This document shows positions 1-64,000 of a DNA stretch of 64,000 nt, in pieces. The stretch is from assembly GCF_001447785.1 (NCBI RefSeq), contig NW_015160909.1:90080-154079 (forward strand), in the 5' to 3' direction. Position 1 is the stretch's first letter, and each line of letters opens with the position of its first letter. Origin of the DNA: Gekko japonicus (taxonomy: Eukaryota). The position numbers and the translations under genes were made by a program. The notes beneath the pieces are model-generated. The model saw only the letters and a program-made list of their open reading frames with translations, made no database searches and had not been told where the DNA came from.

Positions 1-2107
1 GGGCAAGGAACCCTAATGCTGACATAGCTCCCTGAAATAGTTCTCATCATTATTTTATAAATTGATATGCTTAGTTGTGTGTGTGTGGGTGTTTGTTTAA
101 AAAATATAACACTTATTAGAATTTTTAAATCATTTGCAGGTAGCTGTGAAGTTGCTGGTTCTATTGATTTTAATGAGGCACTGACTAACAATAGCCTTTA
201 AAAATTATTTTCTATTGATAACACAATGTTAGGCACACAATGCCTAAGGAGTTGAAAAACAGAACAAATTAGAATCGCTGTGTAAAATGGCTACAATGCC
301 TGTGGAGCACAAAGACAAATTTGAGGACTTTTATGCTTATACCATTTCATCGTTATCATTCAGAAGCTTGTCTTTTATGCTAGAGTGATTTCTGCTTCAC
401 TGTTTTGGATGTGTGTGTGTCACACACATGCATGCTTTGGTTCTTCTGCTTTACAATAGCTTGTTATCCATGTATGCCCCCCCCCCCCCCCCCCCCTTTT
501 TTCTTTCTGTCTAGCATTTCAGGATGTGAGTCACATTATTAAATGAGTGTAAATATGCTGTGGAAGCTAGCAAGCTCTGCAACGATGGGTGGGGGGGGGG
601 AGAGAGAGAGAAACAAAAGGCCCTTGAATAGAGCCTACCTCTCATTTGAAACACTTGGATCTTACATTAACAAGAAATTTAATCACAAGCAATATTGCTG
701 CATGTATTTGATGGGGTCTTCATCTTTGCACAGCTGGGTTTCTATCACGTACATTTGTATACTAGTGGCGAAAGAACATTCCACTCAGATTTAGAAGTGG
801 GGGCATAAGATTAGTGAATCTCCTTACATACATACACTTTTGGCAGCTTGTAGTCATAGTTATTCACAGTGCTTAGCAAAGGAAACTGCATTAAAGCAAG
901 CACTGCAATTCTAAGGGAATAGTGCCACAGAACAGACAGTACGGAAAACCTTTCTATCACTACTGGAGAGCAGTCTCCTGGTCTAGCAGGTTTCTTCAGC
1001 TGTCTCCCTATAATCTCTTGTGTTTAATTGATTTGAATTTTGAAGGAAAGGAAGAAGAGGACTGTGGCAAGGAGAAAAAGAACATATTTACCGGGCTCAA
1101 AATGATTTTTAGCTGAAACGACATAGGACAACTCTAAAAGGAGAGGTAATATAAAACAGGCTAGTTTGCATACAAAACTCTGCATAGATAAACTCTGAAT
1201 GGGGCCCTGGCAATCCAAACCTGTAGTGATTTGTGTGCCTTGACTGATTAATCCATAATAAAAAAGAATGTCTGAAAACCTCTTTCATTACTTTATCCTA
1301 CATGTGAGCTTTTGAGGGTAAGGTAGTTTTAGTGTTTAGAAGAATTTCTATTGGTTATATGTTAGGGATAACACATCCTCTATGTTCTTATGACTAAGAA
1401 TCAAGCAGTGACCTGGACACTGATTCAGTTGGAGTGAAACTGCGAAGTTCTGGGGGTCCTGGTGGCATAGGCTGCAGAAGAGATAGACATGGGCCACAAT
1501 TAAAAGTCCACTAACCAGGATTCCCTGAGTAATATCAGAATGTGATGTTCAGGCTCTACTTCTCCTACTCATACCACCAAATGAATTGTGTTTATACCAT
1601 CTAGAATTAATGGAACTTTAACTGATTGCAGAGGCTCCAGATGCAGAGACTGCACTGGTAAGGATCTTTGTTCCTCAAAGAAGGAATGAAGTCTACAAAA
1701 GCTAGGAGGATTAATGGGAGATACATTCTGACTGCAAATCATCTGGTCCATTTGTTTGGTGCCTCGGAATTGCCCTTGATTCTTCAGAGTTTGTTTCCTA
1801 CCCTGCTTCTGTTTCCTGATTCACAGGTACTTTTTAGTTCACAATAAACTATTGGGCACTTGCCCAGCTATGAAATAAATTACTCCTGCCAGTGACCCCA
1901 GATTGCTTATCGAGAAAGATCAGCCTGCTCATGTGTTTGGACCCATGGAATACCCACCTTGTATAGCACAGTTATGCCATAACTGAAGGGAAAGTATGGT
2001 AACAGCTTATGGTTTCGGACTAAGTTGCCTTTTGCCTAAAAGGAATAAGGAGGGCTGTAAAGCTAGTCTGGGCATGAGGGAACAGAAGGCATGATGGAAC
2101 AGCTTAT

Positions 2108-2312
2108 GATTAGTTTCAGAGGGTGGTCATGTTCGTCTGCAGTAGAGGGCTAGAATCGGGTCAAGTAGCACCTTAGAGACCGACAAGATTTTCAGGATAT
2201 GAGCTTTCGAGAGTCAAAGCTGGTCTCTGACAAAAGGAACTTTGGTTCTCTAAAGCTTATATCCCACATGTTTTGTTGGTCTCCCAAGTGAGCTTGACTC
2301 AACTCTAGCTTC
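2108..2312. mobile_element. Penelope-like palindromic (inverted pLTR-type) short element, degenerate
   Basis: Imperfect palindrome (gagtcaaagct...ctttggttctc; tagcaccttagagaccgacaag...ttgttggtctc). It resembles sauropsid Penelope-derived elements, from recall. Confidence 0.55.
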
Positions 2313-2340
2313 TGAATATATATTCTAATAATATTTATTC

Positions 2341-3087
2341 AAACCTAGCAGTTTGAAAGCAAGAAATTGCAAGTAGATAAATAGGTACCACTTTGGTGGG
2401 AAGGGAACAGTAAGTAAGTAAGTTTATTAAGAACAGTCATAAGACCAGCAAAATAGACCAAAATAGTACAGCACAGAATCTACAACATAGGATCCTTATG
2501 GCCTTAATTACTAAAATAACAAACCGGTCAATTCCATCATAACTGGCTCGAGTTACAATACATTCTGCGCTTTTTGATTACCAAGTAACAATATTTAGCA
2601 ACATTGCTTGTGACAGAATCATAAGTATCGGCCAATAAAAACTTCATCAAACAATCCTCATCATATGTAAGATAATGAGCCAGGGGGTTAAAACGTGAGA
2701 GAAGGGGTGTCAGCAACTGCTGTCTCTCTTCATCATACAAAGGGCAATGAAGTATTATATGGGAGGCAGACTCCACCTGTTCTAACAAACAGGAGCAAAT
2801 TCTCTGATGCATGGGGGTCCGGGTATATCTACCATAAAGTACTGCTGAGGGTAAAACATCGAGCCGTGCTCTAGTAAATGCCCATCTATAGTTAGGGTTT
2901 TTTATGAGCCCAAGGGAAGGTAACAGCGTTCCGTGCGCCTTGGTGTTTAGTCATGCCGACCACATGACCACAGAAATGTCTTCGGACAGCGCTGGCTCTT
3001 CAGCTTTGAAACGGAGATGAGCACCGCAACCCTAGAGTCGGACTCGACTGGCTTTCGAGCAAGGGAACCTTTACCTTTACCTTTACC
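2341..3087 (+). mobile_element. Sauria SINE (Squam1), 5'-truncated, interrupted by a LINE fragment at 2411-2913
   Basis: Body aacctagcagtttgaaagc...aataggtaccac...gtcatgccgaccacatgacc; (ACCTTT)n tail; matches the copies at 5075, 10061 and 56144. Confidence 0.9.
2411..2913 (-). mobile_element. 3' fragment of an RTE-X-like LINE
   Basis: ORF 2537-2812 has the zinc knuckle CSC...HIILHCPLY. AATAAA is followed by a (CTTA)n tail. TSD gggaaggNaacag at 2398-2410 and 2914-2926. Confidence 0.7.
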
Positions 3088-3697
3088 TCCACTCCAGATC
3101 CTAAAATTTCCATTCAAATATCTATAATCTTCTTTTAAATTCTAATGATCCTGCACTCATCTTTTTAAAATTTCTTCTTTTTCTCTCACCCTTTCTTGTT
3201 TTTTTTTTCTGTATTACCATTACTGGATGAAGTACTTGAGTTAAACCCTCTTTATAGGTGACTTTAGTACTCCCATTTACAAAATTTGCAACTGGAAAGC
3301 AGCCTTCCAATTATCCATTTCAGTCTTTGCTAGAAAGGATAAACATGTTTGTGAGAGAAAAGTCACACAAAAGTCACTGTACTGTAATGAATTGTCCTCT
3401 AAAGAATCTAAATTGGTTTTGGCCTCATCTCGGCATCTCTCATGGTTGACCAGTTTAGTATTCATGGTATCAGCTGATCTTTGAAGGTTATTGAGTCTGT
3501 CCTAGATTTTATGGGTCTTCAGGGCTAATCTTCTCAAGTAACTTTTGGGTGTGGGTGTGTTGACTCTACCAAATGGTGGCTTCAAAGAGAGCAGAGATTT
3601 AAAACAAGAGTGCAGGAATACAGGAAGATTGTGTCCTTAATCAGTCCTGCCTGTATCCCACATATCATCTTTACATCAAAGTACAACTGATTACTGC

Positions 3698-4311
3698 ATC
3701 ATGATCATCATCATGATCATCATCATCATCATCATCATCATCTTTCAATTTATTAATCGCTCAATCCTGCAGAGCTGCTGGCTCTGAGCGATTTACAGTT
3801 ACTCAAATACACACGGGACTAAGAATGATTCAAAGGGGTAAGGGAGGACAACATATAAATCTTTAAATCACACATGTTCACAGCCGACGGGGAGTTTGTT
3901 CAGCAGTAAGGTCAGACATGTTCCAATGGCATTTTTTCTCTCGGCATGGCTTGATGTCGTCAGCTTCCTCCAGGATTGCTTCAGTTGCAGTGCAGCACTG
4001 CCACCGCCTGGCCGGACGGCCCATTACAGGCTTTCTTGATGCCGAAGAGTTCTTTCTAGGCTTTTCGATTTCACTTGCTGGACCTTCCGTTTGCCGGCTA
4101 ACACCTCCCCCACCGGGGGGTTTAGTGTGCCCACCCTCTCTAAGGAGTTTTACCCATTTTATCTACTCGCTGAAGCTTTCGAACCGCTGGGTGGACGGCG
4201 AGCTGGGGACAAGGCTGGTAGCTCACACCAGCACGGGGCTAGAACTGACAGTAGTTCTTTTCAGCTCAGATGTTTTAACCAGAGGATAAATCCCCTGTGC
4301 CACCGCTCCCC
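3698..4311 (-). mobile_element. tRNA-headed composite SINE with LINE-like 3' tail ending in (ATG)n
   Basis: Head ggggagcggtggcacagggg on the minus strand. Central gctttcgaaccgctgggtgg resembles the Sauria SINE body. L2-type 3' end next to (CAT)n at 3698-3743. Confidence 0.55.
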
Positions 4312-5074
4312 TTCTACCTAACTGAACTGTATGATACCCCTTTTGATATTTCCTGCTTTCTTTCTGCAGCAAGCTTGTAAACCAAGTGTTTGTTTGACTT
4401 GTCAGATTTCTCTGCATTCAATATCAAGCTTCAGTCTTGGACTTCATTCTTTCCTTTTGAGCCTGACCTTTCCTAAGCCCATAAGAAGTAATGCATTACA
4501 CACAGGCCAATCCATAACTTCACAGAGATTTAAATCAACTTAAATCTAAGTTGTTAGGCCTAACTGAGTTGTGGATCAGGCTATTAATCTTCCTTGTGTG
4601 CTTATGGAAGTTTAAATTTTGTGTTTGTGGGGGGGGGGACCTGATACTTTTAAAGTAGTTCTGTGAGCATACAGAGTAAATCTTACAGGAAAAGAATGTA
4701 TCAATGGAATTGTATCAATGGAATTTTAACTATTTAAGCAGATTTTGTCATGTGTAAAAAATGTCCAGAATTGTCAAAGCCCCTCATAAAATGCAGCTGG
4801 GAATGCATGGGGGAATCACTGAGGCCCTTGCTGCACTCTTCCATGTTGCATTGTTGTACTGGGTCTGGAACACCTTTAGCAGAACTCTGGGGGAGAATGA
4901 TAGGTTCAGGAGCAGCTTTTGGGGGTCAGAAAGATCTACAACAAGACGCAGACGGGAGGGGAAGCCTCAGTGTACACCTGGAAAAATGCATGCTGGCCTT
5001 AACATTTATGTATGCTTTGCAAAGATAATATTAGGAAGGACATTGATTTCTAGTGTGGTATTTTTGGTCTCAGA

Positions 5075-5416
5075 GGCTGCGGTGGCTCAGTGGCTAAGAT
5101 GCTGGACTGCAGACTGGAAGGTCGGCAGTTCAGCAGTTCGAGACCCGAGTACCACATGATGGAATGAGCTCCCATCTCTGGTCCCAGCTTCTGCCAACCT
5201 AGCAGTTTGAAAGCAAGAAATTGCAAGTAGATAAATAGGTACCACCGGTGGGAAGGTAACAGCATTCTGTGCACCTTGGCATCTAGTCATGCCAGCCACA
5301 TGACCACAGAAACATCTTTGGGCAGCGCTGGCTCTTCAGCTTGGAAACAGAGATGAGCACCGCACCCTAGAGTTGGATTTGACAGGCTTTTGGGCAAGGG
5401 AAACCTTTACCTTTAC
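5075..5416 (+). mobile_element. Sauria SINE, near full length
   Basis: tRNA-like head (ggtggctcagtgg A box; gttcgagaccc B box), ACCTTT tail, 16-bp TSD tatttttggtctcaga at 5059-5074 and 5417-5432. Confidence 0.93.
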
Positions 5417-7368
5417 TATTTTTGGTCTCAGAAGTGTTGTGTGATGTGAAGTCAGGGATGTTGAGCAGGTCATAGAACTGAACTGCACATGTGTTGATGT
5501 TAAGTATTTTGAGCATTTCTAGCTTACAGCACTGAGCTTTTGGTTGATAATTCCAAGATCCCAATGGTATAAGGTACAGTAGATGACTCCTATGTTTTTC
5601 TCTTATTGACAAGTAGCTAGATGGGTAGAGAGTAGAGGCAGGCTGGCCATTTAACTTACAGGGAAAGTTCCCAGTGGGCCATATACCTGGGGGGCCAGTG
5701 ATAACCAAGAGCAAGCAGATCCAATCCTTGTTAGTTCTGCCAGTGTTGCTCAGTTAGAAGAACTCTTCAGTAGCAGCAATGATCAATGTCATCTCCTCAG
5801 TTGCCTCCTCTTGCCCCACAGGCAGTTGGTCAAGGTGGGAGAAGAGGAGTAGGTGAGCTGATAATGCATATTGTTGGCACTACTGGCCAGGTCTGAGTTC
5901 AGTGGCCTGCAGTGCTGGCTTGTAGCACCACAGAAGCCATTTAATTTGGCTTGCTCCTGGGCCATTTTCGTTTTCTTGCATGTCCTTGTCAGAGGGCTGT
6001 AAATAAGATGGAAGAAATGAGACTACTACTTCCTATTGTTCCACAAATGTGTGGCCCAAGTGCCTTTGCCCAATAAAGACACTGAGGTGAAATCTGAGTG
6101 AGGAAGATTAAAAAAAAAAATTACTGCAATAAAAGCAGAGCAAAGCCAATGCCTGTAACCAAGCTGCTCTGACCCCATCAGGGTAGTCAGATCTTTTATA
6201 CCCCTGTTGACACGCAAGCACATGTTGGTACATATACAAAGCTATTGGTTAGATTATATAGGAAAAATCATCACGAGAGCTACCTGTCTACTACCGTACA
6301 TATACTCCTTTCCAGGGAAAGGCCATATTGCCATCATTCCTTGGTCAAGAATTTATTGTGCGTGTGTGCCCAGCCAGTTGAATCAGGCTGGGGTCTCCAG
6401 GCCCCCACTCCTCTTGATATCATATTGATAGTAAAAACAAGAAAGCACAGCTTGGCTTTTGTAGATAAGAATGGAATGTGGCAAAGATGCTCCCTTCCCA
6501 GGCACCTGTACTGCTGGGCTGGGACATCCACTTGTTATCAGTCAAGCCTGACTGTATCCTAGCAACAAGTGAGGAACTTTAGCAGGTCTGTGTTGCATCT
6601 CTGGGCCTGTGTCTCACACTATGGATAGTTTTCCCAATAAAAATCATACCCAGCTGCCCTCCCCTTCCACTTGGGACTTCCCCCCCCCTCTACAGGACGG
6701 AACAGAGCTGGAAGGTGACTATGACCGGAAATGTCACCCCTCCCCCTGCCACTGCTTTGCTACACATGATATCCTGTGGCTGCATCTGATACTTTCAAGC
6801 TTTCTAAGACAAAATATAAAATTGGTTGTCTGAACTTTGTGATACCCATCATATCTCATTTGGGACACCTTGAATCAAACTCTGGACTGCTATAAAATTT
6901 AAATGGGCAATTTGGAGGAGTTTGTTTTTTCCTCTGTCCTCCCCACAAACCTGGAATGTAAACCTGGAATGTAAACAGCGATTAAACTAAGAGTGGTTGT
7001 TTTTTTTGCTGGATTTTAGTTAATATCATTTGTTTTGTTTTTATTATTTTTATTTTGTAAGCCACCTCAGACAGGTTCCTGGAGAGGCAGCATTAAACTA
7101 TTCTAAATAAGTACATAAAGTAATAAGGTTTAGAATCCTGGTTTAAGTGAAGGAAACAGACTAGGAACCTAAATGTAAACATCATGGCAAATTGAAGTTT
7201 TATTCAAGCTTTCTAGACCAGGAAGTGTTCACTCACACTCCATGTCATGTGGACTGATCGTTTAACTTACAGATTTCCTGTTTGGCCACTGGTGGCCAGC
7301 AGCAGGTAGTGCCCACCTCCAGCAATTTAGCTGATGCCTCAGAGGCCACTTGGCTTAGACCTTCATCA

Positions 7369-7655
7369 GAAGAAGAGAAGAAGAGAAGAGATGGGATTTA
7401 TACCCCGCCCTTCACTACTCAAGGGAGTCTCAGAGCGGCTTACAGACTCCTTTCCCTTCCTCTCCTCACAACAGACACCCTGTGAGGTAGGTGGGGCTGA
7501 GAGAGCTCTTGACAGAAACTGCTCTTTTTCAAGAACAGCTGTGCCAGAACTATGGCTTGCCCAAGGTCATCTAGCCAGGCGCGAGTGGAGGAGAGGGGAA
7601 TCAAACCTGGTTCTCCCAGATCAGAGTCCACGCACTTAACCACTACACCAAACTG
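7369..7655 (-). mobile_element. Squam3-type SINE
   Basis: Reverse complement of the cagtttggtgtagtggttaag head; ctctctcagccccacctacctcacagggtgtctgttgtg body; (CTT)n-type tail. Confidence 0.88.
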
Positions 7656-7929
7656 CAATCAGCAATTACTATTGGTGTCAGCTCACCAGTTGTCTCCTCC
7701 TGCCCTGTTGCCAGTTTAGGGGAGAAAACAGTCGGTGAGCTAATGCCCATTGTTGGCCCCACTGAGCTGAGTAGCCCTGAAGAACTGACTTGTAGCACAG
7801 CATGGAGCCACCCAACTGGGCTTCTTCCTGGGCCATTTGCACTTCCCAGTGCACTCCTGCTCTGTATGTGAGGATGGAGACGCAAAGGCAGTGTGTGAAC
7901 ACAACAAGCAACAATGTTGTGGGTTGGAT

Positions 7930-8390
7930 CCCATGGAGTATTTCTAATGATGGAAGCATTTTCTTCCATCAAGCTCCCAGCATTCGATGGGGCTCCATTG
8001 GTCCCAACATCGAGGGTGAAGAGCCCGAGGGTGTTCCTGGATACTTCCCTTTCTTTGGAGGCCCAGGTCACTGCCACTGTGAGGGCTGCCTTTTTCCATC
8101 TGAGGCAGATCAGGCAGTTGGCCCCATATCTCATCCCCCAAAACTTAGCTACAGTGATCCATGCAATGGTCACTTCCAGACTGGATTATTTAATTCTCTC
8201 TATGTGGGACTGCCCTTGACTCTGCTCCAGAAGCTGCAGCTAGTGCAGAAAGTGGCAGCAAAGATGTTGACGGCGATGCCTATGTGGGCTTATATCCACC
8301 CAGTGCTGCGTGAACTGCACTGGCTGCCTATTGAATTCCGGATCTGTTTCAAGGTGCTGGTACTTACCTTTAAAGCCCTATATGGCCATT
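7930..8390 (+). mobile_element. L2 LINE ORF2 C-terminal fragment
   Basis: Frameshifted L2 motifs AFFHLRQIRQL, IHAMVTSRLDY, KLQLVQ, LHWLPIEFRICFKVLVLTFKAL. Confidence 0.88.
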
Positions 8391-9781
8391 TACTAGTTAA
8401 ATGCCAGTCGAAAGTTGGCAGGGAGGGTGGGGAGAGAAGCAGACAATTTCTGTACCTCTTGTTTGTAACATTCTCTCCAAACCATCAGCAGCAATAGATC
8501 TTCCAAACTATACAGGATATGGAAAAGAAATACAGTAAATTCTTTGAAAAAGATGTTAATAAAGCATTTTATTTAACAAATTATGTGTGTAAGTAATGAA
8601 ATTAAGGATTACAGTTCCCATAACAACCATAGCTATAGCTCAATGCACATGCTGTTAACCTTTAATACCACAAAAATTATCTAAGCAACATGTAATGGGA
8701 AAATGGGTTGTGGTTGCTGGAAAATTAGCTTTGCTAAATTTCCCATTTGAAGGGTACTTTTATTCAACTTATAATTTGAATATTTTAAAATTTGAATAGT
8801 AGCTTTTGTTTTATTTCTACTTATGAATTGCAACAAATCAACTGGGTAAAATGCCATAAAATATAGTTTCCTATGATTTTACTAAATGGTAAAAACAGAC
8901 TTAGCACTAGATAGTGGTAATGATAAAGGTACCCAAAGAACCATAGAAACACCAGGGAATTAAAAATCAAATTAATTAAAAATAGCAAGGACTTTCGCAC
9001 CTATATGACACCAGTATTGCTTAGCATTGGGATGTTAGCCCTGCATCAGCAAATGCTGGGAGATTTGGGGGAGGGTGGCGTTTCAGGGGATGTGATGTCA
9101 CATTATCTGTGACACTCTAGGAATTTCTGCTATCTCTGTGATGAAGACCAATTACCTGATTCTTCTGAGTGACACTATACTGTAGGAATCCTGCAATATT
9201 GTGGCTTTACTATAGAGGTTGGAGAAATCCCTAAAGCATCAGTATCAATGCTATCCCATTTTTTTCTCCTGCTCTTCAAATAACCAAAGGAGGGGATTGG
9301 GGCTGAGGGGGGAGGGTTGGCCACTGCAGATAACTGGCAAACCTAGCTTGAGGGGAACTTGTCAAGGATAGCATTTGAAAGCCACAGTGCAATTAACAAA
9401 AAGTCACTCTCCCTGATCACTGCCATCTCAGTTGGTGGGGGAACCTAGAGAAGGGCCCCAAATGGGGGGGGAAGGTTCATATGGGAATTTTAGATATTGC
9501 AGGCCTAACCTAATAAGGTCTTTGTCAAATAAACGATCAAGAAGTCAGTGTCAATCATGATAATGAAAGGATAATATATATAGGGCAGTGTGCCCCTCTC
9601 AATCCCTTTTGGTAGCATTTCGGATCAATTGAAATGTCTAAGATGTGTTAAAAAACAGCACTATATATATCCTATCATAGTAACCTTTGACATTCTTAAT
9701 ACAAGAGGTGGCTTCCACAGTTGTTTGTGAGGAGGTGACAAAGTCAATTAGGGATGTTTTGGGTTTGCATAATTTAAAGAT

Positions 9782-10022
9782 CAAATACTTTGGCCACCAA
9801 ATGAGAAGGGACCACTCACTGGAGAAGACCCTGATGCTGGGAAAGACAGAAGGTCAAAGAAGAAGGGGACAGCAAAGGATGAGATGGTTAGACAGTGTCA
9901 CTGATGCAACGAACATGAAATTGAGCAAACTTCAGCGGGTGGCAGAAGACAGGAGGGCCTGGCATGATCTGGTCCATGGAGTCGCGAAGAGTCGGACTCA
10001 ACTGTGCGACTGAACAACAACA
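9782..10022 (+). mobile_element. BovB (RTE) LINE 3' end
   Basis: KYFGHQMRRDHSLEKTLMLGK...RMRWLDSV; (CAA)n tail; TSD aatttaaagat at 9771-9781 and 10023-10033. Confidence 0.93.
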
Positions 10023-10060
10023 AATTTAAAGATAATTTTGAAAATCTTTAATAATGGGTA

Positions 10061-10289
10061 AAAGGTAAAGGTTCCGTTGCTCAAAAGCCAGTCGAATCCG
10101 ACTCTAGGGTTGCGGTGCTCATCTCCGTTTCAAAGCCGAAATGCCAGCGCTGTCCGAAGACGTTTCCGTGGTCATGTGGCCGGCATGACTAAACACCAAG
10201 GTGCACGGAACGCTGTTACCTTCCCACTTAAGTGGTACCTATTTATCTACTTGCAATTTCTTGCTTTCGAACTGCTAGGTTGGCAGGAG
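10061..10289 (-). mobile_element. Sauria SINE, 5'-truncated
   Basis: aaaggtaaagg tail and Sauria body on the minus strand; TSD ttaataatgggta on both sides. Confidence 0.9.
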
Positions 10290-10817
10290 TTAATAATGGG
10301 TAGGTTAATGGAAAACATTTGTGAGGTTGCTGGAAATCAGTTCATGATTTATTTATTTAAATTTGTATCCCGTCCTCCTTGCCAAGGCGGGCTCAGGGCG
10401 GCTTACATCTTGTTTTTCAGCTGCACTAAAACTTCCTGTACAAACAAGATTCAATCAATATGCCATGTTGAATTGATGGCTGGAGGGATAGCCAGGATCA
10501 TGTCTGCTGGGTCCTTGCATTTTTGCAGAATACAGATCGCACCTACACCACGTGTGATAGAAGCTGGTATGTGGAGCTAATGGACAGGGCCAACAGACAT
10601 GAATCTTTTTCCGTGGATTCATTGTATGCATCATGTTGTCTGTCTTACTAAGGCTAATAATCTTGATGTTGATAGTGTAATAGTGTTGCAGCTTACCACA
10701 CAGGTATATGTGTGAAATGGCACCTTGTGAGGTGGATGTTTAATTTGCACTCTGGAAGGTTAACCTCAGATTTTCTTCACAAAAGGTAGACTGATTTTTC
10801 TATCTAGCTTCAAGTCT

Positions 10818-11096
10818 GCCAGTTTGGTGTAGTGGTTAGGAACATGGACTCTAATATGAGAGACCTGGGTTTGATTCCCCATTCCTCCACATGCAGCTGC
10901 TGGTGTGACCTTGGGTCAGTTACAAGTTCTTTCAGAGCTGTTATTTCATGAGCATTTCTCGAAGGAGCTCTCTCAGCCCCACCTACCTTACAGGGTGTCT
11001 GTTGTGGGGAGGGGAAGGGAAAGGAGTTTATAAGCCACTCTAAGACTCCTTCGAGTAGTGAAGGGTGGGGTATAAATCCAGTTTCCTCCTCCTCCA
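10818..11096 (+). mobile_element. Squam3-type SINE
   Basis: Same head, body and tail as the other Squam3 copies. Confidence 0.88.
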
Positions 11097-11282
11097 AATA
11101 TGTGGAGGATGGCTTTCCAAATGTTATGTCCCAAACCAACAGAACAAAAGAGACATATCCCTGTATCCTCTGGACTCATGAGCAATGGAATCATAGATAT
11201 TCTCTTAGAGACTAGAAATTTTTCATCAGATAAGGTAGAAAGAGGCTAATGGTGCTATAAATCTGAGAGGATTTATAGAAAC

Positions 11283-11594
11283 TAGGGTTGCCAAATCCTG
11301 AAACCTTACCGGCAGGGGAGGCTCCGTCCCGGTCGGGAGCCGGCTGTGTGCGTGTGCGACGTCACCGGAAGTGACGTCAGACATTGCTGACGTTGGGGGC
11401 ATGGCCGAGCTCGTCGGGGGGGAAACATATGGTTCCCCCTCCCCGATGAGCTCAGCCATGCCCCAAACGTCAGCAACGGGGCTGCGTCACCTCTGGTTGC
11501 CCAGGGGGAACCCCGCCCCCCGATTCCGCCGGGGCGGAACTCGGGGCTCCAAAGCGGGGGATTCCCCGCCCCCCCGGGTCATTTGGCAACCCTA
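11283..11594. mobile_element. hAT (Blackjack-like TIR) MITE
   Basis: TIR tagggttgccaaat/atttggcaacccta, perfect 8-bp TSD atagaaac (11275-11282, 11595-11602), long internal palindrome, CpG-rich. Confidence 0.92.
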
Positions 11595-12700
11595 ATAGAA
11601 ACAGGAAATTTTGATTAGGGATGGATTGGCAATTATGGCCAATGGAAAAAGTATATGGTGGTCATAAGTCAGACAAGACTCTCCTTGCCTTCTCTGTGGT
11701 GGTCCCATTGCAAGAGAAAACTCTCCTCACATTGTCTGCAGTGGCCCAGCACAAGGGGAAGCCCACATGAGACAGCCCTAGCCTGGCTGAGTGAACCACA
11801 GCCACTAGCCAGTCCCCACTCTGTGGTGAAGCACAAGGCCCTTTCCCTTGACTGTTTTGACTTTCAAGTCCACCCCTCGACTTGATTATGAAATGGGAAA
11901 GTTTTAGAAAGAGTAGACAGTATCAGTTTTCAGAAATGTTTGGGAAAGTCTAGCAAAGGCATGGCTTGGCTGAAATGGCTTCATGAGAAGGCCTAGAGCA
12001 GCAGTCTTTTAAGAGTTAGAAATAGAAAAATTATTGTTTCTAGAACAGTACACTTCTAAAAACATCTTTATGTTAATTTTAATAAATGGAATCTTATTTC
12101 TTTTGGGGTAATGTGAAGTGGAACAAGACTATAGAGATGAATCTAGGATCTAGCAGCTTGGGACCTAGATCAACTTAACAAGCCCCGTATCCCTCTGTGG
12201 TAGAACTAGTTGCCTGCGGGGTCTGCCTTACCACAGGCAGCAAAACTATAATTAAAATTGTTGAGGCAGATTACAGATTACAGTCAGGTTGATTTGATCA
12301 GAAATCAATTAAGCACTCTGATATTGAAAGAGACTGTCAATATTGTCTCCGGCTGTTCTGCTTCCTGAACAAGTCAGTTTGCACATTTCATAGTTTGAAT
12401 TATGAAGAAAGCTGACAATGTGTCAAAAACTGCATTTCCCTATCCATTGTAATAATTTTGCTGCTAAATGAAAGAATTGACACTGGAAATCTCGAAGCAT
12501 CTTAAAGGGGGGGGCAGGCTTCATAGATGTTTCATATTCAAAAAGCTCCAGATAATATTTTAATATTTGGTTGTCAACCCATAACATAAGTGTTTAGTTG
12601 CAGTGTGTAGTTGACAGGAGCACGGTAAGAAATCTGATGATGATGGTGCCAAATTAGATGCATTTCATAATGATACTGTGCCTTTTTTCATTTCTTTGAA

Positions 12701-12984
12701 GAGCCAGTTTGGTGTAGTGGTTAAGTGTGCCGACTCTAATCTGGGAGAACCGGGTTTGATTCCCCACTCATCCACTTGCACCTGGCTGGATGACCTTGGG
12801 CAAGCCGTAGTTCTGATAATGAACTGTTCTTGAAAAAGAGCAGTTTCTGTCAAGAGCTCTCTCAGCCTCACCTACCTCACAGGGTGTCTGTTGTGGGGAG
12901 GGGAAGGGAAAGGAGTTTGTAAGCCGCTCTGAGACACCTTTGGGTAGTGAAGGGCAGTGTATAAATCCAATCTCTTCTTCTTCT
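12701..12984 (+). mobile_element. Squam3-type SINE
   Basis: Full tRNA-like head, body and (CTT)n tail. Confidence 0.9.
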
Positions 12985-13410
12985 AATGATTTTCTGCTCT
13001 TCCTGAATTAAGCTCTTGCAGTAACACTATTAGTTAAGTGTGTACAAACATGTATGCCTGCATGTATAGAAAGTTAAATTGCAGTGCCTTCCCTTTGCCT
13101 TCTGATGGTCCAGTACTACTTCTCTGTGTTTGTGTGTGTGTGTGTGATAGGCATATATATATATGATAGGCAGGAGACATATTGGACAGCCCAAGTTATA
13201 ACTGATCTACAAGGGCTTGTTAGCTTTTAAAATTGCATTTTTCATACTGATATGACCTACATTCCTCAAGAAGACAACTCAGGGTAGATCCCGGTGCATT
13301 TTAAATCAAGGTATTCAAACAATATTATATTCATACTCTCACTACCTGTCTATCACTTGAATGCAAATGTTATCCATGTCCCAGCACTTAGTACATTTGT
13401 TTACCTTTAT

Positions 13411-13808
13411 TGTCAGAACCCACAGCTAACAACGAAGTACATGCGTTCAGGAACGGTTATACTTTTATTGCAAAGCTATAGATGCAGTAACACAGGCACT
13501 GTTAAGAATGGCGGCAACCAATAGAGCCTAATAGGATATAGGATATTCGTATGCACCCCCCCCCCCATGGCATGGGCCAATTAGGTACCCTCCCGTGCAC
13601 GGGATAAGTTAGGAAACCGTTAGGTGGCTAAAACTGGGAACCAGGAGTCTCTCACGGTAGATGGGAGACTTCCAGAGAATACAACCTCCTCCTGCACATC
13701 TGTAGAGATTAGCGTTTCAGCACAGATGGAACAGCAGGGATAGGAATGCAATAGCAATTAACTAGACACAGAATGAACTTCCCAACCCCCATGGCAGCAT
13801 AGCTGACA
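13411..13808 (-). mobile_element. possible solo LTR
   Basis: tgtcag...ctgaca termini and minus-strand AATAAA near the left end; no clear TSD. Confidence 0.35.
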
Positions 13809-14851
13809 GATACTTCAGAGAAATATTGCATGTCTGGAACTGCCACTCAGTGACAGCTACTTTTGAGTTTTAAAGACTACAGTGCAGTATTCTACCCCCC
13901 ACCAATGCTCCCTCTAAGTTGTGGAGTTTTGTGAGCAAATTTGTACTTTGTGAGCTACTGACATTAAAGTTGTGAGCAAGCGATTTGGCTACTGCATAAA
14001 TTAGTTTGTTCTGGAGCCATCCTTCCTGAGCGAAGACAAAAATGTGTAAAAACTCAATGCATTTTTTAAAAAAGTTTTTAGATTTTTCTGCAAACCTGTA
14101 GAACTATCTGTTTGGGGTAATCATGGCCTCAGGCTGCAGATTTAGATGTCCCTGTATGGGACCACATCTTTTGCTGTTTGATATATAGATATGTATTTTG
14201 CATCTCATATTCATTATGCAGCAGTAGTGGAAGGTGCGGTGCAACTAGGCAGTTTTCTTTCCCTTTTAACACAAGCTTGTTTGCAGCTTACTTTTTATTC
14301 GAAGAGTTAAATCTTGATAAAATGGTTAATTAAAAGAAAGTTTGCTCCTGTCTGTATGATTGTATTCTAAAAATCCGAATGTTAGTAAACTGTTTTGAAT
14401 GTTCCAGCTACAAATCTGGATGGTTCTAAACCCAGCTTGGAACAGGTTCTATTAAAATAATGCAAAGACCTGCATAATTTGCAATAAAATTTTATTTTAT
14501 TATCTGTTACTGTATCTATGTTTCTAACATATATTGTGAGTATAAACCTTTTCTGAACTAGCCTAATGTATTTTCTGCTCCTTTACCCACAATAAAGGTG
14601 TTACAGGTAAATAGTATATTTTTCTGCCAGTAAGAATAAATGTTGTTCCATAGCTCTGAAATGTTATATGTAAAGTTTGGTTAATATACCATTATTTGAA
14701 TAGTAATCTGCCTAGTAAGCAAAATGAATGTGTTGGATCTTTTAGATATATGGTTGGATCCAAAGGTGTTCTCCTATGGGTTGAATACCCCTTTTGTAAG
14801 TAGAAAAACATCACCCATGAGCAGAAGAACTCTGACATGGAACACTGCATT

Positions 14852-15526
14852 AATTCTTTTTTTTAAAGTACCCATAGGTACACTTTTATTAATTTTTTAT
14901 AATCTACAACAAACAAATCTACACACTACAAACAGACACTCTACTACACATAACGTATATACCAAGAGTACAGTTACATTATATGCTTATATGCAATGAC
15001 TTAATTAATAAAAACGCTATATCAAACACTTTCCATTCTTCTGTCTTCTGTGTTCTCAAGTCCATTGCGCTATCATTGCCAAATCTTCTATTACATTTGC
15101 ATTATACCAATCATAAAACTTTTTCCATGTTTTTTGAAATGCCCACTCTTTGCTTAATCTCATTTCTAAAGTCAGTTTGGCATTTTCTGCTGTTTCAAAA
15201 CGTTTATTCACAAACTCCTGTTTCGTTGGTATCACCATAGTTTTCCAATATTTGGCATATAAGATTCTTGCAGCTGTCGTCATATAAACAGTCAAATACC
15301 TATTCTCTTTTTCATAATCCTTTGGAAATATATTCAACAGCAAGACCTCTGGAGTAAATGGAATCTTTGCTCTTAGTATCTTCTCCATCAAACTATGGAC
15401 CCATTTCCAAAACTTTTTAGTAACATCGCATAGCCACCACATATGATAAAATGTGCCCCTTTTACTCTTACATTTCCAGCATTTATCAGAACAGTTAATA
15501 TTTTGCTTAGCCAGTCTATCAGGGGT
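14852..15526 (-). mobile_element. L1-clade LINE 3' fragment
   Basis: ORF 15056-15532 with the ORF2 C-terminal CCHC motif CWKC...HMWWLC; A-rich tail; 12-bp TSD gaacactgcatt at 14840-14851 and 15527-15538. Confidence 0.88.
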
Positions 15527-15871
15527 GAACACTGCATTGACTCTTCATGAAGCAAAGGACGAGGAAGATGATGAAATCCTGGGACCATGAGGCATACAAG
15601 ATGTCTCCATTTGATGTCCAAGATAAGTCCCAAGAGAGTGATGAACTCTCTTACCCTGGGATACAGCCCTACCTTCCTGCTCGAGTATTGTACCCTCCAC
15701 TTCATAGCTCATTTCAGTTTGTAGTGTAGTGTAGTATAGTGTAGTGGTTAAGAGCGATGGACTCTAATCTGGAGAACTGAGTTTGATTCCCCACTCCTCC
15801 ACATGAAACCAGCTGGGTGACCTTGGCTCAGACACAGTTCTCTCAGAACTGTTCTCTCAAGAGCAGTTCTC

Positions 15872-16481
15872 TAGGGTTGCCAGGTCTTTGGCTAGGGTTG
15901 GCAAGTTGATCTTCGCCGGGAGCGGGTGGCTCCCGGCTGGCGTTTGGTGCGTGCACGCTGCACGCATGTCACCCAGAAGTGATGGGAGGACGCCAGGCAT
16001 GCTGGGGGCAGGGGCACAGCCATACAGGGGAAAACCATAGAGTTTTCCCTTGGATGGCCATGGCCCCGCCCCCAGCGTGCCCAGCATGGTCACGTCACTT
16101 CTGGGTGACGCGCATGTCGGGGTGGAGTTTCCCCCGGGGCCCGATCCGGCAGCGCCGGGGGGACTTGGGATCCCTATCTTTGGCTCTCACCAGTGGGGGT
16201 GGGAGGGAGCTTTCTGGGAGCGAGGGAGTGGGGCAAGGTCACTGTGCATGATGTCCCCAGAGTGATGACATCACACGGAAGTGACATCATCATGCCGAGG
16301 ACATTGTGTGGCTACAATAGAACTTTGCCCAAAATACCAGAGCATTGCCGTGTAACGTCCCCAGCATGATGATGTCACTTCTGCGTGATTGGGGACATTT
16401 GTGTCAGAGCCTGGCTAGCAGCAGGCAGGAACCTGCAAAAACAGGGGATCCCCTGCTCCTACCTGGGGGCTGGCAACCCTA
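15872..16481. mobile_element. hAT MITE (outer)
   Basis: TIR tagggttgcca/tggcaacccta; perfect TSD cagttctc at 15864-15871 and 16482-16489. Confidence 0.9.
15893..16176. mobile_element. hAT MITE (inner, nested)
   Basis: TIR tagggttggcaag/cttgggatcccta; perfect TSD tctttggc at 15885-15892 and 16177-16184; internal palindrome. Confidence 0.88.
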
Positions 16482-17009
16482 CAGTTCTCTCAGAGCTCTG
16501 TCAGCTCCACCTACCTCACAGGGTGCCTGTTGTGGGGCGAGGAAGGGAAGGTGGTTGTAAGCTGCTCTGAGACTCTTGAGTGAAGGGCGGGGTATAGATC
16601 CATAAATCTAAGGTCTCTCCATAGGTGACCACTCACAGTCTACAAAACCAAGAAACAGGAGTACCCCACTGGACCACTTGCTGCTGTGACTAGTCATTGC
16701 ACATTTAAGTGCAATTAGTCTATTCATAGGAGGGGGGGGATTAAACCTTTTCCTCCTGGCAGGAATAAGACCTCAGTCCAGCTTCAGCCATTGCTAACTG
16801 ACTGAATGATTTTGCCGAAAAATGCGCTGTTACCATTTAACAATCTAGGCTTTTGGAACTGACCAAGGGTAATCTAGTCCATCATCTTGTGGCCAGTCAG
16901 CTGCATCAGAGGTTCCACCAAACAGGACATAAAGGCCCCCCAGCAAGTGGAATTCAGAGGCATGCCTTATTGAGTTCCCTTCTCTTGTGCTATTCTGAGC
17001 AATTTAAAA

Positions 17010-17340
17010 GAATTAATAATCCCTCATTATACAAAAGCATTTATGCTTGTTCAGTTGAATTCTTTTCTCTCAGCCATATTGGAAAGCTGATTTCCAGGCA
17101 TAGTGTATTGGGATAGAGTTTGTAAATGTGGATCTGGTCAGCTTGAGTCCTTAGAATATATTTTATTGGAGTGTGAAATCTGTTCTGATTTGAGAGAAAG
17201 GACTTTGTCCTCCCTCTTAATTGGTTGTGTGAATTTATCATCTCAAAAAAATTCATCTAGATTTCCTTATAGATGTGGATCAGAAAACTACCTTAGCAGT
17301 CACTAAATATTTAGTTGTGGTGATTGCATGTAAGAGGGTT
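17010..17340 (+). mobile_element. old RTE-X-like LINE 3' fragment
   Basis: Degenerate zinc knuckle CKCGSGQLESLEYILLECEIC, similar to the element at 2411-2913. Confidence 0.55.
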
Positions 17341-17379
17341 AGATCTTGATCTGTTTAAAACCTTTAAGTCAAAAGAACA

Positions 17380-18030
17380 GTAAGATAAAAAGAAGCCTCT
17401 AAACCTGGAGTTTCCATTTGGCTATTGTAGATAATAGCTGTTGGTATCCACCATGAAATTGTTTAATTCCCTTTTAAATCCATGTAAGACAGTGTCCTCA
17501 TATTTACATTATGCAATATGTGGACAAGTATTTTCTTTTGTGTATCCTGAATGTACTGCCAGTCTCCCTCCTTTTAGTTATTTCCCCCCCCCCAAGTTAA
17601 AAACCCCCAAAATAATTTAGCCTTTCCTCAGAGGGAAGCAGATCCAACCACTTGAACTTTTTTTGTTCTGCAGTTTGTTTGGTTTTTCCCCTGCAATATT
17701 CATTTTCAATTAAATTTCCACAAGTTATTTCAAATGCAGCCACACCATAAGACGCTGTTTGTTTTCACTCCTCTTTCTAACAGACTAGTATGGAATTAGC
17801 CCTTTTCATCACCATTGCATACTGTTTTACTGAGCTATGACCCCAACATCTCTTTCCAGATTAGTCTGAAAGATCAGACATCATCAGTCTGTGATTGGAT
17901 TTCTTTTGTTCCAGTATGTATCACTTTACACTTATTTACATTAAGCCCCATTTGCTATTGAACTAGTTTAGAAAGGTTCTTTGGCGCTCTCTGTAGTCTG
18001 TTGAGATTTATCATCCACAATAATTTGGTG
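17380..18030 (-). mobile_element. old CR1 LINE fragment (continues briefly after 19641)
   Basis: Colinear degenerate similarity to the CR1 at 23571-24900; ...taatttggtg|tcatc... is restored when the hAT insertion is removed. Confidence 0.6.
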
Positions 18031-19641
18031 CAGGGGTCATTTCCTAGAAAAAGAGCTAGGGGGACTCATTAGCATAACTCATTAGCATATGCCACACCCC
18101 CTGACATCACCGGAGGTGTGTCATAAGGCCACACCCCCTGACATCACTGGAAGTGTTTGACTTCACAACAACCTTGAAAGGGAGGACAGCATGCCACTGT
18201 GAAATCTTATGCTCCCCAAAATGGATTCTAGAATCCTGTCTGTATTAAGAGCCCCAAATGGCACCCCTTACATTCATTTTTGTCAATATTTTATCCTAAC
18301 AAGGATTTCCACTAGAACATTTTCAAAAGTGGAATCCTAGAGAGAATTACCTTCGAGAGATATCCCAGAACTGTTTGCAAAAGGCACACTGTTGGCAGAT
18401 ATTGGAACAGAACATCCTACCCAGAACTATCAAAACAGAGATTCATCACTTCCCCTCTATGAAACCTTTAAAAAAAGATGCCATACTCCACATGTATCTG
18501 GGAGACTGACAATGCAGAGGCGAGGGGGTACCAAAATGGCGCCCCACCTGAGCACACGTGCCTTCGTCGTACGGCAAGGCAACGCCGGGTCAGCCCGTGC
18601 CATCTGGTGGGGAGCTTCTCCCTCCACCTCGGCTTTGCTCAAGGGCTCCGCCACTCAATGTCAAGCCAAAGGGAAGTGGGCCAGGCGCACGGGGCCAGGT
18701 GCAGCTCGGGCTTGCCACCGGCAGAAGTCGCTCGCTCGCTCGTGCACATCAGTGAAGGGTGCCTGCCGCCTCTTCTCATCTCTACCCCTCGCTCCCCGAG
18801 AGCCGATGCAGCAGAGGGGCTGAGGAGGAGCTGCTGATGGGCGGGAAGGCGCGAGCGAGCACGACGGAGCCAGCTTGCCTGGCTGGCTGGCTGGCTGGCT
18901 CGCCCGCCTGCCTTTCTTTGCCTCTGGCCAGGCAGGCTGGAGCGCTCGCCTCCTCTCAGGCAGCAGCATGGAGGGGAGCAAGCCCAGCTCCTCGCCCAGC
19001 AGCCGGGACGAGGCCAGCCCCAGCACCAACGCCTGCTTCCAGGCGAAACTGGCCGACAAGGCGCTGAGCAGCCCCGGTGGCAACGGCAGCCTCAAGGAGC
19101 TCCGGCTGCCACTGTGACGCGGCCAGTCCAGACTCAAAGCAACACCCCAAACAAGAACTTCCACCCCCCCACTGCACAGCCATCGCCCAACAACACCCCA
19201 GGCTGCCCTGCAAAGCCCCCTCCCTCCCTCCGGTGGCTCTCTGCAAAGCCCCGCAGGCGGGCTCCCCCACAGATCCCCGGCCAGGCGATGCACCCCGAGG
19301 CGCGCCCGGAGACCCCCCGGCTCCGAAGCGAGGCCCAAGTGCCTTGTCGCCGCAGCCCGACTCCAGCCTGACGGCCCCACCACAAGCCTGGCAGCTGCCA
19401 AGGGGCGGAGGGGGGAGGAGGAGGAGCCATGGAGAGGCCATCTTGGCACGGGGCACCAGCCTCCACGCTTGTGGACCAAAAAGTGAGGAGCGGCCGAGGG
19501 GCCACCATCTCGGTGATGGTGCTTTCGGGCAAGGGGAAGCGAGGCGGCCGGAAGCAGGGGGCGGGGCTTCGTCGTGTGCCCCGCCCCCCGCACCTCACCC
19601 GGGGGATGGTGTCCCCTCGCGTCCCCCCCAAATGACCCCTG
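18031..19641 (+). mobile_element. non-autonomous hAT element with ~1.35 kb of heterologous, largely GC-rich cargo (Pack-type)
   Basis: TIR caggggtcattt/aaatgacccctg; perfect 8-bp TSD atttggtg (18023-18030, 19642-19649); ends shared with 62218-62637. Confidence 0.92.
18968..19117 (+). pseudogene. probable captured first coding exon fragment of an unidentified host gene (MEGSKPSSSP...KELRLPL)
   Basis: Kozak-like gcagcATGG; 46 of 49 codons end in G/C; preceded by GC-rich UTR-like sequence; lies inside the hAT. Confidence 0.6.
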
Positions 19642-19847
19642 ATTTGGTGTCATCCACAATGTTGCTACCTCACTGTGACTTTGAGTCATTTCTAGATGTT
19701 AGATTACATGAATATGGGAGATCTACTTTCCTCCATTTAGACAACTGTATTAGAGGGGTAGGCAATCACGTAGGGGCCAAAAACCCAACATTGTTTACCT
19801 GTGAAGAAACCGGTACACTGAAACATAATGGAGAGGGTAGAGAGATG

Positions 19848-20324
19848 TGTTAGTTAGCCAAACATACTGGGAGCAAGCTGAGGCCCTCTGGCACTGCTAG
19901 GGCCTCAGGAGCTAGAACCAGTCCCTTAAGAGGAGAACTGAACCCTGTGTGAAGAGCAAATTGGTCTTGCATGCCACTTTCAATGCTGGAGGTTGTCTAT
20001 GCCTGGATGTAGAGAGAACATTACTAGATATGTATGAAAAGAGGAGGAGGACTCAATAGAATGATAAAATGTGTGAGATCCAAGCTGTTTCTAGACCCTA
20101 TTATAATGAGTACGATATGAATTATTCTCATTGTATTCCCCCACTCCCTGTTAAGTGCAATATTATGGATTGTAATGGGTCCCCCCCTATTCTTTGTGTT
20201 GACTGGTGTGAGAGTCCCTCCAGTCTCTCCAGCATGGCTCTGGCACCTAATGTACAAGACTGTTTGACCATTGAATGTTTTTGATGATTCCTAATAAAGC
20301 TGTACATCTTCTTCTTCAATAACA
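19848..20324 (+). mobile_element. possible solo LTR
   Basis: tgtta...taaca termini, TATA-like tataat, AATAAA ~30 nt before the end; degenerate TSD. Confidence 0.4.
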
Positions 20325-20702
20325 GAAAAGTAAGAACAGGAGTTAATGGAAGGTGCAGCATTAACTGTTACTGCACTTTCCATGTAAAGCTAAATAGTGG
20401 GTTGCTATGGAAATGGGTTCATGTAGCAGCGCCTCAGTTCTTCTGCCAAGTCTGTAATGCTGGTTAATCTCAATAATTACATTTTCACCAACTTGCATTG
20501 GGGTGATGGTCTTGATAGTGCCCTTGTCAATCTGTGGTATTTTTTTTAAGTCATGGAGGAAATCCACTGAGCTTCTGTGAATCTCTTCCCATTTTATATT
20601 GGTCACATAACTGAAACACTTGCATGAGGTGTTATTTATTACACTGAAAAGTCAGTTATAGTTACTTAGAGAGGTTTCCGGTGGCTCAGGTAGTGCATAT
20701 AG

Positions 20703-21879
20703 CAGGGGTGTCAAACTCATTTGTTACGAGGGCTGGATCTGACATAAATGGGACTTTGTCGGGCAGGGCCATGTGCGTCATAACATGTAATGACAGAGCT
20801 GTTAACTTTATGAAGGACACAAACTGAATTAAAGGTATTATTTTTTAAAAAAATTAAAATACAAATATTTTATTTAACAGTTTTTGATAACTGACACCTC
20901 CCACACCTTCCCCCCCACCCTTAAAAGATGCCTGCCTAAAAATGAAAGGTGGTGGAATAGTGAGATTTGGCAGTGCAATATTTAAAATAAAACTTGAAGA
21001 TAAAAACTAAAACTATAAAATGCTCTGAGCCTAGGAAAAAATGAAATGGCTGGGCATTGCAAGCTTCTCCCTCCCCCCAGGTCTACTCAGAGTGTCAGTA
21101 GCTCTCCAGTGTAATGTTTCCCTTTGGCTGTTGGTTCCCAGGTTAGAGTACTTAGGCGCCTGTTCTCAGGTCCATTCCGCAAAGCTGGCTCAAAACATCA
21201 GCCCTTTATTTGCAAGGAGACAACTCTAACACCAACAACTTCAGCTACCATACAAAAACTGGAAACCGAAACTGCAGTTCCACTCCATTGAAATATATTG
21301 CAGCACACACAAAAAAAGTTGCAAAGAAAATGCAGAATAATTTTTCCATTAAGGTCTCTGGGGCCAGATTGATTACTCTGGGACTGGAATGATAGACTCC
21401 AGAGTAGAATGACAGTCCCTGGGAGTAGCAGAAGGGTTCTGGGAATGGAATGAGGGCCCATAGAGTGGAATTCCATTCTCAGAGTGGAATTCCATTCCCA
21501 AAACACGGCTGCTACTCCCAAGGACCCTCATTCCACTCTGTGCCCTGTCATTCCAGTCCCAGAACACAGATTCTATTACGAGGGACCGTTATTCCACTTT
21601 GGGGGCTATCATTCCAGTCCCAGAGTAGTCTGGGCTCAGAGACCTTAATGGAAAATTCATTTCAAATTTTCTTTGCAACTTTTTGTTGTGCCACAGCCCA
21701 GAGGAGTTTCCTGATGGAGGAGAAACAGGTGATGGAGGAGAAACAGGTGAAGTTAGCTGGGAAGTTTGGCAGCCCTGACCTCCCTCGGGGAGGGAGCAGG
21801 GGGAGAAGGGAGCTGTGGGCTGGATTAAAGCCCTGGATGGGGTGCTTCTGGGCTGCGGGTTGTGGGTTTAACACTCCTG
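20703..21879. mobile_element. hAT-Charlie-like non-autonomous element with an internal long palindrome
   Basis: caggggtgtcaaactc.../...gtttaacactcctg; same left end as 42848; TSD not preserved. Confidence 0.7.
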
Positions 21880-22418
21880 GCTTCAATGTTCTACTACTAC
21901 ATTAGTTAATCGGGGTCATTTAACATGTATGTTTAAGCGTAGCTTGCTTAGGTGATGTGCTGAGATTCTGTAAAATGCCATCTTTGCTGTTTATTTCTCA
22001 CATCATGAAAGACTGCCAGACAAACATTTCAGGTCATAGATTAAAAAAATCTGTCAAATGTTGATAGTAGTGGAACAATTTTTACAGTCTAATGGAACAT
22101 AAATGCTATCTTAACATGTCAAGGAAAAATTGGCCAGCTTCTGTTTAGGCTGATTGCATGCTAATGGTCAAGGATGACAAGTTCATATTTTCTCAATGGG
22201 AGCAAATAGTTAGGAGAAGTTTAGAATGAGTAATATACCTATAAGATGGGAGTTTGAGACTGTTGAGTGTGCAGCAGAGAAAATAAAGTAGTTTGGCAGC
22301 TGGAATGTAGCCAGGAGGAGAGACAGGATATTGTGCAGGTGTGTTTTTTGGTAATCTAAAAATATGGTTTATTGTGCTGGAAGGCTTAAAATGTATTCTG
22401 CTTTGTAGAGTAGGCATT

Positions 22419-23570
22419 GTCTTCCGGAGTTGCGACAAGGGCAGCTCCATGTAGAGAGTATTGCAGTAGTCTAGTCTCGAGGTGACCATAGTGTGGATCA
22501 CTGTTGCCAGGTCATTGCATTCGAGGAAGGGAACCAACTGCCTGACTCAGCCAAAGATGGTAAAACGCTGCCTTGGCAGCAGCTGCTACCTGGGCCTTCA
22601 TTGTTAAGGTGGCATCCAGGAGCACTCCCAAGCTCCTGACTGTCAGTGCTGGCACGAGCTGCGCCCCGTCGAAGACTGGTAGTGGGATCCCTACCCCTGA
22701 TCCACTCCGACTCAGGCACAGCACCTCCGTCTTCATCAGATTAAATTTCAGTCCGCTCAGTCTAAGTCAACCAGCTACATCCTGAAGCGTGTGGTCCAGA
22801 TCTTCTGGGGTAGAGTTGGATTGAGCACCCAACAACAGATATAGCTGGGTGTCATCTGCACTGGTGACACCCTAGCCCATGCCTCTGGGCAATCTGGGCA
22901 AGGGGGTGCATATAGATGTTAAATACCATCGGGAACAGCACTGCCCCTTGGGGGACCCCACAGATCAGTGTGTGACTCCGGGATATCTGACCCCCAAGAG
23001 CCACCCTTAGTCCCTGACCTTGGAGAAAGGAGACAAGCCATTGCAAGGCAAGCCCCTGAATCCCAGTGTTGGCATGGCGGTGGATCAGTAGCTGGTGGTT
23101 GACCATGTTGAACGCTGTTGACAGGTCCAACAATAACAGCACTGCTGTTCCGTCCCAATCCAGATGCCTCTGGAGGTCATCTGTGAGGACAACCAGTGCC
23201 ATCTCCGTCCCATGGCCTGGGTGGAAGCCAGACTGGAAGGGGTCTATCATGGAAGTGTCATCCATAAAGCTCTGCAACTGTATCGCCACCACTCTCTCAA
23301 TTAATTTGCCCCAATAAAGCAAATTGGAAACTGGCCAGTAATTTGCCAATTCGGCTGGATCCAGAGATGGTTTTTTAAAGAGAGGGTGGACCGTCGCTTC
23401 CATGAGTGCCCCCGGGAACAGCCCCTCAGTGAGGGACTTGTTGATAAAATCCATGAGATACAGATCAAGGCTGCACGTGGTTGGGCATACTGTCGAAAGT
23501 AATCTGTCGACTTCCTCTAGGCTAAGTGGACTGAAATAATCGAAAATTGGACTAGAAGACATGCATGGAG
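22419..23570 (-). mobile_element. L2 LINE RT region (3' part; interrupted by CR1)
   Basis: YWPVSNL, QSGFHPGHGTE, LLLLDLSTAF, GVPQGAVL, ADD, VTSRLDYCN motifs. Confidence 0.92.
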
Positions 23571-24900
23571 AACATAAGAAAATAAGAGATGTTGGATCAG
23601 GCCAATGTTGGATCAGGCCAAAGGCCCATCCAGTCCAACACTCTGTATCACACAGTGGCCAGAAATACCAGTGCCACCAGGAGGTCCACCAATGGGGCCA
23701 GGACATTAGAAGCCCTCCCACTGTTGACCCCCCAAGCACCAAGAAGACAGAGCATCACTTGCCCCAGAGCCCCTATCTATACCTTGTGACTAATAGCCAC
23801 TGATGGACCTCTGCTCCATATGCTTATCTAATTCGCTTTTGAAGCCATCCATACTTGTAGCCGCCACCACTTCCTGTGGCAGTGAATTCCATGTATTAAT
23901 CACTCTTTGGGTGAAGAAGTACTTCCTTTTATCCATTCTAACCCGACCGCTCAGCAATTTCATGGAGTGCCCATGAGTTCTTGTATTGTGAGAAAGGGAG
24001 AAAAGTACCTCTTTCTCTACCTGCTCTATCCCATGCATAATCATATAAACCTCAATCATGTCTCCCCTCAGTCGTCGTTTCTCCAAGCTAAAGAGCCCTA
24101 AGCACTTTAACCTTTCCTCATAGGGAAAATGTTCCATCCCTTTTATCATTCAAGTTGCCCTTTTCTGAACTTTTTCCAAAGCTATAATATTATTTTTAAG
24201 GTGTGGTGACCAGAACTGCACACAGTATTCCAAATGAGGTCACACCATTGATTTATATAGGGGCATTATGATATTGGCTGATCTGTTTTCAATACCCTTC
24301 CTAATAATCCCCAGCATAGCATTGGCCTTTTTTATTGCAGTCACACACTGTCTCGACATTTTCAGTGAGTTATCTACTACAATTCCAAGATCTCTCTCTT
24401 GATCAGTCTCTGCCAGTTCAGACCCCATCAATGTGTATTTATATTTAGGATTTTTGGCTCCAATGTGCATCACCTTGCACTTGGCCCCATTGAACCCCAT
24501 TTGCCATGTTGACACCCACTTGCCCATCCTTGACAGATCCCTTTGGAGTGCCTCACAATCCTCACTGGTTTACACCACCCTGAACAACTTTGTATCATCT
24601 GCAAATTTAGCCACTTCTCTGCTTACTCCCAACTCCAAATCATTAATGAATAAGTTAAAAAGCATTGGGCCAAGTACTGATCCCTGCGGTACCCCACTGC
24701 TTACGTCCCTCCACTGAGAGAACTGCCCATTTATACTCACTCTCTGTTTTCTATTAATTAGCCAGTTTTTGATCCATGATTTTTGAGCTTACTTAGGAGC
24801 CTTTATCAAAAGCTTTCTGGAAGTCAAGGTAAACAATATCTATTGGATCTATTGGATCCCCCTTGTCCACATGTTTGTTCACCCCCTCAAAGAACACTAA
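23571..24900 (-). mobile_element. CR1 LINE 3' 1.3 kb inserted into L2
   Basis: [48 protein letters not shown]; CR1 3' UTR ending ttcttatgtt. Confidence 0.93.
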
Positions 24901-25790
24901 CAGCCTCGAGTTCACTTACTGTCTCACTGTGGCAGGAAGGTCACGGCGGAGCGACAAGACTTTATCTGCAAAATACCTTGCAAAAGCCTCGCAGCCAATA
25001 TCCAATTCCCTAGCATTTGGTCTGCCCTGTGGCAGAACTGTTAAGGACCAAATAATTCTCAACAACTGGGCCGGGCATGAGCTTGCAGACGCAACCGTAG
25101 CCACATAGAACTTTCTCTTTGTGGCTTTGATTGCCATCAGGATCTCATAAACGACCTATAAGATGCTCTTGTTGCTTCATCGTGGGCATGCTGCCACTGT
25201 CTCTCTAGTCATCTGAGCCTTCGCTTCATCAGCCGCAGCGCCTGGGTAAACCAAGGAGCCAGTTTAGAGTGAGGGCGCAGAGGGCATCAGGGAGCGATCT
25301 TGTTGATGGCTGCTGAAAGTCGGTCCTGCCAATCCCAGCTCATCCAGCGAGCCGCCAGGGGCTATAGATTCCCACAGGGCCATCTGAATCTGCAAAGGGT
25401 CCATTTGGCACCGCGGACAAGCTAAAATATGCTCGCCACCCAAACAGGGTCGGGGTGAAACGTTCACACGGTCCTTCAGTGCATGTTCGTCCAACCCTGG
25501 AACTGCCATTGCAGTAATCCGGTCCACTGTTACCCCCGCCGCGAAGATCAAATCGAGCATGTTAACTGACTTGGTGGTTAACTGGCTTGGGGGCCGTTAC
25601 ATATTGGGAGAGTCTTAGTGCCACCATGGATGACACCAGGTCCACCGCCTGTGAGGAGGTCACATCATCAGCATGGATGTAGAAGTCACCCAGGACTATC
25701 AGTCTAGGGTTCTCCAGCGCCCAGACCGACACGGCCTCCACCAGGGATGACAGGCTATCCGCCGGTGCGTTGTACAATATAATGTCCTCC
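24901..25790 (-). mobile_element. L2 LINE endonuclease/linker region (5' part)
   Basis: LIVLGDFYIH, LDLIF, CPAQLLRII motifs; colinear with 22419-23570. Confidence 0.88.
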
Positions 25791-28700
25791 ACCTTCCCTT
25801 TTAGAGCATAATTATAGCCAGGATTGAGGGTAAATTATAAAAGACTAGACAATATTGTGTTGAGTTACCTAGCAGGGAGAGTCCCAATTAAACAAAATGG
25901 AGGAGGAGTGTTCTTTTGTTTGACCAAATTTTCACAACAGTTAGAGGCTTGAAATAAAAAGCTTGGTATGAACATTTATCATGTGTCCTTGCTTGATGTC
26001 AATGAAAGTGCACCATTGATTTTAATGAAAGCAGGATTGGGTCATTTGTATTAAAAAGCTCTTCAAAGAGTGCTTCCAAATCTTCCTTCATGGACAAATG
26101 TCAAAAAAGACCACTTGGTTGGTGCAGCAACATTAAAACGTAAAACCCTGCTGATACTGAAAGAAGTCACCAAGCTTAATGAACGATCAATTCACTCAAT
26201 ACTGTGAGGTTACTGGATGCAGAGATAGTATTTAGGAGGATAATGCCTTCTTCCCCTTTGTAGATGACTGCACCTGTTTCTTTAAAGATTTTCAGTTTGA
26301 TGTGCTTTGCCGGGTTTTATTTGTATTAACAAAGTAATAGGAAATCCTGCTATTGAATCTGTGGGGTAGGGGAGAGGGGAAAGACAGCAATATTAATGCT
26401 GCCTATTCTTAGAACAAAGATCAGCTCCATGAGAGTGTTTTTAAAGGCTAAGCTACTTCTTCATGATGCTCAGTATTGGATTGTGCTCAAATGATTGCTT
26501 TCAGGAAAATGCGTAAAGGTGGAATGAAGTGACAGCGACTAGTTAGGTCTGAAAAGTGTTAGAATCCTCCTAGATTAAGCAGCGTTTCTGTCTGTGGAAT
26601 GCTTTGTATTTTTGCAAGTTTTCAGGTCAAAAGAGCACAAACTCAAAGAATGTTCAACAAATATAGGTCTGATTTGACAGGATAAAGGTCAAGAGAGAGA
26701 AAACCCTGACTCCTGAATACTTATAGATACTCCTACGTGGGGTGATTTTTGACAGAAAATCATACAAAAGGATTTAAGTGAAGAATTTTGTACAAAACAA
26801 TCTGTAGGCACCCATATTTGCTTTTCTGCTGCAGCACCAGGAGGTAACCATGTTTAACCTTTGCCAAGCAAGAGTTTGTTTTCTTTTCTTTCTTTTTTTA
26901 ACTACTGTAGAATATTGAAAATGAAATGTTCTTTGGGCTTGTCTTTTGGGAAATAATATGTATTCCAGTACATGGAACACACTAAAATGTAAATAAGTAT
27001 TAACTATAATTAAATGCTTTGCCAAAAACAAACAAACCAAACAACCAACCAACAATGAGGAAGAACCCTGAAACAAACCATGGCAAAAGGTAGATGCCAT
27101 TAGTCTTCCTTTCAGATCCTCGCTCATCCCATGGGCGTTTCCAGATAGAAGGTCCCTTCCACAAGAGTAACAGCAGTTTTTTTCCACAGCTGTGTGACAG
27201 CTGACTGCCCCCAGTTTAATTCTCACCCTCATGTAAGTCAAGGGTACAAGACCGGTGTTGCCAGAAAGGGGACAGCACTATAAATATTGTGCTTTCTAGC
27301 ACTGGGAAGCTTCAGCACATAAGCCACTGAAACAAGAACTGAGGAGTACATGAACTTTTTGGCACCCTTTGAGAATAATACAGGGCAACGTATTTGTGAT
27401 ATCCCTCATGAATAATGAGCAACCATTAGGTGCCAGAATCATCCTTTGATTGTGTGGCATCTCAAACGTTAACAAATATATTGTAAGGTGAGTTTTTGTG
27501 AGTGAGGCCCCAGTTTCTCAGATTAATTGTCAAATGCTTCCTGTTTTAGAAATAAATGCTTTTCCCCACAGCAAGAAGTCTGAAACTGTTGCCCATGTCA
27601 GAAGACTCATTTGCTCTTTTCAGACGTTATTTCAGCACATGGAGTGACCCGGCAGGACGTGCTGTTCCTGATTCATAGACATTGATTTGAAGGCCTGAAC
27701 AGACTCTAGATGTGTATTTGGTTAGTAGGGAGCTTCCCATGTAGTCAGAAGGATTCCTCAGTGTCCAAAGAACCTCCTGCAAGTAAATGGTTGTATGTGT
27801 GTTATAACTGTGATAACATATGAGGCTAACTTGTAGTAACATTGCCTCCATGTTCTCTGGTGAAGTTATCTTGAGCATAGCATTTTGCTGTTGGGCACCA
27901 CACCTGTACAGTAGTCATTTGGCCATTGCTATGTGCAGCTGCTTTTCCTCAGTCCAAAATGAAATCATCCCATTTACTAGAGAAGAAGAGGTAGTATTGC
28001 CCTAATCATGGTCACTCGTGTCATTAAATTAGTGGACTTATATAAAGCCTAGGATCTCCCGAAGTCCATTCCATTTTTGTACCTGCACAGTCAGATGCAT
28101 CCGCGAATGACTGGTACGGGATAGAATGCATTGCCTATTTTTCTGCACCTGTGCAATAAGCGGCATCTGTTTAAGAAGTGATCTCAAGAACTGATCACTA
28201 GATTAGCTGGGTTCATAGGCAGACATTTAAAGAACTCAAAAATGCTTAAATAGAAACACAGAAATCTTAAACCACATTTGTTTTCCTATTATATCTTTTT
28301 TAATTTGGAAGTGGTGGCAGATGAGTGGCGGGATGGGGCTGCTGTGAAAAAGCTGCCTAATTGTGGAAGAAAACACTGTAATCGTGCCAGCTGGACACAT
28401 TTGAATTCACTCAGATGCATCTGATGAACAGCTTACCAAACAAATAGCTCACTTCTTTGTGACCTGAACTGGTGGGCTATTTGATGCATGTGGATTCTCT
28501 TCAGAAACTTTAAGTCAACAGGTGCTGACAGGGTGTAGGAACTTTGGTTGCAATCTCTTTCTTCTCTGTACATTTCAGTGACACAGCTTGGTAGAGATAC
28601 TGCAAGTTCATTTTATTCTCCAGGACTTTTAATGTGGTTTAAACTGCAGGCATTTGGGGGGGAGGGGAAGGTATCAGGGTTTTCTTCTACTGGTTTTAAA

Positions 28701-28944
28701 TGGTAATTTTTTAACTGTGACATGTAAGCTGCTTGAGCATCAAGGAAAGCTGAAATATATAATCATGAAATAATTAAACATGAATATCACATGACATGGC
28801 TACCTCCATTTTAAGAATGAATTTAGGAATGTGACTTTTAACTGGTTTTCCCTGTATTTTTTCTTATCTTTTCTCAAGTCCACCTGCAGCAAGATAGCAA
28901 ACTGTGTCCTTAATGATATGTAGGGGTTCACTCTTTTGCTCATT

Positions 28945-29338
28945 CAGGAGTGCAGTCACATGTGCCAGATAATGTGGGGGGGAAGTGAGGCTATTTGCTC
29001 CATAGTAATTTGACCCACCACTGTGTGATCAGACGCAATGGCGGGTGAATTGGTTTTTTTTCTTCTCCGCATGTTTCCGGTGCACTTCAATGAGGGATCA
29101 CTGATGCAATGGGAGTGCGCTGGAGCGATCACAAAGGAAAGTCCATCTGTGGCCCGTCGCAAACCCGTTTGATACTGCACTTTCCCCGGTATTTTTTAAC
29201 TCCACTTCTTTGGTGGAGCGAAACGGGTTGCCGATGGGTGCGAGATGCTTGCCAGATGTCCCCGTGTGATCGCGCCCTTAAAATCCGCCCAGCATTCATG
29301 CATATTGTGTGGCTAATTCTGCATGTGATCAGGACCCA
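28945..29338. mobile_element. possible PIF/Harbinger-like MITE
   Basis: Repeated gatcac/gtgatc palindromic motifs; right end catgtgatcaggaccc; left end uncertain. Confidence 0.4.
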
Positions 29339-29403
29339 GGATTCTTAAATAGCAACCAGGATTCTTATATCGCAACCAGAACAATGTTGTTAATGGTGGA
29401 ACA

Positions 29404-30504
29404 TCTCTCTCCTATATAATAAAGCTGTTTTGGTGTGACTCCTGGACTCGCTCCCACAGCCTTTGGCCCGCTTGGCTGCCACTCTCACAGTCTCCCAATC
29501 CCCTGGCAGTATTGCTTTGCTGCGTTGGCTCGGCCGCGCCCATGGCGCCAGCGGCCAGCATTTTGCTATCACTCTCCAGGGAGCCACTGAAGGGAATGGA
29601 GTCTTGGCTTCAGTGTGCTGCGAGCCAAGTGACGAGATGAGCATTCCGGTGGGTGGGTGGTGAAGAGGGCAACTGCGACACAATGGGGGAACAGGGCGAG
29701 ATGGCGGAGAACTAGGAAGGACACCAGTCAACGTGGCTTGCCATTTGTGGGGCTGGGCAAAGATGAAAAGCTGGCTGGGTGCTCGTGGGGGTGGGCCTGG
29801 CCACTGGCAAGAAAGCCACAACCTCCCTCTCATCCCAGGCCCACTGGCGGGGACGTGCTGCGCTCAGTGAAGGGGAGTTTGGGAAGGAGCGGGCCGGCCA
29901 CTCTGGACCACTTGAATGCCACATGACAAAGGGGGGGAGTGCTGCACGTGTCAGCAGTGAGGGGTTCTTCAGGGGGGCTGCCAGGCCACTGCACGGGCTT
30001 CCATGTCTGCTCCCGCCCACCTCCTATCTCTACAGCTGGGGCAGGCCGTGGCTGAGGATGATGCTTGCCCACAGCATTGGGCCGGGGGTCGGCCCACCTT
30101 GCTGTGGCCTGCCATGGCTCCTCTGTTTGCCCCCAGGCACCTTCTTTCGGTATGGCAGGGGCAGCCCACGAGATGCTCCAAGATCACGTCTGGTGGCCTG
30201 GACGGCTGAGAAGAGGGAGCCTTATGGATCGCCTGCCTGTCCTTGGTGTGCACAGCCCCCTCCTTCATCTTCTCCCAGCAGGTGAGCGGAGAGCTGAGGA
30301 AAAGCAGGCTGCTACCAGGCTCCCTTCCCTCCCAACCGAAGGAGCTCTGGGGATAAGGAGGATGGCGAGGGAGGAGGCCTGCATGAAGACAACACTCCAG
30401 CTGGCCCCACTTTTGTTCCCAGCAAGAGCTGCGGTGCGGGGAGGATTGCTATCATGCTCTTCTAGCGCTCATTGTCTTGCTTCTACAACAGGCTTTGTGC
30501 CTAG
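29404..30504 (+). mobile_element. non-autonomous Helitron with GC-rich interior
   Basis: A|TC...tatataataaa 5' end; subterminal hairpin gctcattgt (30467-30475)/acaacaggc (30485-30493); CTAG|T 3' end; no TSD. Confidence 0.85.
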
Positions 30505-31261
30505 TATTCCATATTGCACATCCCCAGTATTGATTGACTTCATTTCTCTGGCAAAATTAGCTTCTTCCTTAAGCCCTTGAGAACCAGGCATTTTGTTCTT
30601 TTTCTTTTTTGCTAACATAAAGCTAAATTAAAGCTTGTTTTTTCTCTGGCATGATCTTCATTTCTAAATAAAATTTGACACATAAACCTGTAAATAGGAT
30701 CCCTCAGAGCACCCAGGCCATGTGTTTTTGTTTGAAAAGCATGGTGGGCTATCAAATATGTCTGAGAGAATTCTGGCCTGAACAATAATGGGAGTTGCTG
30801 GTAAGCTAGCATCATCTACTGGATACTGGAGGAAGCAGCCAGGGAAGAAACACCATTTTGCCCCATGCCACTGATCAGCAAGGGGCAAGCCCTACTCCAT
30901 AATCAGGAAGATAAAATGACCACTCTCAAACAGGCAGAATTAACCCTTCAACCAGTAGGGATAGTGAAGGAGCACTGCAATCACACCAGCCATTTCTGTC
31001 AAGGGAGTAAATGACCAGGAAATCATGTTCGCCACGAAGCGCTCTCACCTGGGACAACATGCAGCCACCAAGACCTGCAACAGAGTCACATACAGTGTCC
31101 GAGTCTCCCCTTCCGTTTCCTAGGATCAGAGAAACAGAAAGTTAACTCCATTCTCTTAGAAATATTTTCTTCTTTTCCTTAAATAAAATTTTAAAACTCT
31201 TTTGTATAGTTGCTTCTTTGATGCAAATTTATAGACCTAGAATCTTAATTTTGTATTTGTG

Positions 31262-31463
31262 TTGGAAAGGGCCATCAAGTCACAGTCGATTTATGGCAAT
31301 CCTGTAGGGTTTTCAAGGCAAGAGACATTCAGAGGTGGTTTGCCCCTGCTTTCTTCGGTGTCACAATCATGGACTTTGGTGGTGGTCTTCCATCCAAATA
31401 GTAACCAGAACTGACCTTGCTTAGCTTCTGACAAGATCAGGATAGCCTGGGTCATTCAGGTTA
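31262..31463 (-). mobile_element. 5S rRNA-derived SINE
   Basis: The minus strand reads ...gaagctaagcaaggtcagttctggttactatttggatggaagacc, similar to 5S rRNA, followed by an RTE-like tail. Confidence 0.8.
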
Positions 31464-31786
31464 GATAAAGTATTTTATTAATTCATCCTTTTGTATGAAG
31501 AGTAAGCTTGTCTACGGTTGAACTAATTCGTATCTTTCAGGTAACTGCTTCCAATAGCTGAATCTATGCTTGCCTGGATTCAGTGCATTTCAGAGGCAGT
31601 ATTCATGATAATATGTATTTTAAAAATTAAATAAATAAATAACTGAATAAGAATTAGAACCCTAGTGTTTCTGCAGGTCTATGATGTATCAGTTGTATGT
31701 TTTAGCAGCCATGTGCATTTATATACCTGTGTCTGAAGTCTGATAATATTTCTGCTTGTTTGGAATTAGTGCTCTTTGATTAAGTA

Positions 31787-32038
31787 AATGGTGGCCCCTG
31801 CCACACGCAGGGGAAAAGGCGCTTGAAGGCGCGGCTTTTAAAAGCCGTGCCAATGTTGACACGGCGCGGCGGGATCTCACGGAGGTGGTTCAGTTTGAAG
31901 CGGATTTGGGCGGATTTGGGCCAGTTCGGGCACGGAAGCAGGACGCTTCCCAGATGTTGTGGTGTGATCGCGCTGCTTTGATCCGCCCCCGAACTGGCCC
32001 GCAACTGGCCCAAATCCCCTCGTGTGGACGGGACCATA
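31787..32038. mobile_element. Harbinger-like palindromic MITE
   Basis: Imperfect TIRs ggcccctgccacacg/cgtgtggacgggacc; CpG-rich internal inverted repeats. Confidence 0.6.
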
Positions 32039-32053
32039 GATTGATTATTTAGA

Positions 32054-32141
32054 ACAGTGCCGTCCTAAGCAGAATTAGTCTTCTAGGTCTCTTGAAGTCA
32101 GTGGGCATAGAAGGGTGCAACTTTGCTTAAGGTTTCACTGT
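32054..32141. mobile_element. short palindromic MITE (acagtg...cctaagcag...cttaag...cactgt)
   Basis: Self-complementary; same family as the element split around 58665-60826. Confidence 0.55.
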
Positions 32142-32159
32142 TACTTGAATATACATGTT

Positions 32160-32257
32160 ATAAGGACTGAAACTCAATAAATAGCTGGGCACACACTCAA
32201 TTGATACAAATTTTGTTTTAATAAGGACTGAAACTCAATAAATAGCTGGGCACACAC
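32160..32257. repeat. 37-bp direct duplication
   Basis: ataaggactgaaactcaataaatagctgggcacacac at 32160-32196 and 32221-32257. Confidence 0.9.
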
Positions 32258-32352
32258 AAGTTTTGTTTAAATCAACTGTCACCCCACCAAATTTAATTCA
32301 CTTCCAACTCACCTCTGTATCATGCTTATATTGCACACTCCAGTCTTTCTTT

Positions 32353-32680
32353 GAGAGCCAGTGTGTTGTAGTGGTTAAGAGTGTGAGACTAGTATCCCTA
32401 CTCATACTATGGAAGTTCACTGGACCTTGGACAAGCCATACTCTCTCAGCTTAACCTATCCCACAGGGTTGTTGTGCGAATAAAATTGAGGAGTGGAGAA
32501 TGATGTAGGCCACTTTGGGTCCCCATTGGGGAGAAGGTTTGGATACAAATGAATAAAATAACAATATATTTAGCATAGGGATAGTAATACTGGCCTACCT
32601 TATCGGGCTGTTATAAGGATTAAAACAATGTTTAAAGTGCTTTGAACACTGAAAGGTCTCTATATAAATGCTGCTGTTTA
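32353..32680 (+). mobile_element. older Squam3/MIR-like SINE(s)
   Basis: gagagccagtgtgttgtagtggttaagag head, core-like cacagggttgttgtg, and a second core fragment. Confidence 0.6.
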
Positions 32681-35600
32681 TTGTTGGAATTCATGTAAGC
32701 ACTGAGGTCTGTTTTGTCTGGCTGGTTCAATCATCATAGTAATGCATCCTCAAACAACCAACCAGCAACATCTGGAAATGTTTGTTTGTCATTCCAGATC
32801 AATGCCTATAAGAAGCTGGAATTTGCCTTCTTTCCTTACTGAATATAATAGCAGAGAGTCTTCTATGCTAGTGTTGTTTAACTGGTACCTTAGCCCTCTG
32901 TCCTAATGAGGAGGTGATGCTTGAAGAAAAGACCTTTTCTGTCCTCTTCAGTTTTCACCACAATCTGGATTATGGCATTTTGAGGGGGGGGGGGGGAATC
33001 TGAATGTGTGTGTATATTGCAACTGTGCCAAATGTTTACACAGTTGGCTGGAAATTAGAACCAGATGTTGTATACTATGCTGCTTCTGTTCTTAGCTCAG
33101 AAGTGTCAAGCTTGACAATACTGCCATTTCATTAATGGCTTTAATTAGAATGGTAAAGAAATCATGGAACTAAGCACCTGTGACATTTGTTATCTCAGAA
33201 TGTTTACAGATGCCTGTTGCTGAAAATTAACAAGATACTGAAAATAATCATAGAGGTTCTTGTTTTTTTGGGGGGGGGATTCAGCTCAGAACTGATGATA
33301 TTTAGATTCCTTGGAATATTTTCATACTGTGTAAATGGTGATTCCTTTCACATGAAATGTGGGTAAATATTTAATTTTTGAATTTACCTTTGACCAGCCT
33401 ACTATGGAAACATTTGCAAAATATTTTATGAATACTTCATTCATTGTTTTTGTTATAACATGTCAAAACTGTTCAATTTCCCCCAAATTTTACTTTCCCA
33501 GATATCAGCCAAAATAAACTAGATTTTTCTTGTCTTACACAACAATATCCCCTGGACTAGCCTTACAGTACAATCCTAAGAGCTACATACATTAACCTTC
33601 TTTAGGATCAAACTGTTAATTTACCAATCAACAACAATCAAATTATCTTCTGTTGTTCAAATTGACCATTTCATTAAATTCTTCGTTTATTAATATCTAT
33701 TTGTAGAAGGGTGGTCTTTTATATCAGTAGGCAGTGACGAGTCAAACCTTTTAGTATGCACTATCTATCCATGCTCATGCTTATAAATCCCAGTGATGGT
33801 CCTTGATCACTTTGATAGTTTGGGCTGCATTCTTCCTTCATTAAAATAAATGGGACTTTGCAATTGACTTCAATAGCAGCAGGGCTGTACCCTTGGGAGA
33901 ACAATGACACAGTTTCCTAACACTTCACTTAGGAATATATAATTCTCAAAAGGCAATATCATTTATTATTTGAGGCTGCTTTATCATCTGTCCTTCTTTT
34001 CACATTGTTACTGATTTTACATCTTTTCTCCTTAAAAACACTCAAAGTCCTCTAAAGTTTCTGAGTTTTTGAATGAAAGAGTCAGGGTTATATCCAATAT
34101 GGAACACCCTATTTAACATGTAAGTTCAAGGGCTATTTTTAGAAAGTGAGAACAGGATATATACAAACAATACTGCTGAGATATTTTAAATAATAAAAAT
34201 GAACTCTTTTTTTACACTATTGATCTGTTGTCCTCATGTTTAAACCTAGATAGATAGAATGGAGACAGTTTGAGGCCTGATCTAAACCAATCAGGAGTAG
34301 TGTTCAGGGGAGGGAAGTGCAGTGCTTCAAACACCAAATAAGATTCATGAAAACAGAGAATGGTAAACTGCTAGACAAACTGATTTTAGAGAGATCATGG
34401 TGGAAATCATAGTTATTTCTTTCTTGTGGGAGTATCAAGCACAAATTGATGCAAAATTAGTGATGTTCTGTTTGAGTCCTGCCCTGTAGGTAAAACAGGG
34501 TTAGCCAGGCTAATGATCCTTGCATGCTTTGGCTATCTTGCTGCTTGTTCTGTGGGCATATATTCTAGGGTGCCTTTGCAGTGGCGTGCCACAATTTGGA
34601 TCACATGCATGGGCTGCCATTGCAGATGACCTTTTGGGCCCCGCTAGATCCTATTTATTATGTGTGGTGGGTTTTATACCTAGTTGCCATCCGTGCATAA
34701 TAAAAATAGGCCAGAGCAGAATGAGAGGTTCTTAAATTGATTTCAGTAGGATTATCTATGCTTAAATCAATGGAGGGCTGTGGTTTATACATACAATGAA
34801 GTATCATAGTGATTAAAAAAATGGCAGTGGTTAGCTGTCTGGTGGCTGATGATTATATGAAATTCTTTTACTCCATTCTTGGTTGTGAAGGACAATAGTC
34901 AAATCAGCATGCTCGATCACTACTGTGAAGTGATAATGGAGTTATGTGATAGTGGGGCCTTCTAACAAAATCTAGCAAGCAGAACATATTTCATAAATGT
35001 AACTTGCAAGATGTTGTATTGTCAGTGGGGTATTAAAGGCTCAAACATGAACGATTAGGTACAATAGAGGAATATGATTTTTATTATCTTGTACTTTTTT
35101 CTTTTTGCTGAATCTTCTAGTGTATTAGCCTTTTAAATTAGTTGAATCGAAAACCAAAATTGCTGTTCTTCTATAGAAAATTACAGTTCTCTTGTTTTCT
35201 TTTAAACAGCAATGAAAGCCTTGCACTTGTATTGTCTGTTGAAGTATTCTTCTCACTGAAGGCTGCTTCATATATTTTATGAGAGATGCTTTTACCCAAG
35301 GCACTGATTAAGAGCCAAACTATAAGTGACACTGAACTTGAGTTTGTTCAAGTGCTTGAGATTCCACGTGTTTCCTACCGCCTCTGCTGTGGTCTTGCTG
35401 CTGCAGTCACATGTGCTACCATTTCCATGTTCCCTGGCTACTGGTTTTGCAATTCCACCATCCAGTGGTTGAAGAAACAATAGCAAGCCAATGTAATTGT
35501 GACCTCCTGAATACAGAGTTGTGCTGTCTGATGTTCAGGCAATGAAGTGGAAAGCGCAGATATATGGATTACTGCCAAGGAGATGAAGTTGTGGCTACAT

Positions 35601-35747
35601 ATTAAAGGACAGTCATGTCAATGGAACATGTATACAGTGTCACTTATATTTCAGCTCTCAGAATCTGCTTTGGGGAATTGGTCCCCAAGGATAGCCCCAT
35701 TAAAAGTCTTTGCCAGTGGGAAGGTTATACTACACCGCCTACCATTC

Positions 35748-36446
35748 TGTCTTGGGTCAGAGCAGACTCAGCCAAGACCAAGGAGATGAGACAGAAGCAC
35801 TAACCAGAAGCGTAAGTCAAGAGTTCAGTCCAAGAGGGAAGCCAGATGAGGGTCCAAGAAACAGAGTTCAAGCAGGTCCGAGAGGCATTGTCAAACAGGT
35901 CCGGGGTCAAAGCCAAAGGTTCAAGAGTAGCAGCCAGAAACAGGTCCAGATGGAGTGGTTGCACGTCTCCAGGAAGGTGACAAGTTGTTCCCACGCCTTT
36001 CCCCCTCTGAAACCCATCCTTTATTGGCAGCTCACAGCTGCATCTTGTTGCTTGCAAGAGCAGTGTCCATTAACTCCAGGTGTTCCTCTTTATCTGTCAG
36101 TCACTGGGCAGCAAGGCGTGGGCTCTGGCTCCTCTCGAGGAGGTCCAAGCATGCGCGCCTCCTCCTGCGTTCCCCTGGCTCTGGGGACAGAGGAGGCAAG
36201 ACAGCCTGTGAAGTTTCCCCACGATCTTGGGTTGCTGAGGCACCACCTCTCTGGGTTGTGTCTTCCGTGTTCCCAGTGCACATGGGGCTGGAGTGCCTGC
36301 TGTCCTCATCAACTGGGGCACTAGGACCTGCCTCTGCTGTCTCAGGGTTGTTAGGAGCATCAGCTGGCTGAGTTTCAGAGGTGTTGACAGGGCTGTTATC
36401 AGCATTAGCTGAGTGCTCTTCAGTTAAAGCAGAATGGCCCACGACA
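35748..36446 (-). mobile_element. Gypsy-type solo LTR (699 bp)
   Basis: TG...CA ends; IR tgtcttggg/cccacgaca; perfect 5-bp TSD cattc (35743-35747, 36447-36451). Confidence 0.88.
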
Positions 36447-37927
36447 CATTCAGCCCACTGCTCTGCCCCCTTTTCCCACCACATTTCCCACTCCAACCCC
36501 AAGGTGGCCTTAAACTGTTTTGAAAAGGCCTATGTTAATCCCAGAGTTTTGGGTGAATCCTAGTGTATTGTGCTGATGTGATAATGACATTGTTTCTGGT
36601 TCACATTAGAAGTGCTGTTGCAGTGTAAGCATGAAACTGATCAGATACACCTCTCACTATCTCCTGCCAGGTGGAAGTGCTAGGCTGGCTATCTTAATGA
36701 TAAGTAGGGTTGCCAGCACAAGGGTGCAGCTGATGAGTGGTGGGAGACAAAGAGTTCTGACCAAATGCTAGAGTGTTGCCAACAACATGCTGATGGCACT
36801 TCCCATTATATTATATTTGCATATCAGGATGCTGGCAGCCCCCCCCCCCCCAATTTCATCCCCATTTTCCTCCCACTGCTTAGCTGAATGGGGATGGGAA
36901 ATCAGCAACCCTAGTGTTCTACGTTTTTCTACACTATGATTTTTTAAAAAATTATCTATTTGATGCCAACATCCTGAGGGCATTAAGGTTCTTTGACTTG
37001 TGTGGCTAGCTGATAAACCACACAGTAAAACAATTATCCAGGCAGTAAAGGGTAACAAAAGAATGTATTCGAATAAAGGAACACCTAACAGCTCGTAGAT
37101 GTTCAATGTGTTACAGCCAGGAGCTTGCTTATATACTCTTCTTTCTCCTTCTCACATTATATCATCATTGACATCATTTAGACATGCTCAGTTCAGATTT
37201 CTTTGTCTGGTCAGTCATCAATCACATATTTGACACACAGGATGTTACTTGGCCACATCTCAACTCCTACAATGCAGGTGCAACACTCATTATGTTGATT
37301 TATATTTCTGTTCACTTCTTTTGGCTATCTTCCTAAATTCCTTTCACCTTCGAATGAACCCTCAGACTGAGTTGATTTTTAGTACAAAACTTAGATATTT
37401 TCATTTAAAATGGTTCTTTTACATTAATACATGCATATAAAAGTATAACAATATTCTTAAAGCATTTTATAAACTTATTTTCACTAAAAGGTATACAAAA
37501 TATGAAAACATATATCATTACAATGTCATTCTAAAGAATTAAACCCTTTACATGTCTCTAAGTGTTTCAAATTAGCCTATGGCATAAAGCTCTAGTAGAT
37601 GCATTGTATCTATCAGTCTTTATTTTGGTTCATCAGAATATTTTTACAAAATATTTAAACTTCCTTATTTTGTCAAGATATGTTATTTTACTTTAACTAG
37701 CAGGAGTCACCCTTTTATAATACAAGTTCTACATTTTTAATTGACCCTTTTAATTGGCTTCCAGGTGTGCATGATTTATTATTTTGTTTTCTTAAACCTT
37801 TTGGAATATCTCCCAACTTTATGCTTGTTAAACACTTAAAAGCACACAATAACTTATGGAATACCCTTTTAATTAGTTTCTTTAATTGACAGACCCATGA
37901 TTAATGACTTCTGTTTTGGCTGAATCT

Positions 37928-37928
<1 letters not shown>

Positions 37929-37961
<33 letters not shown>
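37929..37961. repeat. (CA)n microsatellite
   Basis: Directly visible. Confidence 0.95.
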
Positions 37962-37963
<2 letters not shown>

Positions 37964-38887
37964 CCAGCTCTTGGTCATTTTCTAATGTTTTGCTTGGTAG
38001 TTGTTATGGATCTTTGCCAGGTTCTGAGTGTGTAATGATTTCTCTTTAGGCAAGCATCCTTTTTGTCTTAAGCTGAATAACTTTCTATAGCAAAGCTTAA
38101 AATTAATAAAGGATAGTTGCTTTTACAAATATCTTATAAATATTCAGCCTTAAACATAATATAAAGTTCTAAAAACACAAACAATCAGATCAAGAGAAGG
38201 GATTTCTCTCTGTTACAGTATATAGCTGTCCTCTGTTTTACCCCAATTTTAGGCTTTGCTAACAACATCTTGATTAATTCCTTTGAAGTAAAAGGATGGA
38301 ATATCAATCTTTTAACTGACAATTAGTGTGGTGCTTTCACAACAGTCCAGTTCATGTAAGTGTCTATATAAACCAACAGAGTCTTTTCCTCTTTAAAACA
38401 GGTTGAAAAGGCAACCTAATAGACTCTAATAGTTCAATATGTTAGAGTATTCCAAACTCGAGGAAAGCCTCTTTGATGTTTCCTCATTTAAAATTACTGA
38501 AAAATCATAAACCACTACAATAAACTTTTCACCTTTCTTTGAAGTATAAGATTTCATCATAAATCTTGGACTCTGAGAATTCATGCCAATTAAGAAGGCT
38601 GACACAAGAACACCAGTTCAATAAAACTCAAACAATCCTTAGGAAAAACCTCTCTTGAGCCCGCTTGCGGGAAGGGCGGGGTATAAATGTAATGAAAATA
38701 AATAAATAAATTGTCAATTAAAAGTGATTTGAACCACCTGTCTTTATAAAGCTGTTTAGTGGTTTACACAGTTCACCAATTCTACTGGGAGAATCCCAAA
38801 GAATCTTTCCCCCCCCTCAAAGAGTCCTGGAATGCTAGCAATAATATATAGACAATCATTTGAACCCTGGGTATCCCCTACATATTT

Positions 38888-41800
38888 ATTTACTTCAACT
38901 TCTATCCCACCCTCCCCCACAAGCAAGCTCAGGGTGGGTCTCAACATTCTTAAAACCATACAGAATTATTTCAAACAGAATATGATAACTAAAACAGTTA
39001 TAAAAAGTTTGTACACATAAAAGCCTTAGAAGGCACCAGTTAAACAATTTACTGAACAGGATGAGGTTCCAGTTTAAACAGTTAAGGAGAAGCGGGTGGG
39101 TGAATAAGCAGCTAAGATGGACTATAATGCTGCTTGGCATAGCTAAACTAAGCAGAGAAGTGCAGGGCAGGGGAGAGCACTGTGGTTGAGCTGTCACCAC
39201 TTCAACCATAGGCCTGGTGGAACACCTCCGTTTTAAAGCCCCTGCGAAACTCAATACATCCCATAAGGCCCAGATCTCACTAGGGAGGGTGTTCCACCAG
39301 GCTGGCACCAGAGCTGAAAAGGCTCTGGCTCTTGTCAAGGCTAGGCAGACATCTTTGGGGCCAGTGACAACCAGTAGATGTGGAGTGGAAAAGCACAGGG
39401 CCCTTTGGGGCTGTATATATAGAGAGACAGTCCTGCAGTCCATATAGGGCTTTAAATGTAATAATCAAGACCTTGAACTTGACATGGAATTCAACTAGGA
39501 GCAATGCAGCTGGTGAAGCACCGGATGTGTGTGTGCTCTTAGGGGTGTCCCTGTAAGAACACATGCTGCTGCTTTTTGGGCCAGCTGCAGTTTTGGGCAA
39601 CTTTGTAGAGCAAATTACAGTAATCCAGCCTGGAGGTGACTGCTGCATGGAAAGGTAGGGGACCAGTTGCTTGACCTGCCACAGATGGAAAAAGGGAGAT
39701 CTCACAACTGCTGTGACCTGGGACTCCAGGAAATGTGAGGAATCCAGGACCACACCCAAACTCTTTATCACTGGCACAGGTATTAGCTGCACCCTGTCCA
39801 GTGTTGGGAGCTGGATCCCTGCCCCAGTCACTCCACAACCCAGGTACAGGATTTCCACCTTCATTTGGCTCTTCTTAAGCCATGCAGCCATGGCATTCAA
39901 ACCCTCAGTCAGAATGTCTAGGGTGGTATCTGGATGGCCATCCATCATCAGATACAGCTCAGTGTCATCAGCTTACTGATGACAACCCATCCCAAACTTT
40001 CAGACTATCTGGGCAAGGGGGCACATATAGATATAAAATAACATAGGGGAGAGGATCACCCCCTGGGAGATGCTGCATATACCAAAGGGTAATGTGGTGA
40101 TGTTCTCTCCCCAAGTGCTACCCTTTGTCCCTGACTGTGGAGAAATGAGACCAGCTACTGCAAAACTTTCCCACATATCCCTGGGTCAGTGAGGCAGTGG
40201 GTCAGGAGGTCATAATTGACCATGTCAAATGCTGTCGTTAGGTCTAATAACAACAACAGTACCAACCCATGCAGATGATACCAAAGATTGTCGGTGATGG
40301 TGACCAGTGCCATCTCCATCCCGTAAACAGGACAAAAGCTGGCCTGGAATAGGTCCAGGATAGAGGAATCTTCTAGGAAACCCTGGAGCTGTTTGGCTAC
40401 CGCTCTCTCAACTACATTACTCAGAAATGGAAAGTTTGAGATTGGGCGGTAGTTGGCTGGATCTAAAGGGTCCAGGGATGGTTGATGGTTGTCATGGGTC
40501 TGTTGTCTGTTGAGGCTGACTACTCCTCAGATGAGGAAGAGGCATGGAGCAACCCAGCCTCCTCTGGAGTCAGCCCAGAAGAGGAACCCTTAACAGCACC
40601 TGAGGGAGAAGAAGCCCCAGCAGCTGCACAGGAGGTGCAGCCAGAGGGAGAGACTGATCCAGAGCCTGGCCCAGCACCCCCAGGCGGAGACACCCCGAGG
40701 CCAGAATCCCCACCTAGTTCTCCTGAGTGCCCCAGACGCAGGGCATGCCAGCAGCTGAATGTGCAAGAGTGAAGGAAGAGTGCCAGACTGCAGCTCTTGC
40801 AAAGACAATGTGAGGGGCTGTGAGTCTTGGCAGATTGACTCCCAGGGAAGGGAGGACCTGGTCATAAACACCCCCATGTACCTGCCTCAGCACGGAAGCA
40901 ACTGTGCATGCTTCCACCTGATCCTGGCTGTCAGCCTCTGCTCCTTGCTCATAGCTCCTGCAACCTTTGACTGATTTTATGGCTTTCTGACCTTCGGCTC
41001 TGTTGCTTGACTTTCGGACTGCGTATCCATTTTCCAGTGCATGGTATCCATGAAGAACGGCTGACCCAGCACAATGATATTCACTGGGGGGGGGGCATAT
41101 TCCATCATTGCCAGCTTTCACTAGCCATTATAGACATGGGCCCAAGAGGCAAGTGGTGGGCTTCACAACATGCAGTATCCTGTCAACCTCCCTGGGAGAG
41201 CTGGCTGAAGCGGTCCAGTCTTGAACACAGCCAAGGGGCCTCTAGTTTTTGTACTGTATCAATAGTGGCTGGCAGGTTGTGGCAGAGTGACACGATTTCA
41301 TCTGCAAAATAGCTTCCAGAAAGCCTCACAGCTTATTAGCCAATTTAGTATCTTTCTGGGGTCCCTCTGAGAGGGATGTAAGTGACTGAATTACTTTAAA
41401 CAATTGAGCCAGGTGAGAACTTGCAGATGCAACAGAAGCTGCATAGAATTCCTTCTTTGTGGCTTTCACTGCCACCTCATAGACTTTCATAAATTTCCAA
41501 TAAGATGCTCTTGCAGCTCCAACAAGAGTCCGCTGCCACACTCGCTCCAGCCATCTCAGCTCCCATTTCATCTTTTGAAGCTCCTCAGTATACCAGGGAA
41601 CTAGTCTGGCATGGGGACTGAGAGGGCAACAGGGAGCAATCTTGTCAATGGCTTCAGAGAGACGATCATGCCAGTCCTCTACCAGCACATCTAAAGAGTC
41701 ACCATGAGGCACTGGATCCTGCAAAGCATCCTGGAATCCAGTGGGATCCATCAGTCCCACGGGTGAGCATAAATTAGCTCACCACCTAAACAAGGAGGCA
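38888..41800 (-). mobile_element. L2 LINE (3' UTR, RT and linker), interrupted by the solo LTR at 40490-41073
   Basis: TSRLDYCNLL, KFKVLIITFKAL, ADDTEL, RAFSALVPAWWNTLP, PWYTEEL motifs. Confidence 0.88.
40490..41073 (+). mobile_element. Gypsy-type solo LTR (584 bp)
   Basis: tgtcatgggtc...gacccagcaca; TSD atggt/atgat; TATA-like cataaa at ~40863; splits an L2. Confidence 0.8.
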
Positions 41801-42071
41801 TGATATGGGTGTGCTGAAGATTAACGTGTTACCTGATGAACAGGAACAAGTGTGAAGGAAGGGATGGCAGACATATGTTTCTGAGTCTGGGCCTGAATAT
41901 CTGTTGGTTTTAAGTTTCATCCTGGATTACAGCCTGAATAAAAAATACAGGATGATGTTTATTTATGTATTTATTTGCCTTTAACCTAATATTTATATAT
42001 TTATTTGCCTCTAACCACTGTATCCCACTGGCTCAGGTTGAGGAATTATACTAATATACAGGGAAATAATT

Positions 42072-42645
42072 ATTTGTTGTTGTTGTTGTTCAGTCGCACA
42101 GTCGAGTCGGACTCTTCGCAACCCCATGGACAAGATCATGCCAGGCCTTCCTGTCTTCTGCTGTCCTCTGAAGTGTGCTCAATTTCATGTTCGTTGCATC
42201 TATGACACTGTCTAACCATCTCATCCTTTGCCGTCCCCGTCTTCTTTGACCTTCAATCTTTCCCAGCATCAGGGTCTTCTCCAGTGAGTGCTCCCTTCTC
42301 ATTTGGTGGCCAAAGTATTTGAGCTTCAGTTTCATTATCTGGCCTTCCAGGGAGCAGTCAGGGTTGATTTCTTTTAGAATCGACTGATTTGATCTTCTTG
42401 CAGTCCAAGGGACTCTCAAGAGTCTTCTCCAGCACCATAGTTCAAAAGAATCTATTCTTCGGCGCTCGGCCTCCTTATAGTCCAACTCTCGCAGCCATAC
42501 ATGACTACTGGGAATACCATTGCTTTGACCATGCAGACTTTTGTTGGCAGGGTGATGTCTCTACTTTTTATCATGCTGTTTAGGTTCGCCATTGCTTTCC
42601 TCCCAAGGAGCAGACATCTTTTAATTTCATGGCTGCTGTCACAGT
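42072..42645 (-). mobile_element. BovB LINE 3' end
   Basis: RRIDSFELWCWRRLLRVPWTARRSNQSILKEI...; (CAA)n tail. Confidence 0.95.
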
Positions 42646-42847
42646 CCCTTTAAATCCCATGATTGCAGGCATTCAAAATTTCGATACATTTACTTCAGGC
42701 TTCTGCAAATGTCTGAGCAGAGTGAGGCTATTTACAGGACCGTAGTTGAAAGACACTACTGGTGCAATAGCAAATTGCTGGATTTGAATATTGGTTCAAG
42801 TAAAATCACTTTCAATTTAATTTATGTGCGGATTGCACACTGTAAAC

Positions 42848-42941
42848 CAGGGGTATTGAACTCATTTGTTATGACGGCCAGGTCTGACATAAACGAGACC
42901 TTGTTGGGCTGGGCCATGTGTGTCATAAAATGTAATGCCAG
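42848..42941 (+). mobile_element. hAT-Charlie-like element left end, running into the gap
   Basis: Similar to 20703-20790 (caggggt..aactcatttgtta..tctgacataaa). Confidence 0.75.
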
Positions 42942-43621
42942 NNNNNNNNNNNNNNNNNNNNNNNNNNNNNNNNNNNNNNNNNNNNNNNNNNNNNNNNNNN
43001 NNNNNNNNNNNNNNNNNNNNNNNNNNNNNNNNNNNNNNNNNNNNNNNNNNNNNNNNNNNNNNNNNNNNNNNNNNNNNNNNNNNNNNNNNNNNNNNNNNNN
43101 NNNNNNNNNNNNNNNNNNNNNNNNNNNNNNNNNNNNNNNNNNNNNNNNNNNNNNNNNNNNNNNNNNNNNNNNNNNNNNNNNNNNNNNNNNNNNNNNNNNN
43201 NNNNNNNNNNNNNNNNNNNNNNNNNNNNNNNNNNNNNNNNNNNNNNNNNNNNNNNNNNNNNNNNNNNNNNNNNNNNNNNNNNNNNNNNNNNNNNNNNNNN
43301 NNNNNNNNNNNNNNNNNNNNNNNNNNNNNNNNNNNNNNNNNNNNNNNNNNNNNNNNNNNNNNNNNNNNNNNNNNNNNNNNNNNNNNNNNNNNNNNNNNNN
43401 NNNNNNNNNNNNNNNNNNNNNNNNNNNNNNNNNNNNNNNNNNNNNNNNNNNNNNNNNNNNNNNNNNNNNNNNNNNNNNNNNNNNNNNNNNNNNNNNNNNN
43501 NNNNNNNNNNNNNNNNNNNNNNNNNNNNNNNNNNNNNNNNNNNNNNNNNNNNNNNNNNNNNNNNNNNNNNNNNNNNNNNNNNNNNNNNNNNNNNNNNNNN
43601 NNNNNNNNNNNNNNNNNNNNN
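42942..43621. other. assembly gap (680 N)
   Basis: Run of N. Confidence 1.
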
Positions 43622-44570
43622 CCCATTCTATTGTTTTCCTCTATTACTTTGCACTGTTCATTCAGGAAAACCTCCTTATCTCTCCTTGCTGTTCTCTGGA
43701 AATCTGCATTCAGTTGGGTAAATCTTTCCTATTCGCCTTTGCCTTTCGCTTTCCTTCTTTCCTCTGCTATTTGTAAAGCCTCATTAGACAGCCACTTTAC
43801 TTTCTAGCATTTCTTTTTCTTTGGGGTGGTGGTGATTGCTGCCTCCTGTACAATGTCACGAACCTCCGTCCATAGTTCTTCAGGCACTCTATCTATCAAA
43901 TCTAGACCCTTGAATACAGTAGAGGTGAAGAATACTGTATATTCATCAGGGATGCGATCTAGGTCGAACCTGAATGGCCTACTGGTTTTCCCAATTTTCT
44001 TCAGTTTAAGTCTGAATTTTGCAATGAGTAGCTCATGATCTGCACCACAGTCAGCTCCAGGTCTTGTTTTTACTGAGTGGATAGAGCTTCTCCATCTTTG
44101 ACTGCAAATTATATAGTCAGTTTGATTTCGGTGTTGCCCATCTGGTGATGTTCATGTGTAGAGTCGCCTTTTAGGTTGTTGGAGAAGGGTGTTCGCTATG
44201 ACCAGTGCGTTCTCTTGACAAAAATCTGTTAACCTTTGCCCTGCTTCATTTTGCTTTCCAAGGCCAGACTTGTCTGTTATTCCGGTTACCTTTTGACTTC
44301 CTACTTTAGCATTTCAGTCCCCTATGATCATAAGGACATCATTTTTTGGTGTTAGTTCTATGAGGTGTTGTAGGTCTTCATAGAACTGGTCCACTTCAGC
44401 CTCTTCTGCATCAGTGGTTGGGGCATAGACTTGGATTACTGTGATGTTGAATGATTTGCCTTGGAATCGGACCAAAATCATTCTGTCATTTTTGAGATTG
44501 TATCCCAGTACTGACTTTTGCACTCTCTTGTTGACTATAAAGGCCACACCATTTTTTCTACGAGATTCCT
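43622..44570 (-). mobile_element. BovB LINE endonuclease region
   Basis: NITVIQVYAPTTDAEEAEVDQFYEDLQ...IIGD; downstream RPGADCGADHELL. Confidence 0.93.
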
Positions 44571-44571
44571 G

Positions 44572-45340
44572 AATTTATTTATTTAATATATATCCTGCTC
44601 CCTCTCCCCCAAATGGGACACAGGGCAGCTAACAGCATATAAAATACATCCAATAAAAACAATACAAAAGATGCAATAAATAAATTTTAAAAATATAAAA
44701 CAATTAAAAATCTATCCCCATTAAAATCTATCCACTATCAAGCAGTGTGTGGATGGTGAAGACAAAGCTGAAGCCTACCAGCTGCCTGGTGGATCACAAT
44801 CACCTAAAGGCCACCCAAAAAAGAGCAGCCTTGTATGCCCTGCCAAACCCAGGAAGGTTCCACAAGGCATGCACCTCTTCAAGCAGCGGGTTCCACAGAA
44901 CACCCTTGTTGACAGTTTGTGGACCAGGACCTTTAATAAATGCTGAGATGAAGATTGGAGTAGATGGGGAGATCATACCGGGAGAGATGGTCCTGAAGGT
45001 ATGAGGATCCCAGCCTGTTTAGGGCTTTAAAGGTAAGTACCAACACTTTGGATTGGCACTGGAAACTAACTGGGAGTCAGTGCAGCTGCCATAGGTTACG
45101 TGTTATATGCACTGGCCAGGACATTCTTGTCAGCAATCTGGTAGCTGTGTTCTGGGCCACTTGCAGTTTCCAAAGCATTTTCAAAGATAGCCTTGCATCA
45201 AATGCATTACAGTAGTCCAGACTTGAGGTGACCATTGCATAAATTACCGTGGCCAGGTCTTCCCAAGACAGTTAGAGAGCCATTTATCAGGACTGGCGTA
45301 AATGGTAAGACACAGTCTTTTGTCACCGAGGATACATGTT
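44572..45340 (-). mobile_element. L2 LINE 3' fragment
   Basis: aataaataaat-type tail and L2 motifs (SSLDYCNA, KLQVAQN, VLTFKALN) on the minus strand. Confidence 0.75.
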
Positions 45341-47475
45341 TTTCATGGAGAGCAAAGACTGAAAGTACTGTGTCATACTTTGTGTGTTTCTTTTTTTCGG
45401 ATAACTGCTGCATTCCTGATGACTCGCCTGTCATGACTTTATAACTCCTTTGGCCAAAATGTTGTTAGCTTTGGTTTCAGTAATAATATAGCTTACAATT
45501 GAAGAATTTTGTCACAAGGCTTTTTTCTTGCTCACCAGCTGTATACAACGAAAAATGCCAAGATTTGTCCAAACCCATATGTTATCTTTGCGGTTTTATC
45601 ATTAAAACTTCTAGGAAATGATAAAATGCGAAGGAAAAAAGTTATCTACAAAGGTATCACCTTTTGCAGCACTCATGGAAGATCAAATGGATCTGTGGAT
45701 GTAACAGAAAGTAAATGGTGTGTGGAGGAGACAATTAAAAAGCAGACTAGAAAATAAAATAGGAACTGTACAAAGGGATGTGGAAAAGGTAATATTAGAT
45801 GTGAGAGGATTTTTAAAAGAGCTTTCACAAACTGGGTGTAAAATGTGCTAGTCGTTTTGAAAAATGAATCTTCCTCACTTCAAATGAAAGAAACAGCAAT
45901 GCTTCCTATGCTTGTTGCTGCTGAAAAATGGCATTCAAATATAACCAGCATGATCTTTGAGTCTGGACAGAAAATAAGAGAAGCCAATGTTGGATCAGGC
46001 CAATGGCCTATCCAGTCCAACACTCTGTCACACAGTAGCCAAAAATACCAGGTGTCACCGGGAAGTCCAGCAGTGGGGCCAGGACATTAGAAGCCCTCCC
46101 ACTATTAACCCCCCAAGCACCAAGAATACAGAGCATCACTTGCCCCAGAGTCTCTATCTATACCTTGTGGCTAATAGCCACCGATGGACCTCTGCTCCAT
46201 ATGCTTATCTAATTCCCTCTTGAAGCCGTCCATGTTTGTAGCTGCCACCACTTCCTGTGGCAGTGAATTCCATGTGTTAATCACTCTTTGGGTAAAGAAG
46301 TACTTCCTTTTATTTGTTCTAACCCGACCACTCAGCAATTTCATGGAGTGCCCAAGAGTTCTTGTATTGTGAGAAAGGGAGAAAAGTTCTCTACCTGCTC
46401 TTTCCCATGCATAATCTTATAAACCTCGATCATGTCACCCCTCAGCCCTCGTTTCTCCAAGCTAAGTTGAATCAACAGCCCTCGGCCTTTGCGGCCATTG
46501 GGCTGGATAAACAAATTTGCCACCCAGATGAGAGAGGCAGGCAGTCAGTTTGGGCACCAACAGGCCCATACGGGTATCTGGGGAGGAGGAGCCATAGGAT
46601 TTATAAGTCCGGCCCCTCCCCTGCTCAGGCAGCAGTTGTGCCAAGTCGTCGACCAGGGAGGAGCTCTGTCGAGTGGTGCGGTCATTGGCCTACCAGCGGG
46701 GGCTGTGCAGCTTGGGAGCTTCTCGTCTGGCCGGCGCTCGGTCGGGAGGCTTCGAGGGACGGAGTGTCCCTGCGGCCGGGAGCAGCAGTGCGTGTCACGG
46801 GAGCGGCTGACTGGTCGTCATCATCGGCGTGCCTAGCAGCTGCAGCAGCACAACGGCGGGATGGTGATTGCGGCAGCCACGGCGGACGAGGACACAGAGG
46901 GAGCGCATCGGGATGGCGAGGCATCTGGAGTCGACGATGTGGGCCAGTCAGGGCCTTTTGGCTGTTTGGGCAGAGCGGCGGCGGGCCCGCCTGTACAGGC
47001 GTCCTGCCTTCTGCGGGGCCTAGTTCGGTGGCACAGAGGGGGAAGGCCCTAAGGGGTAGAGGTCTGAGGATGGTGGTAGCAGCTCTGTGGGGGTTAGGCC
47101 GCTAGCTGGGTCTACCACCATCTTGGCTTGCTTGGCAGGGTCAGGCCACTGCCCTTTTCTGGGTCTGGGGCGACTGGGGGCTCCCTGCTGTGGGGAAATT
47201 TTTTCCTTGCCTCTGCAGCCTTTCCCACCCCCCATCCATCCCATCCTCCTTGCGGAGAAGTTGCTCTGGGTTGTCCGTGGGGGTTAGTGGGACTTGGGGA
47301 GCCTCTAATAGCCGGCAGGCCAAGCCTGTAGACGTTACGTATTAGTCACCGAGTGGCAGCCATCTTGGGTGTGGTTTGGCGGCCATTTTGTGTTTCCCCA
47401 GGGCAGTGGCCATTTTGTCTTCAGGGGCTTGGTGGCCATTTTGTCACACCTCAGTAATTAGTTTCACTTTTAGTT

Positions 47476-48834
47476 ATGGCTCCTAAGAAGGGTTCTGGTC
47501 ATTCAAAAGGCAAACAGCCGGCTCCTAAGCCAGCACCTAAGCGACTTGCTCCGGCGTTGTCTTCATCTGATGACGAGGATGATGGTGTACAGCGGGCCAT
47601 TTTGGACCACTTGTTGACTGTGGAGTCGGCTACTGGAGTCTCCACTCCTCCTGTGCGGCCGCCTGGAGGGGCCCGGGGAAGGAAAGAAACTCAGGCAGCT
47701 GCCAACAAGCGATTTCAGGCTGAAGTGCAAACACATTTATCTATTATAGAGGGGCGTACTGCCACACCAGTGGTTGATATGGAAAAAGCCGTTGGAAGCC
47801 AGGATGGTGTGCCTTCAGCAGCTAAGCCTTCAGGGCAGCAGAGCCCAGCACAGCCTGTGGCTGACTCTTCTTAGGCAGATGGTAAGTGTTGCACACACCA
47901 CACTGGGTGCGCCTGGCCTTGGGGCCACCCTGAATCTGAGGGGTTGGCTCCTTCCACTCCCAGCACTCCAGTGTGCAGCCCTGGGTGTGGGCAGGCCGGC
48001 CGCAACATTCCTCGTAAGTTGTCATCATCGGCACAGTGCTGCGCTGTTAATACACCATGGTGGGGTGGCCCCTCGCCATGTGGCGTGTCTTATGCAGGGG
48101 CTCCTGCCGCTGCCCTCCCTTTTGGGGACCTGGCACTGCCTTTGGGCGATCACCTGCTTTTGGCTACCAGGGATAAGATTTGTAGGGGTGAGTTTGTAGA
48201 TGTCTTTCCTCTACTGTACCGTGAATTGGACAAGAAGGAGAAGGAGGAGTTGGAGGAACCGGATAAGGAAAAGTATAGGGGAATGAGGGTGGATAAGACT
48301 TGGGCCAATTGGGTTGCTGGCTTTTTGATATATGTGGGCGTACTTTCTAAAGCGCAGCCCTATAGGGCAGCCGCGTTTTTCCGATACTTTGATATCCTTC
48401 ATAAGGGTTATACTGGCTTTACCGGCCCCGCTTGGCTTCAGTATGATGAGGAGTATAGGATGCGGGCAGCCATGAACCCTTCTTTGCGTTGGGACCAGAT
48501 CCACCCTCATCTATGCTTACAGGTGATGACCTCTTCTAGGCCAAATACTGGTGATGGTTCTCATAGCGGCCATTTAGTAGAACATGCGTTCACGCCTCTC
48601 GGTCCCTGCCAAGCGGTTCAACCCTGCCAGATTTGTTGGGAATTTGGGGCACAGGGAGTGTGCAACCATAAGGCATGCCAATATCGGCATGAGTGTCCTT
48701 TGTGCACAGACCCCCATCCCTTCTCCGCATGTTTCCGTGGAAAGCCTCAGCGAGGTCATAGGCGGCCAGAGGCAGGAGGTCCCGGGCAGGGGCATGGAAA
48801 GGGGGCCAACACCCAAAAGGTTGAAAGTGCTTAG
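47476..48834 (+). pseudogene. Ngaro-type gag-like ORF1 (disrupted)
   Basis: MAPKK start; WLQYDEEYRMRAAMNPSLRWD; C-terminal zinc finger CWEF...C...C.YRHEC..C...H. Confidence 0.85.
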
Positions 48835-49153
48835 GAAGTGGTTGCGCAGTTACCCTTGCCATAAGGGCAGTTTGTATTTGTTGGAATGTTTTTCTCAAGG
48901 TTTTCGCATTCCCTTTCAAGGTGTGAGGGGCCCTTTCATGGCATGCAACCTCCAGTCCTTAAAGGGTATGGAAAGCGTCGTTAGGGGCAAGATTGTGAAG
49001 GAGTTGAACGAAGGAAGGGTCCTGGGTCCTTTCCCTTCCCCTCCTGTTCCTAACCTCCGCGTTTCCCCTTTGGGCATTGTGCCCAAAAAAGCACCCAGGC
49101 AGTTTAGGTTGATTCACCACTTGTTCTATCCGAAGGGTGGCTCTGTTAATGAT
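48800..49153 (+). pseudogene. reverse transcriptase N-terminus, truncated
   Basis: GFRIPF...KELNEGRVLGPF...VSPLGIVPKK...FRLIHHL.YPKGGSVND; overlaps the gag end, as is typical of YR elements. Confidence 0.88.
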
Positions 49154-49478
49154 AGTAACAATTGATTGGCACAGTAATAAGTTAATACGGAGAACAAGAA
49201 AAACTGTGAAAAAGTGACGCTTAATATATGTCTTTAAAGAATCATAGAAAAGTGAACAAAAATATTATACATAATCATAGAAAAATATAGAAAAATATAT
49301 TGATGGTGATCTCCAGAATGTCTTGCCGTTTCGAAGGAAGATCTTCTTCTGAACAAAGATGTAGGACCTTATAAATACAACAATATACATCTTTGAAAGT
49401 CTGGAGATTATATAACTTGTTATAATATAATTAATAAAAAGAGTGGACCCTTACAAACAATGTCTCTCAGTAATTCAT

Positions 49479-50029
49479 ATCTGTGGGCACAGTTTTGTTT
49501 TTTGGGCGGCACACCATGCCAGACAAACAGCGATTTTGTCTCGGCCAGTGGGCTACGGTTGAGTGGTGGGGCCGTATGGGCTTACAGTGGTCTGGCCTGC
49601 TACACTTGTTATTTCAGGAAATGGTCGGCCCTCCACCACAGATTCTTGTTCTACATCTGGGTGGAAACAATTTGGGCTTAGTGAAAAGCCTTAATAATCC
49701 AAGCGCGGGATGATTTCCAAGCGATCCGCAGGCAGTGGCTGGAGACACTCTTAATTTGGTCAGCCATCGTACCTCGTAGAGTTTGGCGGGGAGCGATGAG
49801 TCCTTTGGCTATTGACAAGGCTCGCAGGAAGGCAAACCGAGAATTACAAAGAATCTTGGAGGGTGGCTTGGGCATGTTTCTGCCTCACCGAAATATTCAC
49901 CCGTGGTGGGCCGAGCTGTACCGGCAGGATGGGGTCCACCTGTCTGAACTGGGCATTGACATCTTTCTGGACAACCTACGGCAAGGGCTGTGGGTGGCCT
50001 TGGGCCTCCCGATGGGTGCGAAGGCCTAA
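49479..50029 (+). pseudogene. SGNH/GDSL hydrolase ORF (frameshifted)
   Basis: Block I ICGHSFVFWA, block III LHLGGNN, block V DGVHLS. Confidence 0.85.
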
Positions 50030-50847
50030 GCTGAGGCTTGGCCTTGGCGATGGCAGGGTTCTAGGCAGTATATAGGTTGCGGTACGGTGAGCACCAGCTG
50101 ACACCCATTTATTTGGGTTGAAGGGGTCTTGTGAGTACAGCCTTTTTGCCTGGCGGCACGGGGCAGAGAAAACAGACTGCCTATGGGAACACCCCATTGC
50201 GGTCCTCTCTTTGAACCTAGCGGCTTGGGGGTTGGACTATGGGGTTGTCCTGTAATGGCTAACCGGATGGGTGGGAGCCATCGCTGATGGCTCTGGCCTG
50301 GGGTTGGGTGGCTCGCCCTATGTTGAAGTTAAGGAAGGGGTCTTTGACCTTTGGCCTTGACCATACCGCTGAACAGTTTTGCCTTTGCCGTTGGTTACAG
50401 TTAAGGTTGTCAGTTAATAAAGTGGCCCAATATTTAAATCCAGCACTTGTGTCTGTCTCTTTATTTCATCTTGGGTGGCAAAGAGCTCCAAGCGCTTTAA
50501 CCTTTCTTAATACAGAAAGTGTTCCAACCCTTTTATCATTCGAGTTGCCCTTTTCTGCACTTTTTCCAAAGCTATAATATCCTTTTTAAGGTGTGGTGAC
50601 CAGAACTGCACACAGTATTCCAAATGAGGTCACAGCATTGATTTATATAGGGGCATTATGATATTGGCTGATCTGTTTTCAATACCCTTCCTAATAATCC
50701 CCTGCATAGCATTGGCCTTTTTTATTGCAGTCACACACTGTCAAGTTCTCACACTGACAAGTTCTCAGATACGCCTGATAACCACCTTAGCATTGGTCAG
50801 TCTGTGGTCTTTGGAATACTTTCTATTCGTGCTAGGAGAGAGGGAGT

Positions 50848-51050
50848 TAAGAACATTAGAGCCCTGCTGGATCAGACCAGTGGTCCATCTAGTCCAGCAT
50901 CCTGTCTCACACAGTGGCCAACCGGTGCCTCTGGAGGGCCAACAACAGGGCATAGAGATCGAGACCTTCCCCTGATGTTGCCTCCTGGCTCTGGGATTCA
51001 GTGGATTAGTGCCTCTGAATGTAGAGGTTCCCCTCAGTCACCAGTTGTGG
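50848..51050 (-). mobile_element. CR1 3' UTR fragment
   Basis: taagaacattagagccctgctggatcagacc...ctagtccagcatcctgtctcacacagtggcc. Confidence 0.75.
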
Positions 51051-51923
51051 CCTTTTTCTAGACCATAGCTCAGTGGGCTTTTTTTTTGGGGGGGGGGTGA
51101 AATCAAGCTACCAGTGTGCCCACCATATTGCTTGTTAAGATCAGGCTGTTACTTTGTAACCAACTGGTCCTCCAGTCATTGTATGAGTCTTCACACACCC
51201 CTTTGAGGGCTGTAGCATTGTATGAGTCATTGTGTGAGGATTCACACACCCCTGTGTATGGGATCCTCCCCCCCCCACCCCGGTCTGGATTTTCAGTCTC
51301 AAATTACATCCTCTCTTTGCCTTACCATAGAATGCCCATTGAGAGAACAGGACTACATCTCTTTGAGATGTAGTCCTATTCCAGCAAGTATAGATCATAT
51401 AAGATGGTCACTAGGAGTGGGAGGTTCCTTGTCCTTTGTTTGATATTTTGTAGAAAAACTCATTGTCAAAAAGATTAATGGTTGCTGCAGTTTTTAGGAA
51501 ACATCAATTTGGTTTCCTATTATAACCACAACACTCAGAAACCTATATATGATTGTTTAGAATATTTATATTCTGCTTGTCCTCCAATGAAATTGGGTTG
51601 ACATACAGAGTAAGTGAAACTGAGAAATGGTGACAACAAGGGGAAGGATAATTCAAAAGTACCTCAGGAGAATGCTACAAAAACATTATGTATGTGAATC
51701 CCAATTGCTTCAGTCCAAGCTGAATACCCTCTGTGCTTACTTGACTCTAGTTCTCACTTACGTGTATTGCCTGCAAATCATCATATTTCTAACTTAAACA
51801 CACACGAACACACACACTCGATATGTGTGGTAACATCTAATCCAAAGGCCAGTCCTCTTTCATTTAGTTTCAAGTGCTAGACCAGTATCATTTATTGGAA
51901 TAAATTAGGTAATGTGTCTCGAT

Positions 51924-52121
51924 TAGGGTTGCCAACATCCAGGTGCTGGCTGGAGTTCTTCTGCTATTACAACTGATCTCCAGGCAACAGAGATCAATTC
52001 ACCTGGAGAAAATGGCTGCCTTGAAGGTGGACTCTAAGTCCCTCACCTCCCCACACCTCGCCCTCCTCAAGCTCTACCCCCAAATCTCCAGGTCTTTCCC
52101 AACCCAGAGCTGGCAACCCTG
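51924..52121. mobile_element. hAT MITE
   Basis: TIR tagggttgcca/tggcaaccctg; TSD gtctcgat/gtctcagt. Confidence 0.8.
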
Positions 52122-52879
52122 GTCTCAGTGCTTATTCCCTCCATGATATGCTGTTGTCTCCACACTTTGGTGCTCACAGTTTTGACCAGTTGATCTGAAA
52201 CTCCTACTGTCTTGTATCTATCTCTTTGACCCTTTCTGTGGTATTCCCTTTCCTGTAAACATAAGAGTTTTGAGAATTTGAAGGCTTCAATTGCAAAACA
52301 AACTTCCTGAGTTGTTACTGGGCATACTTTTGAGAATATTTAGCCACTATTAATAAATAACACAAATATTGAAACATGGATTCATCCCATGAGATCAATA
52401 CTATTGACAAAACAACTTTCTGAGAACAGTCTTTAACATTTCCAGAACATGGTAATGCTATTGATATTTTACAGGCAAAACAAAAGTAGTGATTTTATAG
52501 AGGGCTAAGTAATTCTCTTGAAGTTAGCTTTAATCAATGGCAGATGGGAATTAAGAGTGAATGTCATTAAGACTGAGGCCATCCTGATTTAAGACAATGG
52601 AGTTAGCAAAGGGGAAGGTGGATACAATGGAAAGGATTTCCAGTTATCTATTGTTGATGCTGGGTGAGCTGAGATACAAATTTGAACAATCTTCCTTAAA
52701 TCTGAACAAGCTATTTTGAACAGAAATCTCAGTAGCAAAAAGATGCCAAAATATAAAAAAGAGGAGTCAGCTTTTTATTGTTTATTGCTGTGATCCAGAA
52801 GGGCACCATTAACCTATGTATGCTCATGTCTCAGTTGTCCCTTTAAGCAGTTTGTATGTGAACAGACCTCTACGTACTT

Positions 52880-53280
52880 CTTTTATTTATTTACAACATT
52901 TATATCTGACTTGTCTGTCCAGGCAGGGCCATCAAGGCTACTAATAATTAAAACTAACAAACTCTAACAATATGCATAATAAAACCAATTAAAAACCAGA
53001 ACTAAAAATACTTAGATAAAACAAGAAACAGGAAATTAAAACATAAGGCAGGAAGGAGGGCTCATTGAGGGGAACATCAGACAAAACAAAAAAAGTCGTC
53101 ACTTACTGGTGGAAGAGGGAGGACAGAAGAATAGCCCTTGAGAGGCAGTTCCCTAGCTTTGGTGCCACAAAACTGAGAAGGCTGTCTCAGAAGGTCAGCA
53201 CCAGCACCTTGAATTGGGCCTGGAAATAAATTGGGAGTTACTGTTGATGGACCAAGAATGGGGCAATATGGCCCCTGTGC
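52880..53280 (-). mobile_element. old L2 3' fragment
   Basis: tttatttattt tail and L2-like ttggtgccac...gagaaggc, cagcaccttgaattgggcc. Confidence 0.6.
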
Positions 53281-54355
53281 ATCCATTTACACAAAACATG
53301 TCTGTATGTATGGATTTTTCCATAGGACTGGATCAGCATATGTGGAAGCTTACACATGTTCAGGTGTACATGTGTAGGCTCTGTGTGAGTGGAGTAGCTG
53401 AATACTGAAGAGGCTAGACATTATTTTGATTTTTCTTCTTCCTTGTGTTAATTCATACTCAAATGAATGTCTGAACATGATGCTTATGTTGTTGTCACCT
53501 GGACTGAACATTTGTCATTCTGTTTAATGCCACTAAGAATTGGTTTGCATATGTTGTTTTCTCCTCTGGATTTTTTTCCTTAATTTGTTTATAGAGTTTG
53601 AATCTTTCCCCTCAAAATCCAAGCAAAAGGCATTTCTTTCTCCCTTAGTTCATTGTCTCTACCTCTTCATAGTGTATTTCCTTGAGGTTCCTATAAGAGC
53701 AAAACCACTTTCATTTCTAGTTGACCCGTTCCATTCATTGCTTCCTACCTTTCAGGAAAAAAGAAAGAAATCAACCATTTGCTGTCTCTGTGGCCCATTA
53801 TGTGCTGACAGCTTACTCTGGAGAATCCAAGCAGTCAAGCCTTTAAGCCTGCCTTTGGATTTGTGTGCCTGCCACATGTACCATTCTTTTTTCTCCGGTG
53901 TATTTCTGTATGCTTGATCTGCAGCTGCAACCAAAACCCACATTTTTTTCTTAATTGGGATGGGAATGTCACTTGTGATGTGTGTGGGGTGGCATCCAAT
54001 GGTGTTTTTTTTTAATGTACACAATTGTCCTATTGCAGCTGTGCAGTAGCTTCCAACAAACACCTTGCATTTAAATCTTTGTGCTTCAGGATTCACACAT
54101 GATTTTTAGTGTTAGTTCATTGAATGAAAGGGAACCAAAAGGAACAGGCAAAAGGAGAAAGTCCAATCTTTAAATTGACCAGACTTTTTCTGAAAGCCGC
54201 ATTTTCCATATTGCTGGGCACTAGGAGATTCTCTGCTGTGTTATCAGCCACTGTGAAAAATGGGAAAATGGAAAAGAGTAACATACTTGGGCAGTCATTC
54301 GTATGCTGGGGGGGGGGTGATGGCAACCCTTTTGGGAGGGGGGGAGTCCATCCTT

Positions 54356-54570
54356 AGTTGGAAAGCCAAGACAAGGGGCAGGCACAGTAAGGGCAGCTGA
54401 TGATGCTAAACCAGGGGGAGGGGTGCCCAGAGGTGCAGAAGTTGAGAATCCTAGGGTCTAATGCGCAAAAGGCGTGATTTAACAGGATGTCTAGTGCAGG
54501 AGGGGAGTGGAAAGTTGGAAAACCAAGACAAGGGGCAGGCACAGCAAGGGCAGCTGGTGGTGTTAAGCCA
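54356..54570. repeat. diverged 58-bp direct repeat
   Basis: agttggaaa.ccaagacaaggggcaggcacag.aagggcagctg at 54356-54413 and 54513-54570. Confidence 0.85.
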
Positions 54571-56143
54571 AACTTTGTCTCTGCCAACTGTGCCGAAGGA
54601 TTTCCCTGCCCACCTGGAGCACAAGGATCTTTTACAACATTTAACTGCGCATGCACACACACACACACTACCACTAGCCAAACTTTTAAAGCATTCCTGG
54701 CCAATGGTTTTTTCTCTCTCCAGCAGTCCAAGATTACCAAAAAAACTCATATTGCTAGACTGAACCCACACGTTAAAAAAAATTAAAGATGGAAAAGCTA
54801 AACAATAGTGCAGCTTTTATACCAATGGAGGTGGGAGAACCACTGATGTTCTGCTTAAATGGCAACCTGAGTGTAAATGCAGATTGAAGAATTTCCTATT
54901 TTAAAAAGCACTCTCAGTGTGAAACTGACCAATAAGGAGTGAGAGGAACAACCTCAATGTTGGCAGAAGAGTAGCCTCTGGTGGAGGGTGGAAAAGGGCA
55001 GAGGAGAAAAACTCAATGGAATCTGTATGCTTTTGAATTACCTTTGCCTTGGAAGCAAAGCAAACTCAAAACCTACCACAAAACCACTTTCAGAAAACCT
55101 GAGAAAACAGCGAACAGAAAGCAAACTAAGCACTGAAGGGAGGAAAAACAATGCAGAATGGAAAAAAAACCCTGATGGACATGCACAGTGAAAGTGATGG
55201 GAATGCTGAATGATAAACAAAACCCAATGGACAAGCCTGGTGAAAGTGAGGGGGGACACCCGTGCATAATAGGCCTCTATCTTAGCATAGCTACCCATTT
55301 TGTTGGCTTTTGGAGTTTTAGATGAAGGCAGGCATATGTGGTAGAATGGTTTTAACCTGGAATATGTGAATGTCCCTGCTCACCAGCTGCAATCAGAACA
55401 GTCAAATGGTTTTAAAAAAACCTTTTAAAAACCATTTAAATTGATTCTTAATATACTTTAATATGTCTGTTTCACCTGCACGTACTCACAAAGCACGTTT
55501 CTTCCCTACTATCTGTTCAAGACACTCTCCTAACAAAAATAAAATCACAAAACAGTGCTTCCCATTTTTGTCTTGATCTGTTGAGGGAGGAGATTTCCTA
55601 TATTATATTCCTTACTCATTTGGGTTGCCCAGTTGAGAATGCTTGCTGTGCTGGGGACCACAAAAGATTGACACAGAATTGCATGACTGTCTGGGATCTG
55701 TAGCTCAATCCTGAGAGTTCTGAGCACTTGCTAATATGATGATGGTGCTGCTAACTGAAATGGCATCAGCTGGTCAGTTGTAAAAATAGATTATGGATGT
55801 ATACTATTGATTATAAATGAGTTGTGGTATCCAATGCCACCACTGCCCAAACACAAAACTATTAAAGATGCTGCTTACTTTGAATTTTGAGAAAATAACC
55901 AATTTAACCAGTGGAGGTCTTCTGCCTGACACTTACTGATCAAGTTGAGTGGTTGCTACTTCAAAGTTCTCAGCACCCCTGATTTTAACATACTCTCTAC
56001 ATTCGAAGCCATTCATTTTCAGGGTCAAAAACGTGTTCACTCCCACCATACTTAGGATCTGTCTCCACAGGCATTCACCAGTCATGTCTTCTTGTTATCA
56101 GCAGAATGAAGAAAAAAAATTAGAAGCTCACTAGAATGAATTC

Positions 56144-56370
56144 TGCCAACCTAGCAGTTCAAAAGCAAGAAATTGCAAGTAGATAAATAGGTACCACTTC
56201 GGTGGGAAGGTAACAGCGTTCCGTGCGCCTTGGTGTTTAGTCATGCCGGCCACATGACCACGGAAACGTCTTTGGACAGCGCTGGCTCTTCGGCTTTGAA
56301 ATGGAGATGAGCACCGCAACCCTAGAGTCGGATTCGACTGGCTTTCGAGCAAGGGAACCTTTACCTTTAC
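56144..56370 (+). mobile_element. Sauria SINE, 5'-truncated
   Basis: Sauria body, ACCTTT tail, TSD ctagaatgaattc at 56131-56143 and 56371-56383. Confidence 0.93.
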
Positions 56371-59300
56371 CTAGAATGAATTCATGTAGCTTCTTGTTTG
56401 TGCCGAAATAAAATTGAGCAACTTGAGCTATAATAAGAAGTTGGCGGAGATTCTTGCACACCTGCTTATGCTGATTATACTATTGTCATCCCAATATGTT
56501 TCAATACAAGTATGGGAAATGACACATGCAACCTCTAGGGTTTTCAGATTATGAATGTGACTAATTGTACATACTGTTTCCTATTAGTAAAATTACTATC
56601 ATATAAGATACTTGTAATTATCATTTATTGCTCTATTTGGCTCTTAATTCAGCTGTTAGCTGATTATTATCCTAGCAAACTGGAATTCCGCCAAGCTGAT
56701 ATTACGTACTCATTTTGCTCTAACAGTAAGATGGTTTGTGGCATGGACTATAGTGCACATTGAGGAACAGTATTGCCTTATTTACATGTTCAAAGACATG
56801 GATATGGATTGAGATCATGCTCTCAGTTCCACTTTCATCTGGCGCACATGCCACTCATAACTATGCATCAGGCATTATGTTAATATGGAGGCCTATATGT
56901 TAGAGCCTGGTACCTGTAGACCCCACCTGTTCAGCTTATACAATATGTTTTGTGGCATTCAAATTTGGTATTGGGTCCTATGCCTGTAGGTCCGTCTGTA
57001 AATACAATGTCTGGTATGTAGATATGTGGTGGGATAGATGCACTAGAAAGAAGTAGGGAGAGCTAGTGTGAACCCAATCCCTTTTCTGTGTGTTTGTTTG
57101 GCTCTTTCTACAGGGAACAGCAGCTACTGTTACAACATTTCTCTAAACACATTGTAACCATACCAGACCTCTTATTGACCTCTTATTTATGTTAAATGTT
57201 ACAGTCCTCCTTTCCATTCTATAAAATCCCAGAGGCTAATTACTTACCTAGTCTTCTTGATATTGGCAAGCCAAAAGGTAACACAGAGAAGCTTCTTAGG
57301 ATAGACAGAGGCAGGAAGCTAGTGGTTGCCGCCTCCTTATATGTCACTCATATATGAGAAATAGTGTTACTGTAAGCACATCCCTATTAGAACCATCCCC
57401 AATAATGAATCTGATAGAGCTGATTCATTAATAGCTCTTTTCCCAGGAACATAGATGTAGCGCTAAAGGAGATATTACTCCACATGTTTCTCTCTTTTTT
57501 TCTCTACTTTTGGTGCTGGTGGATTTCTTTAATAAAAATTAAGTTTCCCCTTCCTATCTAGTCTGAATGTTTCCTTACCATTTATAGTATTTTATTCTGT
57601 TGAAATCAGCCCAGTTAAATTCACAATTGCTTTAATATGTTCTTCGTGGCAGAATCATGGGTGACTTCTATTTCCAAGGCAGGAATAAAAGCTTTTAAAT
57701 TGGTCAGTGTGGCCAAAATAAATTTTCACCAGAGGTTATAACTTTTGACTGGTACTGGACTCAGTGTTTTGTAGTAAATCAGCAGCCAGGGCATTCATCT
57801 TTCACTAAGAAGTCCTCCTTGCAGGAAACAAATGAAGCAGAATACTTTTTGTTTCAAAAGGCATTGTGGGGAGAGGGGCTGAAATGCCAAGTGGCTTCAG
57901 ATTTATGTATGTTATTTGTACTGCAGTATTATATGTAAGAGAACCCACATAGTATTTGTAAAATGACAAATTTGGTTGTCAATGTAAATCTCATTATGAA
58001 AAAATAATGTATTTGATTTGTGAACCACTGTATACATTTCAATACAACCCATGGACATAGTATTTTATATATATATATATATATACCATATATATATATA
58101 TACCTATTTTGATCAGAAGGAAAGACTTGGTCTGAGCCCCTAGAGCTGGTGTTTTGTAGGTGATTGGCACTTGCTTTTCTTTTTCATCAAGAAATTTGCA
58201 TTACAGAGTAGCCGCTCAACAAACAGAACATGATACTTTGTATTTCAAAAGATGGTGGAGGATTATTTTATTTTTAAAAAGAGGAACTGATGAATTCTAG
58301 ATATCAAAATACAGACAACTATCTATGCAGACTTCTGTCCCCTGCTTAAATTTCAATTGGAAGTCAAACCTATTTGCTGGCCAGGAGTTAGTCCTGTGCT
58401 GTAAAAGAAACCATTTGAAATAACATGGCTTGAATTGAAACAACAAATGTGAAAACACTTCCAATCTACTTGTAACACCAGAAGTTACGGTTCAGAGCTC
58501 TGTTGCAACCAGTATATCTAGACTTGGACATATCTTTATTTTGCAAGAGGCTGAAGACCACAAGTCTGTCATTCTTCAACCAGAGCAAGATAGTGTCTGT
58601 CTGTTAATAAATGCTTATTCTGCTCCATGCATCCATTGTTGCTGGAATAGAACACTTGCAGTTCATTCCTAAACACAATTGGAACTTCTAAGCCCATAGA
58701 CATCATTGGTAGGGATGGGCACGAGCTGGCTCACGAACTAAAGTCTGTGACAAACTTTGGCTGATTCATGCGAAGTGACGTTCATGGCAGGTCAACCAGC
58801 CTGAACTTTCCACAGACTTTCAAGCAGCTTGTGAAGGTTCCTGCCATTTGGTGAATTGATACATTTCCAGACAGACTGTCTCTGTTCAATCAAAATGTTT
58901 ACCAAACTTCAAAGCAACAGGGAGGGGGAATTCTCCAGCCTTGGAAACACTCTGGTCAGTTTCAAACTGGTTATGTCAGTTTCAAGAACCCCCCCCCCCT
59001 TTCCTGTGTTCCTTTCCCATTTTCTTTCACAGAGCTTGCAAAATCCCTCCCCCTTGCTTGGATTTGTTGCGACTCTGTGTTTTGAGAGCAGTCCTTTATT
59101 TATTTGTTTGTTTGTTTTTCAAATTATATTTTGCCCTTCCTGCAAATGGGCTCAGGGTGGATCACAACAAATAATTAGGCCATTCAGCATAATAAAAAGA
59201 CATTAGTAAATAGTTCATTGACTCTCTTCATTCACTGGCTGGATCTGAGGTCAAAGGAAAGGCCATCAAATGAGCCTGTGCTAACTTTCATGGCTTCTGA

Positions 59301-59529
59301 CCCAAGGAATTCTGGGAACTGTACTTCTATGAAGGAAATGTGGAATCTCTTTGGAAGTTGCTTTGTCTGCTTCAGCAAGCTAGATGGCTGGGGGGGGAGG
59401 TAGCTTGGTGGCCACTGTAAGGGCCAGCCAATCAACACTCTGTATAGATGATGGGGGAATGGCTTGAGGATTGTTCCTTAGGCCAGCCAATCATCATTCT
59501 ACACAGCCAGCATTGGACGTTGGGGTGAT

Positions 59530-60012
59530 TATTTAAAGCTTGTAATGCCATTGGCACTGGTTTCTGCTGGGCATTCTGTACATTGTAACTGCAAGGATCC
59601 TCTGGTTTGACATTACTCCTCTTTTTGCTTGCATTGCAATGGTGGCACTGGGTTCTGCTGGGCACCAGTATAGCAGTGGATGTGGGGGTGATTTCCTCAT
59701 GGACTAAATAATCTGCTACTTGCATAGGTGATTTCTTCTGGAAACAGGAAGCAGTCACCCCTGGGCTCAGATCCGTTTGGCTCTTGTGTCTGTTTCCAAA
59801 GCAGATGGGCACTTGGAATGAATTCTTCACTGCTATACGGGCTCCTTTTGTGAGTGGGGAGCCCAGAATTATATTTAAAGCTTGTAATGCCATTGGCACT
59901 GGTTTCTGCTGGGCATTCTGTACATTGTAACTGCAAGGATCCTCTGGTTTGACATTACTCCTCTTTTTGCTTGCATTGCAATGGTGGCACTGGGTTCTGC
60001 TGGGCACCAGTA
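59530..60012. repeat. perfect 141-bp direct repeat flanking a 201-bp insert
   Basis: 59530-59670 is identical to 59872-60012. Confidence 0.93.
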
Positions 60013-60142
60013 CATTGCACTGGTTTCGCTGGGCTTGCAGCATTGTGTGTAGTATAACCAGGAGTTTCTAAGATTATCTGGAAGCCATAAGTTCTAGCTC
60101 TTCAGCATTATGCATCACTAGGTGGTAAGCTAGACTTTTTTT

Positions 60143-60260
60143 TGAGGCAAGAGATGTTTCAGAGGTGGTTTGCCATTGCCTGCTTCTGTGTCATGACCCT
60201 AGTATTCCTTGGAGGACACCCATCCAAATACTAGCCAAGGCTGACCCTGCTTAGTTTCTG
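60143..60260 (-). mobile_element. 5S-derived SINE fragment
   Basis: Similar to 31316-31430. Confidence 0.75.
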
Positions 60261-62217
60261 CAATCATTTCTTTTAGTACATCCATCTGCTGGGCACTAGT
60301 ACATTTCACTGGTTCTGCTGGGCTTGCAAAAAATGTCCCCCCTCAATTTCTACTGCAGAGATTCTCTGGCTTGACCTTAGCCCTGTTGTGCTTGCACTGC
60401 CACAGTGGCACTGATTCTGATGGGCACATTGTGCTGGTTCTGCTGGGCTTGCAAAAATGCCCCCCCCTTCAGTTTCTACCTAGAGATTCTCTGGTTTTAC
60501 CTTAGTCCATTGTAAACAATGAATGATGGGGGGCACCTTCTTTGGGTGGCCATAACTCAGACCCCATAAACCCAATCCTCACCAGACTTGGAGGGCAGAT
60601 TGAGGAGAATCAACCGGAGATCCCCTGTGAGTTTGGTGGTGGTGGGGGGACATCATGATCCTCATGAACCGAACCAGTTCATTTGGCCCCTAAAAGTTTG
60701 TGACATTTCATAGTTTGCAAACTGGCATGTCACAAACCATGAACCATAATGAATCCGTTTTACTGGTTTGTGCCCATCCCTAGTCAATGAACTTAGAATG
60801 GTATAACTCTGCTTAGGACTGCACTGTTAGTTCTCAAAATTTTAAATAAATGGTCACATTTGTGTTATGGCCGGAAATTGCCCAGCCTCCTATTTACCCT
60901 TGATCACTAGTTTCCCTATCTCTCTCATCCAGAGTGTTTTTGGAACTGTGAATGCCGTCATCAGCAAGGTATGCCTCTGCCAACAGGCAATCAGACGCAA
61001 TCTGCTGCTTTGATGATCAGCATCCAGATTCAAACAGGCAGTCTGTGGTGATTAAATGGTGCATAGTGATGTGCAAAGGTGTTCTGCGTTTGGGCAAAAA
61101 CAACTTGGACATATTCCAAACAGATGTGTATCAAAGAAGCATAGAGGCATTTATAATTTCCCTCTTACATTCTGTTTGATAAATTTCCAGAATGATGAAA
61201 GCAGATATTTTATATTAAAGTGACTGTTGAAAATATTTTACAAATTCTTGTATCATTCCACAAAAGTTTTGTAAATAAGCATGAATTAGTGATGTCTTAA
61301 TAATATTAGGAACAAGGATACTTGGATTAATGAGACACAAGTTAGTCTCCTGTCTGGTAACGGCCATATTTTGGAAACTGGATTATGTTTGTCATGGTTT
61401 GCAATGATGTAATTGTTCATTTATACTATTAATATTCAGTTGTGCACTGCGTGAAAATAGCTTTGTCTGAAACCCTGCTGTGTTTAAATGGCTATCCTCT
61501 AGAGGCATGTTTGCCAGAAGAAGATTGTTTCAGAAGTGATTAAATGAAAGATGAGGCTTTCATGAGTGTGGCCAAATGGAAAGCAGGATATGTTGATTGG
61601 GAAATACATTAGGATATTAACTAATCAAAATATGAACCAGAAATAGTCTGTAAATTAATATAGCTATAATAACTAATCCAAATAGAAAAACTAAGTACAG
61701 TCAACACTGTTTTATCCTGTTTGGATATATTATTGTGTTGCTTGGCTGTATGGTTTAGAGTTCAAGAATATTTGATGAAGGAAAGAGAGTGAAGGGGGAT
61801 AGGGAGAGAGAGAGTAAATGACAAGATGTTTAAATATCCACAGAGCAGCACATAGATCTTTCCACTGAAGAGGGTGCTGATAGGCCTGTCTTTCCAAAGC
61901 ACTTTTTGAAAGGCTCACTTGCTTCTGTGTACACAGTTATGGCTTCTGTTTGCTTGGCATTGTGTTCTCTCTGTGGTACACCTATTTGGAACAGAGACAG
62001 ATGTTTTTCTTCCACATACAGTACAGGGTACAGGCAGGCAGCCCTGCAGAAAGGGAATGATAGAGGCAAATGCTATACATGCCCTACTCCATGGCAATAG
62101 GTACTGGTATCAGAAAACCAGAGGTAAACATTTTGGTCCTCTCCTAGGACCAACAAGCAGTGCTGGGAGAGACTCTGAGAATAAAGGCAAACATTGTAAC
62201 TAAACAAGTGACCAAAC

Positions 62218-62637
62218 CAGAGGTCATTTCGGGGGGGATTGCGGGGGAACACAGTTCCCCCGGGTGAGGTACGGGGGGTGGGGCACATGACGAAGCCCCA
62301 CCCCCTGCTTCCGGCCGCCCCGCTTCCGGCCCTCATTCAGCCAGGAGGAGGCAGGAGAAGAGTTGCTTCCTCCCTGCCTCTCCCCACCCCTGCCTGCCTG
62401 GGGCCAGGGAGGGCCTTCGCGGGGCTTCCTTGCACTCCCGCCGGCCTTGCAGGTCCACCGCCGGGCCCCTCATGGGGCTCGGCAGTGGAGCTGCAAGGCC
62501 GGCACCGGCAGCCGGGACCGTTGGGGGCGGGGTGTGTGGCCTTATGACACACTTCCGGTGATGTCAGGGGGTATGGCATATGCTAATGAGTTATGCTAAT
62601 GAGTTCCCCTAGCTCTTTTTCTACTAAATGACCCCTG
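62218..62637 (-). mobile_element. short copy (420 bp) of the same hAT family as 18031-19641
   Basis: TIR cagaggtcattt/aaatgacccctg; perfect TSD gaccaaac (62210-62217, 62638-62645). Confidence 0.92.
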
Positions 62638-62659
62638 GACCAAACTAAGGTGGAATCCT

Positions 62660-63130
62660 GTTTGTTTGTTTTATTTAAGAGATATTTAAGAGATTTCTAG
62701 GTTGCCTCTTTCAAGTACTGCTAGAGGCGGCTTATAATTAAAATAATTACAAAGACCCATTAAAACAATCCCAGGGACATCAACCTTATAAAATGCTCCA
62801 TAAAACAGACTTCAGATCAGAAGCAGACCATTGAATAGCTGGAAAGATAAAACCCCTTATACATTTTGGCCTGGCACCTAAAAGACAGTAAAGTAGGCAC
62901 CAGATGAGCTTCAGGTGGGAGGACATTTCAAAGGCAAGGTGTCACCACAGAAAATGCCCTGTTTCTACCTGCCTCCCCTCTGAAGGTGGGGGCACAGACA
63001 ACAGGGCTTGAGAGGTAGACCTTAATCTGCAGGCTGGACTAGGGGAGGACACAGTCTTTCAGGTAACCAGCCCTCTAGCTGTTTAGTCCTTACAAGACAA
63101 GAAGCAGCACTTTGAATTGTGTCTGGAAAC
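62660..63130 (-). mobile_element. old L2 3' fragment
   Basis: L2 tail plus ggtgtcaccacagaaaatgccctg and cagcactttgaattg motifs. Confidence 0.6.
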
Positions 63131-63354
63131 TGTTGATGTGTATGGAAAATTGGAGAATATGTGTGTTAATACAACAAAATTTAGCATGTGGACTAGGGGA
63201 GTGAAAAAACCCTAGCTCTTCCCCTGCCATATCTCACTGTAATGCTTGTATTATTTTTTTCTCTATCCTAGTTAATTGCTAGTGTTGGGTTAGAGAGAAA
63301 TGCCTTAAGCATTAAAGTGCTGCAAGATTGGACCTGTTCTGAAGAAAGAAAGAA

Positions 63355-63622
63355 GGGGGGAAAACCCACCCTGAGCCCTACTATGTTGGAAGACTTGTAG
63401 TCAGTTTCCAATTTTCCATTCTTGGGCAAGTTGATAGAGTGGGTTGTTGCTTCTCAGGTCCAGGAGGTCTTGGTAGAGACTGATTTTCTGGACCCATCTC
63501 AATTGGCTTCAGGCCAGGGTTTGGAGCAGAGACTGCTTTGGCCACCTTGGCTGATGACCTCTAGATTGGGATAGTGTGACCTTGCTAGTGCTGCTGGATC
63601 TTTTAGCAGCATTTGATACTGT
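63355..63622 (+). mobile_element. L2 RT fragment
   Basis: VSNFPFLGKLIE, GFRPGFGAETAL, LLDLLAAFDTV. Confidence 0.8.
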
Positions 63623-64000
63623 CAAAAGTCCCAGTCCCAACCCTGGGTAAGGACTTTTGGTACAAGGGGAGTGCGACACAAAACAAAGTTACAACATACC
63701 AGAGAGAGTCTAAAACTTACCCTAGTCTTGATAGATCCCACTAGGTCTTTCAATCTATCCCAACAGCTCGGGAGAGAAAGGCCAAGTCTCCTGGCTTCTC
63801 AGGGAATTAACAAGAAAAGTCAGCCCTGCAGAGTGGGACTCCAGTCTGAGTTTCCTTTTTTTTTTTGCCCCCCGGAGGGGATTTTTATTGCATTTTTTAT
63901 AAACTACAAACTACAACGAAAAAATAGGGAGGGAACATCTAAGGAGAACGGAAAGAAAACCACTAGTAACTAAAACCCCAAGTATAGGAGATCATTACAT

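Follow-up and report, generated by a model that had tools for sequence, protein, structure and literature searches.

A Pack-type non-autonomous hAT element of Gekko japonicus with the start of HCN1 in its interior

Introduction

The window analyzed here, a 64-kb stretch of Gekko japonicus DNA, contains a 1,611-bp hAT-type element (18031–19641) whose interior holds a GC-rich open reading frame with a strong start codon. This raises the question of whether host DNA was captured between the transposon ends and, if so, from which gene and by what route. An earlier note made from the letters of the sequence had proposed a non-autonomous hAT element in whose interior the coding sequence of a host gene begins. 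That proposal is borne out, the captured start being codons 1–44 of HCN1, and the features of the locus are collected in Table 1.

Table 1. Features of the element, its flanks, and the second family member (positions within the window)
Feature	Position	Strand	Evidence or remark
Left TSD ATTTGGTG	18023–18030	+	One copy left at organism C empty site
Left TIR CAGGGGTCATTT, 12 bp	18031–18042	+	Sequence repeat comparison
Left family end	18031–18156	+	102/108 identical to copy at 62218–62637
Cargo S1, AT-rich	18154–18478	.	Organism B and same-species contigs
Cargo S2, decayed CpG-island DNA	18480–18778	+	Two contigs overlapping by about 30 bp
Probable HCN1 5′ UTR, (GGCT)n microsatellite	18779–18967	+	Suggested by place directly upstream of HCN1 ATG
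HCN1 codons 1–44	18968–19099	+	GC3 0.95; match to squamate HCN1 N-termini
Junction-made tail LRLPL-stop, not HCN1	19100–19117	+	15/15 aligned HCN1 N-termini continue HGNSVCFKVD
Cargo S4, GC-rich	19101–19347	.	Contig 19051–19231 spans HCN1 junction
Cargo S5, GC-rich, with GCCATCTTG at 19437–19445	19348–19525	.	Organism B contig
Right family end	19535–19641	+	96/110 identical to second copy
Right TIR, complement of CAGGGGTCATTT, 12/12	19630–19641		Within right end
Right TSD ATTTGGTG	19642–19649	+	Perfect 8-bp match to left TSD
Second family member, 420 bp	62218–62637	−	Same ends, own TSD GTTTGGTC

Results

Ends of the element and abundance of its family

The element is non-autonomous and was assigned to the hAT superfamily on structure alone. 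The 12-bp TIRs and perfect 8-bp TSD described previously were both recovered; given the composition of the flanks, any one 8-mer is expected with a probability of 2.6 × 10−5. The TIR begins CAGGG, which fits the YARNG rule (PMC3014272), and the left end carries a 13-bp tandem pair (18064–18089) followed by subterminal repeats with a 37-bp period (18091–18119 and 18128–18156). Between the ends lies an interior of about 1,370 bp, within the 100–5,000-bp range of Pack-TIRs (PMC8277862). Just outside the TSD pair, the 11-mer TCATCCACAAT occurs on both sides (18011–18021 and 19650–19660). No match to a transposase or to any Pfam family at E ≤ 0.001 was obtained with 21 reading frames scanned inside the element, in agreement with the earlier failure to recognize a transposase. 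Across 415 frames of the window, Pfam returned reverse transcriptase-related pieces and three weak unrelated matches, and Rfam gave 0 matches.

A second, 420-bp member of the family lies in the same window, and both members have perfect 8-bp TSDs. Its 200-bp interior is unrelated to that of 18031–19641, with nothing significant in common between the ends. The sequence beside its right end is the commonest loose end before 19535 (221 records), and the 420-bp copy is probably a common form of the family. The idea that this copy bears captured cargo of its own was dropped, since its interior near the right end matches that commonest form.

The short hAT-like family is very abundant. With 44,690 records aligned over 17700–20000, summed contig depth over the family ends came to 7 × 10^6 to 1.7 × 10^7 (about 10^7 at the left end) against 58–75 in the flanks, although such summed depths do not measure copy number. 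In organisms B and C, the right end is much less frequent, at about 19 and 2,700 times flank depth, respectively. A 27-nt left-end motif had 0 matches in each of the metagenome, viral, and prokaryote collections. The insertion sites at 18014–18030 and 62638–62654 are alike beyond the TSD, with a TTTGGT core, and in two runs the consensus of the reads ahead of the left TIR closes with TA-GTTATAAC, at an agreement of only 0.35–0.38; together, these sites and this low-agreement consensus suggest a palindromic target preference of the family.

An empty site in a related species

Four of 24 listed public runs were aligned to 17700–20000: same-species DNA (run X1), organisms B and C, and one RNA run. 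Same-species contigs span both outer junctions with 0 differences, at depths of 57.7 and 74.9, in the best same-species DNA run, which may be the assembly's own source. Organism C, a related species, has an empty site with one TSD copy: in a 1,933-bp contig, 18022 is joined to 19642, whereby the 1,619 bases skipped equal the element plus one TSD. In the right-flank contig of organism B, matching stops at 19642 with 38 further letters unaligned and no joint called, a break that fits an empty site. The whole 1,611 bp came to this site as a single unit or on a single pair of ends, and the insertion made the 8-bp TSD. Flank divergence of organism B is 4.5%, and the species split predating the insertion corresponds to 5.3–7.1%.

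The reading frame and its donor

The frame at 18968–19117 comprises 49 codons. Its ATG has A at −3 and G at +4, and 46 of its 49 third positions are G or C, against 28 first and 29 second positions; the Kozak-type start and the count of 46 codons, both claimed earlier, are confirmed. The best 49-codon window in 18520–19641 scored 47; none of 400 Markov shuffles attained this value, although their maxima lay at 45–46.

The 49-residue peptide (P0001) had a single match among 116 candidates, P0002 (E = 2.6 × 10−12), in a candidate search insensitive enough to miss a named gecko HCN1. P0002 is a protein of 137 residues that carries an Ion_trans_N domain. Against solved structures, it matched HCN1 (5 × 10−57) far better than HCN4 (8 × 10−27) or HCN3, and among its 54 longer relatives the best 10 all bear the name HCN1, Eublepharis first. 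A phmmer search of 1.84 billion proteins likewise gave one match, to residues 1–44 of an HCN1-type N-terminus. Over these 44 residues, the peptide is identical to P0002 at 37 and to six named squamates at 28–33 (the best two values being 37/44 and 33/44), to four turtles at 26–28, to two birds at 22–23, and to two mammals at 20–23. The alignment is gap-free only to P0002 and Eublepharis. By these protein comparisons, the first 44 codons of HCN1 are present in the interior, and the earlier suggestion to compare the peptide with host proteins has yielded its homologue, the HCN1 N-terminus.

All 15 aligned HCN1 sequences continue HGNSVCFKVD where the element reads LRLPL-stop, placing the breakpoint at 19099–19100. 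Because the HCN1 match ends there, at codon 44, the TGA lies in foreign DNA beyond the junction, and its earlier reading as a decayed CGA was wrong. The capture thus took 44 of at least 137 codons, part of exon 1 with no splice donor, the 137 residues of P0002 appearing to be exon-1-length. With full-length HCN1 as query, no other HCN1 exon was found in the 64-kb window, nor did an insensitive search with P0001 find a sister-copy frame among proteins of 26–86 residues.

Other segments of the interior

Upstream of the gene fragment, S1 has a GC content of 0.39 and a CpG o/e of 0.08. In organism B, a contig of 1,320 bp (depth 8.85, with flank at 11.7) aligns only over 18154–18478, with 30 differences and 32 gap letters, and a same-species contig with 0 differences covers 18315–18478 at depth 235.8. 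Divergence of S1 from the organism B homologue is 9%, twice the flank divergence of 4.5%, and for this reason the organism B contig may represent a paralogous copy of an old repeat and not a donor. As read from the alignment ends, S1 overlaps the left family end by 3 bp (TGT), a possible, if weak, microhomology.

For S2, a same-species 671-bp contig at single-copy depth (68) aligns only over 18480–18706, following 444 unrelated bases. It shows 24 differences, or 89.4% identity over 227 bp (10.6% diverged). A second contig, placed at about 18677–18778 by distances to its ends, extends a path that ends 190 bp before the ATG, and a single contig of depth 281.6 covers 18958. From its position, S2 is probably HCN1 upstream or 5′ UTR DNA. 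The 671-bp contig would be the parent of S2, since the differences are those expected between an unmethylated CpG island and a copy that had become methylated. Of the 24, 17 entered this comparison (from 40 of 182 rows): 12 have A/T here and G/C in the contig, 2 are the reverse, and 3 are G/C swaps (12 versus 2, p = 0.013). Eight of the listed differences lie at CpG, and 8 of 10 A/T-to-G/C transitions are at TpG/CpA (p = 0.024).

Downstream, a contig at 19051–19231 (depth 221.1, 4 differences) crosses the junction between HCN1 and S4. Summed depth reaches 3,633 at 19317–19393, and 19313–19347 may be family-internal. A 638-bp contig of organism B aligns only over 19348–19516, with 18 differences and 11 gap letters, and has neither S4 nor an element end beside this S5 homologue. 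Same-species variant contigs of S5 have depths of 75 and 99.1, and a contig at 19398–19570 (depth 176.1) joins S5 to the right family end. With a summed depth of about 8–10 times and several variants, S4 and S5 could instead come from inside other elements. A MASPWLLLL frame is found on the minus strand of S5.

Public contigs thus split the interior into at least three segments with separate homologues (18154–18478, 18480–18778, and 19348–19525), which suggests a mosaic of about three or more donors, HCN1 being the sole named one and the only one shown to be a gene. The homologues break at 18478/18480, 19099/19100, and 19348; at the first of these, two unrelated contigs end from opposite sides, at 18478 in organism B and at 18480 in the same species. 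The CpG-rich mosaic of the earlier note stands as to separate segments, but AT-rich, CpG-poor 18154–18478 also lies inside and had gone undescribed. Both YY1-type strings reported with it are in place, but the one at 18532 is absent from the parent-like contig, where C instead of A at 18536 abolishes the CAAAATGGCG motif. CpG richness was rejected as a sign of capture, plain hAT-like MITEs in the window being CpG-rich too. No codon signal was detected in S1, S2, S4, or S5, in which the best GC3 was 0.43, 0.69, 0.74, and 0.71–0.77, against segment GC of 0.39, 0.63, 0.69, and 0.68–0.72, respectively. The 11-mer TGCCACTGTGA occurs in S1 (18192–18202) and just past the HCN1 junction (19107–19117), which could be chance.

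Copy number and order of events

Relative to the mean of the two flank contigs (57.7 and 74.9), the interior contigs of depth 235.8, 221.1, and 176.1 stand at 3.6, 3.3, and 2.7 times, with 0/164, 4/181, and 3/173 differences, respectively. The second of these crosses the HCN1 junction and the third the junction of S5 with the right end. The contig just before the ATG stands at 4.3 times flank depth, as expected for parent plus copies. Since the flanks are at single depth, a local duplication is not the source of the raised interior depth. From contig depth we infer about 3–4 young, near-identical sister composites, although contig depth is not copy number and the contigs include no second insertion site or second TSD. 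Coverage of 18547–18623 comes from the diverged single-depth contig alone, this copy and any sister being absent (a filter may have removed them), and so the sisters may lack S2. One further, more diverged contig (19079–19247, 13/169 differences) also spans the HCN1 junction and speaks against this reading. Tentatively, capture (10.6% from the parent-like contig, a figure inflated by CpG decay) is older than insertion (which postdates a species split of 5–7%) and amplification (0–2%).

Decay and expression of the cargo

Six of the 44 residues differ from both closest HCN1 sequences, and 3 of the 6 fit CpG deamination; the CpG o/e of the cargo is still about 0.6. In one RNA run, of which about 3% was read, depth was at most 1.8 on 18932–19085 and 0 over 18393–18854, values that neither show nor exclude expression. 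The few reads could derive from HCN1 itself. The cargo appears to be methylated and decaying neutrally. Neutral decay is the likeliest state of the locus, and the single locus is probably inert.

Other features of the window

At 11283–11594 and 15872–16481 lie two hAT-like MITEs, both CpG-rich (GC 0.67 and 0.60, with 27 and 26 CpG, respectively), whose TIRs are TAGGGTTGCCA and whose 8-bp TSDs, ATAGAAAC and CAGTTCTC, are perfect; the second interrupts a SINE-like repeat. A 4-kb GC-rich insert (46465–50480) splits a repeat found intact at 23601–24352 and holds broken frames of 319 and 194 residues (47875–49165) with no significant Pfam match that nevertheless look DIRS/Ngaro-like. Decayed LINE reverse transcriptase fragments (RVT_1, zf-RVT) were found at 22855–23754, 24573–24788, 40158–40526, and 15059–15544. 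A long imperfect foldback with internal 61-bp repeats (21313–21684) is probably another MITE. An exact 141-bp direct repeat at 342-bp spacing (59530–60012) lies inside a 211-residue minus-strand frame, and a GC-rich 1.1-kb stretch (29400–30500) has several open frames with no Pfam match. An assembly gap of 680 N lies at about 42940–43620.

Discussion

The element is a real Pack-type hAT, and we consider it likely that its whole history is that of a non-autonomous element which acquired the HCN1 start in a serial, mosaic capture and was later re-mobilized. The normal interior would have been replaced during repair of a break inside the element, by template switching onto ectopic DNA, and several such replacements would have brought in S1, the HCN1 5′ region, S4, and S5. 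The finished composite would then have been moved in trans by a hAT transposase to about 3–4 sites, as contig depth suggests. Subsequent methylation would have left the cargo to neutral decay, with the 49-residue frame a junction accident without function.

An alternative that we regard as improbable is gap filling independent of transposition, in which a short element arrived first, its interior was filled later at this one copy, and the composite never moved. The short form is indeed extremely abundant and also present in the window, the organism C empty site dates only the insertion, after that split, and 98.6% of published animal Pack-TIRs are single-copy, so that this locus would belong to the majority class (PMC8277862). 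A composite that never moved is at odds with junction-crossing contigs at 2.7–3.3 times flank depth and about 2% different from this copy. The 680-bp gap aside, neither the 18 kb upstream nor the 44 kb downstream contains HCN1 exon 1, whereas the parent is no more than 15 kb away in 57% of published cases, and nearly the whole interior is replaced here against a median gap of 4.6% in that class (PMC8277862). The parent-like contig is, moreover, 10.6% diverged, more than the split predating the insertion (5.3–7.1%), a comparison that CpG decay inflates. Co-option of the HCN1 promoter piece to drive a transcript or the 49-residue peptide seems very improbable. About 30% of profiled Pack-TIRs are transcribed (PMC8277862), and the few RNA reads on 18932–19085 (depth up to 1.8) might be taken as a trace of this, but depth is 0 over 18393–18854 in the one run, of which about 3% was read, and those reads could be HCN1's. 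The start keeps its strong Kozak context, the frame is still open, and a CpG o/e of about 0.6 is retained; against this, 6 of the 44 residues are replaced and the loss of CpG is directional.

Retroposition truncates its copies the other way, at the 5′ side and not the 3′. Here, the HCN1 piece has kept its 5′ end and lost its 3′ end. Neither a poly(A) tail nor a polyadenylation signal follows the ATG within the element, and the 20 largest of 33 repeat families include no direct repeat flanking the piece. That the piece was retroposed or independently duplicated into the element, or was a pre-existing duplicon merely enclosed by TIRs, is accordingly less probable still, for all that the window is rich in LINE fragments and retrocopies inside TIR elements have been discussed (PMC8277862). 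The probability of an assembly chimera of GC-rich reads is close to negligible. GC-rich, repeat-bounded DNA in a gapped assembly invites such errors, and part of S2 is absent in this form from run X1; the outer junctions, however, are both crossed by short-read contigs with 0 differences, further contigs span the HCN1–S4 and S5–end junctions, the TSD is perfect, the empty site is an exact match, and the departures of the cargo from HCN1 are directional and of CpG type.

Capture by a Pack-type hAT, the reading preferred here, can be set beside published systems. Gene capture by animal TIR elements is already published, mostly for hAT (PMC8277862), and the novelty for vertebrates that the earlier note implied is therefore lower. 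Tan et al. (2021) listed 370 animal Pack-TIRs, 208 of them hAT, four multicopy, and one with a 5′ UTR, and considered nearly all Pack-TIRs to be accidents of repair, present in one copy and derived from one donor; their only lizard, anoCar2, had 0 cases and 0 annotated hATs (PMC8277862). Their pipeline required one parent to cover 80–120% of the interior, and a filter further demanded a unique parent with at least 90% DNA identity and no TE within 100 bp (PMC8277862). In the present element, homologues break at three junctions, so that no single parent has that coverage, and the parent-like contig is 89.4% identical over 227 bp. The element works like a Pack-TIR yet, on this analysis, would fall outside that catalogue. 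Among the catalogued cases, Pack-hAT-N8_XT with its CAPSL 5′ UTR likewise has non-autonomous hAT ends around host 5′ DNA, and its class is similarly far from the parent, with an empty orthologous site and probable re-transposition (PMC8277862). Animal Pack-TIRs differ in a median cargo of 224 bp against about 1,370 bp here, where there are apparently several donors, a start codon plus 44 codons, and a squamate host (PMC8277862).

Plant Pack-hAT, Pack-CACTA, and Pack-MULE elements share TIRs and an 8-bp TSD without transposase and carry genic DNA from several loci (bioRxiv 10.1101/2021.06.18.448592), and plant Pack-TYPE parents are likewise GC-rich and lowly methylated (PMC5861414); here, in contrast, the host is a vertebrate, one cargo segment is AT-rich, and the family-wide preference for GC-rich 5′ gene fragments that the earlier note proposed would rest on one named case. 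Anolis hobo_AC and non-autonomous hATs (Novick et al., 2011, PMC3014272) resemble the element in the 8-bp TSD, YARNG ends, and uptake of extraneous genomic DNA, but their captured DNA is described as old, TE-bearing filler, not a named gene start. Of these, hAT-N6_AC has an NTTRYAAN target and 12-bp TIRs, to be compared with the flank consensus GTTATAAC here (agreement 0.35–0.38), and the TIR sequence differs from all families in Table 1 of that paper (PMC3014272). Bat Helitrons (Thomas et al., 2014, PMC4224331) are also vertebrate DNA transposons that take up gene 5′ ends, including promoters and first exons, with sequential capture and amplification, but they are rolling-circle elements without TIRs or an 8-bp TSD and reach far higher copy numbers. 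No paper on gene capture by gecko hATs was found in a search that left most subscription papers outside and Repbase and Dfam uncompared, and the family of 18031–19641 may already be named. The element is probably both multi-donor and multicopy, a combination seldom recorded in animals.

In annotation, copies of this kind can be mistaken for CpG islands or genes, and they can attract reads from HCN1. Whether the family acts genome-wide like rice Pack-MULEs, many of its members being stepwise-captured, re-amplified mosaics of CpG-island gene starts from different loci, is a wider proposition that we hold to be doubtful, though worth keeping in view. If true, it would mean that promoters and first exons are shuffled in an amniote by a cut-and-paste system, so far overlooked because surveys required one parent per element and lacked annotated hATs from squamates. 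The locus is a lead in this respect: a family with very many ends makes plant-style serial 5′ capture cheap to test in an amniote.

Follow-up and report, generated by a model that had tools for sequence, protein, structure and literature searches.

Within a window of 64,000 nucleotides from Gekko japonicus, two solo LTRs, A and B, each carry a long open frame across U3. The question raised by this locus is whether these frames are accidents of base composition, remnants of a separate gene or part of a larger retrotransposon protein.

Two solo LTRs with an open U3 frame

An earlier note on this DNA had described two solo LTRs whose U3 frames are open in the same register, and this description holds; both have TG..CA ends and target duplications (Table 1). 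LTR A, read from 36446 to 35748, runs TGTCGTGG...CCCAAGACA, and LTR B runs TGTCATGG...CCCAGCACA. Copies of the family A LTR are 81-90% identical (40 scored of 316 candidates from a first look at the genome), and those of family B are 87-91% identical (40 scored of 1030 candidates). LTR B is inserted within a minus-strand LINE reverse-transcriptase remnant and is flanked by LINE-like frames. The two LTRs had been taken as dissimilar; however, their global DNA score is 206 vs 135 +/- 13 in local shuffles, a value reached by 0/200. Families A and B are distant homologs, not independent cases.

Table 1. Coordinates of the LTRs, their duplications and the features of their U3 frames in the window
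Feature	Position	Strand	Remarks
Solo LTR, family A	35748..36446	-	Tf1/sushi-type chromovirus (Ty3/Gypsy), decayed; TG..CA ends
Target-site duplication GAATG, 5' of LTR A	36447..36451	-	5 bp, perfect
Target-site duplication GAATG, 3' of LTR A	35743..35747	-	5 bp, perfect
U3 frame of family A, remnant of integrase C-terminal tail	36032..36445	-	In frame with chromodomain at L146, L207 and L209
Conserved SP and arginine-rich block of A, predicted helix	36101..36187	-	
A-rich hexamer just past family A stop	36020..36025	-	TATA-like position; putative role, from position
Solo LTR, family B	40490..41073	+	Decayed
Target-site duplication of LTR B	ATGGT 40485..40489; ATGAT 41074-41078	+	
U3 frame of family B, 110 codons and stop	40491..40823	+	Probable integrase tail
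Conserved SP and arginine-rich block of B	40719..40805	+	RKSARL at 40773-40790
TATA-like CATAAA 3' of B frame	40863..40868	+	Putative role, from position

The frame lengths first given, 113 and 109 codons, were close, each being one short of the actual 114 (A) and 110 (B), both counted from LTR base 2. In the window, the B frame is interrupted by one TGA at codon 94 (40770-40772) and the A frame by a stop at 36103-36101, the family-wide stop lying at 36034-36032. A stop occurs at the same codon as the terminal TGA of window LTR A in 10/28 family A copies, in a CpG-decay pattern; this TGA is the decay of an individual copy. Therefore, the family A frame is 23 codons longer, and the motif, earlier described as its ending, does not close it. 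The RRSARL-type core of window LTR A is degraded (RSQSPRL, 36133-36113), and other family A copies read R-R-[RQW]-S-A-[RC]-L at this site; exact R[RK]SARL is found in 3/28 A copies and 19/30 B copies.

In dinucleotide shuffles (5000 for each LTR), such openness arises with a probability of 0.021 in A and, if one stop is allowed, of 0.067 in B. Across genomic copies, the U3 frame is the sole frame of six without a stop common to half of them; among the 28 A copies the first shared stop falls at codon 138, and among the 30 B copies at codon 111. Target duplications with at most one mismatch flank 24/26 copies of A and 24/26 of B, truncated LTR copies being excluded. No selection was detected within the two families (28 A and 30 B copies), where variation is neutral, as expected for copies that died after insertion. 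The proposed check of frame openness succeeded at the level of the family but returned no constraint within families, and both window LTRs are decayed, neutrally evolving remnants.

Separately, host exonization in a gecko NLRC5-like gene model was considered and rejected, because the model of a second gecko lacks the peptide.

The pol frame beyond the PPT

The family A LTR was found directly after a chromovirus integrase, chromodomain and PPT at eight loci, and the frame from pol into U3 is unbroken at three of them (L146, L207 and L209). At the five remaining loci the frame is lost at the G-rich PPT region; three of these five share one junction, possibly a single event. Intact relatives read through. 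The young element L093, whose LTRs are 99.6% identical, has a 1304-codon pol frame that ends 108 codons inside the 3' LTR; by Pfam, its domains follow the order PR-RT-RH-IN-SH3-Chromo, with the PF00385 chromodomain upstream of the PPT, and the 1304-aa frame is kept in 26/41 equal-scoring rows of the L093 family. Among 24 junction-bearing elements, the motif lies in the pol frame in 13 and is frame-shifted in eight, all eight in one same other frame with differing breakpoints. RNA-seq reads extend over the entire element, including the pol-U3 junction, in two of three runs from one study. On the integrase tree, the long-tail elements cluster at 99/99, or at 93/89 with other rows.

Self-priming, in which the primer site is complementary to R, is a trait of sushi/Tf1-type chromoviruses; L093, L165 and L166 carry a primer site complementary to the start of R. 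Family A belongs with the chromoviruses by its integrase C-terminus and chromodomain upstream, TG..CA ends and 5-bp duplication; family B shares the TG..CA ends and the 5-bp duplication, pol domains being seen only in A and its relatives. Searches for 5' junctions of families A and B found none, and junction, primer-site and integrase searches found no family B interior. Gapped pattern searches returned no PPT+LTR junction for A or B, further such pattern searches returned three solo LTRs only, and a search of proteins with the B peptide, aimed at longer fusions, gave 0/1206 candidates, which is weak evidence.

Overall, the U3 frame is almost certainly a C-terminal extension of pol rather than a stand-alone gene. 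The earlier note had offered a pol extension and an accessory ORF side by side, and the eight family A loci and the intact relatives bear out the former. They identify the pol tail directly for family A and its relatives, and the frame of family B is probably a tail of the same kind. A separate nef/sag-like gene, translated from a codon-2 ATG of its own via a spliced or read-through transcript, is very improbable. Such an ATG is present in B, L093, most sister families and Podarcis, and automatic gene models begin there; however, it lies within the terminal inverted repeat and is found in only 10/28 A copies, and the frame is continuous with pol, with no stop between. Moreover, the frame is already closed upstream of the TATA-like box and putative start site (the position equivalent to the A-rich hexamer of family A is also present in L093), and no splice joints are listed in the RNA reads.

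Conservation of the arginine-rich block

The tail consists of an acidic, proline-rich spacer of 73-86 residues (net charge -12 to -19) and a basic block of 29 residues (charge +7 to +10), which is predicted to form a helix of 26-28 residues (pLDDT 81-96) behind a disordered linker. In Podarcis, the pol protein P0006 and 4/14 other members of its cluster end in chromodomain, GDGVM, acidic spacer, SP and ..PRRSARL; a second Podarcis family retains RRSARL with a different spacer. Between the B motif and a Podarcis tail, 15/32 positions are identical in a gap-free alignment. The tail is absent from a second chromovirus clade of the gecko genome, and the acidic spacer and motif are absent from the fish and frog relatives examined.

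Between families, the last ~35 codons of the tail are under purifying selection. When 21 sister elements are aligned as DNA only, the identities at positions 1/2/3 of the codon are 0.64/0.68/0.47 over the final 36 codons, as against 0.55/0.54/0.52 beyond the stop. Among reads on L093, 12/15 listed variants in the basic block are synonymous vs 25% expected; of the listed indels, the one in frame measures 3 nt and the two past the stop 1 nt each. Across nine motif blocks, pN is below pS in 36/36 pairs, as compared with 27/36 and 11/36 in shifted frames; since this comparison is anchored on the motif and its pairs are non-independent, we relied on the codon-position identities and the synonymous read variants. 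These data bear on the reading that a GC-rich U3 is open by chance or promoter constraint and that pol runs to the first stop with no selected function. The single-copy probabilities are not tiny, variation within A and B is neutral, and the spacer is variable in length and weakly constrained (5/11 variants synonymous); nevertheless, the excess of third-position change is limited to the coding block, disappearing past the stop, the block variants are mostly synonymous, the motif recurs in another lizard lineage, and neutral variation is expected in dead copies. We regard this reading as very improbable.

The nature of the block is less clear-cut. The RRSAR core is found in A, B and Podarcis, but its Ser is replaced in the sister clade (most sister families have Glu or Asp there, and L093 has Asn); the arginines, hydrophobic positions and length are constant across families, and the trailing SA of RRSARLSA is absent from the tails. 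Pfam and motif-profile searches gave no match to HMGN proteins, the Pfam search of the tails returned no domain, and the ESM Atlas search gave no usable match. The single match in a PDB sequence search (E 0.1) was taken as chance, and two fish repeat proteins among nine profile matches were likewise judged to be chance.

Arginine-rich helices can bind nucleic acids, as exemplified by that of HIV Rev. The basic helix could accordingly be a nuclear import signal or a general DNA/RNA-binding motif on a genuine integrase tail, its HMGN-like RRSARL being incidental; we hold this to be possible but not the likelier case. It accords with the constancy of the arginines, hydrophobics and length but not Ser, with the predicted 26-28-residue helix and, according to the available text of PMC3605345, with an integrase C-terminal NLS that is known in Ty1 and proposed in CRM elements. 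On the other hand, exact RRSARL persists in A, B and two Podarcis families whose spacers can no longer be aligned, which exceeds the need of an NLS, and the proline before RRSARL in Podarcis, as in HMGN2 and Dsup, would break a helix. In the portions of PMC12487698 available, RRSAR is the acidic-patch-binding segment of HMGN2, phosphorylated Ser24 of HMGN2 is modelled as repelling the patch, and AlphaFold 3 is described as placing HMGN2 wrongly on the nucleosome; HMGN-like motifs are reported as functional in Dsup and yeast Dot5 in the accessible text of PMC13347269. The HMGN link of the tail thus looks partial, and an acidic-patch function is advanced as a hypothesis, given the loss of Ser in the sister clade and the helix prediction for the block.

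A candidate nucleosome tether and its counterparts

The explanation we consider probable is that the frame encodes the integrase tail of squamate chromodomain Gypsy elements, whose arginine-rich end, a predicted helix, tethers the integration complex to nucleosomes. The tethering role itself is slightly favoured; the H2A-H2B acidic patch as its specific target is doubtful. In family A and its relatives, pol comprises, in order, the integrase core, GPY/F-SH3 module, chromodomain, PPT and ~110-140 codons of the 3' LTR; the tail would be retained on mature integrase after protease cleavage. The chromodomain would read methylated H3K9, and the basic block, on its flexible linker, would grip that nucleosome or one next to it, contacting either the H2A-H2B acidic patch or nucleosomal DNA. 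As U3 is copied into both LTRs, each solo LTR would preserve the tail as a silent copy lying 5' of the LTR's own start site. More tentatively, the lizard and snake integrase may be a two-handed nucleosome reader, combining a chromodomain with an LTR-encoded HMGN-like arginine anchor for the acidic patch. If so, it would be the first case of a retrotransposon protein binding the acidic patch, and the natural Ser/Glu/Asn variation would adjust targeting from family to family.

The tail offers a short, conserved and testable integrase module bearing on insertion-site choice in vertebrate LTR retrotransposons, and its natural variants affect the residue on which control of HMGN binding rests. The tail further accounts for long open frames in lizard solo LTRs, which are mispredicted as exons, and indicates that pol came to use the 3' LTR as coding sequence in vertebrates too, besides plant CRM elements. 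In the literature, we found no report of a vertebrate pol-into-LTR version with a retained chromodomain.

HIV nef and MMTV sag are U3-overlapping genes, separate and expressed on spliced RNAs; the lizard frame resembles them in coding over U3 but is instead fused to pol. Fish and frog sushi/Tf1-type elements share the PR-RT-RH-IN-SH3-Chromo order, the 5-bp duplication and the R-complementary primer site, and their pol frame often continues past the PPT, keeping to the same T-GTC register; however, these frames stop at or soon after the PPT or run into unrelated model sequence. In group A CRM chromoviruses of plants, as described in the available text of PMC3059260 and PMC3605345, pol likewise runs on into the 3' LTR and has a conserved motif (CR) at its end. 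There, the CR motif replaces the chromodomain, whereas the lizard elements, of a vertebrate lineage, keep a chromodomain 5' of the PPT and gain a second module, the acidic spacer and basic helix, from the LTR.

With HMGN, Dsup and Dot5, the tails of A, B and Podarcis share RRSARL/RKSARL within a disordered acidic region; in HMGN and Dsup, however, the resolved segments are short, whereas the tail motif lies inside a predicted long helix. The available text of the PMC9040877 review, in which the string "retrotranspos" is absent, describes arginine anchors in the foamy virus Gag chromatin-binding sequence, KSHV LANA and CMV IE1, that of foamy virus shaping integration sites. It is conceivable, though we would not presume it, that an acidic-patch anchor on integrase is convergent with HMGN, Dsup, Dot5 and foamy virus Gag. 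The likeness to Gag, LANA and IE1, as far as the available text goes, is the proposed tethering of an element genome to chromatin by an arginine anchor, in contrast to which the lizard candidate would sit on integrase and be encoded by the LTR.

Open U3 frames in two related LTR families

Both solo LTRs, A and B, were confirmed at the positions given in the earlier note; each has TG..CA ends and is flanked by a 5-bp target duplication. The frame starting at LTR base 2 (base-2 frame) is open as claimed, with its length corrected from 113 to 114 codons in A and from 109 to 110, with one TGA, in B; shuffles gave chances of 0.021 (A) and 0.067 (B) for such openness. The two LTRs belong to repeat families, for which 316 (A) and 1030 (B) first-look candidates each led to 40 scored and 30 fetched copies. 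Individual copies were compared, 28 for A (two truncated omitted) and 30 for B (one duplicate LTR omitted). Among them, the base-2 frame is the sole frame of six without a common stop across U3, its first common stop lying at codon 138 (A) or 111 (B). The stops of the window copies sit in columns with a CpG-decay pattern (10/28 A copies; 8/30 B copies, which stop there), in keeping with the proposed decay of the TGA in LTR B. Exact R[RK]SARL is found in 3/28 A and 19/30 B copies, and the flanking columns are well conserved in both families. The view of two dissimilar LTRs (n=2) did not hold: no local shuffle (0/200) reached the A-B DNA alignment score. Judged by this alignment, the families are distant homologs and therefore do not represent two independent inventions. 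At L047 (G000:C14689), two tandem family-B LTRs were rejected as a short element, their near-identical upstream flanks indicating a local genomic duplication.

LTRs and other features of the window
Feature	Position	Strand	Remark
LTR A	36446->35748	minus	solo LTR
LTR B	40490->41073	plus	solo LTR
Gag-like frame and start of RT	47458-50029		DIRS/tyrosine-recombinase-like; presumably resembling such a retroelement
GC- and CpG-rich island	18300-19850	both	long overlapping frames
37-nt sequence present twice without mismatch, 61 bases apart	32156-32257		start near TGTTATAAGG; perhaps another small LTR

Continuation of pol into the LTR

For the Tf2-type SH3 module, 150 places were scored. In the young element L093 (LTRs 99.6% identical), a 1304-codon pol frame comprising PR, RT, RNase H, integrase, SH3 and chromodomain passes the polypurine tract (PPT) in the T-GTC register of A and B, and stops 108 codons into the 3' LTR, its final parts being an acidic spacer followed by an SP-plus-arginine block. 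This length recurs in 26/41 equal-scoring rows of its family, a count that assembly collapse may inflate. L093 (G000:C507) and about 40 further places form a very young chromovirus family with many such frames and possibly partly collapsed copies, LTR identity being 98.7-99.6% in four elements examined. For family A, a junction pattern search revealed L146, whose LTR shares 80.6% identity with the window copy and lies in frame immediately 3' of integrase, chromodomain and PPT; a duplication flanks the whole deleted element. Seven further family-A LTR loci have the same upstream order. The idea that pol reads through the PPT into U3 was thus upheld for L093 and for 3/8 family-A junctions; the remaining 5/8 change frame within the G-rich stretch of the PPT, three of these sharing one junction. 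L110, L131, L203-L206 and L208 differ in PPT G-run length, often leaving the tail out of frame, which makes the run a slippage-prone site within the coding frame. No family-B interior was found in junction, primer-site and integrase searches of the genome. The family-B motif aligns without gaps to a Podarcis tail (15/32 identical), from which we infer that B also encoded an integrase tail. In a second chromovirus clade (L061-L090), a natural control, pol mostly ends just before the PPT, without an LTR tail.

RNA reads cover 30/30 bins of L093 in 2/3 runs of one study, with strands about equal and no splice joints listed; this shows transcription over the pol-U3 junction, not translation. Self-priming is a group trait of vertebrate sushi/Tf1-type chromoviruses. 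The primer sites of L093, L165 and L166 are complementary to a point just 3' of a TATA-like box, which puts the beginning of R on the 3' side of the frame. From its own promoter, a solo LTR would therefore be unable to express the peptide.

Selection and distribution of the tail

The U3 frame is best explained as a selected, LTR-encoded integrase tail of squamate chromoviruses; the window holds only dead copies. Codon-level constraint emerged between families but not within A or B, where variation is flat across codon positions, as expected because copies died at insertion. Indels in multiples of three, proposed as a sign of frame preservation, are not favoured (4/13 in A, 1/8 in B). When 21 sister elements (24 of 25 extracted; L093, L146 and L148 omitted as too distant) were aligned on DNA alone, identity by codon position was 0.64/0.68/0.47 over the final 36 codons, compared with 0.55/0.54/0.52 past the stop. 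In reads on L093, 12/15 listed arginine-block variants are synonymous, the share among all possible changes being 25%; the probability, about 1e-5 by hand calculation, is weakened as evidence by transition bias and shared variant ancestry. The corresponding counts are 5/11 listed variants in the spacer and 24/28 in pol among the best-supported rows. Against selection, the motif is out of frame in 8/24 junction-bearing copies. These eight decayed copies (L114, L125-L128, L144, L145, L152) all have it skewed to one same other frame despite differing breakpoints.

Among 78 pol homologs, the Podarcis protein P0006 ends with chromodomain, GDGVM, acidic spacer, SP and RRSARL, a cobra model shows the same junction, and P0037 has a comparable acidic tail and arginine-rich end; fish and frog relatives are without spacer and motif. 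In the P0006 cluster, 4/14 other members share its ending, and the remainder stop short of or omit it. A motif profile run against 1.84 billion proteins gave nine matches, none of them HMGN: seven LTR-tail-like models, including Podarcis and Gekko kuhli, and two fish repeat proteins judged to be chance. Ten public lizard gene models, one NLRC5-like, start with LTR tail peptides (P0098, P0100-P0104, P0107, P0108, P0111, P0112) and are probably annotation artefacts. Long-tailed elements cluster on integrase trees (support 99/99 with 46 rows, 93/89 with 27), RRSARL types (Podarcis, A) and Glu/Asp/Asn types occupying separate branches whose order is without support. The sister elements L114-L128 and L144-L160 carry an extra conserved end motif, R-R-S-[LF]-S-P-[ED]-[FY]-stop, not present in A, B or Podarcis tails.

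Candidate function and known systems

The spacer spans 73-86 residues with a net charge of -12 to -19, and the block carries +7 to +10; AlphaFold2 predicts a disordered linker followed by a 26-28-residue helix spanning the RRSARL position. Three cage aromatics of the chromodomain, as defined in PMC3605345, appear present in L093. The integrase may thus have two chromatin handles, the chromodomain and the basic block, the latter a candidate binder of the nucleosome acidic patch. The HMGN2 segment bound at this patch is RRSAR (PMC12487698), similar motifs are used by Dsup and Dot5 (PMC13347269), and foamy virus Gag, LANA and IE1 are established cases of tethering to the patch (PMC9040877). Retention of RRSARL in four families despite diverged spacers favours patch binding; the missing trailing SA, the loss of Ser in the sister clade and the predicted helicity of the block argue against it. 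Phospho-Ser of HMGN2 is modelled to repel the patch (PMC12487698). The HMGN-like tether proposed in the earlier note seems a rather doubtful reading. Its main rival is that the block serves as an NLS or a general nucleic-acid helix, Rev of HIV having an arginine-rich helix.

Retroviral genes encoded in U3 include nef and sag. Our literature search, judged mostly by listed entries, found no report of a vertebrate chromovirus tail in an LTR, and subscription papers, supplements and Repbase/Dfam entries may already note long frames. Nor did it find an HMGN-like motif in a retrotransposon, and in the passages searched, a review on the structure of LTRs does not mention any ORF (PMC3601003). In plant CRM group A elements, a CR motif encoded in the 3' LTR replaces the chromodomain (PMC3059260, PMC3605345), whereas the squamate elements combine a chromodomain with an LTR-encoded tail.
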